From positions 5,022,001 through 5,086,000 of the forward strand of contig OU015568.1 in assembly GCA_907165135.1 (NCBI GenBank): DNA of 64,000 nucleotides, written 5' to 3'. The translations under genes were made by a program, and so were the position numbers. Below, piece by piece: positions 1-64,000 of this stretch. Below the pieces are notes generated by a model, which saw nothing but the letters and a program-made list of their open reading frames with translations, did no database searches and was not told the origin of the DNA. Source of the stretch: Oikopleura dioica. Taxonomy: Eukaryota; Animalia; Chordata. How positions within the stretch are numbered: position 1 is the stretch's first letter; each line of letters begins with the position of its first letter.

Positions 1-2
1 AT

Positions 3-887
3 TTCACCATAGAACACGCTCAAAATAATAGTCTATCCTTTTTAGATACTACCATTTACCTTGACCCGAAAACCCACAAATATGAACTTAAATTCTACCA
101 GAAACCTACATCTAGTGACACCCTTAATAATTTTAATGAATCAGTTAGCCCGATCTCCCAAAAGCTTGGACTTCTTTCAGGCGAAATATTTCGAGTAAAT
201 AACACCTGTTCCACTCCTGCTAACCTTAATAACGCTCTATCTAAACTTACTGACAAATTCGTTAAAAATAACTACCCCGTAAAACTTGTCAAATCTAAAA
301 TCAAATCTATTAAAGATTCTAACTTCACTCCTCTCGAGAAAGACCCCAATATTACCCACCGCTTCTACTTAACCCTAGATTTCACTTCACACCGAGTCAA
401 TAAAATAGGTAAAAAGATTGTTAATTTCATCCGTAAAATCACGCCAGCATATAAAGTATGTCTTGCTTTCAAAACTTTGCGCCTAGGACAAATTATCACA
501 TCTCGTCTAAAAAGAAAGCTCGATATCAACAAAAAATCCGGGATTTGCTATCAATTCGACTGTAAATGTCAGCTCACTTACATCGGTGAGACCATGCGTA
601 CCTTTCACCTTCGTAAGCGAGACCACACATTTCCAACTAGTCAAACTGCAATTAAACAACACCTTCGAAATTGCCCTGACTTTCAAAACGCATACCAAGA
701 CCATGTGAACTCTCCAGAAGTTACTTCCTTTATCTCACCTGGCGATTTCGCCAAATCTTTTTTCTCCATTCTACAAACAAACCTTCCAAATTATAATGAC
801 CGCAAACTTACCGAATCATTTCTCATAAAGTTAAACCGACCTCAACTTAACGAGCAAGGTGACTTCCGTTTCGTCCACTTTATTTGA
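3..887 (+). CDS. PLE polyprotein C-terminus (RT thumb + GIY-YIG endonuclease), 5'-partial
   Basis: Open frame from position 3 (FTIEHAQNNSLSFLDT...FYQKPT...NNYP), in frame with the 477-887 ORF. That ORF has GICYQFDCKCQLTYIGET...RKRDH and ESFLIK...LN. Confidence 0.9.
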   Translation, partial: FTIEHAQNNSLSFLDTTIYLDPKTHKYELKFYQKPTSSDTLNNFNESVSPISQKLGLLSGEIFRVNNTCSTPANLNNALSKLTDKFVKNNYPVKLVKSKIKSIKDSNFTPLEKDPNITHRFYLTLDFTSHRVNKIGKKIVNFIRKITPAYKVCLAFKTLRLGQIITSRLKRKLDINKKSGICYQFDCKCQLTYIGETMRTFHLRKRDHTFPTSQTAIKQHLRNCPDFQNAYQDHVNSPEVTSFISPGDFAKSFFSILQTNLPNYNDRKLTESFLIKLNRPQLNEQGDFRFVHFI

Positions 888-949
888 TCTAAGGCATTGT
901 TAATTGCGTATCTGGAGCCTTAGATCAAATTCCCCAGATACGCAATTAA
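882..949 (+). other. Two interleaved perfect inverted repeats (H-type pseudoknot topology)
   Basis: 882-895 pairs with 917-930 (14 bp). 900-915 pairs with 934-949 (16 bp). Confidence 0.85.
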
Positions 950-1086
950 ACTCTTTTCTAGACTTCTATTTCCATTTCTTTTCTAGACTTTCTCTCCGCT
1001 CTCATAAATTCCTCACTTACCGATCACTCGCGAGTTTCGCAAGTCACGGTGAGTCCTATTTTACTGTAGCTTCTCTTAACAACTGT

Positions 1087-1126
1087 ACTAGCCTGATGAA
1101 GGAGGGCATTCCCTCCGAAAGCTCGC
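1087..1126 (+). ncRNA. Minimal type I hammerhead ribozyme motif (PLE-associated)
   Basis: CTGATGA at 1093-1099, then A, stem II GGAGGG/CATT/CCCTCC, GAAA at 1117-1120, palindromic AGCT stem III, C17, and a short GC/GC stem I. Confidence 0.8.
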
Positions 1127-1702
1127 AATAAAACAAAAATCGAAAAAGTATATGACTTCAATGAAGATGAATATGCTTTCATTTGATCAAGGAGATTTTA
1201 TAGAATAATAATAATCAGTTCATTTAACAGAAAAGGAAACCAATAACATGCAATTCCAGCATTTGCAAAAGTTGCTTATGTTTTGTTCACTTTATAAAAT
1301 AAAGTTGTACCCACTACTGTATTATTTTCAATAAATTTTTATAGTCAGAGATAAATGGCTTTTTCAAACCGATATTGTGACTATCCTTATTTTCAGTTGT
1401 AGTTCTGTCATTCATTTCATATTCTTCTCAAATAATCTCTACAACAAACGCGGTGCGCAAATTGATTCATCTTTCCCAGATTCTGGCATTTTCTCTGTAT
1501 CTCCGCAAAGTGGTTCGATTTCGCCGCGCTCCTCCGGCCTCTGAGAAAAAGGAGAGTCCTCCACTGCGATGGAAGACCTTGTGAAAAGAAGAAGAAAGAG
1601 ACTTTTCTATTTTGAAATAATTTTATGTAATTTATTAAATAATAGAGCAAGATTTCGATACAAAAATATATAAGAAGATGAAAAGAAGAAAAGTAATGAA
1701 AA

Positions 1703-2141
1703 TTATTGGGCTGGTTCTTCGGGCTCTTCTTCAGGTTCGGCTGGGTTCTCCTCGTTGTCTTCAGGTTCGTCTTCGATTCCTTCCTGTTTTCGGACGATTG
1801 CTTCTGCTGTCTCTGCCCGGATCTTCAGGTCTACAATTGGGTAGGGATGAGAAGGAAATAAGGAGGTTTACCTGCGACTTGCGCTTGGAGAGCATCAAGT
1901 TCTGCTCGCAGCTCGTGAGTTTCTTTCAGCGAAACCTGGTCTCCGTGGATGTATTGCGCCAAAAACGCTTTTGCATCATTTGGCTGAGATTTTGATTGAA
2001 AAAAATCTTTTGTCGAGGGCTTACCTTGTCATGTGTTTCGTAAAGCTTGACGAGAAATTGATTCAGGGTATCCCAGACGCCAGTTTTTCGAAGGTAGTTT
2101 TTGTACTCTTCTCGGCTGGTTGCTCGTTTTTCGCTGTCCAT
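1703..2141 (-). CDS. MYCBP: c-Myc-binding protein (MYCBP/AMY-1)-like, 3 exons
   Basis: Exons 2141-2025, 1983-1872 and 1830-1703, with two 41-nt GT-AG introns. Protein reads REEYKNYLRKTGVWDTLNQFLVKLYETHDK|PNDAKAFL, then a coiled coil and an acidic tail. Confidence 0.8.
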
Positions 2142-4130
2142 TTTTGTCTTTTTACGTCTGTTTGTCAGCGACTGCTGATTTTTCCCAATAATAAGACGTC
2201 TTCTAGAGATTTTTCAAAGCAAGATCTTTAATTTTTTGGTGCAAGTTTGAACTTTCTTCGCGAATAATGGACATAGAAGCTGGTTGTGTTGAGTGTTTTG
2301 AAAGTCTTTTCATAGATTGTCTTTCCCATTACAGTACTTTTCCTTGCCCAATCTGTATTTTGAGGATTAACCAAGGTAGTACTGGAAGATTTTGACCTGA
2401 TCCTTTTTAATTGAAAGAAAAAATGGGGAGATAAAAGCCCAATAGCCGCCATAATCGCAACCTCGAAAGCCTTGTCAGCCCCGCTTTTCTTACAAAGACG
2501 ATTAGCGCACGGGGTAATTGGGTAAGGAGTACCGGGTTATTGTTTGGCCTAACAGCCTTTTCCAGGAATCAAAGGGAGTGCCGCTGCGAGACGGCCACTT
2601 GCGCTTGTTGTATCACATTCCCAGACATCAACAGACATCAACACACGCGGCGGAACAAAATCATCCGGAACAGACTCGGACAGAATCAATAACGATCAGC
2701 ATCATGTGTCAAGATTGCCAGAAGGTTCCTAAAGTTCCCCTAAGCCTGCTCAAATCGAATTTCAATTGAATGGAGTTGAGATAATAGCACGGAAATAAAC
2801 AAATTTTGAAGGTTTTACGATATGCTTTTTGCATGTTTATGAAATGCGAAAAAAACGCGTGTGCTCCATATGCTCACTCTATCCGCCAGCCCTGCCCTAA
2901 ACCAATCTGCTTCTGTTTGTCAGTTCGCACCTCGTTCGCCCCTAATTTCATCAAAACCCCCCGTCATCATTTCAACTCGCCATAAAACCAAGAAAAAAGA
3001 ACGCGCACCGGAAATACTTATACGAACTTATCGTGGCCGATCAAAGAGTTCATCCCCGTTTATTTCTTATCTCCGGTTTCCGCCGTGTTGCCCGCCTCAA
3101 AGGGGATGACCGTAGTCTTCTCTTTATCAATTCTAGGGGCAGCGGGCCGGGACGAAGCCCACTCGGAGCGATTCTTGCTCAGATAGCTAATCTTTCAGTG
3201 CTTTTTTGACAAATGATGATGTTTGAAGAACCACTTGAGCGGGAATTAAAGTCATGTGACCATCTTAAAGTGTTTTTTTCTTGAATAAAAAAATAGTATT
3301 TTTGTGTTCATAATTTATCTAAGTGGTACTTAGCTCGTATAAAAACCCGATGATCCTGGTTTTGGGGCTCAAAAATGATCCTTACTGTTCTTTTTCTACT
3401 GTCTTCTTCAGTTCTTGCGACGCTTGCAGTGATGGAGATATCCAAAATGAATCCAAGAGGTCATTAACTTGACATGTAGCGAATTTCTGTTGAAAATCTA
3501 TTTCAAACAGACTGAAAAACCTATTTTCTTACTTTAAGGGTATCAACATCGATTTCGTCATTTTTGCGTACGAAAAACTGACCCTAACTCAATAGATGAG
3601 AACACCCTTAACTCTCCTGTCTCTACTCTTTACTATCCATTAAATTTCAATCCACTGTAATGAAAATCATGAAAGGAGGGTATCAGCGTGTTGATCTGTC
3701 GATTCCAAGTGGTCTAAACCGGGCTAATACGGCTACGTTATGAAAACACGTGCCTCAGTGAAGGGTTCCTAATCCGCTCCTTCTGCACGCGAAATAGGGT
3801 CGCACCCAAGCGAGGTCGTACGTTTTCCCAGATACTTAGCAAAAACCCTTTCCGGAAAAATCTAACAAATCGGATTAATTGCAACTGCAACAGTGGACGG
3901 GTCATGGGAAAAGAAGGCTAATTAGGGGCAGGAAGCACACAAACAAAGCACGAATCAATATGCTGGACGGGGCAACCCGGATATGGATTTTACGCAAACG
4001 GAAGGGATCAGATTATGGTTAATTGGAATTAGTGATGGGATGAGACCTGCTGCTCAAATAATCAAAACCACTGTTTCCATATTGCAGGAAGGGTTTTTCC
4101 CCTGGAGCTTTCCGACAAGAAACCTTTATC

Positions 4131-4308
4131 TGGGTTCGGGAACCTGTGCAGAAACCTGAGTCAGGGTCCTGAAAAGCAGCAAACAATGTATGCTTTAAAC
4201 ACTAGTGAAGCCGCTTTGCGGCTTCATTTTTAAAAAAGCCGCTACGCGGCTTTTCGTTTAAACTTATTTTAAACCCTGACTCAGGTTTTCGCTCAGGCTG
4301 CCCAGCTC
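4131..4308. mobile_element. MITE family A, copy 1
   Basis: TIR AAACCTGAGTCAGGGT ... ACCCTGACTCAGGTTT, with internal AAGCCGC/GCGGCTT subrepeats. Four copies occur in the window. Confidence 0.75.
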
Positions 4309-4809
4309 ATATGAAATTTATTGATGCAAAAGCAAAAATTGTGTAAGCTAGCAGCTGATGAGTTAACACAAATACCTAACCGCATCGTTATTCAATTCTA
4401 AAGCGAGAAAAAAGGGTTGAACACAACAATAGAAGACCGCGATGTCGAAATCGGTGGGAACGCGCGTGACACGGGCCACAATAAATATCCTTTTCATCCC
4501 TCGTGGAGATGTGGCACTTGGGAAGCAAGTTCATGGAATGAGGCCAGGCGCGCGAGAAAGGGATGAAACACGCCCGGCGAGCTATATAGATTTCAAGATG
4601 GCCTAATTTTCTTGACAAGGGCTGGTCATGGGAAGCGATTGAGGGCGCGGATAACGGGAATTGGAAGGAGGAGTTTACGTTTCTGGGAATTTACGGGCTT
4701 GATGATTGAGATCTGTATTTTTAATGATGATTTTCAAGCTCATAATTTTACAAAAAAAAAACAATTTTAGACCCTTTTTTTTTAAAGAAAAGAAAAATTT
4801 CGTCAACAC

Positions 4810-4976
4810 AGGTTTCAGCAACCTGTGTGGAAAACCTGAGTCAGGGTCCTGATTCTTTGCATAGCGGCTTTGAAAAAGACATAGCCGCAAAGTGGCTTTA
4901 CTAGAATATAATTTAGATTTTGATGGTACTTTAGTCAGGAGCCCTACTCAGGTTTTCTACTTAGGTTGGCGGGACC
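4810..4976. mobile_element. MITE family A, copy 2
   Basis: GCAACCTGTGTGGAAAACCTGAGTCAGGGT at the left end; degenerate CCCTACTCAGGTTTT at the right end. Confidence 0.7.
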
Positions 4977-5449
4977 GGGGTTGGTTTTGTTTTTTGAAAA
5001 AAGGCTGGTCTTTCCAAATTTGTGCCGTCCATAATTTCGCCCGATTCATTCGTTCGGATTTCCGTTCCTCCTCAAAGTGCCAATATCTTTGCCCCTTGAT
5101 CTTACACGGATCCGTGTTATTTGTCGGAAGTCGGCGCGTCGGACATTTTTTGATTGATCGCCGTTTTCGGCACTTTGGCACACTTTGAGTTGGCCTGTTT
5201 TATTTTCACCAGTCGACCAGGCCGGAAATGAAAAAGGAGAAGAAAGGGAGAGTCACAAATTTGATTTCAAAGAAGGACAGCTGCTGGGAGGAAAAGGCAA
5301 TAAATATTGAAATTACTATCGTTATTTGAAGAGTTATTGCCTGACGATTTTGATAATCACAAATTGTTAAAATTTTGGCTTCATTTAGGAAAAATTGCAG
5401 AATCGACCATTAGTGCAACTTTTGACTTAGATATTAGGAATAATAGAGT

Positions 5450-5641
5450 GTGCCCTTGTTGATCCTCTTACTTTTTGCATGTGTTCCCTTGTTCATCCTA
5501 AGGCCACGTAGCCTTACTTTTAGCCGGCAACACGATGAAGTCCTTCTTGGCTCTTCAGTTTTGGGCATTTGCTGCTAAGGCTACGTGGCCAAAGATGAAC
5601 AAGGCAACACATGCAGCAAGTAAGCGGATGAACAAGGACAC
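5450..5641. repeat. Imperfect foldback element (~67-bp arms)
   Basis: GTGCCCTTGTTGATCC...GGCCACGTAGCCTTA is the reverse complement, with a few mismatches, of TAAGGCTACGTGGCC...GGATGAACAAGGACAC. Confidence 0.75.
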
Positions 5642-6313
5642 CCCGATTTTTTTCTCGAAATATTTTTTTTACATTCCCAAATCTCAAAATTTCTATTTTT
5701 TGAAGAATATTCTTCTTCGCAAAATAACCACATATTGTTGTTTATCCTATTTCTTATCCGCTTGAGCCAGCCAAAAACCATGCGCACTAGATAAGCCACC
5801 TCAATGCTCCGCCGAGCACTGAGTATTTTCCAAGGTGCTAAAGGAAAATATTTTCCCAAGTTTCAACTTTTGCCCGTTTCAAGCGCTTTGAAATCGTTTG
5901 AAGATGGTTATTTTGGCTTCTGACGGCTTTGAGACGTCTATTGTCGCAGTCGGCGCGGCAAAAGTGTGTAACAGAAAACAACAGAAAATGGGGAAAATTA
6001 CGAATTTCAAAAGGAATTCGGACAATGGGGGGAGGAATTAGCACCCAGCAGAGCAGGGGAAGCACGGGGTTTCAAGTGGGTATTTGAAGATTGACAGGGC
6101 GGCGGAGGGGGTTTTGAAGATCTCGGTGCTTTTCAAGAATTCTCCATCAAAAAACATTTCCCAGCTGAAGGGGAAATTAAATTTTTCGTTGCATAAAAGC
6201 CTATATATCCCTCCCCACGTGCCTACGAACCCACTTGGCAAGAATATCTCCAGTCTTGATCCGCTCAATTTCGCTTTCTGGGCCACGCGACGCCATGTGC
6301 ATCCCTCGCCCCT

Positions 6314-6321
6314 TTCCCACG
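6314..6321 (-). promoter_or_regulatory. Candidate CSL/Su(H) site upstream of Hes
   Basis: Exact CGTGGGAA on the minus strand, inside a GC-rich non-coding island. Function is inferred only. Confidence 0.35.
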
Positions 6322-7567
6322 ACTCTAAGATCGCATAATTTCGCCCTGAGCTGCCTGGTATATACATTTCAGAGCCCTGTTCTCAAGGAGCTCAGCCAAG
6401 TTTTTGCTCCAGTGAGTAAAGAATGTGGCAAGTGGTTATTTTATGTTTATTCATAACAACTTTCAAATCGTAGAAAAGTGCAAAGATGGAAAATTAAGGG
6501 TGTAGCCATCATTAATCTGATTTTTCCAGAATCAAAAAAGTCGACCCTTCATGGATAATTCGAACCTTTTTGATGGATTTTTCGATATTCAGAAGCTTGA
6601 AAATTTCGAGTAGAAACTTCATTGAACCATGCGAAAAAGAATAAGTTATCAGATCCGTCAAATCTCAAAGGGAGGCCTCCCCTTTTTATTGGAGGCAGAA
6701 CGGAAACTATAACTGGCGATGTGGGGCGATAGTAACGACAAATTGGACAATTTGCATGAGGCGGCGGCGGCGCAACAAATTGGACCGCCCAGGCAAAACA
6801 GTTTACGCCGCGGTGCACACTTTAGTCCTGCTGACGGACGAGCCAAGATTGCGTAAAGAAAAGATAAAGGGCTAGCGTTATCAAGTTTCGAAGGGGGCAA
6901 ATTTGAATGCTCTCAAACTGTCAAAAATGTACCGAAGTCTTCAGCCTGAAGCTGCTTTTTATTGAAGGGATCTTTTTTAAAAGACTAAAATAATTTTGAG
7001 AACCATAAGGATGTTTCTGCTTCTATTGTTCCGCAATAACTGAAATGACCAGATGCGAAATCTAAGACAAAATCTAGGAAGAGCCTAGCTTGAACTGTTT
7101 ACGCAAGTTTAATTAGAAATATTTGATTATAGACAGCTATTGGTTGATTTATGAAAGAATTTCATGTTGACAACTTGACTGCAACTTGTACTAAAATTAT
7201 GAAAAACTGAAAATTTGGTTCTTTTTGGAGAGCTAAGAATAAGAAATTCCTGCTTATCCTCACCGAGGCCACACTTGTTCCCACGGTCACTCGCCATTGT
7301 CGGCTCGATCAAAGCGCTCGGCACGCCGTCCCTTTCGCTAAACAAAAAAAAGTCCGAGTAGCCAAGTGCGCCACCCGCGCGTGCGTCCGGCGCTGCTGTA
7401 CGTAAGGAGCGCCGCCACGCGATTACGTCGCCCTGGATTCCCCTACTTCAACCCCTTTAATTTGCCGAGACGTGTTTCATTCAGTCACACAAATCAGAAC
7501 AGATTTACAAAAAACACGAAGACTAAAAAACTTCCTTTTTTCAAAAAGAAAGAAAAAATACGAAAAA

Positions 7568-8299
7568 ATGTCGACTTACCGAAAAGAGATTCTCCCCACC
7601 GCCGGTTCTGTCGGCCCGATTCGCTCCAAGATCGACCGAGCAACCAGCAAACCCTTGATGGAAAAGCGAAGACGAGAAAGAATCAACAAGTCGCTCAACG
7701 AACTCAAGTCCATTCTCTTAGAAGCCTACCGACGAGATTCCGCCTCCTGCTCGAAGCTCGAAAAAGCCGACATCCTCGAAATGTCCGTCCGATACATTCA
7801 TTCCCTGAAGACCCCAAGCGGCTATCCTTTCCCTGGAGCCGTCCTTCCAGCCCATGCTCAGCCAAAGCCACAGCCGCAAGCAGCAAGTGAATTGAGCCGG
7901 GTCCTAGCAACTTGCCCAGAAATCAGCGAAGAATCAAAGCGAAAAATCCTCGGTTCCATCTCCCCGAATTCCAGCGCCCCTCGAGTCCCCCTACCAGCCC
8001 CTCAGAAGCCTGCTCCACAAAACCCGCTCAATTTGCCAACCCAGCAGCAAATCGCCTTCCAACAGCAGCTTCTGGCCGCTCAGCTCGCCCAGTACGCCGC
8101 TGCTCAAAGCCTCGCCGTTTCTCAAAAAGCACCAAGCATCCCTCGATCCGACTCGTTGAGTTCCGGCGTCAGCTCTGATGAAGATTCAAACTCCGATGTG
8201 AACTCGCTCTCTTCATTTCCTTCTTCCCTTCCCGAAAACAAAGCTCCCGAGGCGGCCATTCCACAAGCCAGTACAAGTCCGATCTTCCGTCCCTGGTAA
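7568..8299 (+). CDS. Hes: Hairy/Enhancer-of-split bHLH-Orange repressor, intronless, ending FRPW
   Basis: Basic region with the Hes proline (KPLMEKRRRERIN), KLEKADILE, an Orange-like segment (AASELSRVLATCPEISEESKRKILGSI) and C-terminal FRPW. The likely ATG is at 7568. Confidence 0.93.
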   Translation: MSTYRKEILPTAGSVGPIRSKIDRATSKPLMEKRRRERINKSLNELKSILLEAYRRDSASCSKLEKADILEMSVRYIHSLKTPSGYPFPGAVLPAHAQPKPQPQAASELSRVLATCPEISEESKRKILGSISPNSSAPRVPLPAPQKPAPQNPLNLPTQQQIAFQQQLLAAQLAQYAAAQSLAVSQKAPSIPRSDSLSSGVSSDEDSNSDVNSLSSFPSSLPENKAPEAAIPQASTSPIFRPW

Positions 8300-10693
8300 A
8301 GAGCTTCTTTTCTGCTGTAAAAATATTTGATGCACCTGCTACGCATTGCCTTCAACCTTTCAATTCCATATCTGCTTTTTTCTTTTATTCTTTATCTTAT
8401 AAATATAAAATGCAAACTATCAAAAAATCAAACGAGTTGTCATATTGAGGTTTTGAGCTCAAAAATAATCGATAGTAAATTCAAGAGTCAAATTGTTACT
8501 GAAGCAGGAAACTAAAATTACAGAAAAAACTATTGAAATTCTTGAATTTTTCATATTTTTATCTTAATTTCTATTTTTTATCATCAATTCGTTCTTTTTC
8601 CCAGAAATTTAACCCTGAAAGATGAAGAGCCGTCGAAATTCCATGGGAAGCGCGTAAAATGCGTCCGTTCCGCTCCATCCACTGTTCAAAGCTATCTTCC
8701 GCTTGCGTTAGGCAACTCGTTAGGCGCGGCGGGGCCGTTCCGCGGCGCGCGCTTTTGAAAAGCCGAAGCACGCGCATCGTCGAAATACACCTGTCAATCC
8801 GGAAGTCCGATCGACTCTTTATGACATGATTTATGGGACAGATTAGGTCTTATGCTCAATTTATCTGGCTAAAAATCGAATAGAATAATTCAGGAACAAT
8901 TTTATTTTGCGAAAAAAGAACAAAAAAAAACTGTCAGTTGAGAGCTTTTCTTTTGAAGATCGAGTATCTGCTCGTCACGTGAGCGCGATAATGCCAGTTT
9001 CGAAAAGCCGCGTCTTTCGTTGATCCGTCTGTAGTCCCGCTCATTTTTGCCCTGTAATGAGGCGTAAAACTCCCCCTCGAGCTTCCCCCTTGTTGTTCCT
9101 TCTTTTGAGTCACATGATTTGATGTGTAATCGGTGGACAGGACGGATGTCCGACTGACAGGCGCGAGAATAAACGGGTGCGATTAGTAAGTTTGGGAAAT
9201 TTGAAAATTTGAAAATTGGAAAATTGACTTCCTGTTTTCCTTAGAGTTACTCAACTGGAGAAATTATCTGCATTAATTAGTATCTCACGAAAAATTTTCC
9301 TTCCAAGCTTCGAATCTTTATTCTCGAACAATCATCAAACAAGAAACTCATCATCCACGCGATCAAAAAGACGTCGCCAATTACAGTTACGCAGAACACT
9401 TTTCCTTGGAAGGCGGCGTGCGTCCACGAGCGTGGCCGGCGTCAACGTCGTGAGTTCAGGTTCCGTCGCAGCGCCGAAATCGAAGAATCAGGTTTCATCG
9501 CCAGAACGCTCGTGCGTCCATCAGATACTGTTTCATTACTGTTTTTTATAGAATAGGACAGAACTCAATTGACAATTGATATCAGAAAAAAAGGTCGAAA
9601 TGACTTTGATTTGACCTTTGATATTGAAAATTAAGGGTGTCACTTGTCTATTTCTTTGAAAAAAGCGACCATAAAGGTCAGGTTTCCATAAAAAATTTCT
9701 TTAAAATTATTTTTTTTTCAACGATTGTGATTTTAACGACCGTTTTTCAGGCTTGAAAAGCGCATTTCCTGAAAGTTCACCATCTAACATTTTAATTTCA
9801 ATTTCAATTGGTTTTTTTGATGCAATGACTTGACGCCTGCCATAACTTTCCGTCAGCTCTCTCCCACTGCGCGTGCTTCTGTCATGTGGCTGATTTGATT
9901 TAGAACCTCACTCGTGGAAAGAATCTCATTTTCAAACCCTTCCAAATTGAAAACGTCAACAATAAAAATTCTCCGCAAAAACCGCTCGGAAAACATGTAA
10001 AAAAAGGACTGCTTCTGAAGAAAGGTACTCAAAACACAAACAAGCGGCTAAAAGAAACAATTGTTAAAAGAGGCATGAAATTTTCACACGTGTACTTTCA
10101 AAGGAAAAACCAGCGGTACGACTAAAAGGGAGGAGTTGAGATCTGTTGCATGAATTTTACGCTTGGAGTTTTTGTTCGAGATCTGAAGATGATTTGTTTT
10201 GGTAACTGGAGAAACTTGTTCTTTTGAGGAAACTCGTTGACTCATGAATATTTTCAGTAATGAAGAAAATCGTCGAGTTTTTTGCAATTTCAATATGATA
10301 GTGACATCCTTATTCTAGCTTATTTTTTGCCTTTTACTTATTCTACCCATCATTAAAGTTGTGACACCGTTATTTTATTTTCTACTTCCCCTAATAAAGC
10401 CAACCCTAAACCCTTCTCTTAAGTCGTACTGTTTGTATTACAGTAAAAATGACTCATACTTACCCGTAATATTGCTAACGCTAACCCTTACCCTACATTC
10501 TAATGAATTACTAAAAATAATCTTTGAATTATCAGTCAAAAAACTCTTCGATTAAAAGTCATCTTGGCGCGTAATTTGGCACGAGTCGTTTAGTTAGTTT
10601 CGTAAAGGAGCGTCAGATGTAAGTCGCGGTGGTCCATGTGAATTGTCTCGGATCTGGCGACCACATCAATCAAGGCACGAGCGAGGGTGCGCG

Positions 10694-10701
10694 CGTGGGA
10701 A
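10694..10701 (+). promoter_or_regulatory. Candidate CSL/Su(H) site downstream of Hes
   Basis: Exact CGTGGGAA, next to CACGAG motifs at 10580 and 10676. Confidence 0.35.
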
Positions 10702-11827
10702 ACGCTCCGGCGGGATATGAGCCAAGCGATAATGAGGCAAGATAATTTGAAAGCGCATCAGATTCCCTTCAAAGGGCTCAGGGAGCGTTCATGTGGAGCT
10801 GCTCTTCGCGATTCTGGATAATGTTACTGTTACGGAAGAATAGAGCCGCTTTGATGAATTTCTGATGTAACAGACTGGAAATTTAACATTTTGGTAAAAA
10901 ATTTGGTATTCATCGAGTGTCTTTTTAAAATTATTTGTTGAAGAATTATTGTCAAAGAAGCCGGTACTAACACACTGAAGGTAGCGAGTGATATTGTTTC
11001 ATTTGGTCGATTTCTGAGCGAGAAGAAATAATTTTATTGTGAAACTAGGAATAATTTTATGGTTTTCAGTACAACTCTTCATTCAGCCCTTTTGATAATT
11101 TTAAACTGTTACAGTCAAGTCTACAAGCTGGTACGTCTAATTTATATTTAGATTTTTCAAGTAAAAGGTCAATTGATAACCCTAATCTTTCAACTCTTTC
11201 AAAAGCGACCACAACTTTGACCGATAAAAAAAGTCCCGAGCTTCGGATCAGCCAGCCAACACGCTGAGCGGCTTGGGTACTTTGATCCAGAGCCGGAGAA
11301 ATTGATACGAACAAGGTTTTGGCATCAATAACAAGTTAGAGTGATATCAGCTCAAGCCCGCGCACCCACCTGCTAACAACATCGGATTACCGCAAAAAGA
11401 CTCGTCGGACTTTTTCGTATCTTTTTATTCAAATGATGCAGTTGGAGGTTCATTTTTCTCTCTTTCATAATTTTGTTTATGCGTCTGCGGATTTGAGGAT
11501 GTTTGACTAGACGCGCTGCTGATGAATATAAAAGGTCAATATTCTTTATTAAATTTCAAGGAAGCCGGCTACAAAGCATCAGTTTTTTTCGAACGATACA
11601 GAAAAAAATCCCATGTAATCATTTTCAATTAGATAAAGCCGTTCTGATTAAATTGAAGGTCATCGAAATCGTTTCCAATTCTCGAGTTTTCCGTACGTAA
11701 GCTGGTTTAGAAACGTTTTTGTATGCAATTGCAACTGAATTCCAATTCAATGATATTAATTAAATGTCGATCTAACTGTTTATAATCGAGCTCTAACGGA
11801 GTTAAAATCACAAAAACCGTATCAGAG

Positions 11828-14400
11828 ATGAAGGTAACAATTTTTACTCAATTTCAAGGTTTTTGATGAGATATTTTTAGCTTCTCGCTACCATCCTTGC
11901 CGGGACTTATGCCTATGAACAGCCGAAATACTACGATTTTCTCCGTGCTTTGAGCCAGAAAAAAAGCGGCTGGGGTGCTCCAACTAATCGAATCTCAGCT
12001 TTGCATTCGCTTTGCCCTCCATTGACAACTCCTGATAATGGAGAAGTCGTCTGAGACCAGTCAACTTGTGTTGTCTTTCTGCTCCGCCAACTGGTATTGT
12101 CGCTGACTGTTGATTCAACTGGATGGGTAAGAAAAAATGCACATATAAGTGTGCAAACGGCGCTCCCGTTGTCTTCGAAGGACAGAGCTTCGGAGGCATC
12201 ACTTCTCTCTGCGCATGTCCACGATGGAACAACCGCATCTGCGGATGGAATACGCGTAAACTTGCCAAAATGATCACGAATAATGATCTTTCGAATTTCA
12301 CGTGTGGAAGCGCGCCAACAACATCCAATCCAACAACTCCAGCAACATCTGCTCCAACAACTCCAACATCTCCAACAACTCCAACATCTCCAACGACCCC
12401 TATAACTCCAACAACTCAACCTGGTGTATTTCAGGAGGTCTCGGATACGATCGATGCTTCCTTGAAAACATGTTCAAGCTCACCAACATTTGAAAGAATC
12501 ATCGGTGGAATAGAGCTCGATAGTGCAGGACAATTGCTCTGGCCTTGGCTTGGCCGTCTGTCAGTTGCCGGTTTACATAATTGCGGCGGAGCTATTATTG
12601 ATAAACATTGGGTTCTTTCAGGAGAGATTTAAAATATATTTTTTTGATACGGAGGACAAAAGTGTTACTCTAAGTGAATCTTTTTCTAAAAATGATTAAT
12701 TTTTTATCTTCTGAAGCCGGTCATTGTTGTAAAGACATAGATCAGATTGAAGTTACTTTCAACGATTTGAAGATAAGTGAAGAAGAATTGGGAGAAACAA
12801 CTTACACTGCAAGTGAGATTCTAGTTCACCCTAAATACTTCCCTGGAAACGAAGAGACCTTTGAAAAAATGCAAAATGACGTTTGTTTGCTTAAATTTGA
12901 GGAGGATCTCCTTGCCATTGAAGAAACGGCAAGAGCCTGCCTTGCTTCAGAATTTCCCGAAGGTAAAATATCAGTTTCCAAGCTCTTCTTAAATGAAAAA
13001 TTAAGCTGGACAAGCTTGCTGGATTGCCGGATGGGGATTTTACGAGGAGGATAGTGGTAGTTCGGACATACTTAAGAGCGTCGGTTTGAACATTCTTTCC
13101 CATGAGTATTGCAAGGAACATGCTCCAGCTTCGAATATGATGACCCAGAATGAAATCTGTGTCGGGCTCCCGGATTCTGATGACGCTGACGATCTCACAG
13201 ATGGCGGTAGTGGCGCATGTAGTGGCGACTCTGGAGGACCTCTCATTTGCAATGTCGATGGGTTCGCGACAGTCATGGGTGTAGCATCTTACACTTGGCC
13301 GCCTTGTGGCTCCGCTGGGCTACCCTCTATCTACGCTTCGATCGCACATGACAATTGGGTTGAGATGGTCCTTAAAGGCAACAACGCTGTTGAATTTGAT
13401 CCTGTTTCTGACCGAATCGATGAAACTTTAACGACTTGCTCTGACGCACGATCGCTTGAAAAGATTATAGAAGGAACACATTTGGACTCGCAAGGACAAG
13501 CACATTGGCCGTGGTTGGCGCGACTTGCAATCGGAGCGTTAGATGGAGGAACTTGTGGTGGCACAATAATTGATAATCACTGGGTTCTCACAGGCAAGAT
13601 TCAAATTTATAAGTTTGATTTAAGAAAAATGATGATTTTGGTAAAATTTAATTGTGATTTGAATTCATTAAAGCTGCTCATTGTGTTGAACATACAACCA
13701 CAGTTTTCGCTACTTTCAATGATTATTCAAGCGTTGAAAATGAAAATGGCGAAAAAACACTCGAAGCAAGTCAAGTTGAAATACATGATGACTACTTTGA
13801 TGATCCAAACGGACTTTCTTTTATGGACATTGCTCTCCTTAAGTTCGACGAAGATCTTCTTTCTTTAGATGGAACAGCTAAGGCTTGTTTGGCAACAAGC
13901 TACCCAGAAGGTTTAACTCAATCGTATTTTTTAATATATTCTATGTTTTATTTATATAAGAAATTGTTTTTCAATTATCAATGCTTAAAATAAATTTAGC
14001 CGGACAAGCATGCTGGGTTGCCGGTTGGGGAATGCCTGAAGACGATCATCCAGTGGACTCAATTCCAGCCTCAACGATCCTTAAGAGCGTCGGTTTAAAT
14101 GTTTTTTCACAAGAATACTGCGCACAGAAAGCAGAATTCGATCTTTCTACTATGCTGAAATCTCATGATATCTGTGTCGGTATTCCGGATTTGGACGGGG
14201 ACGGAGAAATGGAAACTGGCGAAAGCATTTGCATGGGAGACTCAGGTGGACCTCTTATCTGCAATGTGAATGGTGCTGCAACTGTCATGGGTGTTGCTTC
14301 AGGCGTATGGAGGCCATGTGGAGCAAAGACGCTTCCTTCTGTATACGACTGGATAGCACAAGATAATTGGATTAGCCAGACCATTGCAGCGAACACTTGA
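11828..14400 (+). CDS. Secreted tandem double S1 serine protease with a Cys-rich N-terminal module and a PT-rich linker
   Basis: Signal peptide MK|LLATILAG. Domain 1: R-IIGG, AGHC, NDVCLL, GDSGGP. Domain 2: K-IIEG, AAHC, DIALL, GDSGGP. The 5' exon junction near 12050-12120 is unresolved. Confidence 0.85.
12328..12420 (+). repeat. Pro/Thr/Ser-rich coding minisatellite (mucin-like linker)
   Basis: Repeated CCAACAACTCCAACATCT units encoding PTTPTS. Confidence 0.85.
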
Positions 14401-14836
14401 TTTAAATTTCTTTTCTACGATCATAGTGATATCTCATTCTGTTCTCATTTTTACATGGTGAATAAAATATTTAAAAATATATGAAAAAATTTAGATCACA
14501 ATCTCAATAGAACACGATGAAATAACGAATAATTTTTTTGCATATTATCGTCATTTAGATAAATACTTGATGTAAAAATAAAATTCGCATTAGGAAAATC
14601 CACTGTATTACGTAATTTAGTGCTTATGCAAAATTGATATTCTGACTACTTGTCTACTTGGTCGTTATAGAATTTTCCACGTGCTTGATTTTCGCACTTC
14701 TTAGTTAACGAAAATGCGCTGGTCGGAAGAGCCAACTTTCAGAAATCACACTTTACGAAGTGATCATAGTTCACGAATTTTTTCTATAGAAGAGAAGTTA
14801 CGAAATACTTGCTAGGTAGATAGAGTTTTTTACAGA

Positions 14837-17800
14837 ATGCGCATTCTAGCGCTAGTGCTGGGGTTGACCCAGGCGCAGAATTGCCCAGATGGATGGGATT
14901 ATCATGAAAACAACTGTTACTACTTCAGGTTTGATTTTTTTAGCAGTGGCAACAACGAGGAAATATTAAAAAGGAAATCTTTTTTTATTAATTATCATAG
15001 CGGAATACCAGATAATGGAGCTGGAGTCACATTTGGCGTCGCGGAAAGCGAATGTCAACATATGGGTGGACATCTTCTGGCTACTCTTGGCTTTTCTGAG
15101 CATCAATGGCTTATTCAAAACGACGATTTACGGGAGATGTTCAGCAAGGTCTTCATCGGCGCGCACAAAGTTAACGGTAAATTCACCTGGACATCTGGGG
15201 ACGAGTGGCAAGACAAATGGGCTGGAAACATCCCCAGTCAGAAAAGAGATCTCCCGTGGAAGGAAGACGAGCCAATGAACGATCCGAATAAATTGTGCGT
15301 GACTATGGACATGCGAAAAATTCGCCCAGGAGAAGTTGGGGGTTGGGAAATGGAATCCTGCAGCAGGCCCCATACATTTGTTTGCAAAATGCCTCAGAAT
15401 CAAGTCGTAGTAAACTGCAATGATGGATTCGAAGAAGCAGCGAATATGTGCTGGCTCAGAATTCATGAAAAAATGAACTTTCTCGACGCTCAAAAAGCTT
15501 GTGAAGAAAAAGGCTCTTATCTCGCTGAGATTCGAAATCAGCAAGAATCCTACGCGTTTATTGAGTACATGAAAGCATCTTCAGCAGAAGCGGGGCCCTT
15601 CTGGATCGGCTTGCGCCATGATGAAGGTTCTCAAAATCCAGAAAAATTCACCTGGCAAAACTCGCAAGAACCAATTCGATTCAATGAATGGCTCGAAGGT
15701 TATCCGATTCTCCAAAGCCCAGCCGAAAATACCTGCGCTTTCACAGAGTGGGATACAGACGTTGAAGGCCGCTGGATGACAACTGCTTGCGACTCGGAAG
15801 AATACAATTTTGTCTGTCAACATGACCTTGGCCTCGTTTGTCCGAAAAATTGGATTCGAAACGATGACATGTGTTATAAAAATTTCGCAACTCCAGCTTA
15901 CAGACGATCGTGGACCGATGCGGTCAATTTTTGCGACGATATTGGTGCTGAAATGGTGATGATCAAGGACCAGAAAACGCAAAATTTTCTCGCTCTTCAT
16001 CACACGAGTTTGCTTCAAATTGGCGTGCAAGATTATTGGATCGGTCTTTCTACCACTGAAGATGGTTTTTCATCGCCGCGATGGATCGATGGAAGCCCTA
16101 TCAGCTACAGTGAGATGGGGGTATTGAATGGAACGTACAACCCTTATTGCGTCGAAGCCCTGACAACTGCGAGCGAAGGCAACTGGCAGGATGCTTATTG
16201 TGGAAACATCAGATCGTTTATTTGCCAGGCAAGAGTTGGAACTCGAATTTATGAACCCTCGGAAGGCATGCTTGACTATCTCTGCGCCAGCGACGATGAT
16301 GATGGAGAGGACTGGCATTTCTTGAACAATACTGATTCTGGAGAATTGAGCTGTTATATGATTACTGAGACTCCGACGAGTTGGCAGAGAGGGTCGAAGA
16401 TTTGCCAAGATGCTGGTGGTTATTTGACTTCTATTACGTCACAAAGGAATGAGTTTTCAAAAACCATAAATTTATTTTTCTTCGTATAAATTTGAGTTTT
16501 TTAATTTTTTCCTTGAATGAAATCAATTAAATATTAAGCGAATTATTTATTGACTCCGCAGGATTCTCATCATATTTTCTAATCAACTAATAAGTTGATT
16601 GCAATTTAGCATTTGCAACAAAAGGCAAAAATTTTAAAAACTCTTAAAGGGAGCAAGATTTTGTCGAACATCTTTTGTACAAAAAGTCCCTTCAATTTCT
16701 CTCCGGCGACGCTTGGATTGGTCTTCAAACAACAAAAGGACCTCCAAGAAATCGCAAAAAGTACGACGGAATCCCGAACGAATACTGGGAAGATGGCAAA
16801 AAGTACGAATTCAACAACTGGGCGGAAAATCAACCAATGTACACTGACAAATCTGACTCGTGGGAAGGCGACTGTGTCTGTCTATATGGACTTGATCATC
16901 CTACTGTCGGAGCATGGGCAAACAAGGACTGTACTAGGGCTTTTGATAAGCGACCAGTTTGCAAGCGCCCAATGGTAAAAAATCCTGACACGACTCCGCC
17001 TGGAATCATCGACGAGGACCAAAAAGAAGCGAATATCAAATACTGCGGCGCTCCTCAATGGCGATGGAATGCGGAATTCAAAAGCTGCTATAATGTTATT
17101 GATACACCTTTGCCATGGGACAGTCAGAGAAAGACCTGTGCTGATAATGGTGGTTTCATGCTGGATATTACATCGCCAAGTGAAAATCAATATGTTCAGA
17201 CATTAGGAAAGATTTTCATTTCAATTTTATTTATTGTGATTACTTCCTCAGATGGCTACCTCAAAAAGTTGGTACAGTAACATTTTATGAGATTACTAGA
17301 AAATTCAAGTTTGAGTAGAGTTTGATAGAAACGCTTAGTTTGAATCAAGCTTTGAAATCCTTTGAAATCCTCTTCAAAAACAAAAATTTCGAAATTGCTG
17401 CATTTAATTTTTCTTGCAGAACTGAAAGCGCCACTAAGCTTTATACGAGTATTCAAGATTCGATACTCATCTTTCCGCTTCGGATAAAATTAAGACCTGA
17501 ATCATGCATAAAATCTTTCAAAGTCGCACTTCTCCCTAGTGGTGCATTCTGGACAGGTGGCTTTGATGCTGGCCGAGATTGGCTTCCAGACGATGAAGAT
17601 GGTCCTGCGATTGGACAAAGAAACGGCAACTGGAAGTGGGATAGAGCAACATCTCCTCTGCCTTATTTCAATTGGGAAACTGATCAGCCAAACCTTCCAC
17701 AGCAAATTGGACCAACTTGTATCGAAATTGGCGCGAATGGAAAATGGACAAATCCTGAATGCACTCAAAAACGATTCACCATCTGCGAACGGAACCCAAT

Positions 17801-20800
17801 TTACCAGGATCCAGTTGATCCAGAAGAAGAATGCGACGGACCTGAATGCTGCTCTGGCCACATTGGTCTAGAAAACGGAGGACCCATTCCTGCTTCTGCC
17901 TTTTACTCGAACTCTGAAAATAGAACAAGCTCTGCTGCTGATCATGGCCGACTGAATCGAGTTTATGATGTTTGGGGCTTTGGCGGATACGGAGGTTGGA
18001 TGGCCGAAAAATATGCAAAGGATCCGTATTTGCAAGTCACCTTCGATGATTTCTATGAAGTGCGAGGAATCATTACTCAAGGAATCGGATTCTTAATTGA
18101 AAATATTATGGAGATATTATATCTTTGATGGTATTTTTTATATTTTGGATTTTATTAATGTAAGTTTTTATGTAAGTAAACAGGAAATTCACTTATGGCG
18201 GCGACCTAGAGAGAACTTGGACATCTGCTTCATTTTATTTTTGAAAAGGGTAAACCGTTGATTTCTCTTTGATTCTCAGCGTTTTCATTCGAGTGCTTGG
18301 GTCACCAATAATGATGATAAGTTTTTTGGTTCATAATATGAATTTGTCAGTTTTCTCATCAACAGAGCTCTTTTAAACCCTCTCTCAATCAATTTAAAGA
18401 TTGATTCGCCCCAAACTGCGCGAAATTTAATCGCAAAAATCAATATTTAAATTCGATTTGCATCCGAACTAAAGGTGTTGATGGCGGTGGAGCTTATGGC
18501 GTGCAAACTTTCAAAGAATGGACCCGTTCATTTGCCATTCGCTACGCTATCGGTGATGGAGATTATACCGATCTCGTTGACGATGTCGGCCAGACAGCTC
18601 TCTTCGACGGCAACTACGATTCCAGCTCTCAAGTGATCAATATGTTTCCCCAGGCGCTCATTACCAAGTCCATCCGAGTCTACCCCCGCCAAATCAAAAA
18701 CAACTACGCTGGTCTGAGAATGGAACTGATCGGCTGCAAGGCTACTTGTGTCGATTCCCTTGGAGCTGCGAGAAATCCTCCCAGCGGGATGAAAATTCCA
18801 GACCAAGCTTTTACGAGCTCCAGTGCTGTTCCTGGTCACGAAGCAAAGCACGGAAGAGTCGTTTATTCCGAAACGAGAAGTGAGCGAAGACCGCATCAGA
18901 TTTCAGTGAGCAACACCGTTCAAACACAAGAACTCGCCGAACTCGCCTGTCAAACTGAATTTGAAGGAAATGGCGCGCTTGTTTCGATTCATAATTCTGA
19001 AGATCAAGAACTTGTCCAGAGCAAAATTCAGAACTCAAACCCATCTGACGACGATACTTGCTTCTGGATCGGGCTCAACAGAAAATCTTCAAGCTGGCAT
19101 TGGATTGATGGCTCTGCTCTGAGCTACAATAATTGGGCTGCGGGAGAGCCAAAAACTGGTAACTGTGCATGCATGGATTCTAGCAAAGGCTTCAAGTGGT
19201 ATGCAAGATCTTGCTCGAGCATGAGCCCGTATGTTTGCGAAGGATTTCAACCTGAGGATGTTTGGATTGCAGAAATTCAAGGAATAGGTCATTTTTTGTA
19301 TCTAATATTTTTTGTTCTCATATTTTGGCATAAGTCAGCAATATAAGTAAAACGACAGCTGAATATTTGTAAGAATTTATTTAATACTTTGGTACAAAAA
19401 TTTGGTCTATTCAATTTCTATACGAGAAATATTTGTGTGTCATTTGAGAAAAATCTGTATTTTGATTAATTTCAACATTTTTTCAATTAACGGCATTGCG
19501 ATGTAAGCTAGGTATGCTGCTTCATTTTTTGCTCATATTTTTTTAACCTTATCTTACTTTATAGAGGCTGATAAAAATCGAACCACATTATCAATATTTT
19601 TATCTACCTTCGAAAGTCGACCCACTTCAAGATAACACTCAGTGGCTTCAAATCGACCTCGGAGAAATTCATGCTATCAACGGTGTCGTTGTCCAAGGCA
19701 ATCCCGTTGCAGATGAATATGTCAAGCAATTCCAGCTCAAGTTTTCCGATGACGGCGAAAACTGGTGGTGGTATTACATGTACCATCCAGGAGGACAAGG
19801 AAATGCTTGGGTTCAGAAGTTTCAGGGCAATTTTGATGGACAATCTACTGTTTCTGCTTATTTACGGCATCATATTACCGCACGATTCGTTCGAATTAAC
19901 CCAACACTTTGGGAAAAACGAATCGCTCTTCGTGTCGACATCATCGGCTGCAAAGAACACGGGCGTATAGAATGCACGGACTCAGCTGCTTCAATCTTCG
20001 ATCTTTCAAACAAGGACCATATTTCGGCAGATTGCCCGAGAAACTGCGCCGCGGACGATTTCAACTCCGACGCGCCTGTTTTCGGAACAGGACAATATGA
20101 AATGACCTCGAGTTTCTGCCGCGCGGCAATTCATGACGGCAGAATCGACAACATCAACGGCGGATATGTCAGCGCTAAGAAAATCAAGAACAACCCTGAG
20201 AGCTACAAGGGAAGCGGCGCTCACGGAATTCAATCGCTTGATCTCGACTCGAACACTCCTGGATTTATCTTTGAAGGCGATGTTCTCGGTTGCGAGGATG
20301 GATGGACTGGCTTTAGAGAAGTTTGTTACTACAGGAAAGGTTTAACAGTAATCGGAGTTTATTCCATAGAAGCTTTCTTGTTGAAAAGATTATTCTGTTT
20401 ATCAAGAGCTAGCTTCCATCCTCCTCGCTGCAAGGAGTCAACAAATTTGGCGACTTCGTCCAACGCAAGAGGGGCTTGACGAGGGGTTGCGAAGTAATTC
20501 GCTGTTCCCTCTGGTCTGTTTTCATTGACATTTGGAATATTCCAGAAGGCCATCGTCAACTAAAAATCAATTTAATCAGGATTTCAAGAGATCTGTTTTT
20601 ACCTGAAACGGAATAAGTATCAAAATCTTCATAACTCGTTTATTTCTACAATTGAACCCGAACGACTGTTTTTATACAGTGAAAACTCAAAAATTGGCCG
20701 GTTTTCAGATCCAAATTTCCGAAAAAAGCGGCCAAATTTTGAGTTTTTTGCCGGGTAGCCAAGCTTCCTCTTCAAAAAAGCAAAGTTTCGAAATTTTCGA

Positions 20801-23800
20801 ATTTGGGCATGATTTTCACGTTTTTGATGAATTTTATTCAATTTTTTTGCTTGTTCTAAGTCATTTTTATCAAAATAAAGTTATTTTAGATGATTTAAAC
20901 GCTTCAAAATAGCTAAAAATGGTCAGAAAGACCATAATTTGGGTCTATTTTGATGCAAATTTTTTTATTTTTGAAAAAGCGGCCAATTTTTGAGTCTTTT
21001 TCAGATTCAAAATTCAGCCAATTTCGATCAAAACCGGCCAAATTTAGAGTAGGCAAATTTTGAGTTTTCACTGTACACCTTTATTTCGGAACAAATGTTA
21101 GATTTATGAATATTAAACCTTCGAAAAAGCCCTAGTGTTGCCAACGGCGATGACGAGAATCTCGTCACGTGGTCAGAAGCGCAACAGAAATGCAAAGAAG
21201 TTGGCGGCTATTTAGCAACAATTGACGATCAAGCTGAGCAAGATCATGTCGCTGCGATTATGCACCAGAAACAAGGAATCAATGAGTGCTGGATCGGGCT
21301 TACTGACAAGGGACATCCGAATTGGTACGACAAGTGGGCAGAAACGGGCGAACAAGTTCGCTACACAAACTGGGGCATGGGCGAGCCAAACAGCGGAAAC
21401 AGCGACAGCTGCGTTCGAATGTTCCGAGGAGGGCCTCAGAAAGGAAAATGGGATGATTACGGATGCGACAATCTTGCCAGTTTTATTTGCGAGAAACCCA
21501 AGGTCCCTGTGAATTCTCTAGAACCAGATCACGAAAAGTGCAAAGTCGGTTGGGAGCCGTTTGGCAACCGATGCTACAAATTCGTCCAAAGCCCGGAGGA
21601 ATGGAGCTGGGCAAAGCACAACTGCCGTGGCCTCGGGGGAGAATTGGCGGCGATTCATGATGCAAGTGTGAATTCCTTTATCGCCTCTAGAATTGCTGAA
21701 AACACGCTTGATCATCACAACTACTGGATTGGTTTGTTCTCTGAATCGAAACTCGGAACTGGGGAATATTTCAAATGGATTTCAAAGGAGCCTGTCGACT
21801 TTACCAACTGGGACACGAATGAGCCGGGCACTGCGAATGAGTGTGCTCCTGTGTGGACCTATCGTGGGGAAGAACAAACAGGCTGCATTGATAAGGGTCT
21901 CCCAGGCCAGCTTGTAGGAGAATGGTGCTCTCCAAATGAAGAGTTCACTGGAGCATTTATCGCTTGTGAAGAAGGAACTGGTCTGAAAAAGGAAACCGAG
22001 TGCACTGCCATGAACAAAGAGAATGGCAAGTGGGGATATCCCAATGAAGGTACGATGATATCAATTCTTAATCATTTGACCTGATTAAAGAATTTCTAAA
22101 AAGAATAATTTATTTTGAACTTTCTGTTTTCTTTCTGTCAGTTTTTGACAGTTTTTTTGAAAAATCAAAAAGAGAGAAATAGAGATATGATTTCAGTTTA
22201 TTTTCAGGTGATGGAGCCAGACAATGCTGGGAAAAATACAATTACGTTTGCGACATGATGATGGAGGGAGAATCTCGTCCAACGATTCCCTCTGAGCCAA
22301 TTGATGACACTCCTTGCAAGACTTCTGAAGGTTGGTATGGATATGATGGCGGCAGCAAATGCTACAAATTTGACAATGAACCAGCAAGTTGGGATAATGC
22401 GAAGAAACACTGTAATGCGTACGGAGCCTCGGCCCATTTGGTCGCGCTGCATAGCTATAGTCAGGAACAGCGACTTTTGCCGATTTTATCAGAGCATGGA
22501 AAAGGAGTCGATCATTTCTGGATCGGTTTGAGCACAAACGGCGTCTCTGGCTACCGATGGGTCGATTTCTCGCCCGTTGACTATGTGAACTGGGCTACAA
22601 ACGAGCCAAACAACCACAACGGCGAAGAAAACTGCGTTGAAATGATCAATTACGGCCTCTTTTCTGCCTGGAATGACTATTTCTGCTACTCAACGAAGGC
22701 TTACATTTGCGAAATCGACCGTTCAGAAACCCCACAGACTCCAACTGTGCCTCCAACAACGCCGCCACAACTTGATCCACGATGCAACCAAGAAGACTTC
22801 CCCGATGTGAAGTTTTATTCTACAAGAGTGGACGTCAATGGGCTGGACAAGACAAAATGCGTAGCTTTTATTCCAGAATTGGATAGCTGGACTACTGCAG
22901 ATCGATACTGCCATCAGTTCAATGGTGGATCGGGAAGATTGATTGCTATTCATAGTCAGAAAGAAGTGGAATTCGCAATAACTGTTTTGGCTGCTCAAGA
23001 AGATCAGTCAACGGAAAAGTCATGGATCGGTCTCCAACAGCCCTTCCCTGGAGAGCAATACAGCTGGACTGATGGAACTCTTCAGGACTTCTCATTTTGG
23101 GCCGGATCGCAGCCGAACAATGACAATGGTAAAAAGACCTGCGCGGAGATGGATGTCAATACTGGCCTTTGGGTCGCCGCTGATTGTTCAAAGAAACAAC
23201 AAGGACTTTGTCAATTTATCCTAAACGAAGGTGGTGCTCCTCCTCCACCACCACCTGATTTTGACCAAACTGGTGGGTGTCCTGAAGGATGGTATCGATA
23301 CAGAAAACGATGTTTCCAGTTCAATGGACTTGATACAATGAGTCCCGAGCGATTAGGATTCGAAGCTGCAGAAGCAAAATGCGTCGAACAAGGAGGTCAT
23401 TTGGCATCGATTTACGACAACTACTACAACTGTAAGTTTTTTAAAAGTAAAGGGAGGTTTATTCACAGTAATGCGCTTGCTCACAGATTTAATTAAACTT
23501 GCAAACAACGGATATTAACAGTGGACGAGAAACCGTATATGGCCAGTTGTTCCCAACCATGGCGGCATTTTCCCATACCAGCCCTTAGGCCCCAAGGGTG
23601 ATTTATTCCTCAGCGGCGTCCTCATCGGTCTGACCGTGAGTGATGGTGTAGACGAGGGCCTTGTAGTCAAGGTTGCCTTGGTCGTCCTTGGAGGCGGCGG
23701 CAAGGAGGACATCGAGTTCTTCCTGGGAGAATCGGTCGGCCTTGGTGGTAAGGACTTCACCAAGGTACTGGGAGGGGATGGTGCCGGTGTTCTCGGGGTC

Positions 23801-26800
23801 GAAGACCTTGAAGGCGTTGCCAATGACTTCCTCGGAGTCAGTGCCGTGGAGCTTGTCAGCCAACATGTTCAAGAAGACGGTGAAGTTGATTGGGCCGGGA
23901 GCTTCAGCAAGCATGGCATCCATGGTAGAGTCGAGGCAGGAAGCGCCGAGGGACTCGTAGGTGGCCTGGAGATCACCCTTGTCGATGAAACCGTCTCGGT
24001 TAGCGTCGATCATACCGAAGGCTTCCTTGAACTCCTGGATCTGGGAGGGCTCGAACATCGAGAAGACGTTCGATGCCTGCTTCTTGGACTTCTTTCCCTT
24101 TCCCTTTGGCATGTTGAAAGTTTTTCTAGAAAAGAAAGTTAGACCCCGATATTTTCTTTGTTTCCTTACCGAGGACAAGATCAAATCTCTTGACTAAAGT
24201 TCCCTTTACCTCGGTCTGTATTTATAAGATCGAGGTGTCAGCAGTCCTCAGCAGTCCTGCTAAGCTGAGAGTTGCTCACTATTTTCCTGGCGTGGTCCCT
24301 GAGCAGCTGTTCCCAAAATACATCCTTATTTAGAAATATGAAAGTGAACTTCTTCTTTTTCAGCTTTCTTGTCTTCCATCCTCTTCCGCGGACCATCAAA
24401 GAACCTCCTCATTGGACTCAAATACAACGGACTCGCTTTCCCCAGCTGGACTGATGATCAAGGACTGACGTTCACAAACTGGGGGCCAAATGAGCCCAGC
24501 AACGCGGCGAATAAATGCGTGGAGCTACTGTATCATGGAACAGGAATTTACACTCCTGGACACTGGCAAACTGTAGATTGTGATCAGAAAAGACCGTTCG
24601 TTTGCCAGCTCAAGTTAGATTCCCAGTACCCGGATGATCCTAATCAAGGTACTTTTTAGAATCAATTTTGTTGCTCACATTTTTCTAGCTCCTAATCCCA
24701 ACAACTGTCCAACGGGCTACTATCCTTACGACACTTCTTGCTACAAACTCAACTCCGCAGCTGCAAGCCGTTCTCAAGCTCGCGCCAACTGCGAGAGCGA
24801 GAGCCACAGTAATCGAGGATTTGCTGGGCTTGTAACTGTCTGGAACGAGCATGAATCCCAATTTGTTTCTTCAATGCTTTGGGGACAAAATAACAATCTC
24901 TGGCTCGGAATGAACTTTGCTTATGATGCGGACATCGGAAGGGCAAATTATTACTGGGATGATAATTTCCCAATCGGTAGGAAAAATTTTGAGATGGAGT
25001 GAATTTATTTATAGTGTTTACAAACTGGGGACATGATGAGCCTAAGTCGTCGACTGATGCACAGGGATATGTTGAGCTTTTCAAAGATGGAACTTGGGGA
25101 ATCTCGAATTCGACTTCAGGAAATGTTTTTAAAGAAAACCATAAAAGACATAAATTCTTTAGAAATAGATATTTTGCTCAGTATTATTATACTGAGCATG
25201 ATTTTATTGACTCTATTGCAGTTCGGGTATCTCTCTGTCCTAATCTCTACTAAATACCGAGGATTTTTAGCATTTACCCCGAAAATTTCCTAAGTATCGA
25301 TATTTGGAAATCTGAGTTTGGCTAAAGCCAATCGAATGTCTCGAGACACGTAGTGGTGCGCTGTTCGGGGTAAATTGGTAATAAATTTTATTCTACTGCC
25401 TAAAACTTAGGCCCTAAGTAGGAATTTCATTTAAAACGAATGAAAAGCATCCTTACCATACATCTGCAAAATCGAAACGGTACCCACTCCAAATCCTGAC
25501 ACCGACCTTGGCGAATCCTCTTGCGAACCCGGCTGGCATCTTCTATTCACTGACAAGGGCGAAGAAGATCTCGACGGAAAATACTGCTACAGGAACTGCT
25601 TTCATAACTCCTCATAAAAAAAGATTGCAATAGAAAATTTTATGAAATCAAAAAAGAGAGCGACTCGAGCCAAAAGAATTTGGTGATGCTTATGCTGACT
25701 GCAACATCTTCGGCGCCACGATTATGTCAATTCATTCAGAGTTTGAGGATAAATTTGCGCAGAGTATCATCGGACACGACAATGCCTGGCTTGGAGCCAT
25801 CAACATGCCTGATGGAAACGGAGAAGTCTATCCGACAGGTTTCTTTGAAAAACAAGCATTTCTTCAGCATAAATTTAAGGATGGCAGTGGCTCGACGAAA
25901 CAGCATTCAAGTACACTAACTGGGCTGAAGGAGAGCCTTCTCTAAACGGCGACGAGTACTGCCTCGAGCTTTGGACTAATGGATTCTGGAATGATGTTGC
26001 TTGCACAGGAAGAAAGCCCTATGTTTGCCAGAAACGGTCAATTCACTCTTTCTGCGCTGTTCCAGGACCAGGTAAATTCGAGCTCGAAAACAAGGGGAAA
26101 CGGGACAAAACCCTGACACCCCCCGCCAGCCGAGATACTGCACCTCGCTACCAGTCCTCGCTTATGTATTTAGATCGACAACTTTGTGGTCCTATTAACA
26201 TCGACGAAATGGAATGCGCAGATGGATTCGGCTGTTGCTGGGATCCCGAAATCGATCAGTGTTTCCGACCAGAAAGTACTTTCCAGTGCTTGGAAATGGG
26301 TGGAACTTGCAAGCCAAAAGATTACATTGACTGTAACAGAGGAATTGGACCTGGAGCGGATATTTGTCCTCAGGTACGATTTCTATAGAAAGCGCGAAAG
26401 ACTGAAATCATCAGGATAAACGATGCTGCCTCGACTGTCAAACAGATCAATGCCAGAAAGAAGAGGATCAATGGCAAGCTGATGATGGCGAGTGTCTTCT
26501 TGCACAAGGCCAGTGTATTTTCGACTCGTTGAGCTGCTCTCAAGTGATTGGAGATGGAGGTGTTTTTGGCAATGAAGAGTGCGGTGGTCCAGATGATCGG
26601 AGATGCTGCAAAAAACCAACAGGTAAAAATGAGTAAAATCGAAGTCTTCAACAAGCCTTAAGGCCCATCGACGGTTACAATTACTGTCACAGTCCCTGGA
26701 TCAACTGGAACAACTGAACCAAGTGGTGGCGGTCTAAGTGGAGGAGCAATTTTTGGGATCGTCTTTGGCGTCATTTGCTCGATCATCATTGCTGGCACGA

Positions 26801-27006
26801 TTGCATATTTCTCTGGAAAGAACAAGAGCAGTGCACCTCTTGGTAAGAAATGAGAAACTGTTATCGATTTTATTTCTTTTTCAGTGCCACAAGCAAGTGT
26901 TTCGAACCCGATCACGTACGGAAAAGATGAAGAGGAGGAAGATGCAACCTACATGGGTCAGATGAATCCTGCCTTCCAAGAAAATGCTGAAGATACGAAA
27001 GAATAG
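14837..27006 (+). CDS. Giant type I membrane multi-C-type-lectin receptor (13 CTLD, 2 F5/8-discoidin, LCCL, FN2-like, trefoil, 2 defensin-like modules, TM, short tail)
   Basis: Signal peptide at 14837, with repeated WIGL/EPN/W..C..FVC motifs. F5/8 motifs LQVTF..VRGIITQG and WLQIDLG. LCCL-like Y...SSFCRAAIHDG. TM GAIFGIVFGVICSIIIAG. Stop at 27004-27006. Confidence 0.88.
20677..21073. mobile_element. Tc1/mariner-type MITE in a lectin-gene intron
   Basis: TIR CAGTGAAAACTCAAAA / TTTTGAGTTTTCACTG, flanked by TA at 20675-20676 and 21074-21075. Internal GGCCAAATTTTGAG-like repeats. Confidence 0.85.
23603..24112 (-). CDS. MRLC: Myosin regulatory light chain, muscle type, intronless, nested antisense in an intron
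   Basis: MPKGKGKKSKKQASNVFSMFEPSQIQEFKEAFGMIDANRDGFIDKGDL (EF-hand), 169 aa, strong C/G-ending codon bias. Confidence 0.95.
   Translation of the reverse strand: MPKGKGKKSKKQASNVFSMFEPSQIQEFKEAFGMIDANRDGFIDKGDLQATYESLGASCLDSTMDAMLAEAPGPINFTVFLNMLADKLHGTDSEEVIGNAFKVFDPENTGTIPSQYLGEVLTTKADRFSQEELDVLLAAASKDDQGNLDYKALVYTITHGQTDEDAAEE
24219..24226 (-). promoter_or_regulatory. TATA box of the nested MRLC gene
   Basis: TATAAATA on the minus strand ~110 nt upstream of the ATG. An E-box CAGCTG lies at 24303-24308. Confidence 0.6.
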
Positions 27007-27119
27007 CTTTCTGCAGCTGCTGTAAATACAAAACTGACAAATAAAGCACTTCATATTTATTCAACAAAGGAGAAATACTCTTCGCAGTAGATATTTTATT
27101 GAGCAAAATGGGATTCGCG

Positions 27120-28774
27120 CTATCGGTATTCATAGGGATTTCCGTCGGCAAGCGATTTTCTTCTCGACCGTGGGGCGATAAAACAGATCCAAAAGAAATT
27201 AAGAAGAAAAGCAACTCCAATTATGTATAGAGGATATTTAAAATAGCTATATCCCTGAAAACTGTACCAAATAAGCAAAACGCACAGAGCATACTGGATT
27301 TGATGGATAATTGTATTGATCGCTCCCTGAATTATTCAATATCAAATGATGTAGTTTTATACATACAAATATTCGAGACTCATCGTCCAAATCAGGGCTG
27401 GCAAATTAGGGTCCCGCCAGCCGCACTAATTTGAGTTAGAACCCTATTGTTAGAACCCTAACTCTCATTTTATAACTTTTTAGTGCGGTTAGTACGAGTT
27501 GGAAAAAGCCGCACTAAAATCGTCCTAAAAGAGGCGCGCGCTTATTGGTGCGCCAATCATGGCGGGTCATTCGTTTTTCTCATCCAATCAGCTCCATTCT
27601 TTTTTCAATCTTCCACCAATTTGTCCTCCGCGCCTGGTGGTAAGCGCGCGCCGATTGGATGATGAAAAAGAGCCTCATAATTAGTACGGTTAGGGCGGCG
27701 ATTCAGTCCTAATAGACGAAAAAATATCAAGGAAAAAAATAGGACGGGTAGGACGGGGATGCCGCACTAATTCGCACTAATTTTGAGTTAGAACCCTAAC
27801 AATTTTTCGGTAGTGCGGCTGTTAGGACCCTAATTTGCCAGCCCTGGTCCAAATCATAGAAAATGATCTTTGTTGTTGAAAGAAGCAAATCCTTCTTTGA
27901 TTTTCTTTCTTCAAAAAGCCAAATTGCAAAACAATGTGCGAGCATAGGAAGTCCGAAGAAAATAAGAACTAGTGTCCGCTCGGAGAGACCGTTTTCATAT
28001 ATAACACTCCGTGGTTCAGTTGAGATTTCCGCAATATGATCATAATAATTAACTGCTGTAATTCCTATGAGAGCGATATACAGCACCAAAACAATAACTT
28101 TCGTAAGTATTTGAAAAGAAAACTAAAGATGTGTTTGTTAATTAATAACAATTATTATGTTTTTACCATAATGAATAAGAATGCGACCCGAAAAATATTG
28201 AGCTCGCCGTCATACTGCAAGGTTTTCTTTTGCGACGTTATCGACCAAGAAAATGAAAGAAGCGAGAGGAAAGCAGAATAAACAGCATATATATTTATGG
28301 GATCAATATCTGACCACTCAGATATTCCAATATAAATTTGTAGCAAAATCTTCAAGAAAATAAAAAAAAAATGATTTTTGATTTTAAAAACCTGAGGAGC
28401 CGATTCAAGAGCAGCTTCAACAAATCTTATTTTAATCATTTCTTTTTGTAAAGAAAGATCATCTGTATTCCGTCGTTTCCAAAAGTGATAAACTGGCCCC
28501 AATAAAAAGATATGCATGATAATAAAAATTGGTGATTTTCGATCATTCGATAGTTTTTCCGACGTAAAAGAAAGATATGCTGATAATGTACCAGCAAATA
28601 GAACGATCCCAAGCGTCAAGGCTGCCCAGTTATAGTCTTCATTGATTAAGTAGTTTATCGCCAGGAAAATATCAGAGCTTTTGAAAGTTTATAATAATGG
28701 ATTGCTTAAAGAACCTACCCAACATCAAGAATATAAAGACAAATCCTTGCAATTACTGCAACAAAAGCGTATGC
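27120..28774 (-). CDS. XK-related (Xkr) multipass membrane protein, interrupted by a MITE; 5' end unresolved
   Basis: SDIFLAINY..WAALTL and EAALESAPQ|ILLQIYI motifs. The final exon 27326-27120 (QYALCVLLIWYSF...GVAFLLNFFWICFIAP) lies beyond the MITE, after a 40-nt GT-AG intron. Confidence 0.8.
27393..27846. mobile_element. hAT-type MITE with 8-bp TSD
   Basis: 22-bp TIR CAGGGCTGGCAAATTAGGGTCC. TSD GTCCAAAT at 27385-27392 and 27847-27854. The interior is largely foldback, with GTTAGAACCCTAA subrepeats. Confidence 0.92.
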
Positions 28775-29088
28775 CTTTTTTATTTCATTTTTTATGCTCA
28801 TTTCGAAAATGACTTTCTAAATCAATACTCTTGAATATCAGTCTCTTCCTCAAACAATATGAAGCTAATCTGCAGATTCAATTCATTTATATACCTTCTG
28901 GATCAAAGGCCCAAACTTTCATGATTCTTTCAACTTGAAGCCGCGTATAAACATTTCAAAGGATCCTATTTGTCCACTTCCTGGTTAATGACATGAATTA
29001 TTGCCGGATATCTAAATGAGAGAAAAAAGTCTTTTGGTGAATAATTTATTGATTTCTTCTAAGAGAATTTTTAGAAATGAAGTTGAGA

Positions 29089-29706
29089 TCAGCTCAGAAC
29101 AATATTCCAGGCACAATTGAAAATAAAATACATGTAAACGATGCTTGCTGACATGATCAAAAACATAATCACAGTCATCCATATTGCCATTGATCTCTCA
29201 GCTTGAAGATTCACCAACTCACTCGCCTCAGTTGGAATGACCAGATTTGTCTGTGGAGGAGGAGCAGTTTTCTCATTCGATTGAGGAATCGTTGGAGCAG
29301 GTGCTCCTTGGTAGGATCCTTCAGCAGCATAAACAGTAATCAACGAGCTGGTGGAGAAGGTGACTTTGACGTGATCGACGAAGCTGACAAAGGAAATGAT
29401 TCCGACGAATCCGATCAAGAACCAGGCGATCACGTGAGCGTAGTTGTCCCACCAGCCGATCCAGTAGTATCCGATGCAGAAGGTCAGAGCGGCGGCGAAT
29501 TCGAAAAATCCGATGGCGCCCAACTGAGCGCTAGCAGTGCGGCTTCTTGAGAGTCCTATTTGAAAGCTTGCGCTTTGAGGAAGACAGATTGTCACGACGA
29601 AAACGAGTCCAAAGATAACCCACATCATGATCTCGCTGATCCAGTAGGAGGACCGATAGCAGGAGGAGTATCTTGGGTCGGCTTCGGCTGCTTCGTAAAA
29701 GTGCAT
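29089..29706 (-). CDS. Uncharacterised multipass membrane protein (~4 hydrophobic segments)
   Basis: 205-aa ORF with coherent TM-like stretches and protein-like codon usage. No family recognised. Confidence 0.6.
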   Translation of the reverse strand: MHFYEAAEADPRYSSCYRSSYWISEIMMWVIFGLVFVVTICLPQSASFQIGLSRSRTASAQLGAIGFFEFAAALTFCIGYYWIGWWDNYAHVIAWFLIGFVGIISFVSFVDHVKVTFSTSSLITVYAAEGSYQGAPAPTIPQSNEKTAPPPQTNLVIPTEASELVNLQAERSMAIWMTVIMFLIMSASIVYMYFIFNCAWNIVLS

Positions 29707-30390
29707 TTCTTGATTTTTCGATTGTCGATTCTTATGAAATCTGATCGACTTGATTCAAGAATCAGATTTTATACATGGCGATAGGAAAATAATAGGACAA
29801 GTAAATATAGGTTTCCACCATAGATGCATTGATTTTGCGTCTTTCCGTTGCTCATTCCTACATGCATCGCGCTCAATTTGTACAGTGACTCAAGGTCGAT
29901 ACAGTATTGACAATTCTGTATCAAGGGCATTTTTGGCATGCACTTCGCTAAGCAAAGATACTGTAGCAATGTTTTTACTTGCTTTCAAAAATAAAAAAAA
30001 CTTAACCACATGTTTATTTATTACTATTTATAAAATTATTAACTAATTACAAATTTTGTTAACTATTGTTATCTAAATTTTTCATGTTAAATTTCCAATT
30101 ATCAGGTTTTGATTCTGAATTTTTGAACAGATCATTCGAAATAAATAATTTATTTATAAATAATAAATAATAAATAATATATTTTAAAACAATGTTTTTA
30201 TCATTTCAGATCAGACTATTTGAGTGGCAAAAATTCAATTATTAATAATTATTTCAGTAAAAAATCATAAGCCAAAAATATTTTTAGTGATAATAAATTT
30301 GACACCGAAATAGCCTTATTTGAAATATTAAAAATGACTCATTTCAAACAGACTATCCGAAAACTCAGAAATAAATCCTGAAAAGTGAGC

Positions 30391-30445
30391 CGCCAAGGGT
30401 TGCCACGCAGTTTGAAAGAAACAAAAAGCGTGGCAACCCTTGGCG
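30391..30445. repeat. Perfect 18-bp inverted repeat with 19-nt spacer
   Basis: CGCCAAGGGTTGCCACGC (30391-30408) / GCGTGGCAACCCTTGGCG (30428-30445). Confidence 0.9.
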
Positions 30446-30839
30446 CGAAAAGTTTCATTGTGTGTTAGCGTGTTTGCGTTGTGGATGGTGGATCGATTGT
30501 ATCTGGTGCGTAGGTGTCTCCCCCACAACCGGCGCGTCATATTTCGAGCTGGCTCGTTGGCCCTGGAGAGGGGCGACCCGCGAGGGCTGCTGCTGCTCGT
30601 GGCCGAGGCCAGTCACACACACACACTGAAACCAGGAGCGCTCATTTCACTTCGGAGCCTCTCCAATTCGCGAAATATCACACACACAAATCCACACTAT
30701 CCAGAAAAAGATTCAGATTTAGCAGAAGAACCTTCTTTCTTTAAGATTATTTTTGTAAGGAGCTTTACTTTTCTTAAGGGTGTCCCCCTTTTTTCGAAAA
30801 AAAGCTCTTTTTCCTTACCCTTGGCTTTTTAGGCAAATC

Positions 30840-33800
30840 ATGAGTGCTACAGAGGATGGAGAGCTCTCTGATGGGGAATTGCCATCTGGGGATGAGAATA
30901 ATGACGTTTCGGAGGCAGTACAACCCTCTTATGCTTTATTTTCGAGTCGCCAGCCTAAAACTAAAGGAAATTGGCCTCAAAAAGTACCCATTAGATTACA
31001 CTAGAGAATCATTCCATAAGTTGTAATTAAATTCAGAAAGAGAGAAAAGCGATTATGATAATTCCTCCTGTCGTTTTTGAAATTCCCCATTTTCGAGTCG
31101 AAAGCGTTTCGTTTCTTTTTTGACACGTGTGGTGACGTGATGGCGCGCGAGAGCACGAGTCGAAATGATGATGTTGTCGATTGCGCGATTTTGAAAATTT
31201 ACCATACCGAGAAAAACCCATCATACTGGCCTTACTGTACCATCCAGTACGGTACAGTCCATTCTAGAGTTCTTGCTGGATCGATTGGTTTTGGTTGGTC
31301 AATGGTCACTTGGTTGACAAAATTAATTGTCAATTTTTGATTTGATGACTCAACCTACGAAAAATCAAAAAATTCGATGGTGCAATTCAAACAGTTGTGT
31401 AAACAAAAAAAAAACATTTGAGATCTTTTCCCATTTCCGAGATTTTGAAGAAAAAATGAGTTCATCGAAAATCTGACTCAAAGAAGAAATCTTCCTTGAT
31501 TTCCAATCGATCAGTTGGTCGATCAGTTTGGTAAGGTAAGTGATAAAATAACGAAGATACATAGAGAGAGATTGATTCGTGGATCGGGTCTTGTTGGCTT
31601 ATTGTTTTTAGAGTCGATAATAGACAATTTGTTGTTTCCTTTTTTGAAATGTCAATCATTCATAGTCGATTTTGAGCTTGAATAATTGACAGGATCGAAG
31701 GTAGATAAATGCAATCTGCGTTGAAAACCTGAGTCAGGGCCTAAAAGTTGCGGCCTTTTAAAAAAGAAGCCGCAAAGCGGCTTCGCAAAATAGCCATTCA
31801 AATATTTCTTCGAACTGGCGAAGATTTGCGGCTTCGTTTTTTTTAAAAAAGCTGGTACGCGGCTTATTCTTCTAGCTCTTTATAATCTGACTCAGGTGTT
31901 CTACGCAGTTTGCCGAGCCCGGGATAATAGGTAGTAAATTATAGACATTCGTAAATTTGGACTCTTTCGATTGTCCTCGTTGATTTCAACAATGCCTTGG
32001 GGCGAAAATATCATCATTTTTACCATAAATCATTTGTACCCATAATACCAGTTGGCCACGTCGCCTTGCCAACTACCGGTTGTGCCATAATCTAAATTCT
32101 AAATGCCATTCCAGCGAATACTAGAAACTAGAAAAGTAGAGACCCTCCAATATCCAAATCATGGGAAACGGTACGTATTCTTCGTTATTTATCACATTAC
32201 CCCAAGCTCTTTTTTTCCTCCCCAAGGACTCGTGCTCTCCGCGGCTTAAATTTTTAAACCCACCCGCGCTAGAATCCATTTTTGACGCCAAATCTAAGAC
32301 ATCCAAAAGCCAGAAGCTCAAGAAGATCCAGATGAGTTCGACGATGACATGGCGATGGATCCATACTCGGATTACCAGCCTCCCGCGAAATCCGATCGAA
32401 TCGCCAACCCTCCTCGTCCCCTGACACCAGAGCATACCAAGCACAATCACCAGAATGGAAACGACGACCAGCAAGGAAACCACGAAGACGGAATCATCCG
32501 AATCGACGAAAGAGAGGAGCTCTACCGCTCGTACGTCAGAACTGAGCGCGACGATCGACCAGTCAGCGGACCTTTTGGAATTCAGCCCCAAATGAATGAT
32601 TCCGTCGAGCCAGAACCGATTGCGAAGCGGGGAAAGTTCGGAAAAGATAGAAGCAAGAAAAGAAGAAAACGAAATGCATCTGAAGAAGGCGACGAGTTTT
32701 TGAAAGAACTCAGCAAGGTAAGCTCCAAATTCTCTAGATGGAAGGAAATTTTTTTCTTGATTCGATATTTTCTTCCTCCAAAAACTCATTACAATGAAAC
32801 TATCAACTGATCTAATGGAGGATAGATATAGAAAGAGACGGAACTCTAATAACATCTGGGCCCCAAAGAGTTTCTTTTACCCAAATGACTCGGTAGCAAC
32901 CCATTCTCTTCCATGATCGCTCAAGCAAATCCCTTTTTAGTACGAACGAATCAAGGACGGGCCAAATCAGGCAAATGCGAAGAAAAAGAAGAAGAGCTAT
33001 TCAAACTACGGGGAAAAATACTACGATCATGACAACCCGCCGAAAGGGAGGACTGAACAGTCGGATTTCTCGGACGACGAAGGGGGCGCTGCAAATGAAT
33101 CCGCTTTTCGTTCTAGATTCAATGAGAATTCGAATGGTAAAGAGAATCTTTCAAGTTTTCCCTATTACATTTTCTAGATCATTCCGATGAAGCCTCTGAT
33201 GGAGAAATTCAAAATGCCAATGGACTCCGCAACCCTGACACTATCTTCAACGACGACAGACCTATCATCATCGACGAGCGACGAAGATCTCCATCGCGCT
33301 TCAAGCCAAGGAAAGAAATGAAAGACAAGGGCATCCGACTAATTGATCATCGAACAAAAGGAGGATACGATAGGCGAGACCGGGGAAGGCAGAAGTCTCC
33401 ATGGCCGGCGAGAAAGGATGACTACAAGAAAAGTGACAAAAACGACAAGAAGGGAAGTCAGAAGGAGGAGAATTTGAGGAAATACGAGCTCTGTAAATAT
33501 TATATTGCCGGAACATGTCTGAAGGTAAATTTGTCCTTTAGAAACCCATCGATAACATCTTATAATTAGGGAGAACGCTGCCACTACATGCATAAAAATT
33601 ACCCTTGCAAATACTACCATATCTCCAAAACATGCCAGAAGAAAAACGTAAGTCTCTTTCACTCTTTTCTTTGTTAGAATCAAATTCTAGTGCCTCTTTT
33701 CTCATGATGAATTAACCGCTATCACCGCAAACATTATCGAAAAGCTCAAGTCCGACTATTTCCTCGCCGATGATTCACTTGAGCTTGAGTTCATCAAAGA

Positions 33801-35648
33801 CCGCGGAGTTGAGGCTTTGCCAAAACCACCACCAGGTGTTCCTCTTCTGCCGACGCCTCCCGGCGAGTTGGTTTGTGAGAAGTTCATTGGAAAGGTTGAT
33901 ACGCCTGTTCGTCCTCTTGTCCCTTTGCCTGGTGAAACTTGGCCGACTGTGATGGACTACGAGCCGTATTTGACTCAAGAAGCGCATACAAAAGCAGAGA
34001 ACGTCATGCGAAACGTTTTGGGAATTTCGATCGGCGAAGAGGTTGATATCAACGATGAGACCTCGCATGAAGTTGGAACGCCTCAGCCAGACGTGGTCGA
34101 TGCCGATTCAATCGGCTGGATCATGTACGAATGGCACAACAAAACTGAGCCTGTTCCAATGACTGGCGATCGTGGATTGCCCAGCAGATATTCTCCTACT
34201 GGCCCTGGTCCTATCAAACCTCTTGGATCGCCGAGAGGATATGATGATCGCTCTCCTCCTCGCCATAACTCTTACAACTTCCCTCCGATCAGAAAACCTC
34301 TCGGAGCAACTGATGACGAAGAGGAAGAACGAAGAAGATATGGAATGGATCCGCGAGATCGACTTACTCCTCCGCCATTTCTTAGACGAGATATGGACGA
34401 TAGAAGCTTCAATCCAATTGTCAAGCTTCAAGAAGAGCAAGATCGTATTGATCGCTATGGCCGAGAACATTCACCTGACCGATATCGTGGCCGCTACTCG
34501 AGATCCAGATCGAGATCTCCAGAAAGAAGTGGAGGGTGGAAGAATGAAAGAAGATCCGATCGTGATGAGCGAGAAAAGTATGGCTTCACAACTCCAAGCT
34601 GGGCGAGACCGCCTTCGAGGTCGCCAAGTCCGAAGCCATATCGACCGAGGGAAGAGAGACGATGGCCAAATTATGATTCCTACGACTCGAGGGATGATCG
34701 AGACAGGAGAAGCCCGCGGTATTCCCCAAGACGTAGGGATAGCTACTCGCCTCCTGGAGGAAACAGGACACCGACTCTTGATGATGATCCTTTCGACGAA
34801 CCAAAGAAACCGAAATTCGGAAGACAGTACTCTCCCCCTACAGTGTAAGTGTTGTGTTTTTTGAATGTTTACATCCTTCGAACTTAAATAAATTCTTTAT
34901 AGTGGAGCACGACTTGATGAAGCGCAAAGAGATCTGATAGAAAATTATGACGAGCCGTATGTTCCAAAGCCTCGGAATCATCATGTTCGAGATGCCATCG
35001 AGGTAAATTAATTTTCTTTCTGCCCCACTAACTCTTCTACATCAGGGCGTTCCAAGCAGACCCTATCGTCGACCATCAATGCCCGAGCCTCGGCTCGAAA
35101 CTTGTCACATCCCAACAGCAGTTTCTCGAGAAGCTCAAGATCCTCGCCCCCACCTGCCACCTCCAGCAACACCACCATCAGAATTGCCGATTCCTGACCT
35201 GATCGACCTCGTTGATTTCCGAGTGACGTTTACTATCAATGGCGTGCCCTATCAAATGCCCAATGATATCATCAAAGATGTTGTGACGGAGAAACCAAAA
35301 CTTCCCAATCTTGCCCGTAAGTCCTTCATCGAAAGTTATTTTTTTTCATCGATCTATTCTAGCTCTGCCGATGCTGAACAAACAGCAAAGCCCAAAAACA
35401 TCCGCTCCCATGGATCCCAGAAGACGATCTATCTCCAATCAAAGGTACTCCAATTTTTACTCATTTTTCCTCACAAAATTCTCAGCCCCGCTACTTCAAG
35501 ATCAGATCACCCCCTGGCCGGGCTCTCCGGCAACACCCCAACAAGGAAGAAGATTTCCCTATCAGACTACCGCAAGAAAAGTGACTCGAAACCTGACACT
35601 TCACCAGAACCCAGCCTTCCTATCTCCCTTTATGGCACTCAAAACTGA
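30840..35648 (+). CDS. ZC3H4: CCCH zinc-finger protein, ZC3H4/ZC3H6 (Su(s))-like
   Basis: ELCKYYIAGTCLK|GERCHYMH-KNYPCKYYHISKTCQKKN|CLFSHD, then LPKPPPGVPLLPTP, an RS-rich region and DPR motifs. Confidence 0.82.
31711..31920. mobile_element. MITE family A, copy 3 (in the first ZC3H4-like intron)
   Basis: GAAAACCTGAGTCAGGGC ... CTGACTCAGGTGTTCTACGCAG, with AAGCCGCAAAGCGGCTT inside. Confidence 0.75.
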
Positions 35649-36188
35649 TGCGAATATTGGGGCCTGAATATTATCAATTTTCAATCCTATCACTTATTTA
35701 TAAAAGCAACTGTTTATAAAACTTGTTAAAAAAAACTATCATTTTTGCAGCTAAACACATGGAAAAAAACTCACTTTCAAACTTACTGAACACAAAATAA
35801 CCTACCAAAACAGGTAATATTTAAAGAAAAAATGCTTTAACCCACCTGCTCTTATCTGACACTTATTTTTTCAACCTTTTATTGCATTGAATCTTACAAT
35901 TTTAAATAAAGACTCAAGAATTAAGTCTATTTATAAGTCTCACCGCAGGGCAAGAAAATGTCTGATCTTGAGAAAAGCCACCTGATCAATGATTTTTAAA
36001 AACCGCTGCAGGGGGTTGAGCTTTTTGCTTGAATAGGTTTGAAAAATAGAAAAGTTCCAAAAAAATACTCGACCGCTGAATATGTATAAAGATTTGTAAA
36101 GAGCTTCAGGAGCAAATAGAGCAAACTATAAAGACAAAAACCCGGAAAAGAACATTCCAAACGCACTTTTCTTTTATTTTGGTCGAAT

Positions 36189-38543
36189 ATGACTAAAATT
36201 GAAGCTGCTAGTAGAGAAATGGAAGAAACCGACTTTGGTGTTGAAAATAAAAAGGTAAGAAAAATGCTCTAACAAATTGTATCTTTTGTTGAAAACAAAA
36301 GCCTCCGATTTTATCATCCGGGATTCGTCATTTTAAATAAATTCAAAAATCACGAATGAAACCAATTTTGCCGTATTCAATTGAGATACACGAATTGATT
36401 CAGAGTTCTTCCGAAGAAAACATAGAAGATGAAGTGGCAGAGAAAGGAGCAGAAGATGACTTTGAAAACTTCGAGTACAGTTTGGCCAAGGATTTGGAGC
36501 ACTGTACTACTTGGAGCTTTGGCTTAGGAAAGGGGATTTTTCTCTCAGATGATTTTTCTTGAAAGAAGGAAAATCTCTTGCAGTGATTTACTGGCCATTC
36601 ATGAAGATTCGACAGCTCTATCATTCCCATCCTCGGATCCCGCTGTATTTGGGGATTCTTTTTGCCATCGGGCTCCTCATTTTCGCGATTTTCGCGATGG
36701 TCAGAAACTTCACTTCGCATGGAGTTGTTTTCCTCACCCTGGGAGTCCTGGTCGGTCTTTTCAAAGGCTGGGACTGGTTGGACTCTAAGAACAATTACAA
36801 AGGCCCACAGCTGAGTTCATTCCAGAAAAAGACTCAGGTTCAAAATAGGCTTCTTTGGTAAATTTCATTAGAATGCGTTTTGAACCCTTTTCTAGTTAGG
36901 CAACTGGATATTTGGTGGATTATTTTTATGCTTTGCGGTTGCTTATGCTCTTTGGGTAGGTCATTTCAGCTTGCCATTTTGATCAATTTCATTCTAGACT
37001 GCTTTTGGCAAGAGCGGAATGAACCCTCAAAACTTGATCGGCATCACGGGCCTGGTTTCATATATTCTTCTATCGATCATCCTGTCCGTTGCGCCTCATA
37101 GAATCCGATGGCGGCCAGTTTTCTGGGGCATCGGAACTCAGGAACGAGCTCTTATTTAGTAGGAAAAGATTGTAGGAAGGCGACTAATATCATGACTCGA
37201 GGAAAATATCAAGCGACTGTATAAATTCGCATTTATCAAGCTCGCAGTATATCGCCGCAGTCATCGTTCTCCACACAGAATGGGGCTACGCAGCATTCGA
37301 GTGGCTAGGAGAAATCATTTCGAAGTTCGTTTCCTACGCTGCTTTTGGGGTCGATTTTCTCTTTGGAGAATCCTTTCCAACCGACAACTTTGCCTTCGCA
37401 GTGCTACCGATCATCATCTTTTTCTCCATGGTCACGAGCATGCTCTACTACGTCGGTTTCTTACAGTACATTATCAAAAAACTCGCATGGCTCTTCTCCT
37501 ATTTCTTCGGGACAACTGGACCGGAAAGTATGACGACAGTAGGGAACATGTTCTTGTCAATGACGGAGTCGCCACTTTTGATCAAGCCGCACATTGAAAA
37601 CCTCACAAACGCGGAAATTTTCGCCGTCATGACGGCCGGTTTTGCCAGCATTGCTGGATCCGTTCTCGGCGGATACATCGCACTGGGGATTTCTGCCGCT
37701 CATTTACTGACAGCTACAGTCATGAGCGCGCCGGCAGCCTTGGCCATCGCGAAGATAATGCACCCGGAAGTGCAGGTCTCTAGATATGCGGGAGGAAAAG
37801 TGGCGGAAAGTGAAAAACTCGACGCTGGAAATGTCATCGAAGCTGCTTCTCGTGGAATTTCAGATGCAATCATGGTCGTTATGAACGTCGCGGCAAATCT
37901 TCTCGGATTTGTGGCGATTCAAAATTTACTCGATGATATTTTGGCCTGGCTTGGAAACTCGGTTGATCAACCAGGATGGAGCTTTTCGGGACTTCTTGGC
38001 TACATCTTTTATCCATTCGTAATCGTGATGGGAATCGAGCCCGGAGATGCAATTGCTTCAGCTAGATTGGTCGGAACAAAGACGTTTTTCAATGAATTTA
38101 TAGCATTTTTGGACCTTTCGGAGATGATCAAACTCAGAGAATCAGGCATTGGTTAAATTTAATTCAATAATTTATTAATCCAGTTTTTCAAACCAATCAA
38201 AGGCGCTTGCAAATGCTCTGATTCCGGCCAAGTTCAATGGCTCAATCAACGCTCCGAAGCCTTGGTCACTTACGCCCTTTGCGGCTTCTCAAACTTCGCC
38301 TCTGTCGGAATCATGATTGGTGCCATGAGCTCTCTCGCCCCAAAAAGAGCTCCTACTTTCGCAAAACTGGCTGTGAGAGCGCTTGCTGCAGGAACGATTG
38401 CATGTCTTTGCACTGGCTGCATGGTCTCAATTTTGTACGTCGATGATGGTCGAGAATTTCTGTGGAATGGGATCGATATTTCGTCTTTCGAGATTTTTGA
38501 TTGTGAGATTCGAGACACAAATGGCACTGTACTTCCTTGCTAA
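36189..38543 (+). CDS. SLC28A: Concentrative nucleoside transporter (SLC28/CNT)
   Basis: FAFAVLPIIIFFS, GPESMTTVGNMFLSMTESPLLIKP, AGFASIAGSV, TKTFFNEFIAF, YALCGFSNFASVGI. Confidence 0.93.
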
Positions 38544-38850
38544 CTGTAAATAAATGAAAATATGTCACTTGATTTTTGACATTGAATAGTTGAGTCATTA
38601 AAACGTCAATTACGCTCATTATTCCTTGACCTTGAAAATCCCATTTCAATTTTCGAGAAAAGATCGAATAATCCAGCTCCGTATTGAATAAAATCATAAT
38701 TCGGAAAATTCTGCATTTCGACATTTTTTTCAAATGTCACTCAAATCAGCAAACCCCATCCGAATCGGCGATTGTTGAATAAAGCTGGGGCGATTTCAGA
38801 AATTCAGATCCAGAATTCATTTTCAATCCAAACCGCTCAAGTGGTGGACG

Positions 38851-41800
38851 ATGAATTTAGAGAAATTTACCCTGCTGCTGGGGACGCTGGCCTCGGCGGA
38901 CAGGTCGATTAGAGAATCAGACGGCTTCAACTATAAACCGCTCTACCTCAGCTCAAATGTCGCTCCATTCCCCCTTATCGATTTTGACGGAAGTTTGAGT
39001 AGAAGTGCTACCAGTAAAACTGTCCAGGTCGATGATGGAACCGGCCCAGTTCCAATTCCAGAAGCTCTTGCCGGCTCTGGCATCACCTCTGCCGGATGCA
39101 ATACACAAGATGCCGACTTTGGCTACCCCGACTGCATGCCTTGGACTGTCTACAACGGTAAAATCCTCTTCCGACTGTCCGGCTACGAATATGGCCGAGC
39201 AAGAGCTAACGAAGCTTGTCAAGCGATGGGTGGCTGGCTCGCCATCCCTTTTACTGAGCAAGACAATCAAGACATCAACAACTTTCTTGACGCTGCTCTT
39301 GGTGAACCTAACGATCTGGTGCTTGCTGGCGCGACGGCTGGAACTGAATCATGGTTCGCTCCGATGGCCAATATCGAAGTCGTCAATGGTGTCCAGCAGC
39401 TCATGTGGTTCGGACAGCAGTGCAAAGGATTCCATCTTTGTACCCATTTTCGAGACAAGCCCTCAGCTGGTTTTTGGGATGATTGTCCGGATTGTGCTCA
39501 ATGTGATAGTAACTGCCCTGATATCCCCGTCTACACCTACACAGGTTTTTCTCCAAATGACTCTCCACAGCCCCACTGCATGATGTACAAGATTCTGGCC
39601 GATCCATCTGTCACTTTTGGCAACGAATTTTACTGGAACGAAGCTAACTGCGATCGAAAACTCCCGGCTCTCTGTGAAATCGATTTCAAAGAAGTCGGCT
39701 GCAATGCTTTTGGCATGGAGAATATCTCTTCTCCTAAATGGAAAGTTGACTGTACGACCTACGAGTACTGTGATGCTGGAACCATTGTCATGGAAAGCTG
39801 TCCTCCAGGAACTCTTTTTAACCAATTTGCTGATCCACCAGATTGCCAGGATCCATCTCTTGTTGAAGACTGTAACGTCGACGAGTGCGAGACTGGTGAA
39901 GCAACATGCGATCCAGTTGGAATCTGTGAAGATACCATCGGCTCATATGATTGTTCCTGTGGTCCAGGATTCATCGAAGTTGAAGCAAATGCCACTCTTC
40001 CAGATAACTCAACAGCCGATTCTCATACCTGCTGGGACATCAACGAGTGCGACGACCCAACACTTTTCGAATGCGTCATCGATTCTGGTTGTTCAAACAC
40101 CATTGGCTCGTACGAGTGCATTTGTGATCAATGGCTTGCTCCTTCGGCCCTTGATGCTGACGGAAACCCCGTAAGCTGCATCGACGATGATGAATGTACT
40201 CGGCCAGATTCTTGTGGACCAAATACTGTTTGCGCGAATACCTTCCCTGGTTATTATTGCTCCTGTGCGATGGGATTCTACGATGAGGGATCAGAAACTG
40301 AACAAGGTGCTTGGGATCGAATCGATAACGGTGTTCTTGTCAACGAGAACTCAACCTACATTCCAATGGTCAACGGCTCTATCATCATTGGCGACGGAAC
40401 AATTTGCGTTGATGCTGACGAGTGCGATGCTGAACGAGATGCCTGTCCAGCAGAAAAACTCAATGTTTGCACGAACACTCCGGGATCTTTCGTCTGTGAA
40501 TGCGCTCCGGGAACTCGATACATCAACCAAACTGTCTCCGATGAATGTGAAGATATCGACGAGTGCACTGAGCTTACTTTTGTCTGTGACCCTAACGCTG
40601 CTTGTGTTAACGACATCATGGACTACCTCAAGCTGATCGCTGGAGATTTGGTCACTTATCACTGTGAATGCAGACCTGGTTTGAATGCCACGGATGTTGA
40701 CGGCTTTGAGTATCAAATTTGTGAAAATGTCGATGAATGTGCTCAGCCAGATAACAGTACATGGGCTGACATTTGTGGCGATTATGCAATCTGCACTGAT
40801 GCTTATCCTTACTATTTCGAAGCTGACCCGGTTGCTGGAACTGATGCCTATCAACAAGTTCCTTACACTTGCAGCTGCCCAGAGGGTTTCATCGTGAATG
40901 AGACGAACTCAGACCTTCCACCTTTCAGCGAATTCGCTCCTCATGAAGAACAATATGCTTTCACTTGTTCAGATAGAAACGAGTGCGACTTTGACAAATA
41001 CGGATCCTACTTCTGTGATTTAAACAATGCTGATGGCTGTGGAAACACAATAGGAAGTTTTTACTGCAGTTGCCGAGAAGGTTACGGAAACACTGCTAGC
41101 GGAGGTTGTGGAGACAACAACGAGTGCTCGGATGAAGGACTCATGTACACCTGCGAAGGAGCGAATCCTAACTGCACCAGAGGTATCGATTGCGTTCAAT
41201 GCGTGAACACGGCCGGTAGTTACATTTGCGGATGTAACGAAGGATGGGATTTTGTCGGAAGCTACGCGAACCATCAACGTCTTGAAGCACTTCCTCTTGC
41301 CAATTGTACTCTTTGTGATGACTGGGACGAAGCTGTCAATGGATCATGCACTCTTTGTGGCCCTATGTGCGTCAACTACAACGAATGTCTCAACGGCCAA
41401 TCAGAATGTGGTGTCGGCTGGACATTGACTGGCATTCTTACCGGTGACAATGTCACGTGTACTGATACAACTGGTTCATACTACTGCACTTGCCCCGAAG
41501 GATTTTACACAGCTGATTTCAACACTTTCGACAATCCCCTCTTCGGAGAATATCCTCCAAGAACTGGCGAAAAGAATCCGAACGGCGGATATGACAAGAA
41601 ATGCTACGACATCGATGAGTGTAAATATAACATGTGTGGTCAGCCGAACCAGCTGTGCTTCAACAATATTGGTTCCTATGAGTGTGGCTGCGCAAATGGC
41701 TACGAACCCACTACTTACTGCGTCTGGGAAGGACTTGCTAATGAGACTTGCATTGAAGTTTGCATTGATATCAATGAATGTGACGACAATTCTACTTGTA

Positions 41801-44800
41801 TTCATACTGCTACTGGTTCAGACACATGTACTAATACTGAAGGAAGTTACATCTGCGAGTGCGGAGCTGGATACATTCAGCATACCAATCTCACTGTGAA
41901 TGTTGAAGAGGGCGATGATGCTGGTACAGTTTACAATATCACCAACTATCTTCAGTGCGAAGACATCAATGAGTGCGACGACTACACATCCTACTGTCAC
42001 GTTGACTCTAATTGTAACAATACTGATGGATCTTACTCCTGCTGGTGCGATGATTGGCGGTTCATAGACGTTTATGGAAACGGAACACTTTGTGAAGATC
42101 TCGACGAGTGTCAAGGTTATAATGCTTGCAATGCAACAACTGGCTCAGAATGCCACAATCATTATGGCGGCTACACTTGTCTCTGCGCAGATGGATACCG
42201 ACCGGACGGCACTTACAATGTCACAGTTGCCAACTCGATTTGTGAAGATATTCCTGAGTGCGAGGAACAGGTCGATACTTGCGTTACCGATCCGCATGAG
42301 GACACTGAATCATTCCCTTGGACTCTCGAAGAGCCTTACTGCAGTAACAGCTCGGATATTGCTGCTAATAATCGATGCGGATTGCAAGCAAGTTGTAAGA
42401 ATACACCGGGATCTTTCGAGTGCACTTGTAACTACCCATACACCTTCGGAGACGGTATTGCTGGAGGTGTTGGAACAGGCTGTAACTACCCTCGCGAATG
42501 TATCCTCGGACAACATACTTGCCCGTCTATGGCTGATGTTCAATCTCGCCATCCTGATATTGTCTTCGAAGCTGAACCAGTTGAGTGCTACGAACAGCCG
42601 TATTTCTACCAGTGCCGATGCACCACTGGCTTCTTCCCTCTTCCAGATGGGCAAACCTGCGACACTTTTGATTTTGCTCCATACGCTGATGAGATCGCAG
42701 AATACGAAAATAACCAAAAAGGACTTTGGTGTGACGACTACAACTACACTATTGGTGGCGACGGAGTTGTGAATGAGACAGTTGTTTACTACGCTTGTAT
42801 TGACATCGATGAGTGCGCTGGATCTCAAGTCGACTTCTGCAGCACCAATGCCGACTGTGATAATACCGTCGGATCGTACATGTGCACTTGCCAGCCAGGC
42901 TGGGAAGGAGATGGACGAACTGACTCGACAGATTGCTCAAACATTAACGAGTGTGACACTGGAGCTCATCAATGTCCAACTGATGATGACTCAGCAGAAT
43001 GTGTTGATACACAGGGAAGCTACTACTGTTTCTGCAAGGACGGATACAAAGATGTTACTGCTAGTCTTAATGCGACAGAATGCGCTGATTGCGATGAATG
43101 CACTGATAATCTTCACCAATGCGACGGGCTCGCAACATGCTCCAACAGCATCGGATCGTACGACTGCGCGTGTATTACCGGATACGATGGTACTGGATTC
43201 GCTGGCGACTGTAACGATATTGACGAGTGTGCGACTGGAGACAACGATTGTCATCCAAGATCTCTTTGTGTTAACAATATCGGATCATTCGAGTGTTTCT
43301 GCGTTGATGGATTTGAGGGTGACGGTCGAACACTCAATGCTTCTTTCGTTGGATGCATTGACACTGATGAATGTACCGAAGGACTTCATAACTGTAATGA
43401 ACTAGCTGGATGTGTCAATACCGAAGGTTCCTTCGCATGCAAGTGTAATGAAGGATATCTTGGTAATGCTCTCAATGTCACAAACAACGCCACAAGCGGT
43501 GATGGTTGCTACGACATGGACGAGTGCGATTCCGTTGTCGATCTTTGCGGTGTTTTTGCCGATTGCTCGAACACTGTCGGTTCATATTTCTGTAACTGTA
43601 CCGAGCCTGGTTACAAACCAGCTGCAAATGGCTACGATTGCGAGGATATCGACGAGTGCGACGCTCTCTCTTGCGCTGACTTCGACGCCTGCCCTGATTG
43701 CGATGCCAATCGAGGAACATGCATCAACTTGCCAGGAAACTACACTTGCGAATGCCAGGAAGGATACAACGGAACTGCTCGAGGAAATAATACTTGCTTT
43801 GAAATCGACCAGTGCAGTCTTGGAATCGCCTCTTGTCCGGTTAACGCCACTTGTGTTGAGCTGACTTATGCCGAGGGCGATTACAGATGCGATTGTCACG
43901 AGGGTTTTGAAAAGGTCAACGTTTATTGCCGAGATATTGATGAATGCCAAAACGCAACGATGATCAATTGCGACACGAATGCGAATTGTATCAACACAGA
44001 AGGAAGCTTCCAATGCGAATGCATCGAAGGATACTCTGGCGATGGCGTCACTTGCACAAACGTAGATGAATGCGTCGATCCGTCAACAAATCCTTGCAGC
44101 GCAAATGCTACTTGTACCGATAATGAAGGGTCCTACGAATGCAATTGTAAGACTGGATACCTCGGCGATGGAGAGCTTTGCTTCGACGAAGATGAATGTC
44201 TCAGTGGTAATCACAATTGCTGTGGAGTGGCTGGATGTGTTTGTACGAACATTGAGTCCTGGTACACTTGCGGCTGCGAAGATGGTTTCTCTGGAAATGG
44301 CTTTTTGCTGTCCGAGGTTTGACCATTTTATAAGCGCTACTCTTTTTAAAATTATTAGAAAATGAGATTAATTCCCGGTGTTAACTGACACGTCTGATAA
44401 CAAATACTTTACAATTTCAGCTTAAAGGATTATCAAAATATATTAAAAGAAAGGAAATTAAACAAGATTATGGTTTTATTTATTCTATAAAGGTCGGTGG
44501 AACCGCTTGTGGAAACCAGAACGAATGTCTCGATGGCAGCCACAATTGCGATACTAACAGCTCTGCTATTTGTATGGACTCTTCTGGAGGATTCACATGT
44601 TCATGCCCTAGTGGTACCACTGGAGACGGAGTCAAGGTCTCTGAAGGTGGCTCAAGCTGTGTTGACATAGATGAATGTGCTGATTGCAGCACTGGCGGCG
44701 CTGGTTGCCCATGTAGCCAGAATGGAAACTGCACCAACACTTTCGGTTCTTTCTCCTGTGCTTGTCTCGCTGGATTCTCCGGTAAATTATTTTCTAGAGC

Positions 44801-47763
44801 TATATATTCAAATTTGTCTAGGCGATGGTAAGACATGTCTTGATATCAATGAATGTCAGACAGACAATGGCGGCTGTGATCCAGTCAACGGAGAATGTAT
44901 CAATACACAACCTGGCAACGAGTGCAAGTGCTCTGAGGGATGGACTGGAGATGGAGTTACCTGTACGAATATCAACGAGTGCGACCTGGTGCCAAATCCT
45001 TGCGTGAATAAGACTCATTCAAGTAAGATTTATGAATCTTTCTGGAAACTATTTCCTCCTTTAGCTTGCTCGGACAACGACGGTTCTTACGACTGCATCT
45101 GCGATACCGGCTACCTCGACGTTGCTGACCAGTGTCAGGATCAAGACGAATGTATCATGGACCCGAGCACTCTTCCATTCTCCTGCTCAGCTTCCGATCC
45201 TACTTTCAACAAGTGCGTGAACACCGACGGTTCTTACGAGTGTCAGTGTATCACCGGCTACACCGATGTCGCCGGAACATGTACCGATGATGATGAATGC
45301 GCTGATCCTTCAAGTTGCCAGGCAAACGCTGACTGCACGAACTTGCCTGGAACATTCGAGTGTAACTGTGCCTCTGGATACCAAGACTCCATCGATCAGA
45401 CCGAGTGTGTCGATGTGAATGAATGCATTGGTAAAACTCGCCAAGCGCTTGCTTTATCTAATAATTATTCTTAGCTTGTTACCAAGGAAGCCCAAGCTGC
45501 CCTTGTGGAGCAAACACCTGGTGCACAAATGAAGAACCCGGATTCGTCTGTACCTGCCTCCCTGGCTACGATTTTGCCTCAAACGGTGTCGACTGTGAAG
45601 ACATCGACGAATGCACTGAAAACGCTCATGATTGCGGCGACCACGAAGTTTGCTCAAACGAGCCCGGAGGATTTTCGTGCCCATGCGAAGATGGTTACTC
45701 AAAGTCAACAACAGGAGATGATACATGTGTCGATACGAATGAGTGCATTCCATGTGATTCTGATCCTCGAGATTTCTTCAATTGTCCTTGCCCGAATACC
45801 GCCTCTTGTGTCAACACCGGTAAAAATCTAGTCTCGAAATATGGTTCTTACAGTTTTCTAGATGGAGGCCACGAGTGCTGGTGCCCACTTGGATGGTGGA
45901 TGTCAGAGGACGAATGCGTCGACGTCGATGAATGTGACGCTCCGGAATACCTTGCCGCTCAGACCTACTGGGACGATGCTGCCGCTGCCGAAGCTGGTGG
46001 AGACTTCCACGAGGCTGGCATGACTCGACGATCTGCTGGTAAAATTAAGATTTTCTTTTGAAAAAATAATTTTTCTATTTCTAGACGATCCAAATGCTGG
46101 ATGCTCTGATCTCGAGAATTGCTTGAACAACGACGGATCATTCACCTGCGAATGCATCGAAGGATACCAGCGAATCGTCAACACAACTGACTGCGAGGAC
46201 ATCGATGAATGCTCAGTTGATGGTTATTGCCCAACCATCGGAACAACTTGCACGAACACAGACGGTTCCTTCATCTGTGAATGCCAAGAAGGCTTCAATG
46301 CAATCATCGTCGGCGGAAAACTAGTCCAATGTGGCGATGTCAACGAATGCTCTCAAGATCCTTTCATTTGCGGCAACCAAGCTACCTGTGTTAATACCTT
46401 CGGAGCATTCAACTGTCAGTGTCTTTCTGGATTCGAAGCCAATCCCGCCGGAACAGGATGCGTTGATGTGAATGAGTGCGAAACTGGAAATCATCTTTGC
46501 CAGCAAAACTTCCCACTTGACTGCGTCAACATTGAGGGCAGTTACACTTGCGTCATTCCTCCAGGTAAAATCACAAATGAAGAGTTTCCGCTTATTATTT
46601 TCAGGACTTGTTCTCGACGGCAAGATCGTGCTTGAGTGGCTCATCGAGCTCCAAGAACAGCTCAATAAAAACAACACCAACACTTTGAATAACAACCAGA
46701 CTATTGACGCTCAATTTTTCAACAACACCGGCAGCGGAACAACTACGCCTGGTCCTGATATTGGAATAAACGACTTCAATAGTTCAGATTCTTTCACATC
46801 AACCCTTCCTCCAGGAGTGACCAATCCTCCGCAACCACCACCAAGCAACAACACTGGCGATAATGGCGAAGGAACGAGTTTAGAAATTTCCAAAAAAATT
46901 ATCATCAATTTGAACAGGTTTTTAAAACTCATGAAAAGGTGAGACTTCTGGCGATCCTCACGTCCGAGTCAGTACTAAATTCGGAACGCCGATTTGCTTC
47001 AATTTCCATGGTGATAACGGGCGATTCGTCGATCTTCTGTCAGATCCGGTCACGAACTTCGAGGTCAATGCGGAAATCAAATCCACAGGGGCTATCACTC
47101 GCTTTATTGCTGTAGGCTTGGTGTACTCAAACGGTGGGGTGACTCATACGATCAAATGCGACGAAGATGGAGTCGTGATTCAGAATAACGGGGAAACTGT
47201 TGGTACTTATCCTTACGCAGATACTTCCATGTAAGAGCAATTTCTTAGTTAAAAGAAGTAATTTCGTATTTAGCCGAAATCATGGAGATATTGAGCTCTC
47301 TGACAACCCTGGTCATCGAGCAGGAGTCACGATCAAGATCCAAAACGTCGCCGAGTTCGTTGTCACCTTCAAGGACCGAAACCACAAAAAGGCCGACAAA
47401 GGTGTCTTTATCGATGACAATCATTCCATGGGTTTCCGAACTGTCAACACTGACGGTATCTCTCATGCAGCTACTGGTATCATCGGACAGTTTATCACAC
47501 CTTTCGCTTATGATACGATCGAGGACACAAGCCCCAACTTCGTTGTCTTCCAGTAAGCGCCTTTATCTTTTACTTCTTCTACAAGTATTTCTAGTAACCG
47601 TCACGTCCCCGCAGAGCAGGAGTTCTTCCATGGCCTTGACTACTGCATGAAAGTTCAAGACGCTCTCATCCCAACTCTACTCGGAAACGAAATAAGCGCA
47701 TACTATTCTGAAAGTCTTTTTGGCGTCAATGATCCAGCAAATATGATGGATATCATGAGCTAG
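38851..47763 (+). CDS. Giant secreted matrix protein: CTLD + CBM14 chitin-binding + ~39 calcium-binding EGF + GDPH/ITIH-C-like domain
   Basis: Signal peptide and a CTLD at the start, a six-Cys CBM14 pattern at 39699-39873, and repeated DIDEC/NEC modules (about 39 counted by eye). GDPH at 46950-46961; stop at 47761-47763. Confidence 0.88.
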
Positions 47764-47925
47764 AAAGTTTCTCAACCAAATCTTTGTACAGCTTAATAAC
47801 TCACGGCAAAGGCCGATACTAACAAATGTGAAAGAAAATTGTACAGTACTAACATCTCAACTTTCTGTAAATAAATAATAACATGAATTCTTCATTTTCT
47901 GTTGGGAAAGATCTTGGATAGATAT

Positions 47926-49689
47926 TTATTGCTTGAGCAGCCATTCGAACTGAGAAGAATTTGCAGGATCATTAGAATAAGGCGCTGAGCGTCGCTTGAG
48001 CAGGAATTGAGGTGTTCCAACATCCATAACACTCTTGTAATGCTTAAAATGCTCAAGTAAGAGTAGAAAATTTCAAAAACCACCGACCGAGAAAGTATGG
48101 AACGAGGCTTTTCCGTGATAAGCGCCAATACCAGACTCTCCAACGCCGCCAAATGGAAGAGTTTCCGGAGAAATATGCATGATGGTGTCGTTGATGCACA
48201 TGCCACCGGAGCTAACTTCGCTAACCCAGCGATTGATGATCTTCTTATCGTGAGCTACGCAAGAATCAAACCCCTCCTTTATAATAAAACTTTACCGAAG
48301 CAATAAGCAGCAAGAGGTTTTTCAAGGGAATGGACTTTAGAGAGGGCATCGTCAAAGTTATCAACAGTGACGATTGGTAGGATGGGGCCAAAGAGCTCTT
48401 CTTCCATCAAAATGTCGTCCATTGTGACATCGGTGACAACAGTCGGCTCGATGAAGCATGTCTTCTCGTCAAAATTTCCTCCGTGGACGACTTTTCCCTT
48501 CGTCTTTCCTAAAACAATAGTCAAAAATAGCAAATTGGATTGAAATTACCGAGGAGGCCAACAAGACGCTTGTAATGCCTCTCCGTCACCATCTTTCCGC
48601 TGTAGCAGTCCGAAATCTTCGGTCCTTCGGGATAAAACTCCGAAAAGATTTTCTTCAGTTCCGGCACCAATCGATCCCTAGAGCATTCTTGAGAAAGTTC
48701 TAGAAGAAAACCAACTCACCTGGTAGATTTGGTGCAGAGCAAATAGTTGGGAGCAATGCAAATTTGACCAGAATTGATGACCTTGCCAAAAAGAATTCTC
48801 TTCGCAGCGAGGTTCAGGTCGTAACCGTCATCGACCCAGCATGGGTTCTGTCCGCCAAGTTCCAGGACGCAAGGCTAAAATGAATAGATACGGAAAGTAG
48901 GGGACAAACATACAGTCAGATGCTCAGCAGCGGCTTTGTAAACAATCTTTCCAATTTTGGTTCCTCCTGTGAAGAAAATCAAGTCGTATCTCTCTTTCAG
49001 CATTTTGGTCGCACCCTCTGGGCCTTCAACAAAGACAGGGAATGCATCAGGGTCGAGGTATTTCGGGAGAACATCATAGATCATTTTCGATGAAGACTTC
49101 GCTACTTCTGATGGCTTTACTATCGCCGTACAACCAGCGCCTATAATGGTCTTCAACCAGTTTTCCCCCAAAACCTTACCGATAGCGCCGACAAGAGGAT
49201 TCAAGCACAAGTCAAAAGGATAGTTCCATGCTCCCATGATCAATACAGTTCCCAGCGGTTCTGGATGTCTGTACAAACTGTTCGTCATGTTCATCATGCC
49301 TCCAGAAACCTTCTCGTCCTTCATCATGCTTTTGCCGTTTTTGAGCATGAAGTTGACTGCATTTTTCATGTTCATCCATTCGATAGTCAGCTCCAAATGC
49401 GGTCGACCAAGATCGGCTTTGATCGCGTCAAAAATTGCTTGTTTTTCATTGTCTGAAAATTCCCGATCATATGATAGTCGAAGTTATGAAATGAATCGTG
49501 ATCTTTGACCAAGAAAATATTTGCTCTAAAGGTCACCCAGTTTTATTGCTTACCCAAAAACTTTAAAAACTGCTTCAGTTGCGTCTCCCTCCATTCCCAG
49601 CTCCGAGTAACACCGGACTTGAAGACATCCTTGGATTTGTTGATCCTGGCCAGTTTAGCAGCCCATTCAGCATCTGTACTTGCGGCCAT
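47926..49689 (-). CDS. ALDH3: Aldehyde dehydrogenase family 3
   Basis: [42 protein letters not shown] (catalytic Cys), [25 protein letters not shown]. Confidence 0.93.
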
Positions 49690-50616
49690 GGCTCTCTGAA
49701 TCACTCTTTTGCTCATTTATTCTGAAATGAAAATACAAGTTTGAACTTGGAAGACCCTCTCTAGAAATAAATAACAATTTAAGAGCTTTAACTTTTTATC
49801 ACCTTTTCGGGGTCAAAGGGCGTTGCATGCTGTGCTCGTTGGGGAAAGGTTGATTTTTGACCCTTTTTACAAGATTTAAAACCCATTTTTTGAAGAATTC
49901 TATTTTGCTTTTCGAGGGTGAGGGGGGTTTTATCCATAATAGCTCTAGAAATACCCTCTCTTTTATTGAAAAATTCAAAAGCTAAGGGAAACTAGAGATG
50001 ATTGGGATTTATTAAATTGATCTTATGAAGGCCCTCAGGGCGAAAAAAGGGCCTTAATTTTATCATAAAATATTGATGAAAAAAATGGATCTAATAAAAT
50101 CTCTTTTCGGGTCAAAATTTAACCCGATATCTCTAGAAAAAATTGTCAAAATAAGTCACCCTCTCCCTAATTACTGTTTGTACATAAAATCGTAAAAAAT
50201 AAATCACTGTACTTACGAAGTAGAAGTGTTTTTTTCTATCTCTGTGAGAGGCGTGTCCTCATCCGCACGCAATGTTAGCTATTTATTAACACACAAAAAC
50301 GCAGAAACTGTGTAAATACGTTTCTCGCGTTAAAGTTTCTCTCTTTGGAAAACTGAAATTGAAAAAATAGGACCAATGGAGGGAAGCAGCGCGCTTTTTG
50401 ACTTCTAAAGAATGAAAAAAAATCATCGAAGCAGCGAGTCTGTAAAGCCGTTAATGAGTTCTTCGGTCAAAAGAGGTGGACAAATAAGGTCAGCGGTTAA
50501 TTTGACTTGGGCACGCAGGTCTTCTTCTTTGCCTGACTGTGGTTCTGTAAATATTAACAAGGGGTTGAAAAGGGAACAGGAGTGTTTAATGGTCTTTCTT
50601 CCTTGATTTCAAGGAC

Positions 50617-50728
50617 TGGTTTCGGCAACCTGTGCAGAGAACCTGAGTCAGGGTCTAAAAATGCTGGAACGAAAAATCGCTGGTCTCTCAAACCCTGACT
50701 CAGGATTCCTGCGCAGATTTTCGAGCCG
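50617..50728. mobile_element. MITE family A, copy 4 (shortest)
   Basis: GGCAACCTGTGCAGAGAACCTGAGTCAGGGT ... ACCCTGACTCAGGATTCCTGCGCAG. Confidence 0.75.
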
Positions 50729-50871
50729 AATAAAAACCCGAAAATGTCGCAATGGCCAAATTGCTTATTTAACCTATAGTTAGCATATGCCACTTTTTTT
50801 GGCTTTTGTCAACGCAAGCGTAATTCGGCGAAACGGAAAGACTGTATCCAGCTTGTTCAAACACGCGAAAT

Positions 50872-51300
50872 GTGTTAAACAAATGTAAAAATTCTTTACT
50901 ATTTCGAGAAGCGATAGAAAAAAAAGCAACAATATCGAGTCCATTTGATCCAATTTTCATGCAATATACTTGGAATATCAGTACTGGAGATATCCTTATT
51001 GGACTGTTTGGCTTTTTATTCAGCGTTTTCTGTGGGTTGTTTGTGGCGACGGCGATTATTTTCCAGTGCAAATGCTCGATGATCGTGAATTTCTGGGCAG
51101 TGACACTCGGATTTTCCCCGGTTTATAAGAAGAATGAGTTTGCTCCCTTAGTTCCAGCTTCGCCTGCGACAACTAGGACCAGTTCGGTAAGTATTTTAAA
51201 AACCATAGCCTACACCTCAATTCACTATATTTTCCAGTATCGATATTCAAATCAAATCGAAGAAACTCGATTCATTCAAGACGCCGAAGAAATTTCCTGA
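50872..51300 (+). CDS. Possible small single-pass membrane protein
   Basis: Hydrophobic ILIGLFGFLFSVFCGLFVATAII segment and a plausible GT-AG intron near 51248. No family recognised. Confidence 0.4.
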   Translation: MLNKCKNSLLFREAIEKKATISSPFDPIFMQYTWNISTGDILIGLFGFLFSVFCGLFVATAIIFQCKCSMIVNFWAVTLGFSPVYKKNEFAPLVPASPATTRTSSVSILKTIAYTSIHYIFQYRYSNQIEETRFIQDAEEIS

Positions 51301-51408
51301 TTGCAAAAACCACTGCTCCAAGTTCATTTTTATCCATGTGAAGTTATTTTCGGTCTGCTTCCTTAGATTGACGCAAATCAGATCATCAGTAATAAAACAA
51401 TCAGCTGA

Positions 51409-52439
51409 ATGCTCACAATTAAGTTCTATGATTACATAACTATGACGAAAGCAGGGCGTGGTCTTAGTTTTTCATCATTATTTTCAAGTTTTGGAGGCAC
51501 TTTGAAATATATAGATTTTAATTTAAAAAGAGAAAAAATAATTAAAAAAGGCGAGAAATTGAAAAAATTCAATGTGCGTTGCATATTCGCATTCTAGAGC
51601 CGAAGAAAACGCTGCAAGATGGGAGCGCATAATGTAAGTTCTTGACTTAAATTTGAGCTTTTGAGAAATTCTGTTTAGCGATCGGAAAATTCCAGATAAC
51701 GCGATTCCCGTCGGGCGCGATTCGCAGAATCGAGTACTCTACGCTGGCAGATGCTTAGTTCGGCAAAATCGGTACCGATTTGTCCCGGGATATGTCTGCA
51801 AAGAAGAACCTTGGGTTCTAGCTGCCTACGGGACAAGAGCAAGGACGGGGACTCAAGATGAAGTTTTGGTTTCAGATAAAATCGGTACTTTCTTTTTTTG
51901 TCGAGCTTAATAATGAAGAAATGATTAAATTATTAGATAAGTATATTTAGATAAACACAACCATTGTAAAATGCATTTATGGTCTTCTATTATTTTTTCT
52001 TCTAGAATCCATCTACTGGGAGTCTTCAATAACCCCTCGATTCCCCGTCGTTGGCGGTTCCGACGAAGACGACAAATACCTCATTGGCAGAACTCGCTCA
52101 ACTTTTGGCAGAACATGGCGCGGCAGACGTCTTTCCATTACAAATCTTCCTGATGAATTCTGCCTCCCTGGGAAGGTTCATCCTTCACATGCAGTTCTCT
52201 ACGCGCCGTTTGGAGACAAAGAGTACATTTTCAAGGATTTTGAGACGATGGCGATCAAGGCAAGTCCGAGGAGTTTGTTCGAGATCGCGGCATTAGTAAG
52301 TGACAGTAGTTTTATTCAGTAGAGTCAATTCTAGACTTTGAAAATCAACCTCGACGACGACAAACTCATCTCTCTCGCGGATAAACAAATCCTATCAAAA
52401 CCCGTGCTCGCTGAAGTCCTCTCCGTATCACCTCACTAA
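51409..52439 (+). CDS. DM9 (DUF3421)-repeat protein with a C-terminal BC-box/Cullin-box-like motif; 5' end uncertain
   Basis: Spliced exons (..51633, 51679-51884, 52006-52295, 52335-52439) give WERII|DRKIPDNAIPVGRDSQNRVLYAGR...DEVLV and LPGKVHPSHAVLYAPFGDKEYIFKDFE, then SPRSLFEIAAL|TLKINL...ILSKPVLAEVL. Confidence 0.78.
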
Positions 52440-52559
52440 CTGTTCCTTTTTTACTGTATCTAATAACTGAATGCCTGTATCTTGTAACTGATTGATTGAC
52501 TGTTTTTATGATGAATGTTTGAATAAAGTAACAACACATGTCCTTTTTACACAGTCGTC

Positions 52560-53800
52560 GGAAGTTTTATTTTGAGAATAAGTTTGTCACCAATTCTAGA
52601 TCTGTAGACGGATCCAGGGGTGAGGAGGGGTTGTTTGTTCTTTTCGGCGGGGGTTCGGGGGCCTTTGATGGTTTGAACTGGGATCGGAAGCGGCTCTTGA
52701 AGGAAAAATAAGTAAGAGTTGATCTTACAATTGTTTCATTCTTGCGAATTATTCATTATTAATATCTTGGAATTAAATGTTTATAAGTGATGATCAGTGT
52801 CCACAAAGACATTCTTACAATAAAATAAGTGGATCTCTTTTCACGTCACTTGAAAATCTATAAAAATTCAAAAATAAGCGAATTTATGGTTTTCGAAAAA
52901 CAACTGCCGTAGCCGCGTTTCTACTTCGTTTGTTTTAATCTACCTTCGCAAACTTCAGTTGCTTTATGATTGACAGTCTTCTCCACTATTTCTTGATCAA
53001 AAATTTTCGAATTTTCTAGCGCCAGAGGATTTCTTTTCCGCCTCCTTGAATTCGGCTTGAGTTGTCGTTTCGAAGCAATAAGAAGTTCCATGATCCGATC
53101 TTCAATCGAAATCTGCCCCCTTTTCAGGCTCTCTTCATATTCCTCAAAATGGCTTTCATTCACAGACCGCGATCGAGCTAAAACAGTCTCTGAACGAGAG
53201 GAAAGGAGATTTAGGACTTACGGAGGGTGGTGAGGAGCCTCGGGTGTTTGACAAGTTGACGCGGTCCGGGAGCATTTGTCGTCCTAGCTCGACTTGTTTC
53301 CTTTTGAAACGAATTTCGAACTGCGAATTCCGGTGTTTTTGACAAACGATATGGGCTTCTTTTTGCGCTTTCTTGCACTGTCATGGTTTTTCTTTCCTTT
53401 GAAAAAGCTACTCAGAGAATTTTTCTCTCAAATTGCGAGCTCTAGAATTGTCCGTAGCTCTTTCCTTTCGATTCTTCGCGTTGAAAAGCGATGCTCTTGG
53501 ATCAAAAGGAACTCTGACTGGCTCCAAACTCCCCAATGCCTTGAAAAAAATGTCGACAATAGGAAAAACTGTACCACAATTGTTTACAGTAAAGTTTGAC
53601 ACACACACACACACCTTTTGAAGATGCGATGAATGACTCTGGTTCATTTTGGTGCCTTTCAATCGAGCTGATTTCCTTCCTTTTCGGTCAAAAAATGAAT
53701 TGAAATGAGCTCTACCTTCCTTCGATCTCTTGGGCGAATTCGACGAACGAAAACGTCTTGAACATAGTCTTCAAGTCCAAATTATCAACACTTGAGCAAA
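52560..53800 (-). CDS. Hypothetical multi-exon basic/low-complexity protein (boundaries approximate)
   Basis: Several open segments bounded by GT-AG-like junctions (e.g. EDYVQDVFVRRIRPRDRRK|, KALGSLEPVRVPFDPR, PEPPPKRTNNPLLTPG). No family recognised. Confidence 0.4.
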
Positions 53801-56149
53801 TTTGAAAATCAGTCCAGATCGAGAGAATCAGTCGGCTCAGATTGACGCTACAAAAGCGGTCGATTTCCTGCGCTCGATTTTCTCTAAAATTCCATTTCGA
53901 ATTTCAAGTTGAAAACATAAAGTGGCAGTCTGGCAACTGGCATACTTCACGTCTGTCAGAGTCAGGGAAGGGAATCAGTAACAAGCGGCAAATACAAAAG
54001 TAGACGGATCAATAGGAGCTTCTTGTTTACTGATAAACAACAGTTTTTCATGAGAGTTTTACCCAAACAAAAATGCGAAAAAATTGAAAAATTATTTTAA
54101 AATATTAATTTTTCCATCATGCACTAATGTGACTAGCAGAACCTCAAATTGAAGTGATTATTAAATAGAATCATAGTGAATATCAATAAAAAAATAACGT
54201 CCAAAAAGCAGGAACCCAAATAATGGTTTTTGGCTTCATAAAAATCTCTATTCAAATTTGAAGGGAAAAAAGTTGATACAGCTTTAGTTTGAAATCAGCT
54301 CAAAACTCAAGTAGAAAACAGGAAGTAACGCGTGCACCGTTTGATCACCCTATCAGCAGGGTAAATATTTTCAGAAAGTTTTGATAGATCTGACACTTAC
54401 TGAAGTCCCAAAACAAACTGTCAGGAGAAACGAAGTCTTGCCTTCAAAGTAAAGTTTGTTTTTTGAAGAAATCTCTTTTACAGTATCATATCTACTGTCT
54501 CCTTTTTTAATGAAGATTAACAGTATAAAAAAATCTCTTTGTAAAATTGAAAAACTCAAAAAGACCGCAAGAAAAAAGCGTCAATTTAATAAGAACCAGA
54601 TCAAACAGTAAATAGTAGCTATGCCATAAATTACTGTAAGTTCAGCTGCGCTGCCAAGATTGAACTAATTATCTATGTGTCCAAAGTGTCAACGCGATTC
54701 GATAGAACTCATTCGTATTTGTATTGAAGCAGAAAGACTGTATAAAATGCAGAATAAAGCAAGTCAGTTCTTGAGTATAAAGTTTATTACATTAAAAAAA
54801 AACTTGTTTTGCCGAGAGTGTGGTGTTGTTATCTTAGAATTGGGAAAGTGGGGTGGAAAAAATATTGCACAGGCGGTGATTATTCTTGTTGAGGGAAGAG
54901 ATTTCCTAAGCTGAGATCAGCCATGTTGGTGAAACCACTTCGTTTATATTCGACAAATGAATCTTGCGGCATGGCGGCGTATCCAACTGAGCCCATATTT
55001 CGCTTCATGATTTGGTGTTCCAGGGAGCTGGCGTATCGACTAAAATTTTGATGATTTTTCGAAGAAAAAAAAAATTTTTTGAAAAAAAATTTTCGGCTCC
55101 CTTGATTGAGAGTTCGAATCCCGATAAAAACAATTTTTTTTCAAAAAAAAAAAATATTTTGTAGTGAACTATTTTCAATTACCCGAAAGCCATTGAGATA
55201 ATCGTGAAGAGAACAACCGGAGACATCATCTTTAAATATCTGTTTTTTTAAATTAAAAACTCTATTTTTGTACAATCTTTTGCGTGCTTGCAAAGTGTAT
55301 GGCGAAACGTATATTCCAATCGGTTTTTATAGCGCTCTGAAGTGGCGCGCACACGCTCGAGCAGGGATTAATAACCAATGTTTTGTGCTCAGAGGCACAA
55401 TAATTGCCAATTTTCCTTCTGAAAATGCTTTCCATGCTTTCAAGGCCAGGAATTCATTCAGAAAATACCAAATAGGACCTTCGATGATAAAAATTGACTT
55501 AAATCCAGCAAGAAATAAACATATCGTATCTAAGATACGGTATTTATTCTAGAAGTCTTTGAAAATAGCCATCAAAATTAGGGATAGGCCCCCTATCTTA
55601 GCGGTAGTACGGCATTTCGCAAGCTCCTTTTTTCGACTTAAAATTATCCTTTTGAATAATCGAAAATTAAACACGTGGTCATTCTCAAAAAACAGTACCA
55701 CTAACCACTTTTAGAACACTCGTGTCCTACTGTAGTTCGAATTATGCAGCACTTTCGATGTCTTTTCGAGAAGTACCGCAATCCACTTACGTGTGTGTCT
55801 TCGCCCCGTCGAGTTTTCTTTTTAACAATTCATTTTTCAATATTTGTTTAATTTGCTTACGCGCGCAATTTTTAACATTTAACAATATTCCATATTGACA
55901 GGATTATCAGTTCGCAACTGTATCATCCTTCCTCGCTACCAGCCTCATTCAATTACAGTAATAAGGGTGAAGCGAGGTCTATAGAGGACATTACTGTATT
56001 GTCTATCAGCCTGTATTCCAGATTTATTCAATACAGTAACAGTCTTATCTTCAAAAGATCGGTACGGGAAAACATACAGTTGTCGCCGCCATAAGAGCAT
56101 TAGGATCGTACCCAGTTAGACGGTATTCTGATGTTTCGCCATTTTCGAA

Positions 56150-57990
56150 CAGGAGGGCTTAAAATTAATGACAAGGAATGACACTGTCAGAATTGGCAAT
56201 AGATAATTACCCTTTGACTCTGGCCGCGCGTCATAGTCGCCAAGAATCAGCGTTTTTTTGTTCAAGGTTGCTACTGTTTTCAGCTCAAATCTTAGACAGT
56301 ATTGTCAGATTTTGTCCAAAATCAATCTTTCATCAAATTCCTTGAACTGTTCCTGAGTGCATTCGCCTGCCATTAGGAAGGGCTCCAACGACTTGATGAT
56401 GCCCCTCAGTTCTGAGAAAACAAGTTATGGACAAGTCAATGAATTTTTAATTCAATCGCTTACCCATAAATGAAAACTTCTTCCCTGCCAAAATCGGAGT
56501 ATCTAAATTTTAAAACAATCTTGTTTGTTGTTTTTGAGATGGATAAACCTGGAATGATTAAAACCGCCAGCAATATAAATCTGTTCATTTTGGAAGAAAG
56601 CAGCGGATTCTGTCAGGATAATTGGAAGGGGCTTTTCAAAGGAAAAGGTTGAGCCGGACTCCAGGTCGGATAAGGCGATTGATTCGACTAATCTATGAAA
56701 GATTTAAGGATAGCCCGAACAAAGATGAACAGAGATCCTTTCTTCTTAAATCGTTCCTTGTGTAGCCCATCTGAACTTGGCCACCGAAAATAAACCACTG
56801 TCAGAAAATTGATGAATCTTTTATGATTGAGCTGGAGATCAGCCACTGTGCTGTACCAAGCTTGCTTTCCTGCTTGTTACAAGTAATAAAGAACATGTCA
56901 GATGAGCAAGGGGGTTGCACTTGACACATGTTTTCTGAAACGCAATTTATTGTACTGTCGCTGAGACACAGAAACATACAGGTTTCAGGTGGAAAATGAA
57001 TGAAAAAGAGTGAAAAAGAAAAGTTAGGGTTAGGGTTAGGATAAGGTGACAGGGGCTAACCCTAGCCCTAATCCAAACCTTTCAATGTTGCCTTTGGGGC
57101 CTAATTCTAACCCTTATCCGGGAGTGTAGCCCCCTCAGTATGAGGCACTTATGGATTAGTGCCAGGGATCTTAAACTGATTCATAACTATTCCTTTGATC
57201 CAGAAACGACAGAAGCTCCAGATCTTCTTCCTTTCCTCAAAGTAGTCAGAATTGGCCGGGAAGCAAAAGTATCCAAGTCAAATTTCTCACAAGAACTCAG
57301 CACTTTCGAGTTATGCTGACCTCCACAGGAAAAGATAGAACGCCCATAATTAATAGACACGTGACCTTCGCGTGCATCGACAAGTTCACCGCAAGTTGAC
57401 CACTCATAATTCGTTCCAAGACAGAAGATGTCTGTCCGGGTTTGTCCGACCGACCGACCGCCTGAAGATACAGTTACTGTGATGAGGGTAAACAGTACCT
57501 AGAACAAATGCAACTTTTCCACCACTTCCATCTGCCGCAACGATCGTATGGCTTTAATTTGTGGTCGATTCTAAAAGCTCAATTCTGAAAATGAGACGAT
57601 TTTCTAAAGGTGTCCTCGCGGTTCAGCCAAAGAAACCACAGGCTCTTTGTATCTCTTTGGAAGCAAAGTAGCCTCGACCCTTTCCCAGCACGCGCCTCAG
57701 GCAAGTCGCCGCCCTTCTTGACCACACTTGAATGAATTGTTTAGTATGCTGGCTATTTGTACACTTACTGTGAGTTCCGGGCAAAGTCGACTATCTGAAA
57801 AATTCACAAATAAGCACCTAAAATAGTAAATTACCTGAGTTGCGTTTGAATAATGCCCTGCTTCTCGCCCTCCTAAAAAAAGGGATGAAAATTCGAGATC
57901 AAGTTGAATATCGAAACTGATGAACTTCAATCCTTGCCTGTAGCGACTGCATAACAGTTCTCTGCTTGAATTTTGATGAATAAAATTGAC
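56150..57990 (-). CDS. Kelch-repeat beta-propeller protein (boundaries approximate)
   Basis: Exon translations: YAVATG|GREAG; FVLG|GRSVGQTRTDIFCLGTNYEWSTCGELVDAREGHVSINYGRSIFSCGGQHNSKVLSSCEKFD; WFIFGG; PLPIILTESAAFFQNEQIYIAGGF; VGALPNGRRMHSG. Confidence 0.78.
57023..57118. repeat. Interstitial TTAGGG-like tract with inverted CCCTAA-like copies
   Basis: GTTAGGGTTAGGGTTAGGATAAGG followed by CTAACCCTAGCCCTAATCC and CTAACCCTTATCC. Confidence 0.7.
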
Positions 57991-58749
57991 AAAAGAAACA
58001 TTTTAGCACATTTATTTCAAGAACAAGAATTTGCAGTTGGAAATCATCTGGTAGATTCTCATGAGTAATTATCGATGAAACTACTAACGCAATCTATATT
58101 GCAATGCGTCGTTCAGGATAACAGGATTTCATTTTAAAATTGTATTCTTTTATAATCTTAGGAATAAGGAATTATAAAATTAGGGAAAGGGGAAACACTC
58201 ATACAGTCATTCATTGCATCCTTCTGTTTTTGAGCTGGTCATTGAGGACTCCTCAATGAGGAGAGAGCATATTTGCACTTCCATTATCCAAAAAATGAGC
58301 AATCCGTTGTTTGCGCTAAAAATGGACACCTTGAACTAACACACGCATAGATATCCAAGAGAACTTTTATTTTTATATTTTTAGGAGAATCAAAATTTTT
58401 TTACTGAAGAGAAATTCCGAGCCAGAGTTCAGTATATTCCATGTTCCAGTAGCTTCTGTTTCATTTCATAAATATTTTTCTTCTCTTTCGAAAAAGCTCA
58501 TTTTCGCGAAATTGTCAACATTTGTCACCGTGAATTAAAACCTCATTTTTACGCTCCCGGTCGACCCAATCACCCATCTCCAAGTTGACGAGATGGATTT
58601 TTTACGACAATGAGCGATTTCGTCATAATTTGCGCTTGCTTTGTCTTCCTACCACTGTTAAACTCTGTGCACCGCTTTTTTCCTACGAATTTCTATCAAC
58701 TTTTGACCACCCTTTCCTTTTGTTTCAGAGCGAGAGAAATTCGAAGATT

Positions 58750-59765
58750 ATGAGAAATTTGGCCGCCTGTCTGTGTTTTTTGAAACTCGTTGCAGGAGAA
58801 TGCGATTATTCGAAAGAAGTGACTTTGACAGCGACAGGAGAAGATGACGTAAATATATCATGAATCGTGTCTCAAGATCGTATCCTTTTTTTAGCTAAAA
58901 GAACAATGCAAAGATCCTACTTTGTGGGCCGAATTGTCGGATTTGCTCCAAGGAAACTTCGAACATGTCCACACCAAAGTTCTGGTAAACGGGTGTTTGT
59001 GCATAACAACCGCAAGTAGTGAGTCCGTCGTTCTCTTGTCATTATTTTATTTAAATCGCGTTAGATTCGACAAACACAATTACAGAGGAAGTTGATTGTG
59101 TGGCCGCCTGTGTGAGCCAAACTGATCGCGCTGCCAATACGATGTGGGCCGTTTCCTTCATGTTCATCAACATCGTCCTTGCCATTTCCGTTGGGATCAT
59201 TTTCATGGCTCAGTCTACTCCAGGTTAGTCACTCTTACCGTTCTCTCGTTATGATTTTCTAGCAACAACGCCTCCATATAACAAGTTTGTCTTTGGGATT
59301 TTGGTCTTTACAGTCATCTGCACGATTATTTCATTTATTGGAATGTCGAAAGTAGACCCAGGAGGAAAGGTTTCAGAGAGCCCTCAAGTAGATTAGAGTC
59401 AAATCATTTGGAATCATTATTTCGATTTCTTAGCTAGAACTTAACCCAGTTAATTAATCAGCTTTCTTGTCATATTTTGTGGCTCTTAGTCTTCTTGAAA
59501 TAATCTAGCTTTGAGTCAACTCGAAAATAGACGGCTTTTTGTTAACTATATTGAAATAAAATGCTGCTAAATCAAGATTTTACGACAGATCTTTCGGCTC
59601 TCATAGATAATCCCAGAGCAAAAATCCGACTCCCTGAAACCTGAAAACAGCTGTTTCCGCCTCTGCGGTAGCATTTTCCGTCTTTACCTTCTTATGCTCG
59701 TGTATAGTCGCCTTTGGCTTCTTCCGATCTGGACCTCAGGTTATGTAATCAAAAAGCACTGACTG
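58750..59765 (+). CDS. Uncharacterised membrane protein with signal peptide and ~2-3 TM segments (3' end approximate)
   Basis: MRNLAACLCFLKLVAGEC..., spliced to ...MWAVSFMFINIVLAISVGIIFMAQ and FVFGILVFTVICTIISFIGM via GT-AG introns. Confidence 0.55.
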
Positions 59766-59981
59766 TGACAGTAACAAAACTGAACCGCTGCAATAACTGT
59801 TATCTGATCAAAATCACAATTTTGACTTCCGAATATATCTTCTTCTGACAATTTTTTTTTGATAAGTTTTGAGTTAAAGAATCGTTGAACAATTTCTGCT
59901 TAAAATTATAATTTATAAATACAAGGTCTTAATAAAAAAATCAGTAATAATTTCAGTTTTGTACAGTTCTTTTTTGGCAGA

Positions 59982-62178
59982 TCAAGCTTCTAGATTTTCA
60001 TTGGTTCCACGAAGAAGCTCATTTACTAAAAATCGCCTTTAGCTTTGAGAATTTTCGCTCTGAGCTTACCAAGAGGATCGACAGAAGGTGCCATGAGCAG
60101 GAGATCCTTAACATTTAGCGCCAGTTCTCTGACGTAAGACGACAGAACCATAAGGCTTCCAAGGCGATTATCATCGTCCTAGACTGGTTTTACTTAAATG
60201 GAAACATGGTGTTCTTTTACCGAAGCTCCACTGTTACAGTATTCGGAGAACAGGCGGGTGACTTTGTTGGCGAGCATTTTTGCTTTTGAGTCGATTGGTT
60301 CGAGAGTTCCAAACAGAAACAATGCCTGAAGGAGTTTTTGAAAGATAGAAAAGAGGAAAAATCTACCTTGAGGAGGACGAATTCGCTACTACTGAGCTTC
60401 ACTGCCGAAAGCGACAGTAAGAGTTTCTTCATGACTTCGTGAAATTTTTCGATTCCGAGGGTTTTGCATGTTTCTTTCGAGAAGATAAAGTCCTTCGAGA
60501 CAACTGAAAACGCTCTAAAATCAGCAATAGAAGGCAGGCTTACCTATTCGATACTGATTTGAAAATTGGGATGAAGAAGGTTGAGAGTAGAAAGCAAAGT
60601 CGAGCGCCAAAGCATCGAGCCAGCCGTTTCGGAGGACTGTTGTTTGCGTCGGAAGTGCCATTTCGCAGAATCCTGAGGAGTCTTTTTCATAGGTTTTTGA
60701 CGGTTGATTCTTACCGGGGACATTTTTTGCCCAAGAAATGAGATTCAGAAGACGATCCCTCACGCCAGAGGCAAATCTATTGACACATCCGCCTGTCACG
60801 TCGAGTTGCAAAGGCTTGAAAGTAGGCGCGACTTTTCTTTCTGCTTGCAAAAGTTGAGCCACGATCTGAATAAAATGAATGATATTTCCGATGGTCATAC
60901 AATTCCAATTTATTATAAGCAGTATTCATGAGCAAACGGCAATAAAAATTCAATTCTCGGCTATAAAAGCCGCAGTTATGGTGATTATAATTTACCTGCT
61001 GAAGTTCCATCGGTCTTTGGGAAACAGTAGAAGTGGTACAAGCAGCTGCATCGCCAACTGTTCTTCGATATTTCTGTCGACCTCCACGAACTCGATCAAG
61101 GCGTACTCCTATAAACCATAATCATGACTGCCAATTTTTATGAGGACAAATTTTATATATCTTGAAGATGGTGAAAAAAATCTACTTTTAGCGACAATAT
61201 GTCTTCGACAGCCCTATCTCTGAAATGCTTTCAGTCTAAGCATATGTCCAAGATATCATACCTTCTCGAAGCATCCCAACTCGAATGCATTTTTGAAATC
61301 TGCATGCTTGGCAAGCTTTTCTTCTCCTCTTTGTTATCGGACAATCATTATTCGAAGGACATGTGTAGTCAATCGCTCCTTGAACTGTTCTCTTGAAGAA
61401 CGCTTTGCATGCTTCGCAGCTCGGAACTCTAGAATAACGATAATCATTTCTTTCATCCCTTTCGCTTTACCCATAGTGCTGACCACTTGCAGAATCGTTG
61501 CAAACAAAGCACAGACGACCAACTGGGCCACCGTTGAGTCCGGATGTGAGGAGGGGCCGTAGTCGGGCTCGATCTTAGGGGAGGAGTATTCGCGTGCCCA
61601 GGAAGGTTCGATTTGGTCAAAAGCAGAAATTTCGGGAGAGACGTAATGGTTCAGCTGGACTGTGTCTTTCTTTTGATTCAGAATTATATAGATTGAAATG
61701 GTCTGTATTTTATGGAATCATCAAAATTGCTTTCTAGAACCAATGGACCTCCGGAATTTTTGCAAATTGGTAAAAATATGGTAAGATCGTCAATTCTATC
61801 CAGTAAGAAAAATTTATACAATTTCCATAAAAGTTATTTTATGGTTTCTCAAATCAATTCCTGGAGAAGAATCATGCGAAAAACCCGACGAAAAGCTGTC
61901 GTTGATACTCGGTGGCGGGCTTCCATCAATTCTAACCGAAGAATTTGCGGTTGAAATCGGCTCTGGAATCGGAAAATTCGGTGGATATCCAAAGCGAGAT
62001 AGCTCAAAGCCAGTTGGCATTCCCATAGTCGGAGTATAGCACAGCATTCCACTTTGCTCTAGAAATTTATTTGATGAAAAATAGGAAGAATTATCGAGCC
62101 CCTTTCATCCCTTTTTTTGCTCTAGAAAGAAATCTTACCTAGGTAAAGAGCATCAGTTTTGAGCTCTGAAATCTCCAT
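59982..62178 (-). CDS. ERR: Estrogen-related receptor (NR3B)
   Basis: [17 protein letters not shown]|[55 protein letters not shown]|[14 protein letters not shown] (ERR-type P-box EACKA). [13 protein letters not shown]; AF-2 LVNELL. There is a frame problem at ~61535. Confidence 0.92.
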
Positions 62179-62835
62179 GATTGTTTTCTTCTTTGTCTTC
62201 TTTTCAAGCTCTCAGAAACTGTAAAATGCGAATACAGTTAGCCGCAGGATAATTTGAAAGTGATCGGATGCAATGACCGCCGGCGCGTTTTCAAGGAGTT
62301 TTTCCGTAATCGATTGACACTGATTGAAAAGAATTAGTCGACTCTCATTACTGTTACGAAGCTCTCTTCATCAATCACTTCTGTTTTCTCGCTAACTGTA
62401 TGTTCAAACAGAATCTTACCTCGAAAAAGTAAAAAAGGGTGGTTGATTGCAAATTGCTCAGCAGATCGAAATTTTTCAGGTGAAATTTTTAGGGTGCGAA
62501 AAAAATGGCTTTTTCGCGGGATCAACGCGGTACTGAGGCGGATTAGACAGTAATCAGCTCATTTTTTTAATAGCTCAGCGGCATCTTCTTCACCACCCGA
62601 TCCGGTACTGCTGAGAAATACCGCAATTCCGAATCGCGAGCGCGCTACTAATTTATGAGGCTGCTCATCATCAGAATCGAACGATATTAAAATTATACAT
62701 TTTCGGGCGATCATTTTTTATGGAGTAGGATGTGTCCTGGGCGGGTCGGCGGATGATTCTGAAAAATCTGAATTGAGTCTCTTCAGAACTTCTTTAACGA
62801 AAGTGAGAAAGAAGCAGAAATCCTGTTTTTAAAAG

Positions 62836-63648
62836 ATGGTTGATGCGACTGAGGTAGGAAGAAAGATCGAAAAAAGAGAATGAAAAATTTTCAGAAAGCC
62901 GAGATCGAGGCCAAACAAGCCGAAGAAAAAGTCATCGCCGGTTCCCAAATCGGCGTCAAATACACCGACAAGGGTGCCCGCCACGAAAAAGGCAAACTCA
63001 ACAACTTCGGCCACCTGACTTTCTGGGTCGGAAATGCGAAACAAGCGGCCGAGTGGTATTGCATTCGATTTGGCTTTGAAGAGTGGTGCTACAGAGGATT
63101 GGAGACTGGTTCGAGAGACATTTGCTCGCATGTGATCAAGCAGAATGATGTCGTTTTTGAGTTTCAATCGGCACTGCAGCCGGGAAATGAGGAGTTTGGG
63201 AAGTTTCTAGAGACTCATGCTGATGGTGTCAAAGGTATATATTGAGAAGACAGAGACCATATATCGTCTATTTGAGAGGTTCTTTCATATTTTCTGAAAA
63301 ACTCATTTAGTGAAGTCTTATTTTTTTCATTTTGTAGACTGTCATGTTTATGATTATTCAAAATTGTGTTGTCATAATCTCAAATAATATTCAAGATATC
63401 GCCTTCAACTGCGAAGACGTCGACGCCTTGATTGAGAAAGCCCGAGAAGGTGGCGCTATCGTAGTCTCCGAGCCCGAGACAATCAGCGACGAGTTCGGAT
63501 CAATTCGAACCGCCGTCTTGCAGACTTACGGCGACGTGTGCCACACCCTCATTGATCGATCGAAATATCCAGCTGATAGACATCTTCCAGGATACAAGTT
63601 TGCTTCGGAAATGAAGAACTACCGTGTTGATCCAGTCGCTGCTAAAAT
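62836..63648 (+). CDS. HPD: 4-hydroxyphenylpyruvate dioxygenase, 5' part (continues beyond the window)
   Basis: FGHLTFWVGNAKQAAEWYCIRFGF, GLETGSR, THADGVK|DIAFNCEDV, LQTYGDVCHTLIDRS. Confidence 0.93.
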
Positions 63649-63699
63649 GTACGTTAAACATATTATGATAATATCGTAAAGTTGACGAGTATTAAATAC

Positions 63700-63851
63700 A
63701 TTATCTCGTTTATTGCAGAAGCTTTTCGCCTTTCGGCATCATCAGTGCTTTAGAGACGCAAAGTTGTATCTCTTTACGTAAATACAACTTTGCGTCTCTA
63801 AAGCACTGATGATGCCGAAAGGCGAAAAGCTTCTGCAATAAACGAGATAAT
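63700..63851. repeat. Perfect 70-bp-arm palindrome in an HPD intron
   Basis: 63700-63769 is the exact reverse complement of 63782-63851, with a 12-nt spacer. Direct repeat ATATTATGATAA at 63660-63671 and 63850-63861. Confidence 0.93.
63803..63836 (+). ncRNA. Minimal type I hammerhead ribozyme motif (mirror copy on the minus strand at 63715-63748)
   Basis: GCA-CTGATGA-T-GCC(GAAA)GGC-GAAA-AGCT-TC-TGC: 3-bp stem I, GNRA-capped stem II and palindromic AAGCTT stem III. Followed by AATAAA. Confidence 0.82.
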
Positions 63852-64000
63852 ATTATGATAAGTAAAGACCATATATAAATAATCGAATTTTTCATTTGGG
63901 CTTTTTTACTTCGTTTTTATTTGATAATCTTGATCTACCATAAGCTTAACCTGTTCTCATAAAGTTAGCCTGCTGAATTGGTCATTGATTATAGTGTTTG

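Follow-up and report, generated by a model that had tools for sequence, protein, structure and literature searches.

A larvacean EGF-rod protein with a predicted chitin-binding head and an ITIH-type domain that begins at a GDPH motif

Gene structure and domain order

We analysed a 64,000-nucleotide stretch of Oikopleura dioica DNA (contig OU015568.1, the whole of it referred to as the window; positions below are window positions). The model built from the window sequence places a single gene at 38851-47763 (+), divided into 11 exons with a coding total of 8337 nt (2778 codons plus the stop). All introns are GT-AG and 40-61 nt long, except for intron 1 (176 nt). Position 38851 opens an ATG and the stop codon closes at 47763, in agreement with the limits given in the first-pass annotation of this DNA.

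38851-44316, +: exon 1
44493-44781, +: exon 2
44822-45022, +: exon 3
45065-45430, +: exon 4
45475-45819, +: exon 5
45862-46038, +: exon 6
46085-46564, +: exon 7
46605-46877, +: exon 8
46939-47230, +: exon 9
47274-47552, +: exon 10
47595-47763, +: exon 11

Transcript data support the model. Metatranscriptome contigs show the joints for introns 3, 4, 7, and 9. Two spliced metatranscriptome contigs from a close relative (L010 and L011) mirror every junction, from exon 1/exon 2 to exon 10/exon 11, and continue without a break out of the EGF array, across the linker and the GDPH domain, to the stop. Their exons were matched one by one to those of the window, with one split-codon residue between exons. 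Exons 5 to 11 were each matched over their full length, and the 3' exons are therefore part of the same gene; the possibility raised earlier that they belong to a separate one is refuted by these contigs and the intron joints. The transcripts are abundant enough to be assembled from plankton metatranscriptomes.

The sequence predicts a product of ~300 kDa that this larvacean tunicate would secrete into a matrix. From its N-terminus it is predicted to carry a signal peptide, a CTLD-like region, a CBM14 domain, and ~40 EGF/cbEGF modules, followed by a linker rich in Asn, Pro, and Thr and by a C-terminal domain with GDPH at its start.

38851-38898, +: predicted signal peptide MNLEKFTLLLGTLASA, 16 residues (sequence read by eye)
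39097-39705, +: tentative CTLD-like region, ending in WNEANCDRKLPALCE (Pfam Lectin_C, sub-threshold)
39736-39873, +: CBM14 (peritrophin-A) chitin-binding domain, residues 296-341 (Pfam CBM_14)
39874-46564, +: array of ~40 EGF/cbEGF modules, exons 1-7 (Pfam; cysteine and motif counts)
45862-46038, +: highly conserved non-EGF spacer with a basic cluster, exon 6
46605-46877, +: cysteine-free linker rich in Asn, Pro, and Thr, exon 8
46939-47763, +: ITI_HC_C-type C-terminal domain, exons 9-11 (Pfam; embedding neighbours)
46950-46961, +: GDPH motif (sequence)
46953-46955 and 46956-46958, +: Asp and Pro of the putative scissile bond

Both a CTLD and a CBM14 domain had been proposed for one end of the protein. 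The CBM14 part was borne out by the Pfam check (CBM_14, 24.0 bits, cut-off 22.1, E 4.3e-5), and chitin binding is predicted from this match. The CTLD part stays tentative: Lectin_C scored 16.1 bits (E 0.02, cut-off 22.6) over the C-terminal third of the profile only, a search of PDB sequences gave no match for the region, and CTLD-like motifs, including the WNEANCDRKLPALCE-type ending, are visible by eye. The earlier count of ~39 EGF modules was about right. The whole protein contains 276 cysteines, 32 CxC..G[FYW] signatures, and 29 D.[DN]EC signatures, and Pfam EGF_CA, EGF_3, and cEGF matches are spread through the array (EGF_CA in exon 1, 417.8 bits; EGF matches also in exons 2-5 and 7).

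Linker, GDPH motif and C-terminal domain

The linker starts with a conserved LVLDGKIVLEWLIELQEQL segment, continues as an Asn/Thr/Pro-rich stretch with five NxS/T sites, and ends in TGDNGEGT. No Pfam family matched it. At 66% identity to L011, it is the least conserved exon; L011 and L013 retain its ending, as TGDNGDGE. The peptide that opens the C-terminal domain, SGDPHVRVSTKFGTPICFNFHGDNGRFVDLLSDPVTNFEVNAEIK, is encoded at 46947-47081 (+), and it follows this cysteine-free Asn/Pro/Thr exon much as the first-pass annotation had described (after a Pro/Thr linker). The domain contains three cysteines (in CFNF, KCDED, and DYCM) and the linker none, so that no cysteine bridges the putative cleavage site. 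Counting from the Pro of GDPH, 240 residues remain before the stop; the pro-domains of HC1 and HC2, lost when these chains are coupled, have 239 and 244 (PMC7170535).

The proposed likeness to the ITIH C-terminus was confirmed by Pfam, with scores just above the gathering threshold of 27 bits: ITI_HC_C (PF06668) matched exon 10 of the window alone at 27.6 bits (E 2.7e-6) and the whole domain of the orthologue (L011:1454-2191) at 30.2 bits (E 4.1e-7). Residues 48-178 of the latter align to positions 20-139 of the 189-position profile. The model begins ~25 residues past GDPH, and the motif itself therefore lies outside the profile match. ITI_HC_C was also the top match in each of five exon-fragment relatives (E 2e-4 to 4e-3, same profile positions), and P0016 and P0017 carry precomputed PF06668 together with EGF families. 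The nearest language-model embedding neighbours of the whole domain (Atlas) are three ITI_HC_C clusters (0.95, 0.94, and 0.92; 190-208 shared features). Exon 9 alone has ITI_HC_C, VWD, and DUF1521 as neighbours, the last being another GD/PH autocleaving family. Over both comparisons, VWD clusters are only distant neighbours (0.80-0.83). Judged at the Pfam gathering threshold, the C-terminal domain is a genuine ITI_HC_C homologue. Two AlphaFold2 runs on shallow alignments gave beta-rich but unusable models (mean pLDDT 30.9 and 37.6).

GDPH was found in L008-L012, P0016, P0017, L013-L016, and reads of run X6. No lineage seen departs from any of its four residues, although those on either side vary. 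GDPH, PICF, and RFVDLLSD are retained in an orthologue with 43% identity over the GDPH-bearing exon, and also between lineages with saturated synonymous sites. The C-terminal domain has a dN of 0.05-0.13 with dS saturated, indicating strong purifying selection along its whole length, and its far C-terminal segment (VPTLLG...Y.V.SLF) is conserved across lineages. Such conservation would suit a lasting function better than a discarded pro-peptide. The domain might thus stay on, uncleaved, and serve in binding or self-assembly, for instance by joining rods end to end into polymers or by docking to another oikosin, with GDPH playing a structural part; cleavage is unproven for many GDPH-bearing domains. 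We consider this quite improbable, given that GDPH is fully invariant amid varying flanks and that ITIH pro-domains are likewise conserved and still removed. Moreover, cleavage of a VWD domain depends on precisely the Asp and His of this motif (PMC10880436, section 2.4).

Known GDPH families and a possible coupling mechanism

The likeness to ITIH heavy chains lies at the C-terminus. In both, an ITI_HC_C domain of ~240 residues is the last element of the protein, GDPH or DPH stands at its N-terminal edge, a flexible tail precedes it, and no disulfide spans the site. The bodies differ: a CTLD-like region, CBM14, and ~40 EGF modules here, VIT and VWA in ITIH. The protein is also three times longer and comes from a larvacean tunicate. 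Sequence similarity is low (30 bits) and was judged by the Pfam profile. Pfam scans of all exons gave EGF-type families, CBM_14, and a weak Lectin_C match only. With neither VIT nor VWA in the body, an ITIH heavy chain was rejected as the identity of the whole protein, which therefore represents a new architecture; by the sequence matches, this is found in larvacean-like marine sequences only.

The GDPH-cleaving VWD domains (of MUC2, MUC5AC, FCGBP, SUSD2, and BMPER) and RGM share GDPH followed by a hydrophobic strand (GDPHVRV here, GDPHLRTF in RGM). Their Asp-Pro autocleavage depends on Asp and His, both of which are present here. VWD membership was nevertheless rejected: VWD (PF00094) had no Pfam match at E up to 1 in the window exons or the L011 domain, and the linker has no cysteine upstream of GDPH. 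Unlike in VWD proteins, there are no C8/TIL partners and no upstream cysteine to join the fragments. After cleavage no disulfide would hold these together, whereas one does in FCGBP and mucin VWD domains (PMC8267560). GDPH motifs are documented in both VWD and ITIH domains, ITIH pro-domains are predicted to have VWD topology, and a beta sandwich with GDPH between the first two strands is predicted for ITIH3/5/6 (PMC10880436). In ITIH3, the Asp is esterified to GalNAc C6 after GDPH cleavage (reviewed in PMC8267560).

The larvacean protein has the sequence prerequisites for ITIH-like chemistry, i.e., the Asp and His of GDPH and no bridging cysteine. Our main reading, to which we assign a probability of about 40%, is that the GDPH tail self-cleaves and ester-couples the rod to a matrix polysaccharide, with the chitin-binding head at the other end. 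The folded pro-domain would strain the Asp-Pro bond in the secretory pathway, and the Asp side chain would attack its own peptide carbonyl, breaking the chain and releasing the pro-domain (PHVRV...). The rod would be left with an ...ETSGD end whose C-terminal Asp is a reactive anhydride. A sugar hydroxyl would then capture the anhydride, as in ITIH, giving an ester to a glycosaminoglycan chain, or to the chitin or cellulose in house or mucus. As the head would hold chitin-like fibres non-covalently, one molecule could bridge two polymers ~100 nm apart. Possible acceptors in this animal include the heparan sulfate proteoglycans and cellulose of its house (PMC3390340), and its oikoplastic cells express chitin synthases (bioRxiv 10.64898/2026.03.31.715263).

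FCGBP is a counterpoint: all of its GDPH sites are cut, but no cross-links have been detected, the anhydride being simply hydrolysed at the Asp (PMC8267560). By analogy, GDPH here could self-cut as a maturation step, with water hydrolysing the anhydride and the pro-domain acting as an intramolecular chaperone or secretion-control module that is discarded or stays non-covalently bound. The mature rod would then be fibrillin-like and purely non-covalent, with a lectin or chitin-binding head. The GDPH and ITI_HC_C evidence fits this equally well, and cleavage alone stabilises VWD domains (PMC10880436). However, the new C-terminus of FCGBP is buried and its fragments are tied by a disulfide, whereas here the Asp would end a flexible cysteine-free tail, which is exactly the situation in ITIH, where coupling occurs (PMC7170535). 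The nearest family by sequence is also ITIH, not VWD. We therefore regard cleavage without coupling as somewhat unlikely, and prefer ester coupling.

Oikosin 19 and the larvacean house

Long calcium-binding EGF arrays are shared with the fibrillins and with oikosin 19, the 'fibrillin-1 homolog' of the Oikopleura house (Hosp et al. 2012). TB (8-Cys) domains were absent from the Pfam matches, and the protein is therefore not a true fibrillin or LTBP. Oikosin 19 resembles it further in its listed chitin-binding and C-type lectin domains and in its predicted signal-peptide cleavage at 16, but is listed at 153 kDa, against ~300 kDa here; Hosp et al. 2012 names no ITI or GDPH domain. The primers of the Oik19 in situ probe had no match at <=3 mismatches, and the best approximate ones, with 7-10 mismatches, amount to noise. 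The window lineage has diverged to synonymous saturation from the sole relative compared; were the Norwegian primer strain comparably diverged, these primers need not match the window.

The primer result and the size, unmatched by any oikosin in Hosp et al. 2012, would fit a role outside the house: in gut or pharyngeal mucus, a chitin barrier, or basement-membrane microfibrils, where the GDPH tail would tether the protein to a proteoglycan in the manner of vertebrate ITIH-hyaluronan matrices. CBM14 domains, moreover, are characteristic of peritrophic or gut chitin matrices. On the other hand, oikosin 19 has the same domain list and predicted signal-peptide cleavage site, the transcripts assemble from plankton metatranscriptomes, and the oikoplastic epithelium expresses fibrillin-like EGF genes and chitin synthases (bioRxiv 10.64898/2026.03.31.715263). 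We think a non-house role improbable.

To return to ester coupling, its broadest version is that an ITIH pro-domain was moved in larvaceans onto a fibrillin-like, chitin-binding EGF rod and that the self-generated Asp anhydride ester-links this structural protein directly to a fibre polysaccharide in the house or mucus net, be it cellulose, chitin, or a glycosaminoglycan. Nature would then have, besides ITIH with chondroitin and hyaluronan, another independent way of stapling proteins covalently to polysaccharides, one that would need neither bikunin nor TSG-6; we consider this version unlikely. A point against ester coupling in general is that in ITIH it requires a specific partner, bikunin with its chondroitin sulfate chain. 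ITIH coupling stabilises matrices in ovulation and inflammation. To our knowledge, ITIH heavy chains on chondroitin sulfate or hyaluronan are essentially the one known system in which an ester at a C-terminal Asp attaches a protein covalently to a polysaccharide.

The larvacean makes and sheds a filter house based on cellulose and protein every few hours. The protein described here is a concrete candidate for a cross-linker of house or mucus fibres, a point left open in the Oikopleura house papers. The same pro-domain, with a conserved cleavage motif, on a wholly different scaffold suggests that this is a portable "self-activating sticky end" module. If this is true, the module could serve protein-to-cellulose or protein-to-chitin conjugation, and the ITIH pro-domain would predate, or have spread beyond, the VIT-VWA heavy chains.

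A single gene for the EGF rod, linker and GDPH domain

The gene model starts with an uninterrupted open frame of 1822 codons from 38851, followed by ten short exons, which we placed by stop-free frames and GT-AG sites:

38851-47763, + strand: one gene, 11 exons, 8337 nt, 2778 codons

Intron 1 measured 176 nt and all others 40-61 nt; a run of six introns was in phase 1. The GC content of the region (about 45%), the tiny introns and the compact spacing were consistent with a larvacean genome.

Contigs of a plankton metatranscriptome (X1) reproduced the modelled joints of introns 3, 4, 7 and 9 exactly, and one X1 contig spanned the last EGF exon and the linker exon. Thirteen reads of X6, an RNA run filed under the same species label and derived from a diverged lineage, aligned from 46938/46939 on; their 5' part was linker sequence (...TGDNGD...), which places them across the exon 8/9 junction. 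Exon 9, used to scan metagenome contigs, recovered five loci at ~90% protein identity, three of them spliced (L010, L011 and L012) and two genomic (L008 and L009). L011, from a close relative, held one 730-residue frame that takes in EGF modules, the linker and the GDPH domain and closes with a stop. Exons 5-11 of the window each aligned to this frame over their full length and were separated there by exactly one residue, that of the split codon; L011, a natural spliced contig, was used as the reference and proxy for the joined window protein. The exon 1/2 junction (...GNGFLTSE/VGGTAC...) was also covered by L010. The first-pass annotation had allowed for the 3' exons being a separate gene; the X1 joints, the X6 reads and the continuity of L010 and L011 ruled this out. 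The EGF rod, the linker and the GDPH domain are one gene.

An X6 joint at 47516-47802 (GA..CT, side 22) was dismissed as a mapping artefact. Within an EGF module, L010 showed a frame change with two overlapping open frames (1938-2256); as L011 read straight through the matching stretch, L010 probably carries a variant or was misassembled there. Upstream of the gene lies a concentrative nucleoside transporter gene (SLC28-like, 37401-38545, + strand), whose coding sequence stops ~300 nt short of the start codon at 38851, and the two genes may be arranged as an operon. Downstream, on the opposite strand (48000-49400, - strand), is an aldehyde dehydrogenase look-alike, as judged by protein motifs.

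Head, rod and linker

Pfam matches of exons 1-5 and 7 were to EGF_CA (417.8 bits), EGF_3, cEGF and related families. Cysteine and motif counts gave about 40 EGF modules, in agreement with the ~39 proposed initially, and the CBM14 domain expected at one end of the rod was recovered as a CBM_14 match exceeding the Pfam cut-off (residues 296-341). Lectin_C gave a weak partial match (16.1 bits, cut-off 22.6). There was no TB domain among the Pfam matches to the exons, and thus "fibrillin-like" is a description of the rod rather than of a family.

Exon 6 (45862-46038; counterpart at 6211-6300 of L013, a contig of a distant orthologue) encodes a non-EGF spacer (CWCPLGWWMSEDEC...APEYLAAQTYWDDAAAAEAGGDFHEAGMTRRSA) and was the best conserved exon, with 95% identity to L011. 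The spacer ends in a basic cluster, TRRS in the window and RRRRE in L013, that may be a proprotein-convertase site and would split the rod in two. Fibrillins undergo such cutting near their ends. A second Asp-Pro-His was present in the EGF array of exon 1 at about 42530-42560 (TDPHED within ...CVTDPHEDTESF...; KDPHED in the distant orthologue, L013 2522). As both the Gly and the domain context are missing, cleavage at this site is unlikely.

The exon 8 linker contained zero cysteines and five N-glycosylation sequons, and was the least conserved exon (66%, window versus L011). Its 3' end (46850-46877) reads TGDNGEGT, with a TGDNGDGE counterpart even in the distant orthologue. This acidic, Gly-rich stretch, TGDNG(D/E)GE, stands just before GDPH (window 46850-46877, L011 about 1420-1453, L013 9250-9285) and was kept in all three lineages, whereas the remaining linker was not; a calcium-binding loop is one possible role, and forming the domain's first strand is another.

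The C-terminal tail and its relatives

The peptide that had suggested an ITIH-type domain lies in exon 9 (46947-47081), with GDPH at 46950-46961. The Pfam family ITI_HC_C (PF06668) matched exon 10 alone with 27.6 bits (E 2.7e-6, cut-off 27) and the orthologue's whole domain (L011:1454-2191) with 30.2 bits; residues 48-178 of the latter corresponded to profile positions 20-139 of 189. An exhaustive phmmer search with exon 10 had five short exon fragments, all of marine metagenome origin, as its only matches, with no ITIH at E 0.001 or better and no full-length protein. ITI_HC_C was the best family for five out of five of the short fragment relatives, at the same profile positions, and two JGI orthologue proteins (P0016 and P0017) carried precomputed PF06668 alongside EGF families. 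The closest protein-language-model neighbours of the whole domain were three ITI_HC_C clusters (0.95, 0.94 and 0.92; 190-208 shared features), with Root_cap, DUF1521 and VWD farther away. For exon 9 alone, which had no Pfam detection, the nearest named embedding neighbours were ITI_HC_C, then VWD and DUF1521, a lead only.

The ITI_HC_C profile starts ~25 residues past GDPH; the motif is outside the profile match and its equivalence to the ITIH site therefore rests on position. The stretch from the Pro of GDPH to the stop measures 240 residues in the window and 241 in L011; human HC1 and HC2 lose pro-domains of 239 and 244 residues (PMC7170535). GDPH starts this domain in ITIH3, 5 and 6 (PMC10880436, section 2.7); the ITIH consensus around the cleavage site rests on general background and on PMC8267560 and PMC10880436. 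The ITI_HC_C scores at or above cut-off, the cluster neighbours and the ~240-residue spacing bear out the ITIH-type domain with GDPH read by the first-pass annotation, and, judged by sequence, the tail counts as a pro-domain of the ITIH type. Queries against PDB sequences (exons 9 and 10, whole domain, family profile, N-terminal region) gave nothing meaningful. Two AlphaFold2 runs reached mean pLDDT values of 30.9 and 37.6, low because alignment depth at exon 9 was only two or three lineages.

Exons 9-11 shared 75-79% DNA identity with L011. Synonymous sites were saturated and dN was 0.05-0.13, indicating strong purifying selection. Three RNA runs under the species label (X6-X8) matched the gene (44200-47900) in patches only, at 90-95% identity, as from a diverged lineage; together with the saturation versus L011, this indicates that the label spans deeply diverged lineages.

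The distant orthologue was found on 15-18 kb marine metagenome contigs (L013-L016) with the layout of the window gene: an EGF array that is collinear with its counterpart in the window, then a glycosylated linker, a GDPH exon, and exons resembling 10 and 11. Its GDPH exon (KVAGDPHIMVSCRGQKPICF...RFVDLLSD) aligned to window exon 9 without gaps at 43% identity, with GDPH, PICF and RFVDLLSD intact. The junction between the linker and this exon (L013 9280-9400) showed no obvious in-phase GT-AG pair and may be a non-canonical intron; such introns are known in Oikopleura.

Further lineages, all from marine plankton samples, were represented by exon 10/11 fragments only, sharing the motifs DNHSMG, DGISH, GQFI.P.AY, NFVVF and a terminal VPTLLG...Y.V.SLF. 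MAFFT misplaced the short fragments A1, A2 and A4; A3 and A5 were used after trimming. Proteins returned by the family-profile search were all 58-161 residues long, and two protein searches admitting long proteins gave nothing significant beyond larvacean-like sequences. A word search with the L011 domain and a profile search recovered only close orthologues and exon fragments. A word search with the first 420 residues encoded by exon 1 gave EGF matches from other proteins only and no annotated orthologue.

Relation to known proteins and candidate cross-linking

The kinds of domain are already known, and the set combined here, a CTLD-like domain, CBM14, ~40 EGF modules and an ITI_HC_C pro-domain, differs from that of ITIH: VIT and VWA, present in ITIH heavy chains, were tested for and are absent from the gene product. 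A literature search gave no paper that connects Oikopleura with inter-alpha-trypsin inhibitor, and Hosp et al. (2012) mention no ITI-type domain. The nearest named candidate is their house protein oikosin 19 (Oik19), a "fibrillin-1 homolog" that combines EGF with chitin-binding and C-lectin domains, shows expression in giant Fol cells and has a predicted signal-peptide cleavage at position 16. Oik19 differs in its listed size (153 kDa), and its probe primers had no match in the window or related loci. Since the window has diverged from its closest relative to saturation and early gene models may be truncated, the gene may be Oik19, a paralogue or an unnamed gene. That the protein acts elsewhere than in the house appears unlikely.

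Cleavage at GDPH involves attack of the Asp side chain on the Asp-Pro peptide bond and leaves one chain that starts with Pro and another that ends in an Asp anhydride, which water, hydroxyls or amines can open (PMC8267560); the Asp and the His are both needed (PMC10880436, section 2.4). We consider it improbable that the motif stays uncut here and the C-terminal domain serves as an assembly module. In ITIH, the anhydride forms an ester to C6 of GalNAc in bikunin's chondroitin sulfate chain, with loss of the pro-domain (PMC8267560, PMC7170535). The fragments of FCGBP and mucins stay joined by a disulfide, and their Asp is buried and merely hydrolysed (PMC8267560). Cleavage followed by hydrolysis only, with no coupling, is a somewhat unlikely outcome for the gene product.

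The gene product resembles ITIH in placing GDPH where a flexible, glycosylated tail free of cysteines meets a terminal domain that has just three of its own, and the cysteine-free linker before GDPH sets it apart from FCGBP and mucins. Based on this ITIH-like, not mucin-like, arrangement, we take self-cleavage, release and sugar capture as the most likely course. GDPH would self-cleave (with a probability of about 0.65), the 240-residue pro-domain would be set free, and a sugar hydroxyl would capture the activated Asp, although covalent capture by a polysaccharide is a more tentative proposal. The house contains cellulose and heparan sulfate proteoglycans (PMC3390340), which are candidate acceptors; chitin is another, as oikoplastic cells express chitin synthases (bioRxiv 10.64898/2026.03.31.715263). 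The homology and architecture behind the originally proposed covalent cross-linker stand at the sequence level, while its cleavage and ester chemistry are what we infer. With the reactive Asp bound to one fibre, the CBM14 head would hold a second.

Follow-up and report, generated by a model that had tools for sequence, protein, structure and literature searches.

An intron of the 4-hydroxyphenylpyruvate dioxygenase (HPD) gene of Oikopleura dioica holds a short insertion that is for the most part a perfect palindrome and carries a minimal hammerhead motif on each strand, which raises the questions of what element the insertion derives from, how the palindrome was formed and whether it affects the gene. 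The sequence analyzed (the window) is a stretch of 64,000 nucleotides of contig OU015568.1, from position 5,022,001 to position 5,086,000 of the forward strand, and its relevant features are listed in Table 1. With a probability of about 80%, the insert is a dead-on-arrival mini-copy of a Penelope-like element (PLE) of the RT + GIY-YIG type, belonging to a family designated A.

The insert and its host intron

The initial annotation had placed the insert in an HPD intron, and this assignment holds, with the insertion point 11 nt past the 5' splice site and the hairpin beginning 51 nt into the intron. The frame of the upstream exon runs through ..VAAK and AT, ending at position 63648, and is followed by GTACGT; the next exon begins at L039:1025 after ..TTTTAATAG, where the ATG codon is restored. 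The HPD exons were analyzed individually. A PDB sequence search with one exon, the next one, matched solved HPPD structures over residues 176-237 (E value of 1.5e-24), and a Pfam search with single HPD exons gave no match. Starting from the exon frame that continues into the insert, a word-index protein search revealed a 94%-identical exon in another sample (P0001), in which the protein stops at the exon boundary. The intron extends 24 bases beyond the end of the window (L039:1024), giving a length of 376 nt, or of 186 nt without the insert and one copy of the duplication. It is AT-rich, and other AATAAA-like strings are already present in it. The flanks of the insert are single-copy in the assembly on both sides. 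Exact scans of metagenome contigs yielded 0 matches with the 5' splice site plus the duplication and 0 matches with the family A hammerhead.

The insert is 178 bp long (63672-63849) and lies between two copies of a 12-bp target-site duplication, ATATTATGATAA. On the right, the boundary is uncertain by 2 nt, since the final AT of the right arm also forms the first bases of the duplication. A repeat scan delimits the inverted arms to 63700-63769 and 63782-63851; they are 70 nt long, 100% complementary and 12 nt apart. The initial annotation had described an insert of ~180 bp between 12-bp direct repeats, with 70-bp perfect arms each bearing an intact minimal hammerhead followed by AATAAA, and this description is confirmed on both strands, including the position of C17 on the plus strand (63833). 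The 28-nt segment to the left of the arms, which that annotation missed, is the tail of the element. Since the tail (63672-63699) is element sequence and occurs on one side only, the insert is asymmetric. In other genomic copies, the tail is conserved beside the arm with 95-99% identity (insert positions 1-78).

The insert comprises two copies of the last ~70 nt of a spliced pLTR, with their 5' ends facing each other. The short end terminates one copy, the tail end terminates the other, and the 12-bp duplication flanks both. The first 3 nt of the spacer between them belong to the left copy, which reads CTC at 63770-63772 (GAG on the minus strand), and the other 8-9 nt are filler. The spacer shares a 7-nt CTTTACG with the tail end, and its origin as a templated copy of that end through an end-to-end template jump was considered and rejected, with shuffled sequences giving p values of ~0.06-0.1, which are not significant.

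Table 1. Positions in the window of the insert, its host intron and the family B PLE
Feature	Position	Strand	Remarks
Family B PLE, 3' part	1-1146	+	RT/EN frame enters the window; pLTR hammerhead and AATAAA at 1093-1132
HPD intron	63649-64000	+	GTACGT 5' splice site at 63649
Target-site duplication, left copy, ATATTATGATAA	63660-63671	.	12 bp, repeat scan
PLE tail, 28 nt	63672-63699	-	Element sequence past the usual ...GATAAT end; left side only
Left arm, spliced pLTR 3' segment	63700-63772	sense on -	63700-63769 pairs with the right arm
Minimal hammerhead and AATAAA	63709-63745	-	Predicted cleavage after C17 at 63718
Mirror exon-exon junction, left arm	63748/63747	-	Intronless like the right arm
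Spacer between the arms, CTCTTTACGTAA, 12 nt	63770-63781	.	First 3 nt belong to the left copy
Right arm, spliced pLTR 3' segment	63782-63851	sense on +	ATACAAC start; short, tail-less ...GATAAT end; 2-nt overlap with the duplication
Exon-exon junction ..CTCTAAAG|CACTGATGA..	63803-63804	+	43-nt GT..CTAAC..AG intron here in other copies
Minimal hammerhead and AATAAA	63806-63842	+	Sense of the HPD pre-mRNA; predicted cleavage after C17 at 63833
Target-site duplication, right copy, ATATTATGATAA	63850-63861	.	12/12 perfect, repeat scan

Hammerhead motifs and PLE families

The motif in each arm consists of CUGAUGA, a bulged U, GCC-GAAA-GGC, GAAA, an AAGCUU palindrome and C17, followed by UGCAAUAAA (UGC, AAUAAA). 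A loose pattern of the hammerhead layout had 20 matches in the 64-Mb genome, compared with 0 for a reversed-pattern control. The conserved core (C3-U-G-A-N-G-A9, G12-A-A14, A15.1-U16.1 and H17) was found by direct reading and by script in three PLE families, A, B and C. The base bulged between positions 9 and 10.1 is U in family A and A in families B and C, and helix II opens with G and closes with C (the G10.1-C11.1 pair) in all three. The palindromic 15.2-16.2 segment is AAGCUU in families A and C and AGCU in family B, and it is lost in the L037 copy (AAGUUU); when the two arms are co-folded, AAGCUU pairs with AAGCUU. Helix II differs between the families in a compensatory manner (GCC/GGC, GCCG/UGGC or GGAGGG/CCCUCC), as does helix I (GCA/UGC or GC/GC), with the support limited to the three families compared. 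The GGAGGG/CCCUCC version belongs to the PLE end at 1093-1132, the layout of which had been likened to that of the insert despite a different sequence, a comparison that is upheld.

Four marks of genuine PLE minimal hammerheads have been listed by Cervera and de la Pena (PMC4209133), and all four are seen in the sequences of families A, B and C. Published PLE minimal hammerheads cleave poorly in vitro even as dimers (PMC4209133). In folding predictions, a single isolated arm was no more stable than shuffled sequence (z = -0.07). Rfam searches returned no match to a hammerhead model, either at E<=10 in the region 63500-64000 or at the gathering score over the whole window. Rfam hammerhead models presuppose a hairpin in helix III as well as a longer helix I, and the miss is expected because the motifs here are minimal ones without a helix III hairpin. 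No copy ends set by hammerhead cleavage were found, with 0 copies starting at C17+1.

The initial annotation regarded the insert as Penelope-derived, with the inverted ends that are usual for PLEs, and proposed a genome search for the arm and its parent element. When the genome was searched with the insert, its positions 1-78 (the tail and the first 50 nt of the left arm) recurred at ~10 loci with 91-99% identity, often as inverted pairs, and the search identified the parent copy, L031 (C3:492337-495325), on another chromosome. In L031, an inverted pair of insert matches surrounds ~3 kb with the reading frames of the element. These frames match RVT_1 with an E value of 2.9e-8 (above the cut-off) and, marginally, GIY-YIG with an E value of 1.5e-4 (22.4 bits against a cut-off of 22.6). 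The terminal repeats of L031 are 184-nt perfect inverted pLTRs, and those of L032, L033 and L035 are alike. On the 5' side of L031, the order is the TTTTTTTAATTG duplication, a 22-nt tail, the inverted pLTR and the body, and on the 3' side the direct pLTR ending in ..AATAAACGTGATAAT (..GATAAT) is followed by ATA and the TTTTTTTAATTG duplication. Judged from these ends and frames, L031 is the layout of the window insert at full scale, and family A is a canonical PLE with a C-terminal GIY-YIG endonuclease. The family A pLTR contains a 43-nt spliceosomal-type intron, with 2 nt between its 3' end and the hammerhead core. The minimal hammerhead follows this intron and is itself followed by AATAAA and a pair of alternative 3' ends, which lie 28 nt apart and enclose the tail.

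Family A is a low-copy family, with perfect inverted repeats and perfect target-site duplications. Family B, the 3' part of which opens the window, has an RT match with an E value of 7.8e-11 and an endonuclease region 27% identical to that of family A, and the pLTR of family C is ~72-85% identical to that of family A. The genome holds at least three low-copy PLE families that look young. The Okinawa Oikopleura assembly has been described as almost devoid of Penelope-like elements; contrary to this description, at least three families are held in it.

Probable spliced templates and the proposed formation of the palindrome

All 12 longer arms, from families A and C, contain a GTAAC..CTAAC..AG segment between ..AAAG and CACUGAUGA, 2 nt before the core. 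The length of the pLTR intron was measured in L031 (3930-3972) as 43 nt. This segment is present in 12 arms and missing from 8, and both arms of the window lack it precisely at the intron position. Because both arms lack the 43-nt GT-AG intron of the pLTR, we infer that the template of the insert was a spliced RNA, the splicing being read from DNA copies. A genome search with the spliced junction located additional intronless copies, and six intronless insertion events are found in families A and C (the window, L037, L040, L042, L046 and L047). In all six, the homology of one arm starts exactly at the AG of the pLTR CAG, and the base before this AG is G, G, T, A, G and G but never the genomic C. 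The other arm of the window starts 2 nt after the AG. In all intron-containing arms, the pLTR homology runs further upstream, through ..gtCAG ATACAA in family A and ..atCAG TTCTGT in family C.

Since the fixed 5' end strictly accompanies intron loss, it points to one discrete spliced RNA species, and in the intronless insertions a short pLTR transcript seems to have been copied over its full length. The site at which they begin (TCAGTT / TCAGAT) resembles an initiator element, and the retrocopies would thus mark the transcription start site. The extra G before the AG may be a copied cap, in analogy to the cap-derived extra G of LINE-1 and processed pseudogenes. The GAG at 63770-63772 on the minus strand would then represent the AG of the RNA 5' end plus one extra G. 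Generation of the 5' end by cis- or trans-splicing at the CAG was rejected: the AG is retained, though an acceptor site would remove it, and there is no common upstream exon or leader.

In addition to the window insert, five mini-insertions were identified in the genome, of which four are palindromic. L046 has 61-nt perfect arms, a 14-nt spacer, a 12-bp duplication and a tail on one side. L035 (113 bp) has a 4-nt spacer, a 13-bp duplication and a tail on one side and was copied from unspliced RNA. L037 (112 bp) has arms of 70 and 9 nt, a 13-bp duplication and a tail on one side. L042 has 61-nt arms, a 29-nt spacer, an apparent 12-bp duplication and no tail, and is older because its arms are only 92% identical. 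Besides the window, one-sided tails occur in L031, L035, L037, L044 and L046, and the same five loci have AT-rich target-site duplications of 12-13 bp. The junction, duplication and arm lengths differ at each mini-insertion, which indicates separate events, and a same-genome search found no second copy of the 178-bp unit of the window.

The origin of the insert may be explained as follows. An initiator-type start (tCAGa/t) in the pLTR, 24 nt before the intron, would give rise to a short transcript, which once spliced would be ~72 nt long if it stops at the short end and ~100 nt long if it extends to the tail end. The endonuclease of the element would cut both target strands ~12 bp apart, and each 3'-OH would serve as primer for the reverse transcription of an RNA of this kind, the two reactions starting at different RT entry sites. 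Both cDNAs would reach the 5' end of the RNA, for which reason the arms would be equal and identical, and the two cDNA ends would be joined head to head, with some filler bases at the junction. The short pLTR transcript, its start and its splicing are all deduced from DNA copies. A PLE protein has been purified that cuts both target strands, extends them and initiates reverse transcription at two internal sites that bracket the tail (PMC11167929).

A broader proposal, which has a somewhat better than even chance of being correct, is that the pLTR is a self-contained minimal retrotransposition template, with its own start and a ~100-nt, probably capped, spliced hammerhead RNA that is copied to its 5' end from both strands at the tail-bracketing RT sites. 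If this is true, the mini-palindromes would be traces left in vivo by two-strand, two-site priming, a process observed to date only in vitro, and they would map the transcription start of the element without RNA data. The six intronless mini-insertions, most of which have a one-sided tail, provide sequence-level in vivo support for the recently proposed mode of PLE integration, which involves extension of both target strands and two internal start sites for RT. The mini-insertions also suggest that solo pLTR transcripts serve as templates. As to the age of the window insert, its perfect symmetry had been taken as a sign of a recent event. A fairly young age fits the 12/12 duplication and the 95-99% identity to other copies, but the identity of the arms is a weak sign because both copy the same short spliced RNA species and are identical by construction.

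The same palindrome might have been produced by copy-back, in which a single nick-primed cDNA reaches the 5' end of the RNA and folds back or switches to itself, so that the second arm is a replica of the first. The two routes are not strictly separable at the window locus: arms of 100% identity and near-equal length around a very short spacer would also be left by copy-back, the spacers of L035, L033 and L046 are likewise 4-14 nt long, and the junction of L037 contains a 6-nt local fold-back (GTATCT.AGATAC). However, a short RNA with a fixed 5' end explains equal arms equally well, and the ends of the insertions fit copy-back less well. The tail is one-sided, yet a copied-back strand should extend as far as the first cDNA's start and contain the tail, and the tail-less end is fixed in each family (..GATAAT in family A and ..AAATG in family C), as seen in the window, L035, L037, L046, L031 and L044. 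Copy-back also leaves the arms of 70 and 9 nt in L037 unexplained, and the enzyme was seen in vitro to start at two sites and to extend both strands (PMC11167929). Copy-back is therefore considered unlikely, and priming from both target strands is preferred.

Other readings concern the nature of the insert itself. The initial annotation had interpreted it as a minimal non-autonomous ribozyme element, the hairpin of which would keep the ribozyme and the poly(A) signal hidden in the HPD pre-mRNA, as a kind of safety catch, or would yield dsRNA/siRNA. Because it would copy a short pLTR RNA in full, the insert could indeed be termed a minimal template, and the overwhelmingly predicted hairpin encloses the sense hammerhead and one AAUAAA. 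However, the unit does not form a repeated family, the junctions, duplications and arm lengths differ among the mini-insertions, and the sequence upstream of the inferred start is missing. In addition, the hammerhead is of the dimer-dependent minimal type with low in vitro activity even when dimeric (PMC4209133), and the intron offers AATAAA-like strings of its own. The ribozyme element is thus very improbable, and the safety catch or siRNA source is speculation, with the predicted dominance of the hairpin as its sole supporting fact. Still less weight is given to an assembly artefact, in which a fold-back or chimeric long read made the palindrome. The assembly is Nanopore-based (PMC8008620), and the inverted structures of PLEs are known to trouble assemblies (PMC8557442), but a fold-back would not give a 12-bp duplication, a one-sided 28-nt tail and precise intron loss in both arms. 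Moreover, the ends of the insert coincide with the two canonical 3' ends of the family, the architecture recurs with different duplications at five other loci, four of which have the tail on one side and one of which is tail-less, and the assembly was polished with Illumina reads (PMC8008620). The least probable reading is a MITE or foldback DNA transposon with ~100-bp terminal inverted repeats, which the inverted arms, short spacer, duplications and genome-wide pairs of inverted matches bring to mind at first sight. The 3-kb relative codes for RT and GIY-YIG and for no transposase, the termini differ by the 28-nt tail, arm lengths and junctions vary by locus, and the loss of the intron from both arms requires an RNA intermediate.

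Host gene effects and comparison with known systems

The hairpin of the insert dominates the predicted folding (-135 kcal/mol, z = -19.8) and holds one sense hammerhead and one AAUAAA in the HPD pre-mRNA. According to this prediction, the 70-bp hairpin would bury both, and the sense hammerhead needs a partner for helix III anyway. The insert contains no sequence upstream of the inferred start site, no promoter there and no reading frame. Most likely it does nothing and is a neutral intronic passenger that is spliced out with the intron, inactivity being the default assumption, and it is probably of no consequence for the HPD gene. No Rfam miRNA family was found at E<=10 in the region 63500-64000 with a score above its gathering threshold, the best match being MIR7996 with 67 bits against a threshold of 119. 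The miRNA-like matches are generic because unrelated families match both strands, as is typical of a long perfect hairpin. The insert is an ordinary, if unusually neat, by-product of PLE integration and does not represent a novel type of ribozyme element.

In retrozymes, the hammerheads lie in direct repeats and share a strand, and the unit RNA is excised and circularized. Like them, the insert is small, non-coding and hammerhead-bearing and was probably mobilized by the enzymes of an autonomous retroelement. A retrozyme-like unit was nevertheless rejected: the two hammerheads are on opposite strands, so that each transcript contains only one sense ribozyme, and there is no repeated unit family. 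In LINE-1 twin priming, the second target strand primes internally on the same RNA, which results in an inverted 5' segment. Second-strand priming on the retroelement RNA and the resulting inverted 5' segment are features that the proposed origin of the insert would share. However, the segments of LINE-1 twin priming are different parts of the element, whereas those of the window are the same 3' end, entered at two defined sites.

The motif shares with the PLE minimal hammerhead (Cervera and de la Pena 2014) the CUGANGA / GAAA / C17 core, the bulge, the G10.1-C11.1 pair, the palindromic 15.2-16.2 segment, which implies dimeric action, and the very short helix I. Helix II is 3-4 bp long in families A and C and 6 bp in family B, compared with mostly 6-8 bp in published metazoan minimal hammerheads. 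In the Penelope element of D. virilis, the pLTR contains a TATA-less Inr promoter, and 46 bp separate the start from the intron that follows (Schostak et al. 2008, PMC2377424); the 3' end of this intron lies at the 5' end of hammerhead helix I (PMC4209133). The family A pLTR resembles that of D. virilis Penelope (PMC2377424, PMC4209133) in the putative TATA-less initiator-type start, the short intron downstream and the intron 3' end abutting helix I, a layout in which spliced and unspliced RNAs present different contexts for helix I. The intron is 43 nt long and begins 24 nt after the inferred start, compared with 75 bp and 46 bp, respectively, in D. virilis Penelope.

Insertions of PLEs are highly 5' truncated, often with an inverted 5'-truncated copy directly upstream; their pLTR contains a hammerhead, and a tail of 30-40 bp is present at just one of the ends (PMC8557442). 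Consistent with canonical EN+ PLEs (Penelope/Poseidon, Neptune and Nematis type; Evgen'ev and Arkhipova 2005; Craig et al. 2021, PMC8557442; Frangieh et al. 2024, PMC11167929), the parent element encodes an RT with a C-terminal GIY-YIG domain and has a hammerhead in the pLTR. An adjacent inverted 5' copy, an optional tail at one end, variable duplications (12-13 bp) and the coexistence of intron-containing and intronless copies are likewise shared. In contrast to these elements, the window copy is extremely short, with 178 bp and no body, and its 28-nt tail is slightly under the published 30-40 nt. Its arms appear to be full copies of a short, pLTR-initiated, spliced RNA and not random 5' truncations. 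What is mildly new is that, judging from their sequences, the mini-palindromes appear to have arisen through two-strand priming as retrocopies that span the full length of a short spliced pLTR transcript.

The family B composite element and its counterpart

The family B Penelope-like element (PLE), which adjoins the window start, is a composite in which an inverted PLE terminal repeat (pLTR), bearing a 24-nt tail, is followed by an RT/EN reading frame that lies between two direct pLTRs. The composite contains three hammerheads, at spacings of 376 and 2,755 nt. A locus on C2 likewise carries three hammerheads, with the same orientations and exactly equal spacings. The agreement points to duplication of a segment, or to haplotypes left unmerged in the assembly, rather than to a separate insertion event.

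Coordinates of the features described (G000, whole genome assembly)
Feature	Position	Strand
Family B PLE	window 1-1146; L043 (G000:C1:5019000-5023400)	
Three-hammerhead locus matching the family B composite	G000:C2:7323285-7326455	
HPD exon reading frame extending into the insert	window 63344-63679	
Interrupted family A pLTR copy	L036:620-830 (G000:C4:3661520-3661730)	
Intronless non-palindromic family C mini-insertion	L047:259-300 (G000:C4:13293680-13294180)	-

The HPD reading frame as an allele marker

The HPD exon frame stays open across the 5' splice site and the duplication and meets a stop after 5 bases of the palindromic insert (..KMYVKHIMIIS). In ORF-based gene calls made on other samples, the filled allele (..IMIIS) could thus be told apart from the empty allele (..IMISKDHI). 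The one close match found in another sample is P0001, at 94% identity; it extends only as far as the exon boundary, short of this difference.

Atypical copies and the PLE content of the assembly

In the interrupted family A pLTR, approximately 170 bp of sequence splits the 43-nt intron. The interrupter, which has its own inverted ends of approximately 25 nt (..GGTTGATCCTCGATTGGGAAG..) and an internally repeated CCTCGATTGGGAAGCG, resembles a small TIR element that sits inside the pLTR. In the family C mini-insertion, the first 9 nt (GAGTTCTGT) occur again approximately 14 nt upstream, with ATAATAATAA as filler between the two copies, and this repetition may have been left by successive template switches at the RNA 5' end.

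At least three PLE families (A, B, and C) are present in the assembly, with a handful of copies per family, and all of them possess pLTR hammerheads. RT and EN reading frames were observed in families A and B, the two examined for frames; one family C copy is approximately 2.8 kb long, and family A copies have perfect inverted repeats and perfect duplications. The presence of these families contrasts with the assembly paper, in which PLEs were described as near-absent from this assembly (PMC8008620).
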